Assembly (NCBI GenBank): GCA_012985245.1
Contig: JABELA010000052.1
Coordinates: 1 to 38,596 of the forward strand
Direction of reading: 5' to 3'
Length of the DNA stretch: 38,596 nucleotides
Source of the DNA: Corallococcus exiguus
Lineage (GTDB): Bacteria; Myxococcota; Myxococcia; Myxococcales; Myxococcaceae
Part shown: positions 1 through 38,596 of the stretch, one piece after another
Position numbering within the stretch: position 1 is the first letter of the stretch
How the letters are laid out: each line of letters opens with the position of its first letter
The notes under the pieces: model-generated
The model's database searches: none
What the model saw: the letters and a program-made list of their open reading frames with translations, nothing else
Told to the model about the DNA's origin: nothing
Program-made: the position numbers and the translations under genes

Positions 1-46
1 CTCCCATGCGGGCCATGACTCCCCCACCTTCTCTGGGGGGTGAACG

Positions 47-445
47 ATGAAGCGAGGCCATTGGAGAGGTGCCTGGGGGTTGGCTGCCGCGCTGCTCGGG
101 CTTCCGGCGGTGGGGCAGATGGAAGGCCCACCCGAGGGTGCGTCGCAATACTCCTGCTTCGAAGCGGCGCGCCAGGGCAGCTCGGTGAGTGAGAGCATCG
201 CGGCGCAGCTCTGCCAGGGTGCCCGTTCCGACACCCCGGCACAGTGCTTCCTCCGGGTGAAGGAGAAGGGCTTCCTCGCCGACCCGCAGGCGCTCCAGCT
301 CTGCCAGTACGCCCAGCCCTCGGATGATCCCGCGGCATGCTTCTTCAAGGCGCGGACGTCCTCGTTCCTGGACGAGACCCAGCTCCTGGAGCTCTGCCGC
401 CCGCCCATCGCGCAGATGCTGAAGATGTGTCCCTACGGTCCGTGA
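47..445 (+). CDS. Secreted cysteine-rich repeat protein (hypothetical)
   Basis: N-terminal hydrophobic signal-like segment (WGLAAALLGLPAVGQ). Three roughly 35-aa internal repeats, each with LCQ/ELC...CF Cys pairs. No homologue recognised. Confidence 0.45.
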   Translation: MKRGHWRGAWGLAAALLGLPAVGQMEGPPEGASQYSCFEAARQGSSVSESIAAQLCQGARSDTPAQCFLRVKEKGFLADPQALQLCQYAQPSDDPAACFFKARTSSFLDETQLLELCRPPIAQMLKMCPYGP

Positions 446-463
446 GGCTTCACGCCGTGGGGC

Positions 464-3148
464 TCACCGGGCGCGGAGGAACGCCTTGACGCTCGGGGAC
501 TGGAGCTTCTGGGACTCGATGCACAGCCGGATGGACTCCAGGGCCCGGGTGAGCGCGCGCGGTCCGCCTTCAATCTTGTCCACGCGGGGCGTGAGGAACG
601 TCTCCACCTGCGCCAGGTGGATGTCATCGCAGAGGCTCCCCGTCTGGCCAATCAGCCGGCCCAGCTCATCCGAACGCAGCCGCTGGGTCAGCGCATCGAA
701 GTGCGTCTGGTAGAAGTTCCACGCCAGCGACTGCGACTCCGGCGACATCAACGCCATCCGGAGGATGATCTGCGAGTCGCGCACGTCGAAGTCCGGAGAC
801 ACCACGAGCCCCAACGCCCTCCACAACAGCTCCGGGCTCCGGAAGTAGCCCAGCGACATCAGCAGCCGGGAACGCTCGGTGCGGTCCTGTTCCTTCTTCG
901 CCGCTTCCAGCAGCGCGTCGAACAGCGCCGCATCGCCGTGCGTCGCCGCTCGGGGCAGCGCGGCACTGAACGCCTCCGGGTCCACCGACTTGCGGTTCGC
1001 CAGCCATGCGCGCACCAGGGGCAGCGCCTCCTTCACCAGCCGAGGGTCATCGCCCAGACCCCCGGCCAGCCGGAGGAACAGGGAGCGTGAATCCTTCACG
1101 GAGTCGTCCTCGCCCGGCTTCGGCACCCAGCCCATGGCCCGCGCGCGCGCCGAGTAGAGCGAGGCCACCCACGCGCGGAAGCGCTGGCGCTCCTCGGGCG
1201 TGAGCTGCTCCAGGCGCACGAGCTCCAGCAGCGAGGCGCCGCTCTGCACCACGAGCCGGTTCGTCGACTTCGCGGAGGCAGGCACCGCCTTCAGCGCCTC
1301 CCCCAGCGGCAGGTCGCCCCGGCTCACCGCCGCATCCACATCCGCCCAGAGCGCCATCTGCTCCGCGGGAGTGAAGGCGGCGGCCGGAGTCGCGAGCAGC
1401 TTCGTCAACTGCTCGCGGGTGTAACCGCCGCGGTAGTAACCCGTGCCGCCCGCGTTGAGCAGCACCCACGCCGGGCACTGCTTCGAGGGCAGCGCGACCT
1501 CCGTCGAGGGCCCCTGCACCATCGAGCACACCCGCGACGACTGCGTGCCCGTGGCCACGCGAAGACACACGGGCACCTGCCATTCCTGCCGCGAGTCCGC
1601 CTTGGAGCCCACGGGCAGGTACCGCTCCTGCGACAGCTTCACGGACGGAGCACCGCCCGCCGGGCACGACAGCTGCGCGGTGATCCGAGGCGCCCCGCTC
1701 CGCTCGATGAACCCGCCGAAGGATTGCGCCACCTCCGGCCCCGCCGCCTGGGACAGGTCCGCGAGGAAGTCCTCCATCGTCGCGACCTTCCACGCGTGCT
1801 TGCGGACATAGCCCCGGAGGAAGTCGCGGAAGCGCTCGGGCCCCATCCAGGCCTCGTACATGGCGATGACGGACGAGCCCTTGTCATACGTCGTCCCGTT
1901 GTCGAACGAGCCCACGATGTCGTCATTGCTCTCCACCGGCTTGCGCACGGGCAGCGCCGACGCCAGCTCATCCGACGCCAGCGCGGAGCGGGTCGCGGAC
2001 ATGGCGCGCTCCTGCTGGTAGTCCCAGGACGGCTCCAGCCGGTCCACGGTCTGCCGGTCCAACCACGCGGTGAAGGATTCGTTCAGCCAGATGTCGTTCC
2101 ACCAGGAGCAGGTGACGACGTCCCCGAACCAGTAGTGGCCCAGCTCATGGTTGGCGATGACCGCGTACGACTTGCGGCGAGCCAGCGTCTCCTCGCCGGG
2201 CGGAATGAGCGTGAGCGGCTGTCCGAGCGCGACGATGCCCGGGTGCTCCATGGTGCCCCAGTACCGGGGCACGACCGCCACATCGAGCTTCTCGTACGGA
2301 TACGGCTGGTCGAAGAAGTCCTCCAGTCCCTTCACGATGCGAGGCGTGATGCTCGCGGCGAAGCGAGTCTCCGCACCCCGGCCCTTGGGGACGATGAAGC
2401 GCAGCGGCACGTTCGTGCGTCCCACGGTGCCTGCCTCCACCACGTCGAACGGCCCCACCATGAAGGCCACGAGATAGCTGGGCATCGGCTTGCTTTCCGC
2501 GAAGGTGACGCGCTCCAGTCCGTCCGCCAGAGGCTCGCGCGACACGACGGGATGGTTGGCCAGCGCCACGTGTCCGGCCTTCACGGTGAAGCGCAGGCGC
2601 CACGGCACCTTGAAGGTCGGCTCGTCGAAGCACGGGAAGGCACGGCGCGCGTCGATGGGCTCGAAGAACGTGTAGAGGTAGGGCTCACCGCCCTCCTCCA
2701 CCCCGTAGATGCCCTGGCTGCGCTCACGGTCCACCTTGCCCGTGAAGTCGAGCAGGAGCTGGGCCTTGCCCACCGGCAGTTCCTCCGGCAGCAGCAATCC
2801 CAGACGTCCTTCGGGCGCGGTGACAGGCTTCGCGGCGAACGTGCGGCCCGCCACGGTGACACGCGCCCGCGTCACTTCCACGTCCTGCGCATGCAGCCAC
2901 ACCTGGCGCACGGGCTCGCGGACCTCCACGTCGATGGTGACGCTCCCCGGGTACGTGTCCTCCTTGGGCACGAGCTTCAGGTCCAGCGCGTAGTGCACGG
3001 GCCGCACGGTGTCCGGCAACCGTAGCGCGGGAGGCAGTGCCTCCGGCCACGAGACGGCGGGCGGCGCGGAAGCAGCCGGTGCGGCCTCCGGCGCGTGGGC
3101 ACAGCGGACGGTCAACACCACCAGGGCGAGGAGTGGGAGCAGTCGCAT
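464..3148 (-). CDS. pepN: Aminopeptidase N, M1 family zinc metallopeptidase (secreted)
   Basis: Signal peptide MRLLPLLALVVLTVRCAHA. GTMEHPG (GAMEN-like exopeptidase motif). HELGHYWFGD...WLNESFTAWL (HEXXH-18-E zinc site). An 894-aa length fits M1. Confidence 0.9.
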   Translation of the reverse strand: MRLLPLLALVVLTVRCAHAPEAAPAASAPPAVSWPEALPPALRLPDTVRPVHYALDLKLVPKEDTYPGSVTIDVEVREPVRQVWLHAQDVEVTRARVTVAGRTFAAKPVTAPEGRLGLLLPEELPVGKAQLLLDFTGKVDRERSQGIYGVEEGGEPYLYTFFEPIDARRAFPCFDEPTFKVPWRLRFTVKAGHVALANHPVVSREPLADGLERVTFAESKPMPSYLVAFMVGPFDVVEAGTVGRTNVPLRFIVPKGRGAETRFAASITPRIVKGLEDFFDQPYPYEKLDVAVVPRYWGTMEHPGIVALGQPLTLIPPGEETLARRKSYAVIANHELGHYWFGDVVTCSWWNDIWLNESFTAWLDRQTVDRLEPSWDYQQERAMSATRSALASDELASALPVRKPVESNDDIVGSFDNGTTYDKGSSVIAMYEAWMGPERFRDFLRGYVRKHAWKVATMEDFLADLSQAAGPEVAQSFGGFIERSGAPRITAQLSCPAGGAPSVKLSQERYLPVGSKADSRQEWQVPVCLRVATGTQSSRVCSMVQGPSTEVALPSKQCPAWVLLNAGGTGYYRGGYTREQLTKLLATPAAAFTPAEQMALWADVDAAVSRGDLPLGEALKAVPASAKSTNRLVVQSGASLLELVRLEQLTPEERQRFRAWVASLYSARARAMGWVPKPGEDDSVKDSRSLFLRLAGGLGDDPRLVKEALPLVRAWLANRKSVDPEAFSAALPRAATHGDAALFDALLEAAKKEQDRTERSRLLMSLGYFRSPELLWRALGLVVSPDFDVRDSQIILRMALMSPESQSLAWNFYQTHFDALTQRLRSDELGRLIGQTGSLCDDIHLAQVETFLTPRVDKIEGGPRALTRALESIRLCIESQKLQSPSVKAFLRAR

Positions 3149-3730
3149 GGGGGCGCAGCGTAGACCAACGTCCGCCAGCGGTCTTCGCAGCCTGGATGCG
3201 GCCGGTGACTACACGACTCCGACGTCGGCCGGGTCCACCATGATGATGTGTCGAGTCCCTCCGAACAGGGGCACGCCAATGCGGGAAACGTTGAGAACAA
3301 GGACGCCGTCGCTCTCGATCTCCTCGATCGTGAAGACCTGACCGACACATGCCAGGAAGAGGCGCTGAATTCCCTACGAGCCATTCGTTCATGCAAGCAC
3401 CAGGACATCCAGCCACCAGCCATTCCCAGGCGTGGGCACACGGATGGTTACGACTTTGTTCCGTCCGTACAGTCAAGACCATCGTGGTCCCACGACGGCG
3501 GACACGGATCATGCCTCAGGATGCTGCGTTTCAGCTCGCGTCCAAAGCCATCCTGGGACGTCTCCAATCCATAGCGCCGCAGACACGACGCGCAGAGCCC
3601 CACCCCGCCACGGGGTACTCATAGACCCCGATCGGGTTTAGACAGACACCGCAGAACCCCACAACATGTCTGTCTTCATGTGTCCAAACTGATAGATCGC
3701 CCTTTCCTCTCACTTCGCCAGGAACGTGCG

Positions 3731-6073
3731 ATGCGCCGACAAGCCACACCGCCTCGGGTTTTGTTTTACGCACTAATCAGCGCTGTCATTTCTGTCATGG
3801 CCTGCGACACGGGGGGCGAGCCGGAGCGGGAGACCGGCAACGTCCGGTTCGTCAGCGCGGTGCCCCAGGCGCTCGCGGGCGATGAGATCACCCGCGTGAC
3901 CGTCACGCTGACGGCGTCCGGCGTGCCTTCCGCCACCACCGTGCTCACGAAGGGCACGGATGGCTGGAGCGGCACCATGTACCAAGTGCCCGCCGGCACC
4001 CAGCGCACCTTCACCGCGGAGGCCTTCGCCGCGGACGGCGCCCTGCGCTACCGGGGCGCGGCCTCGGACGTCACCATCACCGCGGGCACGACCTCCATCG
4101 TGGCCATCACCCTCCAGGCGCTGAATGGCCCGGGCCCGTTCGACAACTCGGCCCCGTGCATCGACTCGCTCGTGGCATCCGCGAGCAGCATCCTCCCCGG
4201 GGGCTCCATCTCCCTCCAGGCCACGGCGCATGATCCGGATGCGTCCGACTCCATCACGTACGCCTGGACGTCGGCGGATGGCACCTTCGGTTCGCCCACG
4301 CTCACGTCCACGACCTGGACGGCGCCCGTGACCCCGGGCGTCTATGGGCTGACGTTGACGGTCACCGACTCGCGCGGCGCCACGGCGACCATCCGCATCG
4401 ACATCACCGTCATCTCCAAGGACGGCGGCACCACGGCCGGCACCGCGGAGGTGTCCGTCACGTTCAACATCTCCCCCGCCGTCACCCGCGTCACCGCGTC
4501 CCGGTCCCCCGTGCCCGTGGGCCAGAGCACCACCGTCACCGCGGACGTGACGGATCCGGACGGCGACGCGCTGACCTACCAGTGGGCCGCGTCCTGCGCG
4601 GGCACCTGGACCGATGACACCTCCAACGTCGCCTCCTTCACCCCGACCGCCGTGCCCGCTGGCGACTCGTGCGGCAACTGCGCGCTCACCGTCACCGTGA
4701 AGGATCCGAAGGGCGGCCAGACGCAGGGCACGCTGCGCATCTGCGTGGGCGACGGCGCGACCACCAACGTTCCCCCGCGCATCGTCCTCGCGCACCAGAG
4801 CAGCGCGTCCGTGGTGGGCGACAGCACCGTGACGTTCCGCGTCCTCGCCGAGGACGGCAACGGTGGCACCCTCACCTTCAACTGGGCCTCGAGCACCGGC
4901 ACGCTCGCGGCGCCCTCGTCCGGGTTCACCTCCAGCGAGACCTCCTGGAAGGCCCCCACCTGCGCGCCCACCGGCGGGAACGCGACCGTCACCGCCACCG
5001 TCACCAACGCCCAGGGCTTCTCCGCGTCCCAGGCCTTCACCGTGGCGGTGCAGAACGCCCCCGCGTGCACGCCGCCCACCACGGTCGCGCGGTGGGACCT
5101 CACGGCCAGCATGACGCAGCGCCGCTTCGGTGCGAGCCTCATCCCCCTGGCCTCCGGGAAGATCCTCGTCTTCGGCGGGACGATTTCCTCCACCGCCCTG
5201 GGCACCGCGGAGCTCTACGATCCCGCGACGGGGACCTGGTCTTCCGCTGGAACGCTGGGCACCGCGCACTACAACCCCGCGGTGACACTGCTGCCCTCTG
5301 GCAAGGTCATGGTCACGGGCGGCTTCGTGGCGTACCCGGCCAGCACCGCGCTGCGCGCCGTGGAGTTCTATGATCCCGCGACCAACACCTGGACGACTGG
5401 CCCGCAGATGGGCTTCGCGCGCGGCGCCCATACCTCGACGCTACTGCCCAACGGCAAGGTCCTGGTCATCGGCGGCGTCACCACGGGCGACACCGTCAGC
5501 AACCGCTCCATCGAGCTCTACGACCCCGCCACGAACAGCTGGGTGCCGGTGGCGAGCCCGACCTATGCCCGGTCCAACCACCGCGCGGTCCTGCTGCCGT
5601 CGGGCAAGGTGCTCACCGTGGGCGGCAACCTGCCGTCGGAGATCTACGATCCGTCCAACAACACCTGGAGCACCGCCACCGGCCTGACGACGCGGACCTT
5701 CACCGACGCCTTCCTCCAGCCGTCTGGCAAGGTCGTCCTGGTGGATGGGACGCTGGTCGCGACGTACGACCCGGTGCTCAACGTCCAGGCCACGCTGGGC
5801 AACTTCACCTACGAGCGCGCCAGCTCATCCCTGGTCCGGCTGAACTCCGGGAAGCTGCTGCTCGCGGGCGGGAACTCCACGGTGGGCCTGACGACGGAGG
5901 TCTTCGACCTTTCAACCGGTACCTCCGCGTTCTCCACCAGCATGGCGTCCAACCGCTACCTGATGGCCACCACCGTGCTTCCCAGCGGCAAGGTGCTCTT
6001 CATCAGCGGCTATGACCGGGACGACGGAGCAACCGTCAGCGCCGTCCTCGTCTACACGCCCGCGAGCCCCTGA
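3731..6073 (+). CDS. Lipoprotein with N-terminal PKD/Ig-like β-sandwich repeats and C-terminal Kelch-type β-propeller
   Basis: Probable start at MRRQ, with AGGAA 8 nt upstream; the ORF is open from 3680. Lipobox ISVMAC. The N-terminal half has repeated Thr/Val-rich segments with TVTD/TATV motifs, typical of PKD/Ig-like domains. The C-terminal half has six or more LLPSGKVLVxGG blades, i.e. Kelch / galactose-oxidase-like. Confidence 0.75.
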   Translation: MRRQATPPRVLFYALISAVISVMACDTGGEPERETGNVRFVSAVPQALAGDEITRVTVTLTASGVPSATTVLTKGTDGWSGTMYQVPAGTQRTFTAEAFAADGALRYRGAASDVTITAGTTSIVAITLQALNGPGPFDNSAPCIDSLVASASSILPGGSISLQATAHDPDASDSITYAWTSADGTFGSPTLTSTTWTAPVTPGVYGLTLTVTDSRGATATIRIDITVISKDGGTTAGTAEVSVTFNISPAVTRVTASRSPVPVGQSTTVTADVTDPDGDALTYQWAASCAGTWTDDTSNVASFTPTAVPAGDSCGNCALTVTVKDPKGGQTQGTLRICVGDGATTNVPPRIVLAHQSSASVVGDSTVTFRVLAEDGNGGTLTFNWASSTGTLAAPSSGFTSSETSWKAPTCAPTGGNATVTATVTNAQGFSASQAFTVAVQNAPACTPPTTVARWDLTASMTQRRFGASLIPLASGKILVFGGTISSTALGTAELYDPATGTWSSAGTLGTAHYNPAVTLLPSGKVMVTGGFVAYPASTALRAVEFYDPATNTWTTGPQMGFARGAHTSTLLPNGKVLVIGGVTTGDTVSNRSIELYDPATNSWVPVASPTYARSNHRAVLLPSGKVLTVGGNLPSEIYDPSNNTWSTATGLTTRTFTDAFLQPSGKVVLVDGTLVATYDPVLNVQATLGNFTYERASSSLVRLNSGKLLLAGGNSTVGLTTEVFDLSTGTSAFSTSMASNRYLMATTVLPSGKVLFISGYDRDDGATVSAVLVYTPASP

Positions 6074-6160
6074 AGTCCATCTGAAACTCAGTTGAGGAGC
6101 GGTCGGACCCACACAGGTCCGGCCGCTCCGGGCATTGCGGCGCCGCGCGATTGAGCGAGG

Positions 6161-6991
6161 ATGCGGCCCATGTCCAACCTCCAAGGCAAGACCCTCTTCA
6201 TCACCGGCGCCAGCCGCGGCATCGGCAAGGCCATCGCGCTGCGCGCGGCCCGTGACGGCGCCAACATCGTCATCGCCGCGAAAACCACGGACCCGCACCC
6301 CAAGCTGCCCGGCACCATCTACACGGCGGCGAAGGAGATTGAAGAGGCCGGCGGCAAGGCCCTCCCCTGCGTGGTGGACATCCGCGACGAGGCGCAGATC
6401 CACGCCGCCGTGGCCAAGGCCGTGGAGACCTTCGGCGGCATCGACATCCTGGTGAACAACGCCAGCGCCATCAGCCTCACCGGCACGCTGGAGACGCCGC
6501 TCAAGCGCTTCGACCTGATGCACGGCATCAACACGCGCGGCACCTTCGCGTGCTCGCAGGCGTGCATCCCGTACCTCAAGAAGTCCTCCAACCCGCACAT
6601 CCTCAACAACTCGCCACCGCTCAACATGGAGCCGCGCTGGTTCGGCCCCCACGTGGCCTACACCATCGCGAAGTACGGCATGAGCCTGTGCGCCCTGGGC
6701 ATGGCGGAGGAGCTCAAGGACGACGGCATCGCCGTCAACACGCTGTGGCCCCGCACCGTCATCGCCACCGCCGCCGTGCAGAACCTGCTGGGCGGCGACG
6801 ACACCATCAAGGGCAGCCGCACGCCGGAGATCATGGCGGACGCCGCGTACACCATCCTCACCAAGCCCAGCCGCTCCTTCACCGGCAACTTCTGCATCGA
6901 CGATGAAGTGCTGCGCGCCGCCGGCATCACCAACCTGGACAAGTACCAGTCCGTCCCCGGCGCGGAGCTGCTGCCCGACTTCTTCCTCTAG
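6161..6991 (+). CDS. Short-chain dehydrogenase/reductase (SDR), HSDL2-like
   Basis: TLFITGASRGIGKAIA is a Rossmann TGxxxGxG motif. NNAS and a YxxxK-type catalytic region (YTIAKYG) are present. Overall it resembles the hydroxysteroid-dehydrogenase-like-2 SDR domain. Confidence 0.85.
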   Translation: MRPMSNLQGKTLFITGASRGIGKAIALRAARDGANIVIAAKTTDPHPKLPGTIYTAAKEIEEAGGKALPCVVDIRDEAQIHAAVAKAVETFGGIDILVNNASAISLTGTLETPLKRFDLMHGINTRGTFACSQACIPYLKKSSNPHILNNSPPLNMEPRWFGPHVAYTIAKYGMSLCALGMAEELKDDGIAVNTLWPRTVIATAAVQNLLGGDDTIKGSRTPEIMADAAYTILTKPSRSFTGNFCIDDEVLRAAGITNLDKYQSVPGAELLPDFFL

Positions 6992-7006
6992 CGCGCCTTA
7001 CGCCCC

Positions 7007-7927
7007 ATGCCCCCGCGCAAGCTCCAGCGACACCTGGTCTGGCTCGAGTCCTTCACCGCCGCCGTGGAGGCCGGCAGCATCGACGCCGCCGCGGAGCACC
7101 TGGGCGTCGCCCGCTCCGTCGTGAGCGAGCACATCCGCGCGCTGGAGGAAGCGCTCGCGGATGGCGCCGCCCTGCTGGAGCGGGGGCCGGGCCGGCGCCT
7201 GCAACTGTCCGCGCGTGGAGAGCGCCTCTACGCGGGCACCCAGACGCCGCTGCACCAGCTGGACGTGAAGCGGCTGATGGACCTGGCCCGAGTGGAGCCC
7301 ACCCTGCGCCTGGGCCTCAACCCCACGCTGTCCATGTCGCTGCTGGGCGGCATCGCGCAGGATGCCGCCGCCGCCGACCTCAAGCTGGTGGTGGGCTTCG
7401 GCGGCTCGCACGAACTCATGCGGCAGGTGCAGACGCGGCAGCAGGACCTGGCGCTCGACTTCACCCCCCTGCCCCCACACGAGGGCGTGGACACCGAGTC
7501 CCTGCTGCGCATGTCCTTCGTCGTCATCGCGGGTCCCGACTCCGCGCTCGCCCGGGAGCACCCCTCCCGCCGCTCGCTGGACGTGAAGGACCTCCAGGGC
7601 CAGCGCTTCGTGGACTGGCTTCGAGACGACCCCTACGGCGGCGCCAACAGCGCGCGCTTCGCCGCGCACGGCGTGTCCGTCACCGAGGTCGGCCGCGTGG
7701 AGAGCTTCCTCCACCTCTACGAGCTGCTGCGCGCCTACAAGGCCTGCACCATCGCCCCGGACGTGCGCCCCACACAGCCGTTCCCTCCCGACCTCCACGT
7801 CTGGCCCCTGCGCGAACAGGAGCCCCAGGTCGTGGAGGTGGTGGCCCTGTGGCCCTCTGGCGGCCTCAGCCCCGCCGTCCAGGCCATCCTCGACGGGGTG
7901 CGTCGCCGCCTGAACAAACGACGATAA
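7007..7927 (+). CDS. LysR-family transcriptional regulator
   Basis: N-terminal wHTH (LESFTAAVEAGSIDAAAEHLGVARSVVSEHIRALEEAL). About 300 aa with a C-terminal substrate-binding-like domain. Confidence 0.8.
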   Translation: MPPRKLQRHLVWLESFTAAVEAGSIDAAAEHLGVARSVVSEHIRALEEALADGAALLERGPGRRLQLSARGERLYAGTQTPLHQLDVKRLMDLARVEPTLRLGLNPTLSMSLLGGIAQDAAAADLKLVVGFGGSHELMRQVQTRQQDLALDFTPLPPHEGVDTESLLRMSFVVIAGPDSALAREHPSRRSLDVKDLQGQRFVDWLRDDPYGGANSARFAAHGVSVTEVGRVESFLHLYELLRAYKACTIAPDVRPTQPFPPDLHVWPLREQEPQVVEVVALWPSGGLSPAVQAILDGVRRRLNKRR

Positions 7928-8020
7928 TCCGACGAAGACGTCGAATTCTGCCGGATTTCCGTCTTGCAGTGAGGTGCGTATTCTTCAGGAGTCCTGCATC
8001 TCCTGAAGGAGCCGCTCGCG

Positions 8021-9616
8021 ATGACGCCCACGGAACGGACCATTGCCCGCCTTCCCGCCCACCTGCGCCGCTACGTGGTGGGCCAGGACTACGCGGCGTA
8101 CACGCCCAGGGATCAGGCGGTGTGGCGGCACATCCTGGGGCAGCTGCGCGAGCACCTGAGCGACAAGGCGCACCCCGTCTACCTGGAGGGCCTGGAGGCC
8201 ACGGGCATTGGCGCGGAGGCCATCCCCAGCCTGGACGAGATGAACGAGAAGCTGTCCAAGCTGGGCTGGGCCTGCGTGGCGGTGCGCGGCTTCATCCCGC
8301 CGGCCGTCTTCACGGAGCTGCAGGCGCTGGGCGTGCTGGCCATCGCAGCGGACATCCGCACGCACGAGCACATCCAGTACACGCCCGCGCCGGACATCGT
8401 CCATGAGAGCGCGGGCCACGCGCCCATCATCGCGAACGCGCGGTACGCCCAATACCTCAAGGCCGTGGGGCTGGTGGGCTTCAAGGCCATCGCCAGCGTG
8501 GAGGACCAGGCCGTCTTCGAGGCCATCCGCAACCTCTCCGTGGTGAAGGAGGACCCCACCGCGACGGAGGAGGAGATCGCCCACGCCCAGGCCCGCCTGG
8601 AGGCCGCCAACGCCAGCCACCGCTACATCAGCGAGAGCACCCGCGCGAGCCGCCTGTACTGGTGGACCGCGGAGTACGGGCTGATTGGCGACCTGAAGCA
8701 CCCGCGCATCTACGGCGCGGGCCTGCTGTCCAGCATTGGCGAGGCCCGGCACTGCCTGACGTCCGCCGTGCACAAGCTGTCCCTGGGCGTGGCGTGCGCG
8801 GACACGGACTACGACATCACCCGCATGCAGCCGCAGCTCTTCGTGGCGCGCGACTTCGAGCACCTCTTCGAGGTCCTGGCCGAGTTCGAGTCCACGCTCG
8901 CGTGGAAGCGCGGCGGAGACCTGGGCCTCAACGAGGCGCTGCGCGCGCGCACGGTCAACCACCTGGTGCTCGCGGACGGCCGCGAGGTGACGGGCAAGGT
9001 GGTGGAGCTGCTGCCCGCCGCGAAGGACGTGGCCCCGGGCCTGTCCACCGCGCTGGCCCGGCTGGAGGGCCCCATCCTCACGTCCATGAACGGGCACGCC
9101 GTGGACATGCCGTTCAGCGGCGCGGCGCTGGTCGCCTTTGGCCAGGGCACCCTGCCGGAGCGCGGGAGCTTCACGCTCACGCTCGACAGCGGGCTGGTGC
9201 TGGAGGGCTTCGCGGTGGGCGGCGGAGAAGTGATTGCCCTGCGCGGCACGCTGGCCGGCCAGGAGCTGACGCTGCCGTCCATGGCGCGCCTGTACCTGAC
9301 GGAGCGGCTGCCGTCCGTGGCGGGCGGCCCCGCCGACCCGGGCACGTGGGACGAGTGGTTCGGGGAGATGGACGCCTTCACCGCGGGCGACGGCGAGGCC
9401 CAGGCGCGCGAGCGCAAGGCGCAGGCCCTGCCCCCGTCGCTGGCCGCCCTCTACACGGAGGTGCGCCGCATCCGCGAGACGGGGCAGCTGGCCGCCGAGC
9501 GGCTGGAGCAGATCGCCCGCGCGTCCACGGACTTCCCCACCGACTGGCTCCTGCGCGCCGAGGTCGCGGAGCTGCGCGGCGAGGTGCCCGCGCGGCGCGA
9601 GGCGGCGCAGGCGTAG
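8021..9616 (+). CDS. phhA: Aromatic amino acid (phenylalanine-4-)hydroxylase-like enzyme with ~240-aa C-terminal extension
   Basis: Catalytic-core motifs of biopterin-dependent hydroxylases are present. PDIVHESAGHAPIIANARYAQYLKAVGL corresponds to PDxxHExxGHxP, the His/His iron ligands. RLYWWTAEYGLIGD corresponds to YWFTVEFGL. The length of 531 aa compares with about 260–300 aa for bacterial PAH. Confidence 0.8.
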   Translation: MTPTERTIARLPAHLRRYVVGQDYAAYTPRDQAVWRHILGQLREHLSDKAHPVYLEGLEATGIGAEAIPSLDEMNEKLSKLGWACVAVRGFIPPAVFTELQALGVLAIAADIRTHEHIQYTPAPDIVHESAGHAPIIANARYAQYLKAVGLVGFKAIASVEDQAVFEAIRNLSVVKEDPTATEEEIAHAQARLEAANASHRYISESTRASRLYWWTAEYGLIGDLKHPRIYGAGLLSSIGEARHCLTSAVHKLSLGVACADTDYDITRMQPQLFVARDFEHLFEVLAEFESTLAWKRGGDLGLNEALRARTVNHLVLADGREVTGKVVELLPAAKDVAPGLSTALARLEGPILTSMNGHAVDMPFSGAALVAFGQGTLPERGSFTLTLDSGLVLEGFAVGGGEVIALRGTLAGQELTLPSMARLYLTERLPSVAGGPADPGTWDEWFGEMDAFTAGDGEAQARERKAQALPPSLAALYTEVRRIRETGQLAAERLEQIARASTDFPTDWLLRAEVAELRGEVPARREAAQA

Positions 9617-9720
9617 GGCCCGGTGCTTCGAATCACAGACGGATGACGCGCAAACAGCCCGGTCGACCTCTTCACGAGGTCGCCGGGCCGAATCACTTCC
9701 AGGGGCTTTCGCCGCCGGGA

Positions 9721-19091: not shown

Positions 19092-22000
19092 CTACCGGCG
19101 CGCCTTGCGAGCCGGCTTGCCCCGAGTGGTCTTCTTCGCCGCGGCCTTCTTCGCGGCGGTCTTCTTCCCCGCCGCCTTCTTCGCCGAAGCCTTCTTCGCA
19201 GGAGCCTTCTTCACCGCCGCCTTCTTCGCGGCCGTCTTCTTGCCCGCTGCCTTCTTCGCGGAAGCCTTCTTCGCAGGGGCCTTCTTCGCGGCGGACTTCT
19301 TGCTCGCCGCCTTCTTCGCGGAGGCCTTCTTCACCGCCGCCTTCTTCGCGGAGGCCTTCTTCGCAGGGGCCTTCTTCACCGCCGCCTTCTTCGCGGAGGC
19401 CTTCTTCGTCGGAGCCTTCTTCACCGGCTTCGCCGAGCCCTCCGGCGCCTCGCGGGCGTCGCCGCCCTCCTTGGCCCGGTCGAACTCGCGCATCGCGTCG
19501 TCCACGAGGCCCATGCTCATGTACGCGACGCCCAGGTCGTGGTGGTCCGCCGGGGACAGTCCTTCCTTGGTGCCCTCGCGCAGCTTGTTGAGGGCCTCCT
19601 CCACCATCGGATCCGCGGCCTGGGGCGCCTGCGAAGCCTCTTCGGCTTCAATCTCGCCCTTCAGCTCCTGGCCCAGGTTCACCGCTTCGTCCTTCGGTGC
19701 CTGCGGCTCGGTGGCCACCTTCACCTGGGCGCTCTCAGGCGCGAGGGACTCGGACGCTTCAGGGGCTTCGGACTCGGTGCTGCCCGGCAACGGCGACGGC
19801 GTCTCGGACATGGGGGGCTCCGGGGCGATGCGCTGGAAGTGATCCTGCAGCTTGACCGTGCGCTCCTGGAGCTCCGCCACCCGGGCCTTGTCCTTCTCCA
19901 CCACGTCCGGCGGAGCACGGGCCACGAAGTTCGGGTTGTCCAGCTTGCGCTGCAAACCGGTGAGTTCCTGCTCGGAGCGGACGATCTCCTTCTTCAGGCG
20001 CTCGCGCTCCGCGTCCAGGTCCACCAGGCCCGCCAGGGGCACGTAGATTTCCAGGTTGCCGCTCACGAACGCCGCCGCCTGCGGAGGCTTGGCGCCCGGG
20101 GGGCCCACCACCACCTCGGACAGGCCCGCGAGCGGCATCAGGTACGCGCGCCAACGCTCCAACAGCTCGCGCGTCGTCGCGTCCGGGCTCTGCACCACCG
20201 CCTTCACCTTGGCGGACGGCGGCAGGTTGCTCTCGCCGCGCAGCGTGCGCAGGCCCTCGATGGCCGCGATGACCGGCGCCATCTCGCCTTCCGCGGCCGC
20301 GTCCACCCACGCCGTCTCCGGCGCCGGGTAGGCCGCGATGCAGATGCTCTCCGTGGGCCGGGACATCGGCAACTTCTGCCAGATCTCCTCGGTGATGAAC
20401 GGCATGAACGGGTGCATCAGCCGCAGGATGCGGTCCAGGCACGTCACCAGCACCGCGCGCGTGGTGTCCTTGGCCTCCGCGTCGTCGCCGTACAACGAGC
20501 CCTTCGCCAGCTCGATGTACCAATCGCAGAACTCCGCCCACAGGAACTGGTACAGCGTGGACGCGGCCTCCGCGAAGCCGAACGCCTCCAGCGACGCGCG
20601 CGTCTCCTCGGTGGCCTTCTGCAGGCGGGAGAGGATCCACCGGTCCGCCAGCGTCAGCTTGCGGCCCTCCAGCGGCGTCTTGTCCAGGCTGAAGTCGCCC
20701 ATGTTCATCAGGGCGAAGCGGCTGGCGTTCCACAGCTTGTTGCAGAACGCCTTGTAGCCACCCAGGCGGTCCATCGACAGCTTGATGTCACGGCCCTGCT
20801 GCGTGAGCGACGCCAACGTGAAGCGCAGCGCGTCCGCGCCGTGCGCGGGCATGCCCTGCGGGAAGCGGTTGCGCAAGGACGGCTGCAGCGACTCCGCCTT
20901 CGCGCCGAGGATGACGTCCAGGGGATCGATGACGTTCCCCTTCGTCTTGGACATCTTCTCGCCCTTCTCGTCGCGCACCATCGCGTGCAGGTACACGGTG
21001 CGGAAGGGCACGTCGTTCATGAAGTGCAGGCCCATCATCATCATCCGGGCGACCCAGAAGAAGATGATGTCGTGGCCCGTCTCCATCACGGACGTCGGGT
21101 AGAAGGTCTGGAGATCCGCCGTCTGCTTCGGCCAGCCCAGCGTGGAGAACGGCCACAGCGCGGACGAGAACCAGGTGTCCAGCACGTCCGGATCCTGCGT
21201 CAGCTCCTTGCCGCCGCACTTCGGGCAGGACTCCGGCGCCGTGCGCGACACGATGACGTCCGCCGTGTCCTTCGAGCGCTCTTCCGCCGGGGTGCACGCC
21301 GCGCAGTACCACGCCGGAATCTGGTGGCCCCACCACAGCTGGCGGCTCACGCACCAGTCGTGGATGTTGTTCATCCAGTGGAAGTACGTGTTCGTCCACG
21401 ACTCGGGGACGAACTTGGTGCGGCCCTCCTCCACGGCCTGGATGGCCGGCTTCGCCAGGGGTTCGATCTTGATGAACCACTGCGGCGACAGGCGCGGCTC
21501 CACCACCGTGGTGCAGCGCTGGCAGGTGCCCACGTTCAGCTTGTGCGGCTCCTCCTTCTCCAGCAGGCCCAGCTCCGTCAGGTCCGCCAGCACCTGCGTG
21601 CGCGCCTCCCGGCTCTCCAGGCCCGCGTACTTGCCGGTGTCCTTCGTCATCCGCGCCGCTTCGTCCAGGATGGACAGCATCGGCAGCTTGTGGCGCAGGC
21701 CCGTCTGGTAGTCGTTGAAGTCGTGCGCGGGCGTGACCTTCACCACGCCGGTGCCGAACTCCATGTTCACCAGCTCGCCGTCCGCGATGACCGGAATCTC
21801 ACGGTCGGTGAGCGGCAGCGCCACGCTCTTGCCGATGAGGTCCTGGTAGCGCGGATCCTCCGGGTGCACGGCGACGGCCGTGTCGCCCAGCAGCGTCTCC
21901 GGGCGCGTCGTGGCCACGGTGAGGAAGCGCTCCGTGCCCTTCACCGGGTAGCGGATGTGCCAGAGCGAGCCGTTCTTCTCCTCGTGCTCCACTTCCAGGT

Positions 22001-22571
22001 CGGAGAGGGCCGTGCGGCAGGACGGGCACCAGTTGATCAGCTTCTGGGCCCGGTACATCAGGCCCTCTTCGTACAGCCGGACGAACACCTCGCGCACCGC
22101 GGCCGAGGACTGCTCGTCCATGGTGAAGCGCTCGCGGCTCCAGTCCAGGGACGCGCCCAGGTAGCGGTGCTGCTCACCGATGCGCGCGCCGAACTTGCCC
22201 TTCCACGTCCAGACGCGCTCGAGGAACGCCTCGCGGCCCAGGTCGTGGCGGCTCTTGCCCTCCGTCTTCTTGAGCTCCTTCTCCACCACCATCTGCGTGG
22301 CGATGCCCGCGTGGTCCGTGCCCGGCAGCCAGAGCGCGTTGAAGCCGCTCATCCGCTTCCAGCGCGTGAGGATGTCCTGGATGGTCGCGGTGAGCGCGTG
22401 GCCGATGTGCAGGCTGCCCGTCACGTTGGGCGGCGGCAGCACGATGCTGAACGGCGGCTTGGAGGAAGGGGCTTCGGCGCGGAAGTAGTCGCGCTCCAGC
22501 CAGTGGTTGTACCACCGCGCCTCCACTTCGGAGGGCTCGTAGGCCTTGGACAGTTCAGTCGTGTCAGTCAT
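19092..22571 (-). CDS. valS: Valyl-tRNA synthetase with C-terminal Lys/Ala-rich histone-H1-like extension
   Basis: Class I HIGH ([14 protein letters not shown]) and KMSKS (KMSKTKGN) motifs. CP1 editing and anticodon-binding regions are present, followed by a C-terminal coiled coil. An additional ~250 aa follows: an acidic segment, a TPR-like helix pair, and roughly 25 AKKA/KKAA repeats. Confidence 0.92.
19095..19440. repeat. Tandem 12/24-nt repeats (gccttcttcgcg-type) encoding the KKA tail of ValRS
   Basis: Repeated gccgccttcttcgcggaggccttcttcgcaggggccttcttc units are visible in the DNA. Confidence 0.8.
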
Positions 22572-22624
22572 TGCAAGCGGCCGGCCCCCGACGGGGCCGG
22601 CGGGGAATCAGAGGGGACTGCGAA

Positions 22625-23887
22625 TCAATGCTGGGTCTCGCGGTCCTTGATGAGCCGCTCCAGCTCTTCCCGGATGATGGTCTCCGCCAGCTGCGGAACG
22701 ACCTCCCAGGCAATCTTCTCGATGACCTCGCGGGACGCCTTCGACAGCGCCTCGCGCAGCAGCGCCTCTCCGCCATCCGCGGCCGGACGGGCGCGCGAGG
22801 GAGGAGTCGCCGGCGAGGGGCCGCCGATGTCCAGGGAGATCTCCTCCGCGCCGCTGGGCTCGGGCAGCGAGTCCTCGATGCGGATGCTCTCCGTGCGGGC
22901 CTGCGCCGCGGGCGGGGCGGCCGGAGCGCCCAGCCCGAACGGATCCCGGGCACGGGCGGCCGGAGGCACCGCGGCGGGCGGGGGCGCGGACGGCAGCGGC
23001 GCGGCGCCCGGAGGACGCGGGAAGCCGCCCGGGATGTTCGGGGCGCCAGGGCCCGGAGGACGCGCGGCCATGCCCGGAGGCGGCGCACCCGGCGGACGCG
23101 CGCCCGGAGGCACGGCACCCGGAGGAGGACGCGCACCCGGCGGCATGGCGCCCGGAGGCGGCGCACCCGGAGGACGCGCGCCCATGCCCGGAGGCGGCGC
23201 ACCCGGCGGAGGACGTGCACCCGGCGGCATGGCGCCCGGAGGCGGCGCACCCGGAGGACGCGCGCCCGGAGGAACAGCGCCCGGCAGCGGACGCGCCGCA
23301 CCCGGAGGAGGAGGCACACCAGCGCCCGGAGGACGCGCGCCCGGAGGCACGGCACCCGGAGGAGGACGCGCACCCGGCGGCATGGCGCCCGGAGGCGGCG
23401 CACCCGCGGGACGCGCACCCGGCGGCACGGCGGCGGCGGGCGGCGGGCTGACCGGAGCGCTCGGGGCGGAGGTCTGGGGCAGAATGCGCGTCGCGGCGGA
23501 CGCGGGCATCGTGTTGGACTTCTGGCCCACCAGCGCCTTCACCTTGTCGAGGAGGATCTGGCTCTCGAAGGGCTTGGTGATGTGGTCATCCGCCCGGGCG
23601 GCCTTCGCGCGGTTCTCGTCGAACGCCTCGAAGGTGCCGGCGAGCAGCAGCACCGGGATGGCCTGCGTGGAGGGGTCGCCCTTGAGCGCCTCGCAGACCT
23701 CGTAGCCGCTCTTGCCCGGCATCATCACGTCGGCGAGCACCACGTCCGGACGCAGCTCGCGCGTGCGGGAGATGGCGTCCAGCCCGTTGTCCACCGCGGT
23801 CACCTGGAAGTCTTCCGTCGCGAAGATCATCCCGATCACCTTGCGGATGGTGAGCGAGTCGTCGGCGATCAGTAGATTCTTGGGCAT
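22625..23887 (-). CDS. romR: Response regulator with N-terminal receiver domain, long Pro/Ala/Gly-rich linker and conserved acidic C-terminal domain (RomR-like)
   Basis: Receiver domain: LLIADDSLTIRKVIGMIFATEDFQVTAVDNGLDAI...DVVLADVMMPGKSGYEVC...KPF, with Asp and Lys in the expected positions. The ~170-aa PPGARPPGAxPPG repeat linker and the Glu-rich C-terminal domain match the RomR architecture. The start was chosen at MPKNLLIADD; the ORF is open upstream to 23971. Confidence 0.7.
   Translation of the reverse strand: MPKNLLIADDSLTIRKVIGMIFATEDFQVTAVDNGLDAISRTRELRPDVVLADVMMPGKSGYEVCEALKGDPSTQAIPVLLLAGTFEAFDENRAKAARADDHITKPFESQILLDKVKALVGQKSNTMPASAATRILPQTSAPSAPVSPPPAAAVPPGARPAGAPPPGAMPPGARPPPGAVPPGARPPGAGVPPPPGAARPLPGAVPPGARPPGAPPPGAMPPGARPPPGAPPPGMGARPPGAPPPGAMPPGARPPPGAVPPGARPPGAPPPGMAARPPGPGAPNIPGGFPRPPGAAPLPSAPPPAAVPPAARARDPFGLGAPAAPPAAQARTESIRIEDSLPEPSGAEEISLDIGGPSPATPPSRARPAADGGEALLREALSKASREVIEKIAWEVVPQLAETIIREELERLIKDRETQH
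22950..23460. repeat. Degenerate tandem repeats (cccggaggacgcgcgcccggaggc...) encoding the Pro-rich linker
   Basis: A visible DNA periodicity of roughly 24–27 nt encoding PPGARPPGA units. Confidence 0.7.
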
Positions 23888-24004
23888 CGGCTCCGGCCTC
23901 GGGGGGCGCATACCCCCCTGAATTCGTTTGAGATTTCGGGCGAGCAAGCCTGCCTGCACGCCCTGTGTCAATCGGAGAAGCTTAGGATTCGCGCGTTGGG
24001 CCGA

Positions 24005-24817
24005 TCAAGAAAACATGCGCTGCAGGTCCAGTAACATCACCGGATCCGGCAGCCCCGGCGCCCGGAACGTTCCGGGAAGCTCGGCCGGCTTGAACTTCTG
24101 CAGCACACCCAGCACCCGGTTGGCCGCCAGCCCCACGTTCCGCCCCGCCATTTCCGTGAGGACGAACAACTCCTCCGCCTGGGCCGGCGCACCCAGCAGC
24201 GCTGGAATCGAACAGATGGGCCATAGCGCCTGCGCGTGGGGATAGACGCCCGCCACCGGCCCGCTCTGCACCGGGAGGACGCTGAACGCCTCGCCCCGGG
24301 GTACCACCTGGGAGACGCAACCCAGCGGGACGCCGAACAGCACCCCCTGGGACTCCAGCACCAGCGCCCGCTCAGGGGGCTCGTCCGCATAGTGCACGGG
24401 CCGGGGCTCTGGCGGGGTCGCCCGGGGGCCCGCCCGGTGCGGCAGCGCCTCCACGATGAGCTCCAGGTACAGCCGGTCCTTGTGCAGCACCGCGCCCCGG
24501 CTCAGCGGCGCCAGCGAGTCCGCCAGTCCCGGAGGCAGCAGGAAGAACGGATCCCTCGCGACGTCCGCGACCTCCACCACGGCGCGCACCCGCACCGCGA
24601 GCGTGGGGCTGACGTCCAGGACCACCACCATGCCCGGCACTTCCTCAGGCAGGCCGCCGAGCAACGCGGCGAGGTCCTTCACTTCCAGTACGCCGCGCAG
24701 ACTCGCGCCGCGAGCGCCCGGCATCGCGACCTCGATGACGGAGGTGGCCTCCACCGCGTAGCGCGTCTCTCCGGCCTCCACCAGCAGGCAGAGCCGCCGT
24801 CCGCTTTCAAAGGGCAC
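24005..24817 (-). CDS. Tandem CheW-like domain protein (chemosensory coupling protein)
   Basis: Two ~130-aa segments with the CheW-like pattern (RRLCLLVEAGETRYAVEATSVIEV...; ELFVLTEMAGRNVGLAANRVLGV...), including hydrophobic β-strand signatures. No kinase motifs. Confidence 0.6.
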   Translation of the reverse strand: MPFESGRRLCLLVEAGETRYAVEATSVIEVAMPGARGASLRGVLEVKDLAALLGGLPEEVPGMVVVLDVSPTLAVRVRAVVEVADVARDPFFLLPPGLADSLAPLSRGAVLHKDRLYLELIVEALPHRAGPRATPPEPRPVHYADEPPERALVLESQGVLFGVPLGCVSQVVPRGEAFSVLPVQSGPVAGVYPHAQALWPICSIPALLGAPAQAEELFVLTEMAGRNVGLAANRVLGVLQKFKPAELPGTFRAPGLPDPVMLLDLQRMFS

Positions 24818-24849
24818 GGCCCGGGACCCTAGCAGCCTTCCAGCGTTGG

Positions 24850-26259
24850 GTGCTAAGCCCTGAAACAGTCATGGCGCGACTGCTCCTCGTCGACGACGAA
24901 AAGATCGCCCGCAATCTCTACGGCGACTACCTCACGGCCGCGGGACACCTGGTCACGGCGGTGCCCACCGTGGCGGACGCGAAGGCCGCCCTCTCCGCGG
25001 CGCGGTTCGACGCGGTGGTGACGGACCTCATCCTCCCCGGCGGCGACGGCATGGAAGTGCTTCGCCACGTGCGCGAGCGCTACCCCGGCGTGGAGGTGCT
25101 GGTCATCACCGGCCTGGACAAGGTGGCCCCCGCGGTGCGCGCCATCAAGAGCGGCGCGGCGGAGTACCTGGTCAAGCCCGTGGCGCCGGAGGCCCTGGAA
25201 CACGCGCTGCGCCGCGCGCTCACCACGCGCGACCTGATGCGTGAGAACGCGTCCCTGCGCCAGCACGTCGCGCTGCTGGAGGCGGGCCAGCGCATCGCCA
25301 CCACGCTCGACCGCGAGCGGCTGTCCACGGCCGCGTCGGACGCGCTGGAGTCCATGGCCAACGCCTCCGCGGTGATGCTCCTGGAGCGGGACCCCGGCGG
25401 CACGGGCTTCCGCTCGCACGGCATGCGCGGGCTGCCGGTGGACCTGCACGAGGCGCTCGTCCCGCTGCTCATCGAGCGGCTTTCGGGCACGCGCACGCAG
25501 GTGGAGCTCGACGGACTTCAAGTTCCCTGGCCGCGCACCCTCTCCTTCCCCGCCGTGGACGGCGAGTTGGTGCTGGGCCACGCGGTGCTCTTCCACGACA
25601 ACGCGCCCGCGGAGCACCACGCGGAGACCGTGGGCTTCCTCGTGCGCAACTGGGCGCTGGCCCTGCGCAACCTGGGCCGCTTCGCCGCCGTGGAGGACCT
25701 GGCCTACGTCGATGATCTCACCCGCCTGTTCAACACGCGCTACCTGCACCTGGTGCTGGACCGCGAGGTGAACGAGGCCCTCCAGACGGAGCGCCCCTTC
25801 TCCCTGCTGTTCCTGGACCTGGACCGCTTCAAGGCCATCAACGACACGCACGGGCACCTGGTGGGCTCGCGGGTGCTGGTGGAGGCCGCGCGCGTGCTCA
25901 AGGGCTGCGTGCGCGACCCGGACGTGGTGGCGCGCTTCGGCGGCGACGAGTACGTGGTGCTCCTGCGCGGCACGGACTCCGGCGGGGCCCTCAAGGTCGC
26001 CGAGCGCATCCGCCGCACCATGGAGACCCATCAGTTCCTGGGCCGCGAGGGGCTGGCGCTCAAGCTCACCACCTGCATCGGCGTGGCCAGCTTCCCGGAG
26101 CATGCCCAGGACAAGGACCACCTGCTGGACCTGTCCGACCGGGCCATGTACCGGGGCAAGCGCGGCACCCGGAACGTCGTCTACATGGCGGCGCAGGACC
26201 TGGAAGCCACCCCGGCCGAGCGCCGTCAGAATCCCCCGCCCCCGCAGGGCCAGGGCTGA
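24850..26259 (+). CDS. Response-regulator diguanylate cyclase (REC–GAF-like–GGDEF)
   Basis: REC domain: LLLVDDE...VVTDLILPGGDGMEVL...VITG...KP. C-terminal GGDEF domain with an RxxD-like I-site and the GGDEY variant (VARFGGDEYVVLL); the DLDRFKAINDTHGH segment is typical of GGDEF. Confidence 0.85.
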   Translation: MLSPETVMARLLLVDDEKIARNLYGDYLTAAGHLVTAVPTVADAKAALSAARFDAVVTDLILPGGDGMEVLRHVRERYPGVEVLVITGLDKVAPAVRAIKSGAAEYLVKPVAPEALEHALRRALTTRDLMRENASLRQHVALLEAGQRIATTLDRERLSTAASDALESMANASAVMLLERDPGGTGFRSHGMRGLPVDLHEALVPLLIERLSGTRTQVELDGLQVPWPRTLSFPAVDGELVLGHAVLFHDNAPAEHHAETVGFLVRNWALALRNLGRFAAVEDLAYVDDLTRLFNTRYLHLVLDREVNEALQTERPFSLLFLDLDRFKAINDTHGHLVGSRVLVEAARVLKGCVRDPDVVARFGGDEYVVLLRGTDSGGALKVAERIRRTMETHQFLGREGLALKLTTCIGVASFPEHAQDKDHLLDLSDRAMYRGKRGTRNVVYMAAQDLEATPAERRQNPPPPQGQG

Positions 26260-26273
26260 ACGCCGGACGCGCG

Positions 26274-26663
26274 CTACTTGCGCAGGCTGCCCACGGTGAG
26301 GTGCTTGGGCAGCTCCACTTCCGCGGGCACGCCGCCGCCGCCCTCGCCCACCGCCTCCACCTCTTCGTGAGACGCGCCGGTGGTGATGAGGCGGTACTTC
26401 TGCGACGCCTCGCGGTCGTGCTGGGCCTGCTGCGGATCCAACCGCGCGATGAGCTGCCAGAAGAGGGCCGCGTGCTCGCGCTCCTCGTCCATGACGTGCC
26501 GCAGGATGGCCTTCGCCTCCTCGTTGTCCGTCGCGTCCAGGTGCGCGGCGTAGAGGTTGATGGCGTCCAGCTCCGCCTCGATGTTGAGCCGGATGGAGCG
26601 GGCCAGTTCGGAGTCCGTCAGCTTCCGGGGCACCAGCGAGTGGAACGGGTTCGTCTGCGGCAT
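26274..26663 (-). CDS. encC: Ferritin-like encapsulin cargo protein (EncB/EncC-like) with C-terminal targeting peptide
   Basis: Only the C-terminal 129 codons of the 505-aa track ORF look genuine (start at MPQTNPF). Two ExxH di-iron motifs (EAELDAINLYAAH; DEEREH) on a ~90-aa four-helix half-ferritin. The C-terminal ...ELPKHLTVGSLRK matches the family-1 encapsulin cargo-loading peptide consensus (LTVGSL). The upstream 375 codons of the ORF are antisense to the histidine kinase and look non-coding. Confidence 0.65.
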   Translation of the reverse strand: MPQTNPFHSLVPRKLTDSELARSIRLNIEAELDAINLYAAHLDATDNEEAKAILRHVMDEEREHAALFWQLIARLDPQQAQHDREASQKYRLITTGASHEEVEAVGEGGGGVPAEVELPKHLTVGSLRK

Positions 26664-26819
26664 GAGGACCTCAGCGACAGGGAGGGTTTCCAGCAAGCGA
26701 GCGGGCAACGACGTTCCGTCAGGCCGGGCTGGAGGACGTGCGCGAGCATCCGTTCGGTCGCGAGCGCGGTCAACCGAATCCCGCTGGGGGTGCGTTGCGC
26801 GTGAACACCTGCCTCCGCC

Positions 26820-28349
26820 ATGCTCCCGTGCATGGAGACCCCCTCGCCGCTCGCGCAGCTGCTCCAGGCCCTGGACGCGGGGGACCTGGAGAAGGCACGG
26901 GTCGCGGCCGTGGCGCTGCAACGCGCCAACGCCCATACCCATCAGGTCGCCGCGGAGGTCCTCCATGAGCTGCGTCAGCCCCTCCTGGGCGCGAAGGCCT
27001 ACGCCCAGCTGCTGGCCGAGGAAGGAGGCTCCAGCGGCCCGCTGAAGCTGCTGCTCGCGCAGGTGGAGCGGATGGAGCAGATTGTCTCCGACTTCATCCG
27101 CCTGGCCAGCGAGCGGCCGGCCCCGCAGCAGCGGCTGTCCCTGGCCGCGCCCATCTGGGCGGCGGCGAAGGTGTTCAGCGTCAACCCGGACTCGGCGCGC
27201 ATCTCGCTGGAGGTGGAGGCCCCCGAGGACCTCACCATCCAGGGCAACGCGCGGCTGATTGAGCAGCTCACGCTCAACCTGCTCAACAACGCCCGCGACG
27301 CCATGTCCGGCCGGGGCCGCGTGAAGGTGACGCTCACGCGCGATGGCGCCTCCGCGGCCCTCTACGTTTCCGACTGGGGACCGGGCATCCCGGACGAGCT
27401 GAAGACGCGCATCTTCGAGCCCTACGTCTCCGCCAGCAAACGCGGCACGGGCCTGGGGCTCGCCGTCTGTCGTCGCATCGCGCAGGAGCACCACGCGCAG
27501 GTTGCCCTGGTGCCGCCCACGACGCTGCGCGAGGTGCCGCCCCCGGCCACGGTGTTCCGCGTGCTCTTCCCGCCCACGGACGCGCCGCGCCCGCCGCGCA
27601 AGCGCCTGCTGGTGGTGGACGACGAGGGCATCATCCGGATGGTCTTCAAGGACCTGATGGACAAGGAGTGCGAAGTCATTGAAGCGGCCACGGGCGAGGC
27701 CGCGCTCGAAATCCTCCGCTCGTCGCGCGTGGACCTCATCGTCACGGACAAGAACCTGCCCGGAATCTCCGGCCTGGAGCTGGCCCAGCACGCGAGGAAG
27801 CTGGACCCCGCGTCGCGCGTCATCCTGATGACGGGCTACCCCTCGCTGGTGACGACGCAGCAGGCGCTGCAGCTGGGCCTGGTGGACTACCTGCTCAAGC
27901 CCTTCGACGACATCCGACAGGTGCGCGCGCTGCTGCGGCAGGCGCTGTACACGCCGGCCGCGCCGCCTGTCCCCGCCCCCAGCGCTGGCGTGCGCCGGGT
28001 GGACGTGCTGGAGGACAACCCGGCCACCGCGCGGCTGATTTCAGAGGCGCTGACGCTGCTGGGCCTGGAGGCGCGCGTCGTCGCGGGCGCGGAGGTGGCC
28101 ACCATGGATCCGCCCGTGGGCGTGGTGGTGTCTTGGGACTTCGCGCCGGCCTACGGCAAGAAGGCGCTGGAGCTGGCCCGGGCCCTGAGCCAGGGCGCGC
28201 CCTTCGTTGTCCTGGCCGAGCACCTCACCATGGACACGGCGCTGGCGTCGCTGCGCGCCGGGGCCGCCGCGTGCCTGCCCAAGCTGCTCTCCGACACCAC
28301 GGCGCTCAGCCGCGAGCTGGGCCTGGCCTTCAAGAAGACCGCTTCCTGA
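26820..28349 (+). CDS. Hybrid sensor histidine kinase with C-terminal receiver domain(s)
   Basis: H-box LHELRQPLLGAKAY. N-box NLLNNARDA. G-boxes DWGPGIP and GTGLGLAVCRRI. REC domain LLVVDDEGIIRM...LIVTDKNLPGISGLEL...ILMTGY...KPF. The distal ~130 aa form a second, degenerate REC-like fold. Confidence 0.85.
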   Translation: MLPCMETPSPLAQLLQALDAGDLEKARVAAVALQRANAHTHQVAAEVLHELRQPLLGAKAYAQLLAEEGGSSGPLKLLLAQVERMEQIVSDFIRLASERPAPQQRLSLAAPIWAAAKVFSVNPDSARISLEVEAPEDLTIQGNARLIEQLTLNLLNNARDAMSGRGRVKVTLTRDGASAALYVSDWGPGIPDELKTRIFEPYVSASKRGTGLGLAVCRRIAQEHHAQVALVPPTTLREVPPPATVFRVLFPPTDAPRPPRKRLLVVDDEGIIRMVFKDLMDKECEVIEAATGEAALEILRSSRVDLIVTDKNLPGISGLELAQHARKLDPASRVILMTGYPSLVTTQQALQLGLVDYLLKPFDDIRQVRALLRQALYTPAAPPVPAPSAGVRRVDVLEDNPATARLISEALTLLGLEARVVAGAEVATMDPPVGVVVSWDFAPAYGKKALELARALSQGAPFVVLAEHLTMDTALASLRAGAAACLPKLLSDTTALSRELGLAFKKTAS

Positions 28350-28434
28350 AAAAGACTCCGGCCCCGGGCGCCCCGCTTTCGCGGAGCCCACCGGGGCCGG
28401 AAACCCTACGAAGCTACGGAGCCGTTACGTCGGC

Positions 28435-30126
<1,692 letters not shown>

Positions 30127-30257
30127 TTAGCACTCGGCCATGTCGAGCGCCAACATAAGGGCCGCATCGACGATGTCAACGGAAAGGGGCAGACGTGTGG
30201 GCCTGAGGACGCCTACTGGCCCGCCCGGGTGGGGGGCCCGGGCTGCCCGGGAAGGCC

Positions 30258-30614
30258 CTACTCCGCGAAGCGCACGAGGTTGAGCAGCTGCCCCATGTCC
30301 AGGGGCTTCTGCAGGGTGATGGCGACGCCCTTGCGCAGGCCCCGGTCGGAGATGTTGGCGTCCGTGCTGGCGGTCATCATCAGGACGGAGATGCGCTGGA
30401 AGCGGGGATCCGCCTTCAGCATCTCCGTGAAGTGGATGCCGTCCAGGTGGGGCATCAGGTAGTCGGTGATGACCAGCCCCACGGGGTGACGCTCCATGAT
30501 GTCCAGGGCCTGGAGCGCGTCCGACGCCGAGAACACGGTGTAGCCATGCATCTCCAGGTAGCGAGAGAGCATGGTGCACAGCTCGTAATCGTCGTCGACG
30601 ACCAGGATGTTCAC
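30258..30614 (-). CDS. Single-domain CheY-like response regulator
   Basis: A 118-aa protein: MNILVVDDD...LVITDYLMPHLDGIHF...MMTAS...QKPLD. The phospho-acceptor Asp and the conserved Thr/Lys are present. Confidence 0.8.
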   Translation of the reverse strand: MNILVVDDDYELCTMLSRYLEMHGYTVFSASDALQALDIMERHPVGLVITDYLMPHLDGIHFTEMLKADPRFQRISVLMMTASTDANISDRGLRKGVAITLQKPLDMGQLLNLVRFAE

Positions 30615-30702
30615 GGGGTTCGGGCCGAAACGGGGCGCTGGAAGGTAACAGCGACGCCGGTCGTTGACAACGCGAAGGACGGCTTCTTAGCTGCCGGCCC
30701 GA

Positions 30703-31776
30703 ATGGCGAAGCGCATGGCGAAGCAAGGGGAGGCGCGGGACATGGACGCGCGGCTGGAGGGAGTCGCGGACGCCTTCGAGGCGAGGGACTTCGAGGCCGC
30801 GCTCACCAGCGCCGACGCCCTGCTCCGGGACGTTCCGGACTCACCAGAAGCCCTGCACTACCGGGCCGCCGCGCTGGTGGAGGTGGGACGCCTGGAGGAC
30901 GCGGGCAAGGCCTATGGCGCCGCCCTCAAGATGGCCCCGGAAGACCTGGAGATCCTCTTCGGCGCGGCGGAATTCCTCGTGTGCCGCACCGGCGAGGACC
31001 GCGAGGCGGTGGAGGAAGGGCTGGAGTGGTGCGGCCGCGGGCGGAAGCTGGCGCAGCGGGCCGATGACGTGGAGCTCGTCTACGAGTTCCTCCTCCTGGA
31101 GGGCATGGGCCTCAACCAGCTGGGGGAATGCGAGTCCGCGCTGAAAATCCTGGACCAGGCGCTGACGCACATGCCGCGCTCGACGGACGCGCAGCTGGAG
31201 CGGGGCATCGCGCTGTTCGAGTTGTGCCGCTTCGCGCCCGCGCAGGAGGCCTTCGAGCGGGTGTTGAAGGACGCGCCGGACGAGGCCTGGGCGCACCACT
31301 ACCTGGGGCTGGTCGCGGAGCGGCGCCAGGATGCGAAGGAGGCGAAGAAGCGCTTCTCCCGGGCGCAGGCGCTGGCCCCGGAGGAGCTGCCGCCGCCGGT
31401 GGCGCTGGAGGAGGCGGCGTTCGACCGCGCGGTGGAGGACGCGATGCGCGCCCTGCCCTCCCAGGTGAAGCAGTACATGGACAACGTGACGCTGGCGGTG
31501 GAGGACCTGCCGTCGGATGAGGACCTGCTGGGTCAGCAGCCGCCACTGTCACCGTGCATCCTGGGGGTGTTCCGGGGCACGCCCGTGGGCGAGCGCAGCG
31601 TGATGGACGCGGCGGATCACTTCCCGCCCTCCATCGTGCTGTACCAGAAGAACCTGGAGCGCTTCGCGCGCACCCGCGAGGAGCTCATCGAACAGATTGG
31701 CATCACGGTGATGCACGAAGTCGGTCACTTGATGGGTCTGGATGAAGACGACCTGTGGGAGCGGGGGCTGGACTAG
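30703..31776 (+). CDS. TPR-repeat protein with C-terminal zincin-like (DUF1025-type) metallopeptidase motif
   Basis: Several 34-aa TPR-like helix pairs (ALHYRAAALVEVGRLEDAGKAYGAALKMAP...). C-terminal ITVMHEVGHLMGLDEDDLWERG carries a HExxH motif. Confidence 0.7.
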   Translation: MAKRMAKQGEARDMDARLEGVADAFEARDFEAALTSADALLRDVPDSPEALHYRAAALVEVGRLEDAGKAYGAALKMAPEDLEILFGAAEFLVCRTGEDREAVEEGLEWCGRGRKLAQRADDVELVYEFLLLEGMGLNQLGECESALKILDQALTHMPRSTDAQLERGIALFELCRFAPAQEAFERVLKDAPDEAWAHHYLGLVAERRQDAKEAKKRFSRAQALAPEELPPPVALEEAAFDRAVEDAMRALPSQVKQYMDNVTLAVEDLPSDEDLLGQQPPLSPCILGVFRGTPVGERSVMDAADHFPPSIVLYQKNLERFARTREELIEQIGITVMHEVGHLMGLDEDDLWERGLD

Positions 31777-31796
31777 CGCCGTTCTCCCCTGCCCTG

Positions 31797-32099
31797 ATGC
31801 GCGCCATGCATGCATGGACGAAGCTGGGGCTGATGGCGGTGCTGGGTCTGACGGGCTGTCTGGGCGACGACGACGAGGAGCCGCGCACGTGTCCGCAGGT
31901 GGTGGTGTTCGCGCGCTCGGACAGCGAGACGTGCCAGTCCTTCCCGACGCCGTGTGACGTGCCGGAGGGGTACGTCGAGTGCTGCGGCGGCCTCTTCGGG
32001 GGCTGCGCGGGGAACGTGTCCGGGAACACCTGCGTGGATGATCCGTCCGACACGTGCCAGCCCGGGGGCAGCGCGGACTGCCCGGGCATCTGCCAGTAG
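31797..32099 (+). CDS. Small cysteine-rich lipoprotein (hypothetical)
   Basis: Lipobox AVLGLTGC. The ~75-aa mature part has 12 Cys (CPQ...CQSFPTPCDVPEGYVECCGGLFGGCAG...CVDDPSDTCQPGGSADCPGICQ). The start was chosen at MRAMHAW to avoid overlap with the upstream gene. Confidence 0.5.
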   Translation: MRAMHAWTKLGLMAVLGLTGCLGDDDEEPRTCPQVVVFARSDSETCQSFPTPCDVPEGYVECCGGLFGGCAGNVSGNTCVDDPSDTCQPGGSADCPGICQ

Positions 32100-32104
32100 G
32101 CGTC

Positions 32105-34504
32105 TCAGGCGGCGCGAGAGCCCTTGTCCTCGAAGTAGGCGCGGCGGGCTCGGGCGCAGGTGGGGCACTGCCACTGCACCAGGGTGAGGTGGCGGTCGCC
32201 CAGGACGACGGCCTCGTGGCGGAGCGACTCCCGTGGGGCCTCGCTGGTGGCTCCGCAGGCGCAGCGCAGCCGGCCCAGCGTGGAGAGCAGCTCCTGCGGG
32301 CTGGTGATGGGGATGGCGGACCCGGCGCTGTCGCCCCGGTGGTCCGCGTCGAACTTGCGTGCGAAGGCGCGGCGCCGGCCCCAGGCGCGGCCCTTGCGCC
32401 AGAGCGCCACCGGGCCGCCCTGCGCGATGACGAACCACAGCACGAGGCACGTCGCGATGACGCCCAGGAGGATGGCACCCGCCTCGCCGGACGGAACGGA
32501 TGAGGCCTGGGGGCGGGCGGCCCGGCTCCTGAGTTGGATGGCGTAGCCGCGCTGGGCCTCGGTGGCGCGCACGGCCTTCACGTACTCGGCGATGCGCTCG
32601 GGCGGGACCGAATCCGCGGTGCTGCGGTAGCTGTAGTCGAGCAGCAGCGTCTTGCCTTCGGCGCGGGTGTCGGCCACGAAGCGGAAGGCCGGACCGTCCA
32701 CGACCTCGTACTCCGTTTTGACAGGGGGCAGCTCGCCGGCCTTCAGCGTGATGCGGTGGCGGGCGAAGACGGGGTGCTCCACCTCCAGCGGGAAGGCGCG
32801 GTGGGAGTAGTTCGGCACGGCGAGGTGCTGGCGCAGGCCATGCGCGCGGAACTCCCGGCGACCGTCCGAGGTCCAGAAGTCCTCGATGCGGTAGTGCTCT
32901 TGCGTGACGAGCACGTTCGTCACGGTGTCGTCGTCCACCGACATGGGCTTCGCGATGGAGATGTCCGCGTCCGTCTTCGCGTAGTAGTTGAAGTAGAGGC
33001 GGGACACCTCGGACAGGGACGTGCCCGCGAGCGCGCGGCGCATGGAGTTGGCGTCCGCCCCCGTGCGCGTGGTGACGACGTCGAGTGTCGCGGCCCCGTC
33101 GCGGCCCTTCGCGACGTAGGTCTCGTCCACGAAGATGGAGGGCTCCGTCAGCGTGGGCGCGGGGATGACGGAGAGCGCCGTGGTGGCGGGGGCGACGAGG
33201 AGGGCCCGGCCGTAGGAGGGCGGCTCGTAGCTGTCCAGCCCGCCGCGCTCCAGCGTCGCCGTGGGGTCCACCCACAGCTCACGGCCGGCCACGGTGGCGT
33301 GGACGATGACGTGGTTGAACGCGGTGGCGGTGGGACGCAAGCCGTCCAGCAGCTGCGTGAGGTCCGTGCTCACGAGCGCCGGCTGCGCGTCGATGCCCAG
33401 CCCATTGAGGAGCGATACCAAGAGGAGCGACTTGTCCTTGCAGTCGCCGAAGCGGCGCTGGAGGACCTCGTCGGGCGGATGGGGCTGGTGGGAGTTGGGG
33501 CCCATCTCGATGCCCAGGTAGCGCACCTCGTCCTGGACGAAGCGAAGCGCGGCGAGGAAGCGAGCCTCCGGGGTGGGCTCCTTCGACAGCCGGCGGACCT
33601 CCTGCTCCAGCGACTTCGAGCGGGCGGGCACCTGGAACAGCGTGGAGGCCCAGCGCGCGACGTCGTTCCAGTCCTTGTATTCGCTGAACTGGATCCACGG
33701 GTAGACGGGCTGCCAGCCGGGGACGTTGTCCTCGTGGCGGACCGCGGGCACGTGGCGGCGCTCCAGGATGATTTCACGCTCGCCGTTCAGCATCGACTCC
33801 GAGCGCGACAGGCCCGGCGCGGCGAAGTCCCGGATGAAGAGCGTGCGACCCCGCCCTTCCGGCCACAGCAGCCGGTAGGCGAAGTGGACCACGGGATAGG
33901 AATGGCCCACGCCGACGACGTCGGAGAAGCGGCCGCCAAAGACGGGGTTGGCGCCTTCGAAGGAGTACGCGACCTCCACGGTGTCGCCCACCCGCACGTC
34001 GTGGAGGAAGGGCACCACGGAGAGGTTGCCGTTGTAGAGCCGGTTCTGGAGCTCGGTCTCCTGCTGGATGACCCGGGCCTCGGCGGGCTGGAAGACGTCC
34101 TCGCGGCGGCCGTCGCGGATGCGCCAGATGCCGTGGACGGTGAGCTTCTGGTACGTCGGATCGAAGCGGAACTGGATGTCCGTGACGCGGTCGATGCCCC
34201 GCGGAGAGAGGACCTTCTGGGCCGAGTGCAGGTAGTGCACGCGCGATGGGCCTGACACGCGCACCTGTTCCTCGATCAGCAGCCGGGAGACGCTGGTCTC
34301 CTCCTCGCCCTCGGGAGTCGGGCCGGGGTCTGGAGGAATGGGAAGCGGCCTCACCCACGCGGCGGGAGGCCCGACGCGGAACGGCCTGGCGTTCGTCGCC
34401 GCCGGTGCTGCCCGGGCGATCAAGGACAGACACAGACACAGCAGCAGGACGAGCGCCGGCGGGAAGCCCGGTGCCAGGGGGACGGGACGGAAGGTTCGGC
34501 GCAT
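32105..34504 (-). CDS. Large secreted transglutaminase-like (DUF3857/DUF3858-type) protein with C-terminal TM segment and zinc-ribbon-like tail
   Basis: Signal peptide (ALVLLLCLCLSLIARAAP). Transglutaminase-like Cys core FGDCKDKSLLLVSLLNGLGIDAQPALV. TM helix AILLGVIATCLVLWFVIA near the C-terminus, followed by CACG...CPTCARA Cys pairs. Confidence 0.8.
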   Translation of the reverse strand: MRRTFRPVPLAPGFPPALVLLLCLCLSLIARAAPAATNARPFRVGPPAAWVRPLPIPPDPGPTPEGEEETSVSRLLIEEQVRVSGPSRVHYLHSAQKVLSPRGIDRVTDIQFRFDPTYQKLTVHGIWRIRDGRREDVFQPAEARVIQQETELQNRLYNGNLSVVPFLHDVRVGDTVEVAYSFEGANPVFGGRFSDVVGVGHSYPVVHFAYRLLWPEGRGRTLFIRDFAAPGLSRSESMLNGEREIILERRHVPAVRHEDNVPGWQPVYPWIQFSEYKDWNDVARWASTLFQVPARSKSLEQEVRRLSKEPTPEARFLAALRFVQDEVRYLGIEMGPNSHQPHPPDEVLQRRFGDCKDKSLLLVSLLNGLGIDAQPALVSTDLTQLLDGLRPTATAFNHVIVHATVAGRELWVDPTATLERGGLDSYEPPSYGRALLVAPATTALSVIPAPTLTEPSIFVDETYVAKGRDGAATLDVVTTRTGADANSMRRALAGTSLSEVSRLYFNYYAKTDADISIAKPMSVDDDTVTNVLVTQEHYRIEDFWTSDGRREFRAHGLRQHLAVPNYSHRAFPLEVEHPVFARHRITLKAGELPPVKTEYEVVDGPAFRFVADTRAEGKTLLLDYSYRSTADSVPPERIAEYVKAVRATEAQRGYAIQLRSRAARPQASSVPSGEAGAILLGVIATCLVLWFVIAQGGPVALWRKGRAWGRRRAFARKFDADHRGDSAGSAIPITSPQELLSTLGRLRCACGATSEAPRESLRHEAVVLGDRHLTLVQWQCPTCARARRAYFEDKGSRAA

Positions 34505-34684
34505 GGCGGAGAAGGACTTCCATCATGGAGCCCGGACGACACGCCGGACAAGGCGCCCCCTGGGACACCTGGCGAGCGGCCCCGCTTCATTCACCAGTGA
34601 AAACCGTCATGCAGGCCAAGCCTGGAATTGCCGTGACACGGGCTAGGGTTCCGGCCATCGGTTGGAAGGCCCAGGAGGCTGGCG

Positions 34685-35650
34685 ATGGTCAACGTGAGGC
34701 AGGTCGCGACGCGGCTGAAGAGTGCGTTCCTGGCGGACCCGGAGCGCTTCTATACGAACGAGACAGGGGCCTGGGTGGCGGGGATGCCGGCGCCGAGCGA
34801 CATCCGGGTGACGACGGGCCGGGAGCCCTTCTGGATCAACCTGGGCTACTGGAAGCACGTGGAGAAGGTGGACGACTCCAACGTGGAGCGCGTGGGGGAG
34901 CTGTTCCGGTCCGCCCAGGCGGAGATGGCGCGCCTCCTGGCGAGGACCGCGAAGCTGGGGCCTGGGGATGCCGTCTTGGACTGCGGCTTCGGGTACGCGG
35001 ACCAGGACCTGCTGTGGGCGGAGGAGTTCAAGCCCGCGAGCATCGTCGGGGTGAACATCACGCCGAACCAGGTGAAGGTGGGCCGGGAGCGCGTGAAGCT
35101 GACGGGGCTGGAGGGCGTGGTCCGGCTGGAGGTGGGGAGCGCGACGGCGCTGCCGGGTGCGGGGGCGTTCGACGTGGTGTTCGCGTTGGAGTCCGCGATG
35201 CATTTCCGGATGCGGCAGGACTTCCTGCGCGAGGCCTTCCGGGTGCTGAAGCCGGGAGGCCGGCTGGTGATGGCGGACATGGCGCAGAAGACGGACCGTG
35301 AGGCCGGAGCAGGACTCCGAGCGCGGCTGCGCTACCGCTACTGGCGGGGACTGATTGCGTTTCCGGAGGAGAACGTCTGGTCGACGGAGCGCTACCGGGA
35401 GGAGCTGCGGCGGGCGGGGTTCCAGGACGCGACGGTGGAGTCCATCGCGGAGGATGTGTACCCGGCGGTGAACACGGCGCTGGTGGCGCTGCGGGGCATG
35501 ACGCAGCTGGAGAGGCAGCCGGGGAGCACGTCCCTGCACCAGGTGCGCGCGGACGTGCACAAGGCGATGCGGATGACACCGGAGCAGCTCCAGTGGCCCG
35601 CGCTGTTCAACTGCGATGAGTACGCCGTGGTGTCCGCGCGCAAGCCGTGA
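34685..35650 (+). CDS. Class I SAM-dependent methyltransferase
   Basis: Motif I VLDCGFGYADQD. Motif post-II/III ...FDVVFALESAMHF...LKPGGRLVMAD. Confidence 0.8.
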   Translation: MVNVRQVATRLKSAFLADPERFYTNETGAWVAGMPAPSDIRVTTGREPFWINLGYWKHVEKVDDSNVERVGELFRSAQAEMARLLARTAKLGPGDAVLDCGFGYADQDLLWAEEFKPASIVGVNITPNQVKVGRERVKLTGLEGVVRLEVGSATALPGAGAFDVVFALESAMHFRMRQDFLREAFRVLKPGGRLVMADMAQKTDREAGAGLRARLRYRYWRGLIAFPEENVWSTERYREELRRAGFQDATVESIAEDVYPAVNTALVALRGMTQLERQPGSTSLHQVRADVHKAMRMTPEQLQWPALFNCDEYAVVSARKP

Positions 35651-35690
35651 CGGTGGTTGACGGACTGGCGCGGAGCGGCGGTAATCGCCT

Positions 35691-35790
35691 GCGGTAGGGC
35701 CTCCGGACCTGGTGGCCGGCCCGGTCTTCAAAACCGGTGAGGGGCTGCGAGAGCAGTCCCTGGCGAGTTCGATTCCCGTGCCCTACCGCC
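35691..35790 (+). tRNA. selC: tRNA-Sec (selC-like, anticodon UCA) with long variable arm
   Basis: Acceptor arms gcggtaggg / ccctaccgc. Anticodon stem-loop ccggt-cTTCAaaa-ccgg closely matches E. coli selC GGACTTCAAATCC. Long extra arm ggggctgc-gaga-gcagtccc (E. coli: GGGGCCGC-CA-GCGGTCCC). T-loop gagTTCGATTccc. Total length ~100 nt. Exact ends are ±3 nt. Confidence 0.7.
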
Positions 35791-35879
35791 ATGTTTTCCT
35801 TGGGGTTTTCTGACGCGGCCCTGATCGGGTTGCGAGGCGCCCTGCCCTCCCTTACCTCTCGTACCCAAGTTCTACCCAA

Positions 35880-37046
35880 ATGAGGGGGTACGGGCCGCGT
35901 ATGCCGAAGTGGAGCGGGAAGTGGATCGGGGGCCGCACGTACACGGCCACCGACGGAAGCACGCGCTGGATCATCCGCAAGACCGTCGCCGGGGTCGCGC
36001 ACAACGTCACGCTGGACGTGCGGAGCGAGGCCGAGGCACTGGCCGAGCTGGCGGCCTTCCGCCGCAACCCGGTCGCGTACCGGACCGCGAGCCAGGAGCG
36101 CCAGGACGAGGCCCAGCAGGCCCAAGAGGACGCCGCGCAGGCGGTGTTCCTGGACGAGGATCGCGCCCGGCGGTTCCTCCAGCACCTGAAGGCCAGCGGC
36201 AGGTCCGTCGAGTACCTGAAGAGCACGCGCAGCTACCTGGCCGCGTGGGCAACGGCGCTCATGGGCAAGGACCTACGCGTGGTGACCGGACCGGCGTTGA
36301 AGAAGATCCTGGCCACCTGGGACACCGGAAAGAAGTGGAGAATCATCGTGTTCAAGTCCTTCACCTCGTTCCTACTGGACGCGGGCGAGTTGGACCCGAT
36401 GGTGAACCCCGGGCGCTTCCTGAAGGTCCCCCCTGCCCGTCGAAACCACGAACTCAAGGGCTACAGCATCGAGCACGTCCAGAAGCTCTACGCGGCCCTC
36501 GGCTCGCAGGCCATCCGCGACGTGCTGTGCCTCCAGGCCAAGACCGGAATGCACGGCACCGAGGTGGACCGGCTCGCGAGCGGTGACGGAAAGATCACGG
36601 CGTTGAAGGACCAGGGCGAGATCGCAGCCACCGTCACGTTCAAGCACAAGACCGGGAAGCGGTTCACCTTGTCGCTCGATACGCAGGGGCTCGCCGCCGC
36701 CCAGCGCCTTCAAGCCCGGGGTTCAGCGCCGGATCGGCAGACCATCCGTGAGGCCGTGGAGCGAGTGTGCGCGCGCACGGGCCTGGAGTTCGTTCACTTC
36801 GGCGCGATCCGGCACAGCTTCGCAACATGGCTGGTCGAGCGAGGCAGCCTTTACAACCCGCAGGGCGGCGGCCTCTCCCTGGAAGCCGTAGCCCAGGCGC
36901 TCAACCACAGCAGCACACGGACCACGGCCCTCCACTACGTCAGCGCCACAGTGCCGCCGATGTACGTCGTCCCCATCTGCCTGGCGCATCCAGCCGATCC
37001 AGTGACGCTGCGCATCGTACAGGCCCAGGCGCTTCAGTCCGAATGA
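35880..37046 (+). CDS. int: Tyrosine-type site-specific integrase (phage integrase family)
   Basis: C-terminal catalytic domain with R...HxxR (IRHSFATWLVERG) and a Tyr nucleophile region (LNHSSTRTTALHYV). The N-terminal SAM-like/arm-binding region is present. The gene sits 90 nt downstream of the tRNA-Sec 3' end. Confidence 0.9.
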   Translation: MRGYGPRMPKWSGKWIGGRTYTATDGSTRWIIRKTVAGVAHNVTLDVRSEAEALAELAAFRRNPVAYRTASQERQDEAQQAQEDAAQAVFLDEDRARRFLQHLKASGRSVEYLKSTRSYLAAWATALMGKDLRVVTGPALKKILATWDTGKKWRIIVFKSFTSFLLDAGELDPMVNPGRFLKVPPARRNHELKGYSIEHVQKLYAALGSQAIRDVLCLQAKTGMHGTEVDRLASGDGKITALKDQGEIAATVTFKHKTGKRFTLSLDTQGLAAAQRLQARGSAPDRQTIREAVERVCARTGLEFVHFGAIRHSFATWLVERGSLYNPQGGGLSLEAVAQALNHSSTRTTALHYVSATVPPMYVVPICLAHPADPVTLRIVQAQALQSE

Positions 37047-37173
37047 GACACCGCACCGTCCTTTGGTTGCCTTGACAGTGTTCTGACCACTCTTACGTTG
37101 GCGTGCCAGCGAGCATGCCGCCCGGTGGCTTTGACTTTGGACCTACTGGCTCCTCGGGAGCCCCGGAGGAGCT

Positions 37174-37965
37174 ATGCGTTTGATTCAGAGATTCCTCGAC
37201 CTGCTGTCCGGCGAGGAAGTGCCACTGCCGCTGCGAGCGCTGGGCATCACACGCGACCAGATGCGGTTCTTGAGGGTCGAGGCCGAGAAGGCGGCGGCAA
37301 TGCCGCCACGCGTAGCGCTAATCGGCGAGACGGGTGTGGGCAAGTCCACGACCATCAATGCCCTTTTCAATGCAGGGCGCCCGGTGAGCCACACCGAAGC
37401 CTGCACCCAGGAGGCGCACGAATCCCGCTACACCGGCTCCAAAGGAGAAATCGTTGTCGTGGACATGCCCGGCATCGGTGAGGACACGGAGGCGGACAAG
37501 GTGCACCTCGACACGTACCGGCGCGTCCTTCCCACCGTGGACGTTGTGCTGTGGGTGTTCAAGGCCGACAACCGCGCCATCGCCAACATTCAGCGCGTGT
37601 TGAAGGTGCTGGTGGATGAGAGCGTCTTGAACCCGAAGCACTTGGTCATTGGACTTAATCAGGTGGACCTGCTTCAGCCCGGAGAGTGGAACTCGCTCAT
37701 CAACTTGCCCTCGGCGCAGCAGGAAGAGTCCATTCATGCGCGCACCCGGGACATCGAGGCGAAGCTGGGACGCGCATGCCCCCTACCGGCCGGACGGGTG
37801 GTGCCCTACTCGGCGACGAAGGCATACGAAACGGACCGCCTCTTCCATGCGATGCTTGATGCCTGTGACCGTAAGCGTCAGTGGGCATTGTTTGAGCGCG
37901 CAGACTGCGCCGACTTCACCACCCTTGTGGACCCCAACCTGCTGAAGCTGGCGGCTGGAAACTAG
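37174..37965 (+). CDS. YeeP/YfjP-like small GTPase (MMR_HSR1 / 50S-ribosome-binding-GTPase fold) of integrated islands
   Basis: G1 GETGVGKST. G3 DMPGIGE. G4 NQVD. The ~260-aa size and the integrase-adjacent position are typical of the E. coli prophage YeeP/YfjP/YkfA family. GC is noticeably lower than in the host genes. Confidence 0.8.
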   Translation: MRLIQRFLDLLSGEEVPLPLRALGITRDQMRFLRVEAEKAAAMPPRVALIGETGVGKSTTINALFNAGRPVSHTEACTQEAHESRYTGSKGEIVVVDMPGIGEDTEADKVHLDTYRRVLPTVDVVLWVFKADNRAIANIQRVLKVLVDESVLNPKHLVIGLNQVDLLQPGEWNSLINLPSAQQEESIHARTRDIEAKLGRACPLPAGRVVPYSATKAYETDRLFHAMLDACDRKRQWALFERADCADFTTLVDPNLLKLAAGN

Positions 37966-37977
37966 GAGCGCACGATC

Positions 37978-38193
37978 ATGTCCTTTTCCGATGACGAGAA
38001 CGTCAAGCGCTTGCGCCAAGGGCTCGATCAACGCAGCCAGTGGCGGATCAAGAACGAAGAGATAGCAGCGAACTCCATCACCGACTTCCTGATGGATCTC
38101 ATTCGACCATTCGTGAAGGAAGTTGCCCAAGCTGCGGTCTCAGCCTTTAGCGGCTTCATCGATTGGCTCCGAGGGCTCTTTGCCAAGAAGTAG
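37978..38193 (+). CDS. Small protein with C-terminal amphipathic/hydrophobic helix (hypothetical, 71 aa)
   Basis: RBS AGGAGC 8 nt upstream. It lies 12 nt after the GTPase stop, so translational coupling is possible. The C-terminus VAQAAVSAFSGFIDWLRGLFAKK looks membrane-interacting. Low GC. Confidence 0.45.
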   Translation: MSFSDDENVKRLRQGLDQRSQWRIKNEEIAANSITDFLMDLIRPFVKEVAQAAVSAFSGFIDWLRGLFAKK

Positions 38194-38332
38194 CGCGGCA
38201 CCCACCAGAATCCACCGGCCTTGGGTGGCGAAGTGCTCGGGGAGCTGAAGCAATTTTCTCCCCGAGTTGCTTTCACCCCAGAGGCTCATGGCTATTCTTA
38301 TCTGCCCTTGGCACGAGGTGCGGGCGGCTCAC

Positions 38333-38362
38333 ATTTCCGGAGAGTATATGGATTTAGAGTAT
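38333..38362. repeat. Perfect 15-bp tandem direct repeat (gagtatatggattta x2) in AT-rich intergenic DNA
   Basis: Read directly from the sequence; local GC is ~35–40% against a ~70% background. Confidence 0.8.
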
Positions 38363-38379
38363 ATGGATTTAATGGCCCT

Positions 38380-38459
38380 CAAGGATAAGAGCGCCTAACA
38401 AAAGTAAGGACTGGAGCGGCTTCCCAGAGGGACGGTGCCCCTCTGAAGGGACTTTTGTT
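38380..38459. repeat. ~80-bp imperfect palindrome with 17-bp perfect arms (gagcgcctaacaaaagt / acttttgttaggcgctc) and nested inner inverted repeat
   Basis: Arms read directly. The inner cttcccagaggg / ccctctgaaggg pairing is also visible. This could be an IS end/target structure, a terminator or a small RNA. Confidence 0.6.
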
Positions 38460-38500
38460 AGGCGCTCTATGGGCCTGCTCCGGTTCGGTGGACAGGTTGA

Positions 38501-38596
38501 CTACGCTGCCAGCCTCTTGGTTGCGGCCCTCCGCTCGTATTCCACTGGGCTGACGTAGCCCAGGGCGGAGTGGCGCCGCTTCCGGTTGTAGAACAC
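38501..38596 (-). mobile_element. 3' end of IS3-family transposase gene (orfB, DDE/rve C-terminus), truncated by window edge
   Basis: The reverse complement of 38501–38596 translates to VFYNRKRRHSALGYVSPVEYERRAATKRLAA*. The FYN(R/H)xRxHSxLGYxSPxE(F/Y)E signature is the conserved C-terminus of the IS3/rve integrase core. Confidence 0.6.

Follow-up and report, generated by a model that had tools for sequence, protein, structure and literature searches.

The question raised by this locus is what a bacterial valyl-tRNA synthetase (ValRS) carries, and to what end, when its gene runs on beyond the usual end of the enzyme. The window analyzed here is a stretch of 38,596 nucleotides from Corallococcus exiguus. 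In it, valS (19092..22571, minus strand) is a single open reading frame of 1159 amino acids with its stop codon at 19092-19094, and the product is identical to NCBI NNC03360.1. We asked whether the additional residues are genuine, how they are built, how they are distributed among relatives, and what they may do.

A complete ValRS with a three-part extension

The ValRS itself is complete. Class Ia catalytic signatures, the editing domain, the anticodon-binding domain, and the C-terminal coiled-coil arm were all found. The body (residues 1-850; 20022..22571, minus strand) was defined by Pfam (tRNA-synt_1 at residues 20-599 and Anticodon_1 at 643-792), by alignment to Thermus thermophilus ValRS (1GAX), and by motif location, with HIGH at residue 55, TTRPET of the editing domain at 221, and KMSK at 539. 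It is followed by the coiled-coil tRNA-binding arm (residues 851-915; 19827..20021, minus strand), which covers positions 1-65 of the 66 in the Pfam profile Val_tRNA-synt_C and is modeled by AF2 as a helical hairpin (pLDDT 91-95). This arm is the usual terminus of bacterial ValRS, and a canonical ValRS stops at residue 915. Because the arm ends there and the end-to-end alignment with 1GAX (862 amino acids; E 1.9e-239) covers residues 6-913, the remaining 244 residues (916-1159) are extra. This stretch had no match among solved structures.

The initial annotation described valS as uninterrupted past the coiled coil, and this held. The frame is kept throughout, with GC3 of 0.86-1.0 across the tail and 0.97 in the core. 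Two antisense open reading frames over the tail (19105-19842 and 18285-23705, both plus strand) were set aside as GC-rich shadows; homologues and a consistent domain structure were found only in the minus-strand frame. The protein also passed the equivalog cutoff of the NCBIfam long-form valine--tRNA ligase model NF011492 (1817.1 bits against 1783), with residues 1-1103 matching model positions 3-1020 of 1044. This Myxococcota-type long form (NF011492/PRK14900) is the family to which the enzyme belongs, with no real difference between them. The 1044-position model does not stop at the coiled-coil arm; it takes in the linker and module as well as the beginning of the basic tail described below. 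It is a naming model, however, and the extension carries no function annotation there.

The extension is a real, inherited accessory made up of an acidic linker, a four-helix module, and a polycationic tail. The linker (residues 916-962; 19686..19826, minus strand) is rich in Pro, Glu, Ser, and Ala and is predicted to be disordered (pLDDT 42-57, no secondary structure). Residues 916-1005 sum to a net charge of -14, in keeping with the acidic spacer noted at first sight. Within the linker is a short conserved motif, AQVKVA (residues 948-953; 19713-19730), in which V950 is nearly invariant.

The module (residues 963-1035, approximately 73 residues; 19467..19685, minus strand) was delimited by homologue conservation and AF2, and is nearly invariant across Myxococcota ValRS. 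AF2 places helices at residues 966-980, 988-1002, 1007-1019, and 1022-1035. The last two form the only TPR-like helix pair (residues 1007-1035; 19467-19553; pLDDT ~90), and two non-TPR helices stand ahead of it. The TPR-like motif of the initial annotation is therefore present, at residues 1012-1030, but it is merely the last half of this larger conserved module. The match of the single sequence to Pfam TPR_2 was weak (14.1 bits against 27, E 0.053). A profile of the module family, compared with the PDB, matched TPR proteins, with MamA at E 1.9e-7 and consensus TPR proteins at up to E 1e-4. On the profile and AF2 evidence, residues 1007-1035 have the character of a TPR unit (a 34-residue helix-turn-helix with the TPR consensus). 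There is one such pair only, and no tandem array of at least three TPRs in the extension. A Foldseek search with the module returned TPR folds only, including FimV TPR3, none of them significant, and pointed to no specific partner family.

After a short hinge (residues 1036-1049; 19425..19466, minus strand) comes the polycationic tail (residues 1050-1159; 19095..19424, minus strand), encoded by an imperfect 15-bp tandem array. It had been described as about 25 repeats in perfect DNA tandem copies. We counted fewer, 20 xKKxx pentapeptides plus two degenerate R/K units (RGKPA and RKARR). The DNA is not perfectly repeated: TRF reported 19.7 copies of the 15-bp unit over 19131-19426 with 75% matches, and no exact repeat exceeds 41 nt. 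Terminator-like matches inside the array lie on the antisense strand and were discarded as products of the repeat.

Residues 1041-1159 (119 residues) contain 43 Lys and 42 Ala, with a charge of +45 and 36% Lys, and are the sole K-rich stretch in the six frames of the 69%-GC contig. With pLDDT of 43-54 and no secondary structure, the tail is predicted to be disordered, so that what the complete synthetase carries here is a lysine-rich disordered extension. The histone H1-like composition proposed earlier finds nominal support in Pfam HC2 (PF07382; gathering score 40), which gave 41.5 bits with the whole protein and 45.8 with the tail alone, a low-complexity, composition-driven match. The NCBIfam models histone_lik_HC2 (NF038052; 29-33.5 bits against 135) and hist_H1_lk_Burk (NF038053; 44.7-49.8 bits against 80, E 5e-13) did not reach their cutoffs. 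The H1/Hc2 resemblance is thus compositional and of low complexity. It consists of xKKxx/AKKA repeats, extreme pI, and predicted disorder, features common to chlamydial Hc2, the Burkholderia H1-like protein, and the H1-like C-terminal domain of Anaeromyxobacter CarD. Those proteins are nucleoid proteins or a transcription factor, whereas the Corallococcus tail sits on an aminoacyl-tRNA synthetase.

Fused, split, and tail-less relatives

The fusion recurs in more than 100 independent Myxococcota sequences. The same continuous reading frame was found in the 33 sequences of the 90% cluster (independent Corallococcus assemblies, complete genomes included) and in approximately 90 further species-level Myxococcota ValRS. 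All named Myxococcaceae are fused, as are 24 of 24 metagenomic module-bearing loci with a full upstream region, and fusion is retained across 61-99% core identity. The homologue set came from a full-length protein search and an exhaustive profile search. Word-indexed searches with the linker plus module and with the separate tail protein P0168 (see below) gave at least 5-7 matches, and in the latter search lysine-rich words took up the list of 8000 candidates. A contig scan with the C-terminal 402 amino acids was swamped by the AKKAPAKK pattern; among the matches listed were two unrelated proteobacterial ValRS.

The suggestion that repeat number would vary between strains proved right. In close Corallococcus strains ValRS is 1150-1165 amino acids long, with 5-amino-acid indels inside the K array that are always multiples of 15 bp. 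Drift in array length reflects 15-bp slippage that always stays in frame. Across homologues the tail differs in sequence and in length (130-400 amino acids) yet keeps its charge and composition.

Some relatives encode the tail in a gene of its own that lies between valS and nadC and is translationally coupled to the former. At two loci (L004 and L005), valS encodes 918 amino acids and ends '...SRI*'; 12 nt further on, an in-frame K/R-rich open reading frame of 136 codons with its own GGAGG precedes nadC. With 6 D/E against 42 K/R, the stand-alone 136-residue protein scarcely has an acidic block. On the contig of P0098, valS (925 amino acids) is followed by a gene for a 172-residue module-plus-K-tail protein (P0168) and then nadC. 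At L011 the valS stop and the tail-gene start overlap as ATGA. At its smallest, the difference between fused and split is a single stop codon, in frame and placed after '...RI'. The initial annotation was to be overturned by a stop codon that sets valS apart from a small histone-like gene; such an arrangement is absent from this genome and present in related lineages. The relatives include still other states. In several clades valS directly abuts nadC with no tail, and in the Archangium/Melittangium clade a hyperacidic linker, with up to 61 D/E residues, is followed by the K tail without the module. The extension is thus an autonomous and evolutionarily labile unit. The direction of change, fusion or fission, is read from an unbootstrapped, midpoint-rooted NJ tree.

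In the window, nadC (quinolinate phosphoribosyltransferase; 18204..19082, minus strand; TIGR00078, 303 bits) is translationally coupled to valS, its SD sequence GGAGG overlapping the valS stop (TAGGAGGCGGAAGTG). The valS-nadC order is kept in relatives.

Several apparent forms carried little or no weight as evidence of splitting or fusion. A stand-alone 115-residue tail gene in a 6.1-Mb genome (P0295/L012) was discarded because valS in that genome is broken over three frames, so that the assembly carries frameshift errors. A tail 'fused' to NadC (P0159) is a mis-assembled or frameshifted reading frame and served only as a sign of valS-nadC adjacency. Two possible stand-alone tail genes, P0144 and P0145, the latter away from the valS locus, were seen as proteins only; P0144 is not decisive because it starts 40 nt from a contig end. 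The split and tail-less relatives, like the SgmX-type nature of the TPR-like module (see below), had been passed over in the initial annotation. The locus also carries a warning for annotation: the 15-bp array varies by strain, and a fused form can be mistaken for a split one, or the reverse, through gene calling or assembly.

What the extension may do

Because some relatives encode the extension separately or lack it, we regard it as an optional accessory outside the core chemistry, probably one that binds nucleic acid. The reading that we favor, with a probability of roughly 0.5, is that it is a polycationic appendage binding nucleic acid non-specifically, comparable to the lysine-rich extensions of eukaryotic aminoacyl-tRNA synthetases (aaRSs). 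The lysine tail would be a non-specific polyanion binder, with nucleic acid as the likely target. On ValRS it would act in cis as a tRNA- or RNA-binding appendage, raising the local concentration of tRNA or keeping ValRS at surfaces rich in RNA or DNA, and catalysis would be independent of it. By analogy, tRNA capture or nucleoid tethering is plausible. The acidic stretch probably tempers the tail, and the TPR-like module is most likely a site for protein docking or self-association.

One functional precedent is yeast ValRS, the same enzyme, whose appended domain (residues 1-98) binds tRNA non-specifically with a Kd of about 2 μM and contributes to aminoacylation; lysine-rich aaRS extensions bind RNA non-specifically (PMC2992532). 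Like those of yeast ValRS, yeast GlnRS, and mammalian LysRS, the Corallococcus tail is a disordered lysine-rich extension on a complete synthetase. However, the eukaryotic domains are mostly N-terminal, that of yeast ValRS included, and this tail is bacterial and C-terminal. It is a regular pentapeptide array that follows an acidic block and a TPR-like module, it is a free-standing gene in relatives, and it has no sequence homology to the eukaryotic domains. A second precedent is the tail of CarD, in which an acidic segment followed by basic repeats binds DNA and the H1-like Anaeromyxobacter version is functionally interchangeable (PMC4374960, PMC2919716). The ValRS extension likewise has an acidic segment ahead of basic repeats, and tempering of the tail by the acidic stretch is proposed by comparison with this layout.

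The lysine-rich appended domains typical of eukaryotic aaRSs are, to our knowledge, usually said to be missing from the bacterial enzymes. The myxobacteria, with their eukaryote-like lifestyle, are a whole bacterial lineage bearing a eukaryote-style lysine-rich domain on ValRS. The fused, split, module-less, and absent states amount to a natural experiment on the role of the tail and its need for covalent attachment. Another bacterial ValRS with a lineage-specific, non-catalytic domain is that of cyanobacteria, in which a CAAD membrane-anchor domain affects the location of the enzyme in the cell (PMC4893482). It is a transmembrane domain that is inserted internally and directs the enzyme to thylakoids, and it is unrelated to the tail in sequence, position, and chemistry. 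In the literature searched, no paper addressed the extension, and the only paper naming the Myxococcus xanthus gene called it 'similar to Val-tRNA synthetases'.

As a counterpoint to tRNA capture, the target of a polycation rich in Lys and Ala could just as well be DNA, rRNA, polyphosphate, or acidic lipids, and nothing obviously needs compensating in this enzyme because its canonical tRNA-binding arm is intact. A function unconnected with ValRS would account no less well than cis tRNA capture for the repeated loss of the tail and for its existence as a free protein, in one clade without the docking module.

The tail may instead be an independent H1-like nucleoid or polyanion protein with a TPR docking module, unrelated to aminoacylation, which lies in the valS-nadC operon for co-expression during growth and was joined to ValRS when a stop codon at the translationally coupled junction was lost. 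We consider this possible but doubtful. Stand-alone tail genes at the same locus, one possibly elsewhere (P0145), repeated loss of the tail with valS kept, and the resemblance to the acidic-plus-basic CarD tail are consistent with it. So is a start-like signal inside the valS reading frame (19809..19821, minus strand), in which GGAG (19818-19821) is separated by 6 nt from the ATG of Met921 (19809-19811), at the point where relatives begin the separate tail gene. A junction Met occurs in 49 of 74 tail-bearing homologues, compared to 1.1% Met in the adjacent linker, and 13 of the 14 fused metagenomic loci having it also have GGAG at -10; this conserved GGAG-N6-ATG may still release a free 239-residue protein. 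Against these observations, the fused state dominates, both in the metagenomic loci and in the named Myxococcaceae, and a short-linker clade has lost the junction Met and kept the fusion. Retention of the fusion over such deep divergence suggests that cells at least tolerate the covalent link and probably benefit from it. In addition, high GC favors CCG as the Pro codon, so that a conserved Pro-Glu could in part account for the GGAG.

It seems unlikely that valS harbors a gene within a gene in its 3' quarter, from which the junction signal would still drive separate synthesis of these 239 residues of linker, SgmX-like module, and H1-like tail. If it did, Myxococcaceae would make both a tailed ValRS and a free tail from one reading frame. 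The targets of the free protein, acting in trans, would be the nucleoid, RNA, or the MglA/RomR polarity system encoded directly upstream of valS. Separate polypeptides lending general tRNA affinity to synthetases in trans are represented by Arc1p and Trbp111 (background in PMC2992532). The split-gene relatives of the tail resemble these in being separate polypeptides, but binding of ValRS by a free tail, a predicted disordered polycation, is purely hypothetical. Arc1p and Trbp111 are folded, with OB-type domains.

An acidic block followed by a basic one could also drive self-association, phase separation, or association of ValRS with polyphosphate granules, in place of nucleic-acid binding as such. 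Both blocks are predicted to be disordered, and the di-block pattern is kept where the module is lost and the linker is hyperacidic. The H1-like AlgP of Pseudomonas has been reported on polyphosphate granules. The reasoning is nevertheless purely compositional, and the 136-residue stand-alone version is nearly devoid of the acidic block. We regard a condensate or polyphosphate role as improbable.

The SgmX-type module and the romR neighborhood

By sequence comparison (hhalign probability 99.5%, E 4e-23, 75 columns), the module is a homologue of the segment with which the MglA-GTP-binding TPR12-14 domain begins in SgmX-type proteins. NCBIfam SgmX (NF052243) matched locally at model positions 813-925 (E 7e-9), and profile matches in SgmX-like proteins span the entire module. 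The ValRS is not itself an SgmX, since its whole-protein score was 31-35 bits against a cutoff of 1800. SgmX is an M. xanthus type IV pilus activator with 14 TPRs and with pilus-activating, FrzS-binding, and MglA-binding domains (PMC9811614). The last of these is TPR12-14, which binds MglA-GTP and is removed by truncation after G802 (PMC7668184, PMC9811614). The ValRS module and SgmX have in common a pattern of approximately 75 residues, (F/V)DLxxELxxEL, an acidic loop, a helix, and HYdLGVAYxEMGLxDDAIxEF; the helix is F-EFKkGV in SgmX and here reads L-KLREGT. SgmX-type proteins are all TPR, with two more TPRs after this segment, whereas ValRS has a lone TPR and then the lysine tail.

Upstream of valS, separated by 53 nt, is a romR orthologue (22625..23887, minus strand; 420 amino acids from Met29) with a receiver domain containing D53, Pro-rich PPGARPPGA repeats, and a Glu-rich C-terminus. 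It is preceded by a gene for an MXAN4462-like double-CheW-domain protein (24005..24817, minus strand; two stretches matching Pfam CheW), the first gene of a conserved cheW-romR-valS-nadC run found in the same order at L003, L004, and L006. The neighbors of romR (MXAN4461) in M. xanthus are MXAN4460 (Val-tRNA synthetase) and MXAN4462 (two CheW domains) (PMC2034494).

The homology to SgmX and the position of valS next to romR could mean that the module binds MglA-GTP, FrzS, RomR, or a relative, placing ValRS or its tail at or away from the poles or coupling translation capacity to RomR/MglA. We think this very improbable. Just one of the three MglA-binding TPRs is present, and a single TPR is no recognized binding unit. 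Neighborhood alone is weak evidence, and we rejected the romR-valS synteny as a correlate of the module because tail-less, split, and module-less lineages show it just the same. The last alternative, a missed stop or frameshift in a repetitive GC-rich region joining valS to a small histone-like gene, has some basis in the split lineages and in the error-ridden L012 assembly, whose frameshifts blur the fused/split picture, but is effectively refuted by the identical protein or its 5-residue variants in the 33 cluster members, the fusion in the ~90 other species-level sequences, indels in multiples of 15 bp, in-frame GC3 through the tail, and passage of the curated NF011492 model.

The SgmX-type module, the adjacency to romR, and the internal start-like signal offer three testable leads for myxobacterial cell biology. 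A search of 17500-24900 found no Rfam families, and the sole tRNA found is a tRNA-Sec at 35693.

Architecture of the ValRS extension

The complete Corallococcus exiguus contig (38,596 bp) carries valS as an uninterrupted ORF of 1159 aa (19092..22571, minus strand), and its product is identical to NCBI NNC03360.1. This valyl-tRNA synthetase (ValRS) has the full set of Pfam domains, consisting of tRNA-synt_1 (residues 20-599), Anticodon_1 (643-792) and the Val_tRNA-synt_C coiled-coil arm (851-915), and the HIGH, KMSK and TTRPET (editing) motifs were all found. Thermus thermophilus ValRS (1GAX, 862 aa) aligns with residues 6-913. Based on the ends of this alignment and of the Pfam arm, residues 916-1159 (244 aa) are extra, and a PDB sequence search with them gave no match. 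Third-position GC is 0.86-1.0 across the extension compared to 0.97 in the enzyme body, indicating that the extension is read in the coding frame. The initial annotation was therefore correct that valS continues past the coiled coil without a stop. The protein also passed the NCBIfam equivalog for long-form ValRS (NF011492/PRK14900; 1817 bits, cutoff 1783), a model that itself reaches into the tail.

The acidic spacer and the lysine/alanine tail were both present as initially described: residues 916-1005 have a charge of -14, and residues 1041-1159 contain 43 K and 42 A, with a charge of +45. No other lysine-rich stretch was found in any frame of the 69%-GC contig. The array was less regular than first thought. 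It consists of 20 xKKxx units and two degenerate R/K ones (TRF: 15-bp unit, 19.7 copies) rather than ~25 repeats, and its DNA repeats are 75% matched, with a longest exact repeat of 41 nt, and not perfect.

We aligned tails from diverse homologues. The junction with the enzyme is conserved as RIAPExx-M. It is followed by a variable, acidic, Pro/Glu/Ser-rich linker with a short conserved motif, A-x-V-K-(V/I)-A-P, and by a near-invariant module of ~73 residues opening with vDLgxELkxeL. The basic tail is free to vary in length (~60 to 250 aa) and sequence, and keeps its K/A/P composition. Judged from this alignment, the tail is conserved in charge and not in sequence.

An AlphaFold2 model of residues 846-1159 (alignment of 20 sequences) shows the architecture of the extension and its predicted disorder. 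The coiled-coil arm (852-915) is a helical hairpin with pLDDT 91-95. The linker (916-965; pLDDT 42-57) and lysine tail (1036-1159; pLDDT 43-54) have no secondary structure, and the module (966-1035; pLDDT 58-76) is predicted to form four helices (966-980, 988-1002, 1007-1019 and 1022-1035). Its last two helices, modelled alone, gave pLDDT ~90. Among PDB entries, the module profile matched TPR proteins (MamA, E 1.9e-7; consensus TPRs), and Foldseek returned TPR folds only, none significant. Because of these three results, we conclude that the last two helices are a genuine single TPR-like unit. The TPR-like helix pair initially reported, from a 19-residue motif (1012-1030), is thus real, and is only the final part of the larger module.

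Polymorphism, splitting and loss of the tail

Comparison of valS length across Myxococcota, by a full-length search, yielded ~90 ValRS (1040-1330 aa) that share this layout, among them sequences from Corallococcus, Myxococcus, Pyxidicoccus, Hyalangium, Stigmatella, Aggregicoccus and many MAGs. Lengths within the Corallococcus 90% cluster were 1150, 1152, 1154, 1159, 1164 and 1165 aa, differing mainly by 5-aa indels within the lysine array. These occurred even where strains differ at just 2-4 of the first 900 residues, and every one keeps the frame. Because such indels separate near-identical strains, the length polymorphism predicted at first reading is confirmed; to judge from the sequences, the array is shown to change by in-frame slippage.

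Relatives keep the gene order GGDEF response regulator / CheW, RomR-like regulator, valS and nadC, and within this locus we found four states of the tail. Fusion with the module is the state of C. exiguus and of most others; each of the 24 metagenomic loci whose upstream sequence was available was fused. In the Archangium/Melittangium clade, the fusion lacks the module, and the K tail comes after a hyperacidic linker. The tail was split off in three cases. At the loci L004/L005, an arrangement seen on ~20 contigs (JGI and ENA), a 918-aa valS ends in ...LSRI*, and a 136-aa ORF starts 12 nt on in the same frame with its own GGAGG. This ORF (GC3 0.85), upstream of nadC, begins MSERTPEE and later reads ARRTARKAGRKARR. 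The P0098 contig encodes a 925-aa valS, then a 172-aa protein with module and K tail (P0168), then nadC. At the third locus (L011), the start of the tail gene overlaps the valS stop (GGAGGCATGATG), which has the form of classic translational coupling. Where the tail is absent, nadC directly abuts valS.

In a neighbor-joining tree built on the enzyme core, split and tail-less lineages nested among fused ones. This pattern is suggestive of repeated loss or fission, although the tree is midpoint-rooted and unbootstrapped and does not settle the direction of fusion versus fission. Across these loci, the tail shows the behavior of an autonomous, dispensable and labile unit. Adjoining the split and tail-less lineages in the tree is a 963-aa metagenomic ValRS (P0092) with a decayed module remnant ('EQYELGVSYLGG...') and then a short end; it looks like a tail caught midway through loss. 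Two other candidates were set aside. A 115-aa 'stand-alone' tail (P0295; L012 3400-6400, GCA_964268505.1, a 6.1-Mb assembly) lies where valS is broken over three reading frames, and is most likely an indel-error artefact mimicking a split. A 477-aa metagenomic ORF (P0159), starting at the junction Met (MSEEHKPK...) and running through module and K tail into a frameshifted nadC, is a chimeric call that shows the valS-tail-nadC adjacency.

The junction itself resembles a translation start. Methionine occupies it in 49 of 74 tail-bearing homologues, compared to just 1.1% across the next 60 linker residues; a short-linker clade lacks it. The C. exiguus DNA reads GCC CCG GAG CCC CCC ATG, that is, GGAG, six nt and ATG. 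Among 17 non-redundant fused metagenomic loci in which the junction was located, 14 had the Met, 13 of these with GGAG at exactly -10, and junction spacing is equal in the fused gene and in the split 'RI-*TGGT-MSE' of L004/L005. High-GC codon bias favors CCG for proline. Because of this bias, and because the sequences are related, the signal is suggestive only, either of a fossil of a formerly separate gene or of an internal start that is still active.

Relationship of the module to SgmX

The ValRS gave a local match to positions 813-925 of the NCBIfam SgmX model (E 7e-9). An exhaustive search of 1.84 billion representatives with the module profile matched ValRS fragments and large all-TPR proteins, for example P0230 (915-999), P0249 (721-805) and P0265 (696-780). 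The all-TPR proteins align over the entire profile, TPR part and lead-in alike. SgmX is their best NCBIfam family, with scores under its cutoff, and the module in them falls at the same SgmX positions, 813-925. These proteins share the pattern FDLxxELxxEL, then an acidic loop, F-EFKkGV and HYnLGvAYkEMGLlDDAIeEF. Profile-profile comparison gave 99.5% probability (E 4e-23, 75 columns), a value that is confirmatory and not independent, as the all-TPR alignment was built from the first profile's own matches. At the sequence level, these results show that the module is homologous to SgmX-type proteins.

SgmX truncated after G802 loses TPR12-14, the MglA-GTP-binding domain (PMC7668184, PMC9811614). 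By this map, the ValRS module corresponds to the lead-in and first TPR of that domain. SgmX-type proteins have two more TPRs after the module, whereas ValRS has the lysine tail there. A compact all-TPR family (ORFs of ~595-618 aa at metagenomic loci L052-L071) has the same SgmX-like module close to the C-terminus; it forms a group separate from the SgmX-like proteins of 900-1100 aa.

Possible roles and gene neighborhood

We favor, with a probability of about 0.5, the view that the extension is an accessory appendage that binds nucleic acid non-specifically and acts on ValRS in cis, and that the module serves for docking or self-association. The lysine tail would bind polyanions non-specifically. 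Two functional precedents come closest. One is the group of lysine-rich domains appended to eukaryotic aminoacyl-tRNA synthetases (aaRS); that of yeast ValRS binds tRNA at ~2 μM and aids charging (PMC2992532). The other is the CarD tail of myxobacteria, which binds DNA and has an acidic part followed by a basic one; an H1-like version from Anaeromyxobacter is interchangeable with it (PMC4374960, PMC2919716). Tailed ValRS belongs with the polybasic appendages known from aaRS and with the H1-like tails of bacteria, and needs no separate category.

The main rival, tentative and clearly less probable, takes the tail for an H1-like protein in its own right, which merely rides on valS and may still be made separately. 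A role of the tail with polyP or in condensates is improbable. So is a link to polarity through the SgmX-like module, possible but weak. The gene 53 nt upstream of valS encodes a response regulator (420 aa counted from Met29) with D53, a middle region of 34% proline and a Glu-rich end, and is preceded by a gene for a double-CheW protein. The romR locus published for M. xanthus has this order too, with MXAN4462 (two CheW domains) and romR ahead of MXAN4460, 'similar to Val-tRNA synthetases' (PMC2034494), and by this match the regulator is the RomR orthologue. Because romR-valS synteny is present with or without tail or module, however, synteny alone does not link the module to polarity control. 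An assembly artefact can be dismissed, given the same layout in ~90 Myxococcota ValRS and the NF011492/PRK14900 match; the fusion is real.

The long form is already stored and named in sequence databases, and HC2 is assigned to it in precomputed Pfam lists, so the bare observation of a tailed ValRS is not new. In the literature searched, we found no paper discussing the extension. As far as could be determined, four findings are new: the relationship between the module and SgmX, the range of states of the tail (fused, split or lost), the conservation of the junction signal and the documented strain polymorphism.

Downstream, nadC begins 9 nt past valS, and its SD overlaps the valS stop. The RomR orthologue (22625-23971, minus strand) contains a near-regular proline-rich repeat of ~190 aa (PPGARPPGA / PPGAMPPGARPP), which yields a spurious glycine-rich ORF on the opposite strand and, like the valS tail, is an array that could vary in length. 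Very long antisense ORFs opposite valS and romR (18285-23705, 1806 aa, and 19105-19842, 245 aa; both plus strand) are shadow ORFs of the kind typical for 69%-GC DNA, by which gene callers could be misled. A 758-aa homologue of eukaryotic major vault protein (15241-17517, minus strand; Pfam Vault, Vault_2, Vault_3, Vault_4 and MVP_shoulder), with a long coiled-coil C-terminus, is encoded three genes downstream of valS. A putative lipoprotein (14139-15155, minus strand) has a tandem TDAGTTTDAGTTTDAGTETDAGTETDAGTPTDGG repeat past the signal/lipobox region, and the sole tRNA gene on the contig is tRNA-Sec (35693-35791, plus strand; anticodon TCA).

Follow-up and report, generated by a model that had tools for sequence, protein, structure and literature searches.

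The gene and its surroundings

The 38.6-kb stretch of DNA analysed here (the window, positions 1 to 38596 of a Corallococcus exiguus contig) contains, on the minus strand at 26274..26663, a small gene, encC, that consists of 129 codons and a TAG stop codon. The coding sequence is delineated by translation, by a match to a protein of known structure in the PDB, by family profiles and by GC3, and its 129-residue product reads MPQTNPFHSLVPRKLTDSELARSIRLNIEAELDAINLYAAHLDATDNEEAKAILRHVMDEEREHAALFWQLIARLDPQQAQHDREASQKYRLITTGASHEEVEAVGEGGGGVPAEVELPKHLTVGSLRK. The 130-codon frame (129 amino acids and the stop) makes up the 3'-terminal portion of an ORF of 505 aa on the same strand (26274-27791), and an earlier reading made from the sequence only had taken the real gene to be the C-terminal 129 codons of this GC-artefact ORF. 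Several lines of evidence agree with this delimitation. GC3 is 0.96 within the 129 codons vs 0.72 further upstream in the long ORF, where GC1 is 0.91; this upstream segment also overlaps a hybrid kinase gene on the opposite strand (26820-28349). A Shine-Dalgarno-like GAGG, read from the sequence (26669..26672, minus strand), lies 5 nt before the encC ATG. In the alignment of 22 homologues, the start methionine is common to 20, and the N-terminus, MPQTNPFH, is near-invariant. Because of the contrast in GC3 and GC1, the overlap with the kinase gene, the GAGG, and the shared methionine and N-terminus, the gene is limited to the last 129 codons of the 505-codon frame.

Pfam annotation of the surrounding genes shows, on one side of encC, ValRS (19095-22607, minus strand), a RomR-like response regulator with a long tail (22628-24004, minus strand), a CheW-domain protein (24008-24868, minus strand), and an RR-GGDEF protein (24850-26259, plus strand). 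On the other side are the hybrid histidine kinase (26820-28349, plus strand), GroEL (28435-30078, minus strand), a single-domain response regulator (30258-30614, minus strand), and a TPR/zincin protein (30691-31773, plus strand). The romR-like gene, GGDEF cyclase, hybrid kinase and groEL, which the earlier reading had listed as neighbours, are thus all present by Pfam, as is the CheW gene. In Myxococcus xanthus, the romR locus comprises MXAN4460 (ValRS), MXAN4461 (RomR), MXAN4462 (CheW), and MXAN4463 (RR-GGDEF) (PMC2034494), and EncC is encoded by MXAN_4464, whereas EncA, EncB, and EncD are encoded by MXAN_3556, MXAN_3557, and MXAN_2410, respectively (PMC5959871, PMC11202242). The gene order in the window equals that of MXAN4460-4463, and therefore the gene at 26274..26663 occupies the position of MXAN_4464.

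In two Corallococcus and two Myxococcus assemblies and in Stigmatella aurantiaca DW4/3-1, the orthologue is flanked by genes in this order, too. Because the order holds in three genera, the remote location of the gene is ancestral for Myxococcus, Corallococcus, and Stigmatella, rather than a peculiarity of a single strain or an anomaly. The label of orphan that had been attached to the gene is therefore apt only as a description of its position, in a window that lacks the shell gene; as a claim of anomaly it does not hold, given that the arrangement is both ancestral and already characterised.

The ValRS (19095-22607, minus strand) carries a C-terminal extension of ~100 residues (1063-1168) that matches the Pfam histone H1-like family HC2 with 41.5 bits, just over the 40-bit cut-off. 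Two further Corallococcus assemblies have an HC2 match on record for ValRS; the ValRS proteins of Myxococcus and Stigmatella are of comparable length (1233 and 1176 aa, respectively), with no HC2 match on record.

Further away from encC, the window contains several other genes of note. At 15244-17574 (minus strand), it encodes a protein of 777 aa that is homologous to the eukaryotic Major Vault Protein (MVP) over nearly the full length, contains Pfam Vault repeats and an MVP_shoulder domain, and aligns with the rat and human MVP structures with E ~1e-139 (query 130-761 on MVP 214-857). This gene adjoins an HmuY-like gene and two ORFs without a family match, and two more distant Corallococcus loci that were examined contain other genes at its position; the occurrence of MVP homologues among the Myxococcales has been reported previously (bioRxiv 10.1101/872010). 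At 9724-11451 (minus strand), there is a gene for a 576-aa protein that combines a LysM domain with a C-terminal domain similar to that of the type VI secretion protein VgrG3, which suggests a possible secreted cell-wall-degrading protein and would fit a predatory myxobacterium. Near the end of the window, a tRNA-SeC gene (35693-35791, plus strand) is directly followed by a gene of the phage integrase family (35880-37046, plus strand), and the GC content falls to 0.62 past 37 kb (the window ends at 38596); this region has the appearance of the border of an element that integrated at tRNA-Sec.

The encC gene points towards the RR-GGDEF gene and away from the hybrid kinase gene, an arrangement conserved in the three genera, and the divergent pair of encC and the kinase gene shares an intergenic region of 156 bp (26664-26819). 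Alignment of this region across Corallococcus, Myxococcus, and Stigmatella reveals the invariant blocks GCAACGC, GTTGACC, and CGGATGCTC, which may be shared or divergent promoter/operator elements. Among the conserved sequences, TTGACC-N17-GATGCT (26745..26773, minus strand), which faces encC and whose hexamers are invariant in all three genera, may be the encC promoter. We propose it as a candidate only, because a consensus scanner applied to positions 26150-26900 called neither a promoter nor a terminator at the thresholds of the tool. A sigma-54-like GG...GC element upstream of encC was considered as well and rejected by eye, its spacing being N9 instead of the required N10.

The ferritin-like protein and its targeting peptide

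The best match to the encC product in the PDB, over the full length of the protein, is M. xanthus EncC (PDB 7S8T; E = 4e-64), with 78% identity by tblastn; it is followed by other encapsulated ferritins (~1e-9) and M. xanthus EncB (~1e-6). The protein passes the cut-offs of both the NCBIfam family NF058679, EncB_fam ('encapsulin nanocompartment ferritin-like cargo protein'; 112 bits vs 90), and the Pfam family PF22277, EncFtn-like (37 bits vs 27), and scores 78 bits against NCBIfam TIGR04535, ferrit_encaps, an encapsulin-associated ferritin-like subfamily, which is under the cut-off of 125. The protein is thus a member of the EncB/EncC branch rather than of the TIGR04535 branch. The alignment with EncB and EncC that had been suggested as a check yields 78% identity to EncC over the full length and 32% to C. 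exiguus EncB in the ferritin domain; with this low identity and a different architecture, an assignment to EncB was rejected. Because the match to 7S8T extends over the full length and the flanking genes are those of the M. xanthus romR locus, this Corallococcus gene is almost certainly orthologous to M. xanthus encC, whose product is the principal ferritin-like cargo of the family-1 encapsulin compartment in which myxobacteria store iron.

The AlphaFold2 model of the protein (mean pLDDT 80, above 90 over the core, with the tail disordered from residue 109) contains a ferritin-like, EncFtn-type helical domain in residues 17-94 (26382..26615, minus strand; pLDDT 84-97). In this model, the two hairpin helices, 17-44 and 48-75, carry E31, Y38, H56, E60, E61, and H64, and a third helix spans residues 77-94. 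When the model was compared with the PDB using Foldseek, five chains of 7S8T came out on top (target-normalised TM 0.77-0.81), followed by the EncFtn of Pyrococcus furiosus and Rhodospirillum rubrum, with 5N5E and 5DA5 among the structures retrieved. Failure of the ferritin-like fold in structure prediction had been named as grounds for doubting the cargo assignment; on the contrary, the EncFtn helical hairpin is predicted and 7S8T is the first structure retrieved. Together with the EncB_fam and EncFtn-like matches and the match to 7S8T, the predicted fold bears out the original claim of a ferritin-like cargo of a family-1 encapsulin.

The residues E31, Y38, H56, E60, E61, and H64 are invariant in the alignment of 23 sequences, and four of them, E31, Y38, E61, and H64, align with E32, Y39, E62, and H65 of R. 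rubrum EncFtn, the ligands of an inter-subunit di-iron centre (PMC5012862). By analogy, the di-iron site of the window protein is predicted to be formed between two chains. The sequence-only reading was mistaken on one point here: instead of the two ExxH motifs it had counted, a regular-expression search finds a single one per monomer, E61-R-E-H64; E31 is the other iron ligand, and Y38 is close by.

The helical domain is followed by a linker in residues 95-120 (26304..26381, minus strand), which includes a short helix (99-103) and then a Gly-rich stretch predicted to be disordered, with pLDDT below 50 from residue 109 of the model. In the alignment, the linker varies between species in both length and sequence, with indels and low conservation, and the EncC products of conspecific strains are 128, 129, and 131 aa long. 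The protein ends with the C-terminal targeting peptide HLTVGSLRK, residues 121-129 (26277..26303, minus strand), a predicted binder of the inner face of EncA. Its core, LTVGSL (26283-26300), located two residues before the stop codon, is the sole match to the pattern [LIMF][TS][VI]G[SNTGA][LMF] in a six-frame search of the window, which accordingly yielded no further cargo with a targeting peptide. In the 23-sequence alignment, T123, V124, G125, and R128 of the peptide are invariant among the homologues. The peptide matches that of M. xanthus EncC, PEKRLTVGSLRR; a cryo-EM structure resolves the latter (RLTVGSLRR) on EncA (PMC10402063). With respect to M. xanthus EncC, the core of the peptide differs only in the terminal residue, K in the window vs R, and lysine is found at this position in other homologues as well. 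Being unique in the window, conserved, and matched to the M. xanthus peptide, and being of the type hydrophobic-x-hydrophobic-G-x-hydrophobic with a basic residue, the C-terminus can be recognised as a family-1 cargo-loading peptide, as had been read from the sequence.

The shell gene and proposed loading in trans

When the window was searched with M. xanthus EncA (a query 100% identical to PDB 4PT2) using tblastn, the best E value was 7, and Pfam detected no Linocin_M18 domain in encC or in the 25 large ORFs of the window that were scanned. The observation that no HK97-fold shell gene lies nearby therefore stands. A shell is on record for the species, however: C. exiguus EncA is found on 23 contigs, as an identical protein, and at 10 of the 10 places listed for these contigs, a gene for a 162-aa EncFtn-like protein (encB) lies 63 bp upstream of encA and a sigma-54 activator gene lies downstream. 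This EncA is 95% identical to that of M. xanthus and keeps R29, R35, D39, N106, D214, Y217, and D244 (full-length numbering), all of them reported peptide contacts (PMC10402063, PMC11126975). Four assemblies (GCA_006376655.1, ERZ23579034, GCA_013155195.1, and GCA_003986945.1) contain both the encB-encA operon and DNA that corresponds to part of the window with 98.6-99.3% identity.

In a scan of one genome per species, the query for which was a chimera of EncA and the window EncC, EncA was found in 78 Myxococcota genomes; the scan yielded 78 loci for EncA and two for EncC (97% and 96% identical), without a 100% match, and the genomes of C. interemptor and C. carmarthensis each contain both genes, on separate contigs. 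The window itself is only 94% identical to the DNA of these two species, over 12.4 kb, whereas a 5.6-kb stretch of it is 99.89% identical to GCA_013155175.1. The GroEL encoded in the window exactly matches a sequence recorded as C. exiguus, the most likely source, while a look-up of the window EncC yielded no identical entry. From the conspecific assemblies, we infer that encA is probably present in the window's own strain. The other ground named for doubting the cargo assignment, a genome devoid of any shell gene, is thereby countered at the level of the species.

A 38.6-kb window without a shell gene could also be found in a strain that had lost the shell gene, leaving a stranded cargo gene whose product works unencapsulated or decays. 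We consider such a loss very improbable, given the identical EncA on 23 contigs with encB directly upstream at every listed place, the co-occurrence of this operon with near-identical copies of part of the window in four assemblies, and the spread of EncA through the Myxococcota; furthermore, the peptide and the iron ligands of the encC product are intact, and the ORF is undamaged, with its GC3 of 0.96.

Even less credible is a free cytosolic di-iron protein (a COQ7 demethoxyubiquinone hydroxylase, a rubrerythrin or a plain ferritin) in place of an encapsulin cargo: the Pfam COQ7 and Rubrerythrin profiles do match marginally over threshold (25.9 bits vs 23.5 and 26.0 bits vs 22.8, respectively), but the matches span only ~60 residues, a single hairpin, of profiles with 169 and 137 positions (positions 2-60 of 169 in the case of COQ7, so that no full-length four-helix di-iron hydroxylase domain is present), and the NCBIfam COQ7 equivalog scores 14.3 bits vs a cut-off of 180, and this reading was rejected for its poor profile coverage and low NCBIfam score. 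Moreover, a four-helix di-iron enzyme is twice as large as the encC product, whose full-length best match, EncC, has been experimentally shown to reside inside encapsulins and whose conserved C-terminal targeting peptide has no role in a free enzyme. The other point in favour of a free enzyme is the naming of close homologues in public records, mostly as 'demethoxyubiquinone hydroxylase family protein' or 'rubrerythrin'. Because the COQ7 and Rubrerythrin matches cover one hairpin only and the NCBIfam COQ7 score is far under the cut-off, these names represent systematic under-annotation of the encapsulin cargo family. The practical value of the present analysis is the correction of this annotation: the homologues of EncC recorded under COQ7-type and rubrerythrin names are encapsulin cargo.

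With the gene identified as the EncC orthologue, a mechanism can be proposed on the basis of homology to the characterised M. xanthus system. The helical hairpin of ~80 residues would pair in antiparallel orientation with that of a second chain, and E31, E61, and H64, with Y38, of the two chains would form a symmetric di-iron ferroxidase centre; five such EncC dimers would then make up a decameric ring. The flexible Gly-rich linker would present the C-terminal LTVGSLRK, and three hydrophobic side chains and the terminal basic residues of this peptide would dock in pockets on the inner face of EncA during assembly of the T=3 shell. Fe2+ entering via the shell pores would be oxidised and deposited in a mineral core, so that the cell would be guarded from Fenton chemistry. 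Since encA and the gene of the second cargo, encB, would form an operon elsewhere on the chromosome, EncC would be loaded in trans. Such loading, modelled on M. xanthus EncC, was part of the initial proposal, and the orthology and the encB-encA operon in four conspecific assemblies support it.

For M. xanthus EncC, the packaging in the shell, the formation of decamers, and the ferroxidase activity are known (PMC11126975, PMC10402063). EncC is the most abundant native cargo in that bacterium, accounting for ~52% of the total (PMC10402063), and the loaded shell stores iron and protects from oxidative stress (PMC11126975, PMC10402063, PMC7355545). By extension from this work, Corallococcus EncC probably assembles into decamers, has ferroxidase activity, is encapsulated, and plays the same physiological role; the Corallococcus sequence gives no apparent sign of a mode different from that in M. 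xanthus.

The placement of encC, conserved in three genera, and the invariant blocks of its intergenic region raise a further possibility, namely, that the adjacent two-component/c-di-GMP module determines how much of the main cargo is present, independently of the shell operon. The encB-encA operon adjoins its own sigma-54 activator. We regard this possibility as unlikely; if true, split control would let the cell tune the cargo-to-shell stoichiometry in starvation or development.

Comparison with characterised encapsulin cargo

According to the encapsulin literature, the genes of classical encapsulated ferritins adjoin the shell gene, and the proteins are packed in T=1 shells. These proteins, including R. 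rubrum EncFtn (Rru_A0973, PDB 5DA5), share with the window protein the same fold, in a decamer-forming family, and the E/Y/ExxH ligands, at ~30% sequence identity. The R. rubrum-type targeting peptide is of the SLGIGSLK type (PMC11202242).

The other ferritin-like cargo of the myxobacterial shell, EncB of M. xanthus and Corallococcus (MXAN_3557, PDB 7S5C), shares with the window protein an EncFtn-type hairpin that carries the same ligands of the ferroxidase centre, as well as a C-terminal peptide of the same type, PLTIGSLRR, and is loaded into the same EncA shell. However, EncB is longer (162 aa), its linker is rich in Pro and Ala, its peptide is followed by a Gly/Ser tail, and its ferritin domain has only 32% identity with that of the window protein; furthermore, in contrast to the remote encC, its gene lies directly upstream of encA.

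The M. xanthus encapsulin, whose EncC is encoded in trans, is a textbook system for which both crystal and cryo-EM structures are available. The gene described here is thus already known in the sense that it is an orthologue, from a sister genus, of a well-studied protein that has been structurally and biochemically characterised, in the genomic arrangement in which it was characterised, and its importance beyond annotation is small. The differences are confined to the genus, the final K instead of R, and the linker (GEGGGGVPAEVELPKH in the window protein vs KEGAAPSPADVTPEKR in M. xanthus EncC). In all other respects compared, M. xanthus EncC (MXAN_4464, UniProt Q1D3Y8, PDB 7S8T) is the closest known counterpart: it is 78% identical over the full length and effectively of the same length (130 vs 129 aa), has the same hairpin, iron ligands, and LTVGSLR core, and is encoded far from encA, between ValRS, RomR, CheW, and RR-GGDEF on one side and the hybrid kinase and GroEL on the other.

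Follow-up and report, generated by a model that had tools for sequence, protein, structure and literature searches.

A genomic island at the tRNA-Sec gene of Corallococcus exiguus and a probable family of integrative elements in the Myxococcaceae

Genomic islands inserted at tRNA genes are textbook biology, and selC, the gene for tRNA-Sec, is a classic target. The selC islands of the Enterobacteriaceae, such as LEE and SHI-2, occupy tRNA-Sec and carry their integrase gene downstream of the intact tRNA. In myxobacteria, the myxophages Mx8 and Mx9 integrate at tRNA genes of Myxococcus xanthus and serve as integration vectors. To our knowledge, few other mobile elements are known in Corallococcus and Myxococcus. 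Conjugation is described in a review as unobserved in myxobacteria (PMC8538405). Some integrases of other bacterial elements have unusual active sites; IntDes has a shifted first Arg and Tyr in place of the first His, and another Arg takes over in IntDOT (Smyshlyaev et al. 2021, PMC8138268). Here we analyze a contig of C. exiguus, 38,596 bp in length and referred to in its entirety as the window, in which positions 35693-38596 very probably comprise the attL junction and the first cargo of an integrative element from a Myxococcaceae family that targets tRNA-Sec. This family is apparently undescribed in myxobacteria. A preliminary description of the DNA had read the region as an island at tRNA-Sec with only its left end captured, a reading that we uphold; the right end lies outside the window, which is a whole contig.

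The tRNA-Sec gene (35693-35791, plus strand) is intact and forms the attL of the island. ARAGORN calls a tRNA-SeC with anticodon tca at these positions and Rfam model RF01852 matches at 70.5 bits (gathering score 47, E 1.6e-13), so the selC-like tRNA first noticed in the sequence is now called by two independent tools. The gene is 100% identical to copies in three other Corallococcus genomes. Alignment with relatives places the att core at 35726-35791 (plus strand), a stretch of 64 to 66 nt that begins in the anticodon loop (CTTCAAAACCGG...) and takes in the rest of the tRNA up to its 3' end, and this core recurs as attR at the far island end in relatives. A single copy, with no second one, is found in the window; since the contig ends inside the island, attR is out of sight here. 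Differences between attL and attR in relatives point to TGAGGGGC (35738-35745, plus strand), between the anticodon stem and the variable arm, as the segment in which strand exchange probably occurs. In C. llansteffanensis, for example, the variable arm at attL is of the Myxococcus/element type and the attR copy is of the Corallococcus type, a pattern that would be the expected signature of integration and that places the crossover 5' of the variable arm. In the C. exiguus locus L039, the anticodon stem of the tRNA keeps the host CCAA strand and attR has CCGG, which places the crossover 3' of the anticodon stem. The adjoining integrase-proximal arm of the element (35792-35900, plus strand) is kept in every family member aligned. 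Motif comparison with right arms reveals candidate arm-type integrase sites on the plus strand, namely GTACCCAAG at 35861-35869, CTACCCAAA at 35872-35880 and an inverted GGGTAC at 35886-35891. The GTACCCAAG pair, with its 11-nt spacing, recurs in the right arms of L022, L024, L025 and L039, about 115 nt ahead of the core, and its frequency within the window alone is no higher than chance. We consider these to be probable arm-type sites.

The integrase gene (35901-37046, plus strand) encodes an apparently intact tyrosine integrase of 381 aa, deposited as NNC03372. Its longest ORF covers 35880-37046, so that the gap to the tRNA is 89 nt, or 109 nt from the deposited start at 35901; the preliminary description was therefore right that a tyrosine integrase directly follows the tRNA. 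The protein matches Pfam Phage_integrase (PF00589) at 33.2 bits (cut-off 27.1) and the integrase family phrog_1 over residues 17-346 (E 6.7e-17), and in NCBIfam it finds weak Xer-type matches only. No Pfam domain other than PF00589 was detected, a DUF4102-type arm-binding domain included. An AF2 model (pLDDT 86.9) has XerH, XerA, Brujita Int and lambda Int as its best Foldseek matches, with E values near 1e-6 for XerH, XerA and lambda Int, and the organization is that of three lambda-Int-like domains. The catalytic positions Lys250, Arg304, His336 and Tyr346 are present. At the Arg-I position, which aligns to R148 of XerD, the protein has His218, and at the His-II position it has Gly301. The R-K-H-R-H/W pentad of tyrosine recombinases is thus not kept, and the protein is a member of the superfamily with a deviant pentad.

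These substitutions are not peculiar to the window. His stands at the Arg-I position in 192 of 192 family members of the clade, the His-II position is taken by Gly, Ser, Glu or Ala, and the full-length ORF in the window retains every residue that is invariant across the 192. Near the Arg-I position two further Arg residues, R206 and R224, are invariant in the family and could take over the Arg-I role. The clade is large, with at least 372 clusters at 50% identity (E <= 1e-30), and a distant lineage of it inserts next to tRNA-Leu. Its enzymes are evidently active, because precise insertion into tRNA-Sec has occurred repeatedly; we infer this activity from their distribution across genomes. It is a serious, if tentative, possibility that the integrase represents a large undescribed clade of recombinases that has His for Arg-I, lacks His-II and is yet active in nature. 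If so, the active site would have found an altered solution, in which His218, or else one of the invariant residues Arg224 and Arg206, stands in for the Arg-I guanidinium, and a new tRNA-Sec-specific integration tool would become available for myxobacteria. This new manner of departing from the RKHRH rule, His for Arg-I, can be tested by mutagenesis.

Two cargo genes follow. A stand-alone GTPase of 263 aa (37174-37965, plus strand) matches MMR_HSR1 (E 1.8e-16) and shares 35% identity across 145 aa (E 2e-23) with YfjP of the E. coli K-12 cryptic prophage CP4-57, a protein of similar size (287 aa). Era-type models score 37 to 46 bits, far under their cut-offs, and NCBIfam holds no curated YfjP model; YfjP itself matches generic models only. 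The YeeP/YfjP-like assignment made earlier therefore stands on a similarity that goes beyond a generic G domain. The GTPase family is widespread, and the copy in the C. interemptor island is 99.6% identical. A gene for a 71-aa peptide (37978-38193, plus strand), which starts 12 nt past the GTPase stop, is deposited as NNC03374, and three further myxobacterial loci (L003, L036 and L037) have a homologous gene of 60 to 71 aa directly 3' of their GTPase gene. The small peptide seen at first inspection is thus a conserved gene, although profile searches, including Pfam, NCBIfam and PHROG, returned no protein family for it. The pair makes up a conserved two-gene module, possibly one for defence or a toxin-antitoxin system, and the variable slot right after int may be a hot spot for cargo or defence genes; functions of the cargo genes are given here as predictions. 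The GC content falls from 69.5% upstream to 67.4% in the integrase, 62.2% in the GTPase, 54.2% in the peptide gene and 56.3% over 38194-38488. A fall in GC had been described before and is seen, but the values then given, about 60% in the integrase and below 50% farther on, were overstated, as the lowest 100-nt window has 50%. The cargo departs from host composition and the integrase hardly does, with a host-like GC3 of 0.89.

Beyond the peptide gene the island is interrupted. BLAST and alignment show 38194-38278 to be the last stretch in common with the C. interemptor island, and similarity to L003 ends at about 38278-38282. The following 110 bp (38279-38388) have no match in any locus examined and contain the 15-bp AGAGTATATGGATTT twice in tandem (38341-38370). 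Next comes a 79-bp hairpin (38389-38467) with terminal inverted repeats GAGCGCCTAACAAAAGT; a perfect 18-bp inverted repeat joins 38388-38405 and 38451-38468, and the DNA fold has -28.2 kcal/mol (z -5.5). This terminus occurs in 49 metagenome stretches, and there it bounds elements of about 870 to 885 bp that encode DUF4096 and DDE_Tnp_1 (L050 and L088), the ends of which are identical to the 17/18-bp inverted repeats of the hairpin. Units of 81 bp with this terminus are present in L043 and L085, and L055 has a similar 81-bp unit. By these shared ends, the hairpin is a MITE derived from an IS5-family (IS427/IS1031-like) insertion sequence; its target-site duplication in the window is imperfect (TAA versus TAT). 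Of the AT-rich repeats in the preliminary description, the repeats are real, but the inverted repeat counted among them is a MITE. The window closes, as had been claimed, inside an IS3 element: the last 31 codons of an OrfB transposase (38501-38596, minus strand) run off the contig, with the C-terminus VFYNRKRRHSALGYVSPVEYERRAATKRLAA read from 38596 to the stop at 38501-38503, and the 30 residues scanned match Pfam rve_2 (E 6e-5) and rve_3 (E 7.8e-4). The IS3 end lies somewhere within 38469-38500, with TGGACAGG starting at 38489 as a candidate, so that about 100 to 130 bp of the element are inside the window. A scan found no other copies of this fragment.

Comparison with relatives shows how the site has been used. 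An integrase 90 to 97% identical to that of the window lies beside tRNA-Sec in six other genomes (C. interemptor, C. sp. BB11-1, C. llansteffanensis, Myxococcus sp. NMCA1, Myxococcus sp. MISCRS1 and M. vastator), each with different cargo. The closest relative is C. interemptor, where the core repeat of the far boundary was found too. Direct repeats of the core bound islands in L002, L006 and L038/L039, and for C. interemptor (L022) and C. llansteffanensis (L024) the attR copies are found on separate contigs. Partial copies that lack the 5' half of the tRNA lie at 13752-13818 in L002, 16268-16331 in L006 and 15972-16037 in L038/L039, and are also present in L015, L022, L024, L025, L028 and L029. 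The direct repeat of the tRNA 3' end, which the preliminary description had placed beyond the window, is therefore found in several related genomes as copies of 64 to 66 nt. Corallococcus sp. CA053C (L010) has an unoccupied attB; upstream it matches L032 on the attL side (93.6%), and downstream it matches L024 on the attR flank (91.2%). Over positions 24682-35843 of the window, up to 52 nt beyond the tRNA, two conspecific C. exiguus strains (L038/L039) share 98.6% identity with it, and then they diverge; a GmrSD/Imm11 segment without an integrase follows, and int and the GTPase are both missing. In the stretches examined from C. coralloides, C. exercitus, C. carmarthensis, C. sicarius and others, no homolog of this integrase follows the tRNA. 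Several lineages of elements seem to have stacked at the tRNA-Sec locus, among them some with defence-type cargo such as GmrSD and Imm11.

The content of the element can be seen in its relatives, where the conserved backbone includes an excisionase-like gene (HTH_17) and a primase-helicase with DUF3854/DUF5906 domains. Genes for conjugation, packaging or capsids were not seen in this backbone. The stretch common to the L001 and L005 elements, from the core to just past a kinase gene, is about 9 kb and encodes int, an ORF of no assigned role, HTH_17, the primase-helicase and the kinase. In C. interemptor, the GTPase-peptide pair is followed by a DUF4145 gene and small ORFs. Pieces of the same backbone exist in the assembly that contains the window (locus-tag prefix HJC10_), where contigs of 2,307 and 605 bp encode an island protein of 110 aa and part of a primase, at 95% and 98% identity to C. 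interemptor, respectively.

From these data a course of events can be proposed. The attP of the element would carry 64 to 66 nt of tRNA sequence (anticodon loop through 3' end) and recombine with the chromosomal tRNA-Sec by strand exchange in TGAGGGGC, under a lambda-type integrase with arm-binding N-terminal, core-binding and catalytic domains. An intact tRNA would thereby be rebuilt at attL directly upstream of int, and the displaced 3' part would stay as a direct repeat at attR. The variable cargo slot right after int would be filled here and in C. interemptor by the GTPase and the presumably co-transcribed 71-aa peptide, with the conserved backbone of excisionase-like gene and primase-helicase expected beyond it, as in relatives. 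In this C. exiguus strain, the island would later have been struck by the MITE and the IS3-family element, at which point the assembly broke.

Could the integrase-GTPase block instead be vertically inherited chromosomal DNA that was never mobile? The composition of the integrase, at 67.4% GC against 69.5% for the host and with a host-like GC3, would fit such an origin. However, we regard it as extremely improbable, as the block is absent from conspecific strains with a 98.6% identical flank, is patchy across two genera, and has att repeats and an empty site in relatives. Conservation of the block at this locus in all relatives, which would have overturned the preliminary reading, was not seen. 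Moreover, the elements of Corallococcus sp. CA047B and Myxococcus sp. MISCRS1 are 96.5% identical over 6.3 kb, whereas Corallococcus and Myxococcus chromosomal flanks are only 78 to 85% identical. The cross-genus element, the conspecific absence and the empty attB together refute the idea. Another thought is that the segment belongs to the margin of a complete temperate prophage that spans several tens of kb and has structural genes, rather than to a small primase-bearing element. Distant members of the integrase clade (27 to 46% identity) do lie on IMG/VR proviral contigs of 29 to 49 kb, one IMG/VR contig (L090) has a tRNA-Sec core adjoining int, and in C. coralloides KYC2213 core repeats enclose two intervals of about 41 kb. 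A prophage edge is nonetheless very unlikely: in the close family, with int more than 90% identical, the 9-kb stretch shared by L001 and L005 gives no capsid, tail or terminase matches, PHROG matches in the C. interemptor copy are limited to integrase, DNA-binding protein, excisionase, primase and, for the GTPase, two families of unknown function, and tblastn against 50,697 sequenced phages returned no homolog at E <= 1e-5.

A third possibility qualifies the reading as an integrative element and does not exclude it, namely that the island is a decayed remnant, broken by the MITE and IS3 element and perhaps by rearrangement, and now fixed strain-specific DNA despite its intact integrase gene. 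The MITE and the IS3 end come directly after the last shared base at 38278, the remainder of the element is on tiny contigs, and relatives have decayed, with a frameshifted int in L002 and islands without an integrase in L006 and L038/L039. So interrupted, the island may be immobile now. Against this, the int ORF is full length and keeps all residues invariant in the 192 members, an IS insertion in the cargo need not block excision, and the backbone genes in the same genome are 95 to 98% identical to those of C. interemptor. For the copy in the window, present-day mobility is thus something we infer, and we consider its loss somewhat unlikely, though a good deal more plausible than a prophage origin.

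The integrative-element reading gives myxobacteria a family of small elements moving between Corallococcus and Myxococcus, defined by its att sites and an empty site and, with some probability, by arm-type sites. Its integrase and an attP of about 300 bp could provide a third site-specific integration system for myxobacterial genetics, after Mx8 and Mx9. Like these two phages of Myxococcaceae, the element inserts site-specifically in the 3' portion of a tRNA gene by means of a tyrosine integrase; unlike them, it targets tRNA-Sec and has a backbone without phage structural genes. Compared at the pentad positions, the integrase resembles IntCTnDOT and IntDes in not keeping the canonical RKHRH at the first Arg. 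It differs from both in that its family has an invariant His at Arg-I (192/192), has Gly, Ser, Glu or Ala and not Tyr at the first His, and resides in Myxococcota hosts. CP4-57 and P4-like satellites share an integrase beside a tRNA-like gene (ssrA in the case of CP4-57), an AlpA/HTH_17-type regulator or excisionase, a primase-helicase type protein and the YfjP-like GTPase. However, the target gene of CP4-57 is another and its YfjI is annotated as DUF3987 rather than DUF3854/DUF5906, the myxobacterial element has no sign of a helper phage or of P4 capsid-size genes, and its integrase belongs to another clade with a non-canonical active site. The selC analogy with LEE and SHI-2 drawn in the preliminary description holds for the target and for the position of the integrase gene directly after the intact tRNA, and extends to the tRNA 3' repeat at the distal end, as seen in relatives, and to strain-specific cargo of lower GC, but not to the integrase family, which has PF00589 alone and is not of the P4/SXT type. 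The myxobacterial elements further differ in host phylum, in a long core that starts in the anticodon loop, in a backbone of int, excisionase-like gene and primase, and in carrying cargo other than virulence genes.

The window carries the attL end of an integrative element at a tRNA-Sec gene, a reading that the preliminary description had put forward and that the present analysis supports. The sole tRNA in the 38,596 bases is a tRNA-SeC with anticodon tca at 35693-35791 (ARAGORN), and the Rfam tRNA-Sec model matches it end to end with 70.5 bits against a gathering score of 47. Three ORFs lie 3' of it on the same strand: an integrase (35880-37046, plus strand; Pfam Phage_integrase at 33.2 bits against a cut-off of 27.1, and PHROG family 1 'integrase' over residues 17-346 with E 6.7e-17), a GTPase (37174-37965, plus strand; G domain, MMR_HSR1 E 1.8e-16) and a 71-aa peptide (37978-38193, plus strand) with no family match. 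The attL end carries an intact integrase, followed by a YfjP-like GTPase and its companion peptide as cargo. In the deposited annotation the integrase starts from an ATG at 35901 and has 381 aa, and an exact-sequence look-up places proteins NNC03370-NNC03374 all on the window contig, part of a draft C. exiguus genome; because the window is the entire contig, its end is an assembly break. Queried with three alternative starts, the GTPase had no exact entry, and the contig was recognised by its integrase, peptide and flanking proteins. From 69.5% upstream of the tRNA, GC content goes to 67.4% over the integrase gene, 62.2% over the GTPase gene and 54.2% over the peptide gene; 38194-38488 has 56.3%, and the lowest 100-nt window has 50%. 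Every element of the preliminary description was recovered, but the GC drop that it gave, to below 50%, was overstated. Promoter and terminator scans gave no signal above chance, and no selenoprotein machinery genes were seen among the ten upstream window ORFs scanned. A search of partial literature returned nothing relevant on tRNA-Sec islands or selenoproteins in myxobacteria.

The core of this element family, a stretch of the tRNA running from the anticodon loop to the 3' end, can be found again downstream in relatives. In Corallococcus sp. BB11-1, a second copy of window 35723-35789 lies at 13752-13818, 3.9 kb downstream of the tRNA, 98.5% identical along 67 nt, or 100% along 64 nt with the tRNA as query; in the alignment the repeat spans from the anticodon loop (CTTCAAAACCGG...) to the tRNA 3' end. 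Scanning one genome per species with a 34-nt core piece as query yielded 26 stretches, namely 19 full tRNA-Sec genes and 7 partial copies without the tRNA 5' half. The two forms can occur in one genome: C. interemptor has the full tRNA on contig 8 and a partial core on contig 163 (L022), C. llansteffanensis has both (L032 and L024, respectively), and C. exercitus AB043A and Pyxidicoccus fallax each hold a full tRNA-Sec gene and a partial core copy. The partial core is found ~5 kb past the tRNA in C. coralloides DSM 2259 and in two other C. exiguus strains (L038 and L039), and C. coralloides KYC2213 has partial cores 41.0 and 81.7 kb downstream of its tRNA-Sec. The family's partial cores have a conserved right arm in front (...TCCCNCCGGGCACCTNGCGGATCGGGGTGGCGGGG), which before the 66-nt core reads ...GTACCCAAGCNGTACCCAAG...CGGATCGGGGTGGCGGGG.

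Close homologues of the integrase (86-93% identity) occur in Myxococcaceae only, and its cluster at 90% identity groups 17 sequences of Corallococcus, Myxococcus and Stigmatella; for several of these, the surrounding DNA was compared with the window. C. interemptor AB047A has the order methyltransferase, tRNA-Sec, integrase, GTPase and 71-aa peptide, and is 96.5% identical to window 35600-38278. An integrase with 90-95% identity is located at an equal distance after tRNA-Sec in Corallococcus sp. BB11-1, Myxococcus sp. NMCA1, Myxococcus sp. MISCRS1, M. vastator and C. llansteffanensis. What follows it differs, with four small ORFs in BB11-1, a 277-aa ORF and an HNH protein in NMCA1, and a 316-aa ORF in MISCRS1. 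A backbone on the opposite strand, made up of an HTH_17 (excisionase-like) gene and a DUF3854/DUF5906 primase-helicase of ~775 aa, is present in NMCA1, MISCRS1 and Corallococcus sp. CA047B, and also in the C. interemptor copy, beyond a DUF4145 gene and small ORFs. Two proteins from the window's genome (locus-tag prefix HJC10_), encoded on contigs of 2,307 and 605 bp, match the C. interemptor island: one is 95% identical to a 110-aa protein of that island, the other 98% identical to a part of the island's primase. Judging from these matches, the remainder of the island would be present in the window's genome, on small contigs.

Occupancy of the site can be compared across species and strains. 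In Corallococcus sp. CA053C (L010), tRNA-Sec is directly joined to sequence that in C. llansteffanensis comes after the partial core; positions 1-1551 are 89-94% identical to the attL side of C. llansteffanensis, and 1483-1855 are 91% identical to its attR copy and flank. This locus is an unoccupied attB. The other C. exiguus strains, L038 and L039, are 98.6% identical to window 24682-35843, through the tRNA and 52 nt of the left arm, and past this divergence they have a GmrSD_N gene, an IS66 fragment, an ORF of no assigned family, DUF2019 and Imm11 genes, and then the right arm and core copy. Neither the integrase nor the GTPase is in this island. It spans 11111-16037 as an integrase-less insert of ~4.9 kb from tRNA-Sec to a perfect core repeat, in which GmrSD_N is type IV restriction-like and Imm11 an immunity protein. 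No homologue of the window integrase follows tRNA-Sec in the stretches compared from C. exercitus, C. carmarthensis, C. sicarius, C. terminator, C. praedator and C. aberystwythensis, nor within those compared at several Myxococcus and Pyxidicoccus tRNA-Sec loci. The comparison with relatives proposed in the preliminary description therefore places the integrase-GTPase block as strain-specific, absent from the conspecific strains and from other tRNA-Sec loci compared. The 5' side of the tRNA is also variable, since window 32118-35638 (3.5 kb, with a DUF3857/transglutaminase-like gene and a methyltransferase gene) is missing from BB11-1 and is replaced by epimerase and TetR genes in the two Myxococcus loci, NMCA1 and MISCRS1.

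Two natural cases can be used to locate the crossover. In C. llansteffanensis the attL tRNA has the Myxococcus/element-type variable arm and the attR copy has the Corallococcus type, the pattern expected if the element's core replaced the 3' part of the host tRNA, which sets the crossover on the 5' side of the variable arm. The C. exiguus strain L039 has a host-specific anticodon-stem variant, TTGG/CCAA, in its tRNA and CCGG in the attR copy, which sets the crossover on the 3' side of the anticodon stem. From these two cases we infer that strand exchange is bracketed to TGAGGGGC, at window 35738-35745. The 109-nt arm between tRNA and integrase is kept in all family members aligned, and within this left arm there are candidate arm-type sites at 35861-35869 (GTACCCAAG), at 35872-35880 (CTACCCAAA, 11 nt after the first) and, as an inverted GGGTAC, at 35886-35891. 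The right arms of the partial copies in C. interemptor (L022), C. llansteffanensis (L024) and C. exiguus (L039), and that of a further locus (L025), have two exact copies of GTACCCAAG, also with 11-nt spacing, ~115 nt before the core. In the window alone the motif is not enriched, its frequency being no higher than chance, so the case for arm sites rests on conservation in both arms across elements. Such candidate sites would fit the integrase's predicted structure.

The element of Corallococcus sp. CA047B (L001 9821-18934) is 96.5% identical over its first 6.3 kb to that of Myxococcus sp. MISCRS1 (L005 9821-19119), both being ~9 kb long; the chromosomal flanks of the two genera show 78-85% identity. 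There is no tRNA 5' half upstream of the CA047B element, which starts exactly at the first core base and has a Myxococcus-type variable arm. This arrangement would fit an element inserting into a partial core that a different one had left behind. A tandem duplicate of one element was also considered for the CA047B locus and was rejected, as its two 388-aa kinase genes share no DNA similarity. A second integrase lineage, 44-45% identical and in opposite orientation, adjoins partial tRNA-Sec cores in both M. xanthus AM003 and C. coralloides KYC2213. At least two integrase lineages thus share tRNA-Sec as an insertion site at which elements can stack. In the KYC2213 chromosome (L026, L028 and L029, ~5.76-5.85 Mb) the 45% identical integrase abuts the first partial core, an arrangement also seen in M. 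xanthus AM003 (L016) and in an IMG/VR provirus (L090). The tRNA-Sec and two partial cores of KYC2213 indicate two stacked islands. In another exact match to the 34-nt Myxococcaceae core, a tRNA-Sec on BNCN01000007.1, labelled Comamonas sp. KCTC 72670, has a variable arm as in several Myxococcus-group genomes, and this assembly may be mislabelled or contaminated.

The cargo GTPase had been called 'YeeP/YfjP-like', a label borne out by 35% identity over 145 residues (E 2e-23) to YfjP of the E. coli K-12 cryptic prophage CP4-57, well above generic Era-like similarity. Its family is widespread in myxobacteria, Streptomyces and cyanobacteria. A myxobacterial metagenome contig and Cystobacter fuscus DSM 2262 each encode a 263-aa homologue of the GTPase (80% and 72% identical, respectively), and 12-13 nt beyond it lies a gene of 60-69 aa related to that of the 71-aa peptide, with no integrase near the pair in either locus; the two genes thus form a conserved module travelling as a unit. 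We speculate that the predicted module may serve in defence or as a toxin-antitoxin pair, given its position in the variable slot after the integrase and the defence-type genes found there in conspecific strains. Assignment to a LeoA/LeoBC system was rejected, PADLOC having returned weak G-domain matches only (for the GTPase, the peptide, and the C. interemptor DUF4145 and small proteins).

Likeness to the C. interemptor island ends at ~38278-38282, and three features follow. The 110-bp segment at 38279-38388 has no match in any locus compared and contains an exact 15-bp tandem duplication, AGAGTATATGGATTT, at 38341-38370 (33% GC). It is followed at 38389-38467 by a hairpin of 79-81 bp whose 18-bp arms are perfect (DNA fold z = -5.5) and which is bounded by inverted repeats of 17/18 bp, (A)GAGCGCCTAACAAAAGT. 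In soil and water metagenomes, the arm sequence was recovered from 49 stretches that vary widely in GC, usually with (C)TNA in front. In loci L050 and L088, two inverted arm copies enclose elements of ~870-885 bp with DUF4096 and DDE_Tnp_1 ORFs, which are of the IS5 family, IS427/IS1031 type; in loci L043, L085 and L055 they enclose ~81-bp units whose inner sequence resembles the window hairpin. The hairpin is therefore a MITE, and its flanks in the window, TAA and TAT, are an imperfect TNA duplication. An IS3 end lies 21-33 nt past the MITE, and the last 96 bases encode on the minus strand ...VFYNRKRRHSALGYVSPVEYERRAATKRLAA-stop, the C-terminus of an IS3-type OrfB (rve_2, E 6e-5); a metagenome scan for the IS3 terminus gave no match. 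Both insertions came later than the integration of the element. Elsewhere in the window, on the minus strand, 15241-17517 encodes a protein of 758 aa that has the repeat and shoulder domains of Major Vault Protein (MVP_shoulder E 8.7e-45; Vault, Vault_2, Vault_3) and is homologous to the shell protein of eukaryotic vaults, and 9721-11439 encodes a LysM protein whose C-terminal domain resembles T6SS VgrG3 (E 2.8e-53), no further T6SS genes being noticed nearby.

Beyond what is ordinary for a tRNA-borne island, the analysis defines an element family that extends across the Myxococcaceae, has a long tRNA core and carries probable arm sites; it also shows several element lineages stacked at tRNA-Sec, and an integrase clade with His replacing Arg-I. 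A full HMMER search of 1.84 billion representatives puts at least 372 clusters (50% identity, E <= 1e-30) in the clade. The window integrase had no homologues in sequenced phages and plasmids. Distant clade members, at 27-46% identity, were located on proviral contigs of IMG/VR that are 29-49 kb long. One of them, on the provirus L090, has a tRNA-Sec core beside the integrase gene, and another IMG/VR contig (L092) carries a 43% identical integrase at 10001-11158, 200 nt from a tRNA-Leu(taa) at 9711-9796, which points to other tRNA targets for other lineages of the clade. In the model of the window integrase (pLDDT 86.9), an N-terminal domain of four strands plus a helix is joined to a helical core-binding domain and a catalytic domain; the model's closest structural matches are XerH, XerA, the Brujita integrase and full-length lambda integrase. 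The motif KTGMH(G)TE does not vary among the 26 family members aligned, and a profile alignment to XerD sets its His opposite Arg148, the catalytic Arg-I; LRHSF aligns with the HxxR box, with Gly at the first His position. His occupies the Arg-I position in all 192 aligned clade members (H218 in the window integrase), among which Lys250, Arg304, His336 and Tyr346 are invariant bar gaps and a single Tyr at the Arg304 position, and the His-II position is Gly (G301 here), Ser, Glu, Ala, Asn or Lys. No earlier description of a His-for-Arg-I variant was found in the part of the literature covered. The missing guanidinium could come from the (near-)invariant neighbours Arg206 and Arg224. Departures at the same positions have precedent in IntCTnDOT, where the first Arg deviates and another Arg substitutes, and in IntDes, which has a shifted Arg and a Tyr in place of the first His (PMC8138268).

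Follow-up and report, generated by a model that had tools for sequence, protein, structure and literature searches.

Mobile elements of bacteria carry GTPases that have no assigned function. YfjP, YeeP, and YkfA, which belong to CP4-type cryptic prophages of E. coli, and a GTPase of Col plasmids are cargo of this kind. These enterobacterial proteins are single chains of about 287-337 amino acid residues with a hydrophobic C-terminal tail ending in W-x-[FW]-[FI]-F(G), and no separate small gene follows them. A DUF932 gene (yfjQ) follows yfjP in K-12 and is found nearby in K. aerogenes, and the CP4-57 context also includes rnlAB and abpAB. A literature search for functional work on YfjP, YeeP, or YkfA turned up nothing, in agreement with an earlier statement that the family has no assigned function.

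GTPases also occur in described conflict systems. Eleos (LeoA/LeoBC) is an anti-phage defence centred on a GTPase and has been linked to the eukaryotic GIMAPs (PMC13276650); the Leo proteins have about 560-600 residues, with dynamin-type helical stalks. DO-GTPases have N-terminal zinc ribbons and are paired with a large three-domain protein, GAP1 (Kaur et al. 2020, PMC7159879). In the eukaryotic GIMAP2 and Toc34, a G domain is combined in cis with a C-terminal hydrophobic or amphipathic membrane-targeting helix. EAD-type adaptors (Kaur et al. 2021, PMC8195603) are small, non-catalytic, alpha-helical domains present in several copies per locus, of which one is fused to the NTPase and others to effectors such as TIR. 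In our literature search, no described defence system had the architecture reported here.

In the present study, we analysed a 38,596-nucleotide stretch of DNA from Corallococcus exiguus (contig JABELA010000052.1; hereafter, the window), in which a reading of the letters alone (the original prediction) had proposed that a YeeP-like GTPase and a coupled small peptide form an abortive-infection pair. We designate the two genes G (GTPase) and S (small). We found that S is a conserved partner gene of G in distant lineages, and then examined what the pair may do.

Arrangement of the two genes

The features of the locus are listed in Table 1. The tyrosine integrase adjoins tRNA-Sec, at which the island is presumed to have integrated, and the G-S pair follows the integrase directly, which agrees with the original placing of the pair among island cargo. 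Integrase proximity describes the pair in the window and is not a trait of the family, as Cystobacter and other loci have no integrase. Corallococcus sp. AB004 has an identical layout, and its island runs on into a primase-like gene (DUF3854/DUF5906) and an Xre regulator; in the window, IS-related sequence lies 3' of S.

Table 1. Features of the G-S module and its flank in the window
Feature	Position	Strand	Details	Basis
tRNA-Sec	35693-35791	+	context, outside the module	ARAGORN; Rfam RF01852, 70.5 bits
Tyrosine integrase of the island	35880-37046	+	context, outside the module	PF00589, 5.6e-8
Promoter-like element	37072-37077 and 37094-37099	+	TTGACA, 16-nt spacer, TACGTT; about 75 nt 5' of G start	
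Hairpin in the 5'-UTR	37148-37162	+	GGCTCC-TCG-GGAGCC; directly 5' of the G Shine-Dalgarno sequence	sequence
G Shine-Dalgarno sequence	37165-37171	+	GGAGGAG	
G, GTPase gene	37174-37965	+	263 aa	
G1/P-loop	37324-37350	+	GETGVGKST, aa 51-59	
G3	37462-37473	+	DMPG, aa 97-100; followed by family-conserved G102 and E103	
G4	37657-37668	+	NQVD, aa 162-165	
S Shine-Dalgarno sequence	37964-37968	+	AGGAG; overlaps the G TAG stop (37963-37965), ATG 9 nt on	sequence
S, small gene	37978-38193	+	71 aa, 71 codons	

Read from the sequence, the spacing between the G stop codon and the S ATG is 12 nt. This gap, the 71-residue ORF, and its own ribosome-binding site were all as originally described, and the C-terminal sequence quoted for the ORF, FSGFIDWLRGLFAKK, was located in it. 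An alignment showed that the promoter-like element is kept in five of the six myxobacterial cassettes, each of which has a differing genomic context; its function as a promoter is only inferred, because a generic sigma-70 scan made no call on it. The generic scan for promoters and terminators gave nothing convincing. Equivalent putative hairpins, varying in loop and stem, precede G in cassettes L001, L003, L004, and L007.

Nucleotide homology to L003 and L007, which lie in differing contexts, is confined to positions 37146-38183, covering just the two genes. The pair moves as a unit and is co-transcribed or coupled.

The GTPase

The G1, G3, and G4 motifs that had been claimed for G were all located. 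Across 60 homologs, there is no variation at G51, G54, G56, K57, T78 (switch I), D97, P99, G100, and N162, and almost none at D165 and Y212-S213-A214 (G5). G1, the switch-I threonine, G3, G4, and G5 are thus present and conserved, as in P-loop GTPases of the TRAFAC class, and the match to Pfam MMR_HSR1 has an E-value of 1.8e-16. A family-specific insert (PGxW...NLPS..Q, residues 169-183) follows G4. The G domain has a helical extension on its N-terminal side and a helical bundle on its C-terminal side, and the chain ends in ...LLKLAAGN. The AF2 model (pLDDT 91.2) has the HflX-like SsGBP, LeoA, GIMAP2, Toc34, Era, and Irga6 as Foldseek neighbours, with TM-scores of 0.43-0.58. The dN/dS ratio of 0.02-0.14 indicates purifying selection.

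By phmmer, G scored 102.8 bits against the GTPase of Col plasmid pLR-06-4, 72.2 bits against YfjP, and 37.4 bits against the best PDB chain (Der); BLASTP with E. coli YfjP gave 35% identity over 145 residues (E 2e-23). The label 'YeeP-like' is therefore apt in that similarity to this family exceeds that to solved GTPases, but it holds only distantly, because the nearest named relatives are YfjP and the Col-plasmid GTPase. With these proteins G has in common the ACT of switch I, DxPGxGE, and LW.(I/F)KADxRA. Identity with Era or Der was rejected, as the NCBIfam scores of G were 46 bits (cut-off 237) and 40 bits (cut-off 307), respectively. A ribosome-assembly GTPase with a KH domain or tandem G domains was also rejected, as G consists of a single G domain with helical extensions. 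Judged from its motifs and their conservation, G is best explained as a probably catalytically competent TRAFAC GTPase of a poorly studied clade around YfjP.

The small protein and its family

The 71-codon ORF is a real gene. It is called as a gene in public annotations too, and its dN/dS of 0.17-0.42, with pS up to 0.61, indicates purifying selection. In the S protein, a charged N-terminal helix is followed by an N-S-I-T-D-F-L element; the chain then kinks at IRPFV and finishes with an amphipathic C-terminal helix, the last residues of which are WLRGLFAKK. AF2 on the single sequence gave one helix (residues 5-68, pLDDT 76), which is uninformative about partners.

S is amphipathic and not transmembrane. 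Its hydrophobic moment is 0.6-0.7, and the highest 19-residue Kyte-Doolittle window in the S of the window is 0.97, compared with the mean of about 1.6 that we took as the criterion for a transmembrane segment. Nine of 85 members of the family reach 1.6, and the C-termini are polar and basic in several S subfamilies, including S1 of Bacillota and Actinomycetota. Thus, the C-terminal helix is amphipathic, as originally described, but it does not reach transmembrane-level hydrophobicity, and the suggested likeness to small membrane-depolarising toxins was not borne out by the hydropathy of S or of most of its relatives. By this measure, membership of S among the Hok/TisB-type toxins or the holins was rejected. 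What is conserved family-wide is a charged helix followed by S-x-x-S-F-x-x-W, that is, the polar N-terminal half and not the hydrophobic tail. This conserved part looks more like a putative docking or partner module than a toxin.

The S of the window matched no family in Pfam, NCBIfam, PHROGs, or PADLOC, nor did seven diverse relatives match any in Pfam. Searching PDB sequences with an S profile gave only noise (E of at least 0.14), and no DNA-binding or antitoxin fold was recognisable in S. Every database name found for S was 'hypothetical protein'. S founds an unannotated protein family.

For the distribution of this family, jackhmmer was seeded with the S of the window and run against GTPase-flanking ORFs together with 2,112 six-frame decoy ORFs. 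With one exception, the matches were plus-strand ORFs directly flanking homologous GTPases. At least one S was present in 65 of the 84 related loci, and same-strand ORFs of 60-123 residues abut the GTPase in nearly all 84. The original prediction had named co-occurrence as the check that could refute it; when the check was run, the small ORF proved to be kept beside homologous GTPases across phyla. The cassette was found in Myxococcota, Cyanobacteria, Actinomycetota, Bacillota, Bacteroidota, Chloroflexota, Acidobacteriota, Pseudomonadota, and Thermoplasmata archaea, and the conserved adjacency of G and S extends over at least eight phyla. S lies 3' of G in most lineages and 5' of G in nine loci, mostly alphaproteobacterial; the linkage is therefore independent of gene order. 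In these S-upstream loci, the genes 3' of G are of unrelated housekeeping types. Common offsets between the two genes are -4 to +14 nt, and S is often duplicated, with several paralogs per locus.

In a word-indexed protein search, the S of the window alone retrieved only two clusters, and the alignment of the S family retrieved 34, all of them hypothetical. When 1.84 billion representatives were searched exhaustively with an S profile, 66 clusters were obtained; the S family is therefore small or hard to detect. A scan for the GTPase across 185,579 species, each represented by a single genome, gave 153 tblastn-confirmed stretches, a lower bound, as the scan was pattern-limited. One MAG contains two copies of the cassette (L008 and L054).

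Fusions and the tail of YfjP-type GTPases

S occurs once fused to a TIR domain (P0198), and the short contigs with this fusion contain no GTPase. The proteins designated S2 consist of a Cys-rich domain and S.

Unlike YfjP-type GTPases, the G of the window terminates short of the tail; it is the separate S gene that carries a tail-like sequence. In hhalign, the YfjP-type tails aligned with S end to end (score 17.3, P 0.0067, probability 5.7%), and one of 200 column shuffles reached this score; hmmsearch with S HMMs against the tails of YfjP and the Col-plasmid GTPase was not significant (p 0.01-0.09 against shuffles). The tail of YfjP-type GTPases thus weakly resembles S, which suggests a tail that may be either split off or fused. 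An S-like motif ('MSxxEF...SxxxFxxWL') is also found at the C-terminus of GTPases of 300-364 residues, only one of which beats all 2,400 shuffles, and may be taken as a lead.

Genomic context

The contexts of the cassette differ between closely related strains; it is on an integrase island in the window and on plasmids elsewhere. Neighbours in single contexts include CBASS and ImmA; AbiEii and nSTAND5; a DEAD/MZB helicase, HNH, and nSTAND5; RelA_SpoT, NACHT, and a methyltransferase; on a plasmid, RES and an integrase; DndB and an antirestriction gene; and a WYL regulator. Loci of one subgroup have an Xre-type HTH gene coupled on the upstream side. In the 4.8-kb Col156 plasmid, the homologous GTPase is the sole annotated cargo-like gene, the other four CDS being rep, mob, and two hypotheticals.

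Genes for defence, toxin-antitoxin systems, or mobile elements are present in about 9 of the 14 annotated contexts, as a raw count. The 146 sampled flanking ORFs are heterogeneous, including housekeeping genes, and only about ten match PADLOC models, again as a raw count. The Cystobacter locus has no mobile-element or defence neighbour. A defence or mobile-element context is thus frequent in the family, not universal. All-versus-all clustering of neighbours, in which a universal third gene was sought, gave only lineage-specific partners, namely a cyanobacterial NB-ARC/nSTAND1-like gene (22 loci), another paralog of the GTPase, and, in Bacteroidota, a transmembrane protein.

A phage origin is unsupported: a scan of IMG/VR with the GTPase alignment gave no confirmed relative, and tblastn against 50,697 phage records gave four weak matches with 23-32% identity.

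Comparison with known systems

The DUF932 gene of the yfjP context is absent from the window. As for Eleos, Foldseek ranks the LeoA structure among the top matches of G, and the PADLOC models LeoBC and LeoA match the G domain at 2e-10 and 8e-10; the PADLOC matches are restricted to positions 79-241 (of 601) and 50-157 (of 559) of the models. Compared with the long, stalked Leo chains, G has 263 residues and its partner is a 71-residue helix. Membership in Eleos was rejected, as the match is limited to the G domain and the window contains no second large GTPase or Leo-type gene.

Like the DO-GTPase/GAP1 systems (PMC7159879), the G-S loci place a TRAFAC GTPase switch beside a system-specific partner, and some have tandem GTPase paralogs; often membrane-proximal parts, variable effectors, and small alpha-helical adaptor domains are further points of likeness. 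The N-terminus of G has no Cys clusters, and the matches listed for G and S, which go down to E = 1, include no DO-GTPase or GAP1 Pfam model. Membership was rejected, as G has no zinc ribbon, GAP1 is missing, and the Cys-rich domain of the G-S family is on S2.

GIMAP2, Toc34, and the IRG GTPases resemble G in the fold of the G domain (TM about 0.43-0.58), and IRG, GIMAP, and Toc chains match the family profile. The concept of a G domain with a C-terminal membrane-targeting helix is common to GIMAP2, Toc34, and G-S, but the eukaryotic proteins bear the tail in cis, and their sequence similarity to G is only in the generic G domain.

S resembles the EAD-type adaptors (PMC8195603) in being small, non-catalytic, and alpha-helical, in having several copies per locus, and in its fusions to TIR and to other modules. 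No EAD or Death-like Pfam model matched S, because no Pfam family matches it at all. The S-like motif on the GTPase itself, which would complete the EAD pattern, is statistically weak.

Possible functions of the pair

We consider that in G-S a GTPase acts as a switch and that its obligate partner is a helical adaptor or serves in membrane targeting, the two being organised as a self-contained, mobile operon that is likely conflict cargo; for this reading as a whole we put the chances at about even. G would act as the nucleotide-dependent switch and S as its obligate partner, binding G through the conserved charged helix and the S-x-x-S-F-x-x-W element. The amphipathic C-terminal helix of S would then direct the complex to the membrane, or perturb the membrane. 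S would correspond, in detached form, to the hydrophobic C-terminal tail borne in cis by YfjP-type, GIMAP, and Toc34 GTPases, and in larger variants S-type modules may also dock a Cys-rich, Zn-ribbon-like domain, a TIR domain, and extra S paralogs. We infer the physical interaction of G and S from the gene linkage together with weak fusion evidence. The role would be one in conflict, that is, defence against phages or mobile elements, or an addiction-like function. Such a role appears the most likely because the pair is integrase-island cargo and because STAND NTPases, CBASS, AbiE, RelA/SpoT-like genes, Dnd, and plasmids recur in its surroundings.

A bolder form of the same reading is that G-S is the minimal form of an unrecognised, prokaryote-wide GTPase immune or conflict system. 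S would be a split tail-anchor adaptor that connects a septin/GIMAP-like GTPase switch to the membrane, a Zn-ribbon sensor, a TIR effector, and STAND partners, and YfjP, YeeP, YkfA, and the Col-plasmid GTPases would be fused single-chain versions. We offer this form tentatively and regard it as possible rather than probable.

Among the alternatives, G may be a physiological membrane GTPase without a part in conflict, for example in membrane remodelling or repair or in developmental signalling of filamentous or social bacteria, with S as its membrane anchor. Among the structural neighbours, LeoA (dynamin-like), Toc34 and GIMAP2 (tail-anchored), and the septins fit such a role, as do the housekeeping genes that flank several loci and our impression that filamentous or multicellular organisms are numerous among the hosts (Myxococcota, Nostocales, Oscillatoriales, actinomycetes, and Hyphomicrobiaceae). 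However, the distribution is sporadic, even allowing that the 153 stretches are a lower bound, and the context shifts between close strains and from island to plasmid; these are features of accessory genes, not of core physiology, and we hold this explanation to be unlikely.

The original prediction was that G senses infection and frees or activates S, a pore-forming, depolarising toxin that causes abortive infection. The C-terminal amphipathic helix of S is indeed rich in small residues, G-x-x-x-G-x-x-x-G-like hydrophobic stretches occur in cyanobacterial S1 and in S2 paralogs of Bacillota, the nine members with transmembrane-level hydropathy could be read in this way, and several loci lie in defence or mobile-element contexts. 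Against this model, the helix in the window contains D and R, and its hydropathy, like that of most relatives, is below the transmembrane threshold; the tails of Bacillota and Actinomycetota S1 are polar and basic; conservation is on the polar N-terminal half; and the fusions of S to TIR and Cys-rich modules suit an adaptor better. A pore-forming S is therefore quite unlikely.

The pair could also be a toxin-antitoxin or addiction cassette without a dedicated anti-phage role, in which one product inhibits growth and the other neutralises it, stabilising the island or plasmid. The compact operon of overlapping or close genes, the variable gene order, the patchy and mobile distribution with two copies in one MAG, the plasmid locations (including the 4.8-kb Col plasmid), and the coupled Xre-type gene of one subgroup are what such a cassette might show. 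To our knowledge, however, GTPase toxins are not an established class of toxin-antitoxin system; S shows no recognisable DNA-binding or antitoxin fold, and the enterobacterial relatives are single genes, which does not fit a two-partner logic unless their tail acts in cis. We thus find this explanation decidedly improbable.

Finally, the idea that only the GTPase is a gene and that the 71 codons are a chance ORF in GC-rich DNA, where many spurious ORFs in other frames do overlap the region, is refuted by the conservation data and keeps virtually no probability, given the purifying selection on S, its ribosome-binding site, the public gene calls, and S homologs that adjoin the GTPase in low-GC Bacillota, cyanobacteria, and archaea.

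Conclusion

If the pair has an ordinary accessory physiological role, the main gain would be that a conserved small gene, now labelled as hypothetical by pipelines, is annotated correctly. If the switch and its partner form a functional unit, S would be a new protein family without an entry in Pfam, NCBIfam, PHROGs, or PADLOC, and a compact GTPase-based cassette would be defined in many bacterial phyla and some archaea. Such a unit would also give a testable handle on the function of YfjP, YeeP, and YkfA, whose tail may be an S in cis with a role in membrane targeting or in the docking of partners. It would be a minimal addition to the GTPase-switch conflict systems, such as Eleos and DO-GTPase/GAP1, that parallel the eukaryotic immune GTPases (GIMAP and IRG).

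Organization of the gene pair

Comparative sequence analysis showed that the GTPase gene (G) and the small gene beside it (S, a name also used for its protein family) form a conserved, coupled, and co-mobile pair, in which G is predicted to be a competent GTPase and S its helical, amphipathic partner. At the 3' end of the 38,596-bp window, they follow a tRNA-Sec gene and a tyrosine integrase gene, in the order tRNA-Sec, integrase, G, and S.

Features at the 3' end of the window
Feature	Position	Evidence or remark
tRNA-Sec gene	35693-35791	ARAGORN; Rfam RF01852, 70.5 bits
Tyrosine integrase gene	35880-37046	PF00589
Promoter-like element, TTGACA-16 nt-TACGTT	37072-37099	Upstream alignment of cassettes
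6-bp hairpin abutting the GTPase Shine-Dalgarno sequence	37148-37162	Upstream alignment of cassettes
G, GTPase ORF, 263 aa	37174-37965	
S, small ORF, 71 aa	37978-38193	Begins 12 nt past the G stop; Corallococcus exiguus HJC10_11025 in public records
Perfect tandem 15-nt repeat AGAGTATATGGATTT, two copies	38341-38370	
Perfect 18-nt inverted repeat AGAGCGCCTAACAAAAGT / ACTTTTGTTAGGCGCTCT, arms 45 nt apart	38388-38468	
Transposase-like ORF, C-terminal end (..FYNRKRRHSALGYVSPVEYE..)	38501-38596	Minus strand; runs off the contig

The GTPase motifs quoted in the original prediction were found in the G ORF. The ribosome binding site that it assigned to S was also read in the window sequence: an AGGAG overlaps the stop codon of G, 9 nt ahead of the ATG of S. 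Between the window and the orthologous cassettes L001, L006, and L007 (L numbers denote loci in other genomes), dN/dS was 0.17-0.42 for S, at a synonymous divergence of at most 0.61, and 0.02-0.14 for G. Judged from its sequence, S is a genuine gene, and the chance that this small ORF is spurious is negligible. In the upstream alignment, the promoter-like element and the hairpin are kept in five of six cassettes whose surroundings are unrelated; the hairpin could have a regulatory effect on translation or on the stability of the mRNA.

The island with the integrase is inserted beside tRNA-Sec (35693-37046); this gene, selC in E. coli nomenclature, is well known as a site where islands integrate in enterobacteria. 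Corallococcus sp. AB004 has an identical junction (DUF3857/transglutaminase-like gene, methyltransferase, integrase, G, and S); from 35600 on, the window and C. interemptor are collinear. As the synteny of the sister islands with the window ends at about 38280-38320, the island was probably truncated there by an IS-like element.

Conservation and linkage of G and S

All four of the close GTPase homologs that we looked up are followed, 12-14 nt downstream, by a gene of 60-71 aa, in four differing genomic contexts; the Cystobacter fuscus locus is without an integrase, its neighbours being a LysR regulator on one side and a xanthine-dehydrogenase-like gene on the other. A scan with the GTPase alignment (one genome per GTDB species) gave 80 loci from Myxococcota, Cyanobacteria, Actinomycetota, Bacillota, Bacteroidota, Chloroflexota, Acidobacteriota, and Alpha- and Gammaproteobacteria, and, in Archaea, from Thermoplasmata/Methanomassiliicoccales. 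Almost all the loci have a small ORF on the same strand, whose start lies from 35 nt before to about 80 nt after the GTPase stop. An HMM of eight myxobacterial S proteins detected the archaeal S at an E-value of about 1e-9. With the window S as the query, jackhmmer was run on the flanking small ORFs pooled with 2,112 decoys drawn from all six frames of these loci, and a single family emerged at convergence. All but one of the significant decoy matches were plus-strand ORFs directly flanking the GTPase, either second or third tandem copies or ORFs immediately upstream of it. The small ORF is thus conserved beside homologous GTPases, the point on which the original prediction had been made to depend, with at least one detectable S in 65 of 84 related loci. 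In L050, L053, L056, L058, L064, L065, L066, L070, and L076, S precedes G, and the linkage survives this inverted gene order.

By blastn, the alignment of the window with L003 and L007, which have other contexts, was limited to 37146-38183, that is, G and S; with two syntenic Corallococcus islands, it ran from the tRNA to about 38280-38320. Similarity among the cassettes is lost past the S stop in the downstream alignment. From such alignments, the G-S cassette moves as a unit.

The GTPase

G51, G54, G56, K57, T78, D97, P99, G100, and N162 are invariant in 60 homologs, with near-invariance at D165 and Y212-S213-A214; thus, G is probably enzymatically active. The closest named proteins by sequence are E. 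coli YfjP (35% identity, E-value of 2e-23, 72 bits) and the GTPase of the Col156 plasmid pLR-06-4 (103 bits), against 37 bits for the best solved GTPase; thus, the description of G as YeeP-like was right in the sense of a distant relationship. The Pfam matches are generic only (MMR_HSR1, AIG1, FeoB_N, and Dynamin_N). The AF2 model (pLDDT 91) has helices N-terminal to the G domain and a helical bundle C-terminal to it. Foldseek with this model gave HflX-like SsGBP, LeoA, GIMAP2, Toc34, Era, Irga6, and EngB at TM-scores of 0.43-0.58, and no specific structural match.

Three known identities were rejected. In the case of Era/Der-type GTPases, G scored far under the cut-offs of the NCBIfam equivalogs. 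In the case of Eleos, the weak PADLOC matches (LeoBC and LeoA) cover the G domain alone, and the large Leo proteins are absent. In the case of DO-GTPase/GAP1 (PMC7159879), G is without the Zn ribbon, GAP1 is absent, and no such Pfam model is among the matches listed.

Genomic context of the relatives

Mobile-element or defence genes are frequent in the annotated neighbourhoods.

Genes near G-S or related GTPases
Locus	Neighbouring genes
Window and L001 island	Integrase, DUF3854/DUF5906 primase-like gene, Xre regulator
L003	AAA_15 ATPase
L004	PLD-like gene
One related locus	DEAD/MZB helicase, HNH, nSTAND5
Archaeal G-S-RelA_SpoT locus	NACHT, PDDEXK, methyltransferase
One related locus	Type II CBASS, ImmA
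One related locus	AbiEii, nSTAND5
Gloeocapsa plasmid	GIY-YIG, integrase, RES
Burkholderia plasmid	DndB, antirestriction gene
E. coli plasmid pMTY18781-2 (L099)	WYL regulator
CP4-57	yfjP after rnlAB and abpAB

A divergently transcribed NB-ARC/nSTAND1-like P-loop protein of ~450 aa is common to 22 cyanobacterial loci. The gene, which encodes an N-terminal HTH-like region, lies about 1.5 kb upstream on the opposite strand; loci with an NB-ARC/nSTAND1-like gene are L014-L029, L038, L039, L045, L048, L068, L078, and L080-L082. In other lineages, G-S lies beside large nSTAND5 or NACHT proteins (L089, L091, and L101). The association of the GTPase with STAND NTPases is recurrent.

The small mobilisable E. 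coli plasmid pLR-06-4 (L087; 4,820 bp) has the 293-aa GTPase as its sole annotated cargo-like gene, the other four CDS being rep, mob, and two hypotheticals. In pMTY18781-2, the 337-aa homolog is flanked on one side by the WYL-domain regulator and on the other by a protein of 261 aa whose N-terminus resembles a signal peptide.

The 146 non-redundant flanking ORFs sampled were heterogeneous and included many housekeeping genes; PADLOC models matched about 10 of the 146 as a raw count, and relatives are nearly absent from phage collections. The defence association of G-S is circumstantial. That G is a physiological membrane GTPase is, in our estimate, unlikely.

The small protein

S has no relative in Pfam, NCBIfam, PHROG, PADLOC, or PDB, and all the database names found for it are 'hypothetical protein'; within these databases, it belongs to no catalogued adaptor or toxin family. 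The family signature consists of an N-terminal charged helix, a [ST]-x-x-[ST]-[FL]-x-x-[WF]-[LIV] element, and a variable, amphipathic or hydrophobic C-terminal part, with a W/F-x-x-L-F(G) end in many lineages. The window S was predicted to form one helix (residues 5-68; AF2, single sequence).

The helix had been described as amphipathic and of the kind found in membrane toxins. The first part holds (hydrophobic moment 0.6-0.7), but the second is not supported: the maximum hydropathy over 19 residues is 0.97 in the window S, well short of the transmembrane threshold of about 1.6, a value that no more than 9 of 85 family members attain. Because, in addition, the C-terminal tails of S1 (the first S-type protein after G) in Bacillota and Actinomycetota are polar and basic, a Hok/TisB-like transmembrane toxin is, on hydropathy and tail composition, not what the family conserves. 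The abortive-infection pair of a GTPase sensor and a pore toxin, as originally proposed, seems to us quite improbable, and a plain addiction or toxin-antitoxin cassette has a slimmer chance still.

No S was found adjacent to the YfjP-type genes, whose products exceed the window G in length by 25-75 aa. Their tails (YfjP, ...PAPVRTIIQAVRSSVVSVARAVWDFFF; K. aerogenes, ...ARSLWGFFFG; pMTY18781-2, ...AGNAWDHFFG) look like the C-termini of S (window, ...IRPFVKEVAQAAVSAFSGFIDWLRGLFAKK; L011, ...VVDWFWKFFG; L002, ...SWLQKFFG). Homology was unsupported in hmmsearch; hhalign aligned the tails with S end-to-end (score 17.3, P of 0.0067), and 1 of 200 column shuffles (mean 9.2 ± 2.1) reached that score. 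The S-like N-half motif had a weak match at the C-terminus of 300-364-aa GTPases. A homology of the YfjP-type tail to S, as a split or fused tail, is suggested only.

Architectural variants

The operon reads G-S1-S2 in Cyanobacteria, Bacillota, and Actinomycetota. In S2 (about 135-145 aa), the S domain is preceded by an N-terminal domain (~75 aa) that contains several CxxC pairs and resembles a Zn ribbon; Pfam was blank for this Cys-rich domain in the one S2 tested (L021). The pattern of the domain is PFPxCxxC...HRxC...CxxC...FYCSCG, and S2 is the second gene after the GTPase in L020, L021, L028, L030, L031, L036, L037, L046, L051, and L068.

Two tandem GTPase paralogs occur in some cyanobacterial and Bacteroidota loci. 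In place of S, the Bacteroidota loci have two or three divergent 107-146-aa proteins with W-x-x-x-L-F ends, under the HMM threshold (E-values of 0.07-0.8). The operons of L072-L074, L077, L079, L083, and L084 combine a transmembrane protein, the two paralogs, and helical proteins of this size that end in W-I-x-x-L-F. The Bacteroidota operons probably represent the G-S system in a highly diverged form.

P0198 (438 aa), a representative protein from the S-profile search, is a fusion of an S domain (residues 7-88), of the type found upstream of the GTPase, with a TIR domain at the C-terminal side (TIR_2, E-value of 2.5e-18), and it ends in GWWNWMKSLFAR, a W-rich tail like that of S. Its short contigs (L093-L095, 2.6-4.8 kb) lack a GTPase. 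In a deltaproteobacterial subgroup, in which G is about 51-53% identical to the window G, an upstream gene abuts or overlaps the GTPase start. Its product, of 239-248 aa, combines an Xre-type HTH with a long helical region and is hydrophobic at the C-terminus (L100, 7252-7998; L101, 7285-8004; also L008, L011, and L054).

Possible role of G-S

We propose that G would be a nucleotide switch and that S would bind G via its conserved N-half, with the amphipathic C-helix mediating membrane association or perturbation; S-type modules may also tether accessory domains. G-S would work most like the conflict systems of Kaur et al. (PMC7159879, PMC8195603) in which a GTPase switch is paired with an adaptor, and like the tail-anchored GIMAP and Toc34 GTPases. 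The GTPases of L087 and L099 offer a convenient start for laboratory work in E. coli. The role of G-S is likely to be in conflict.
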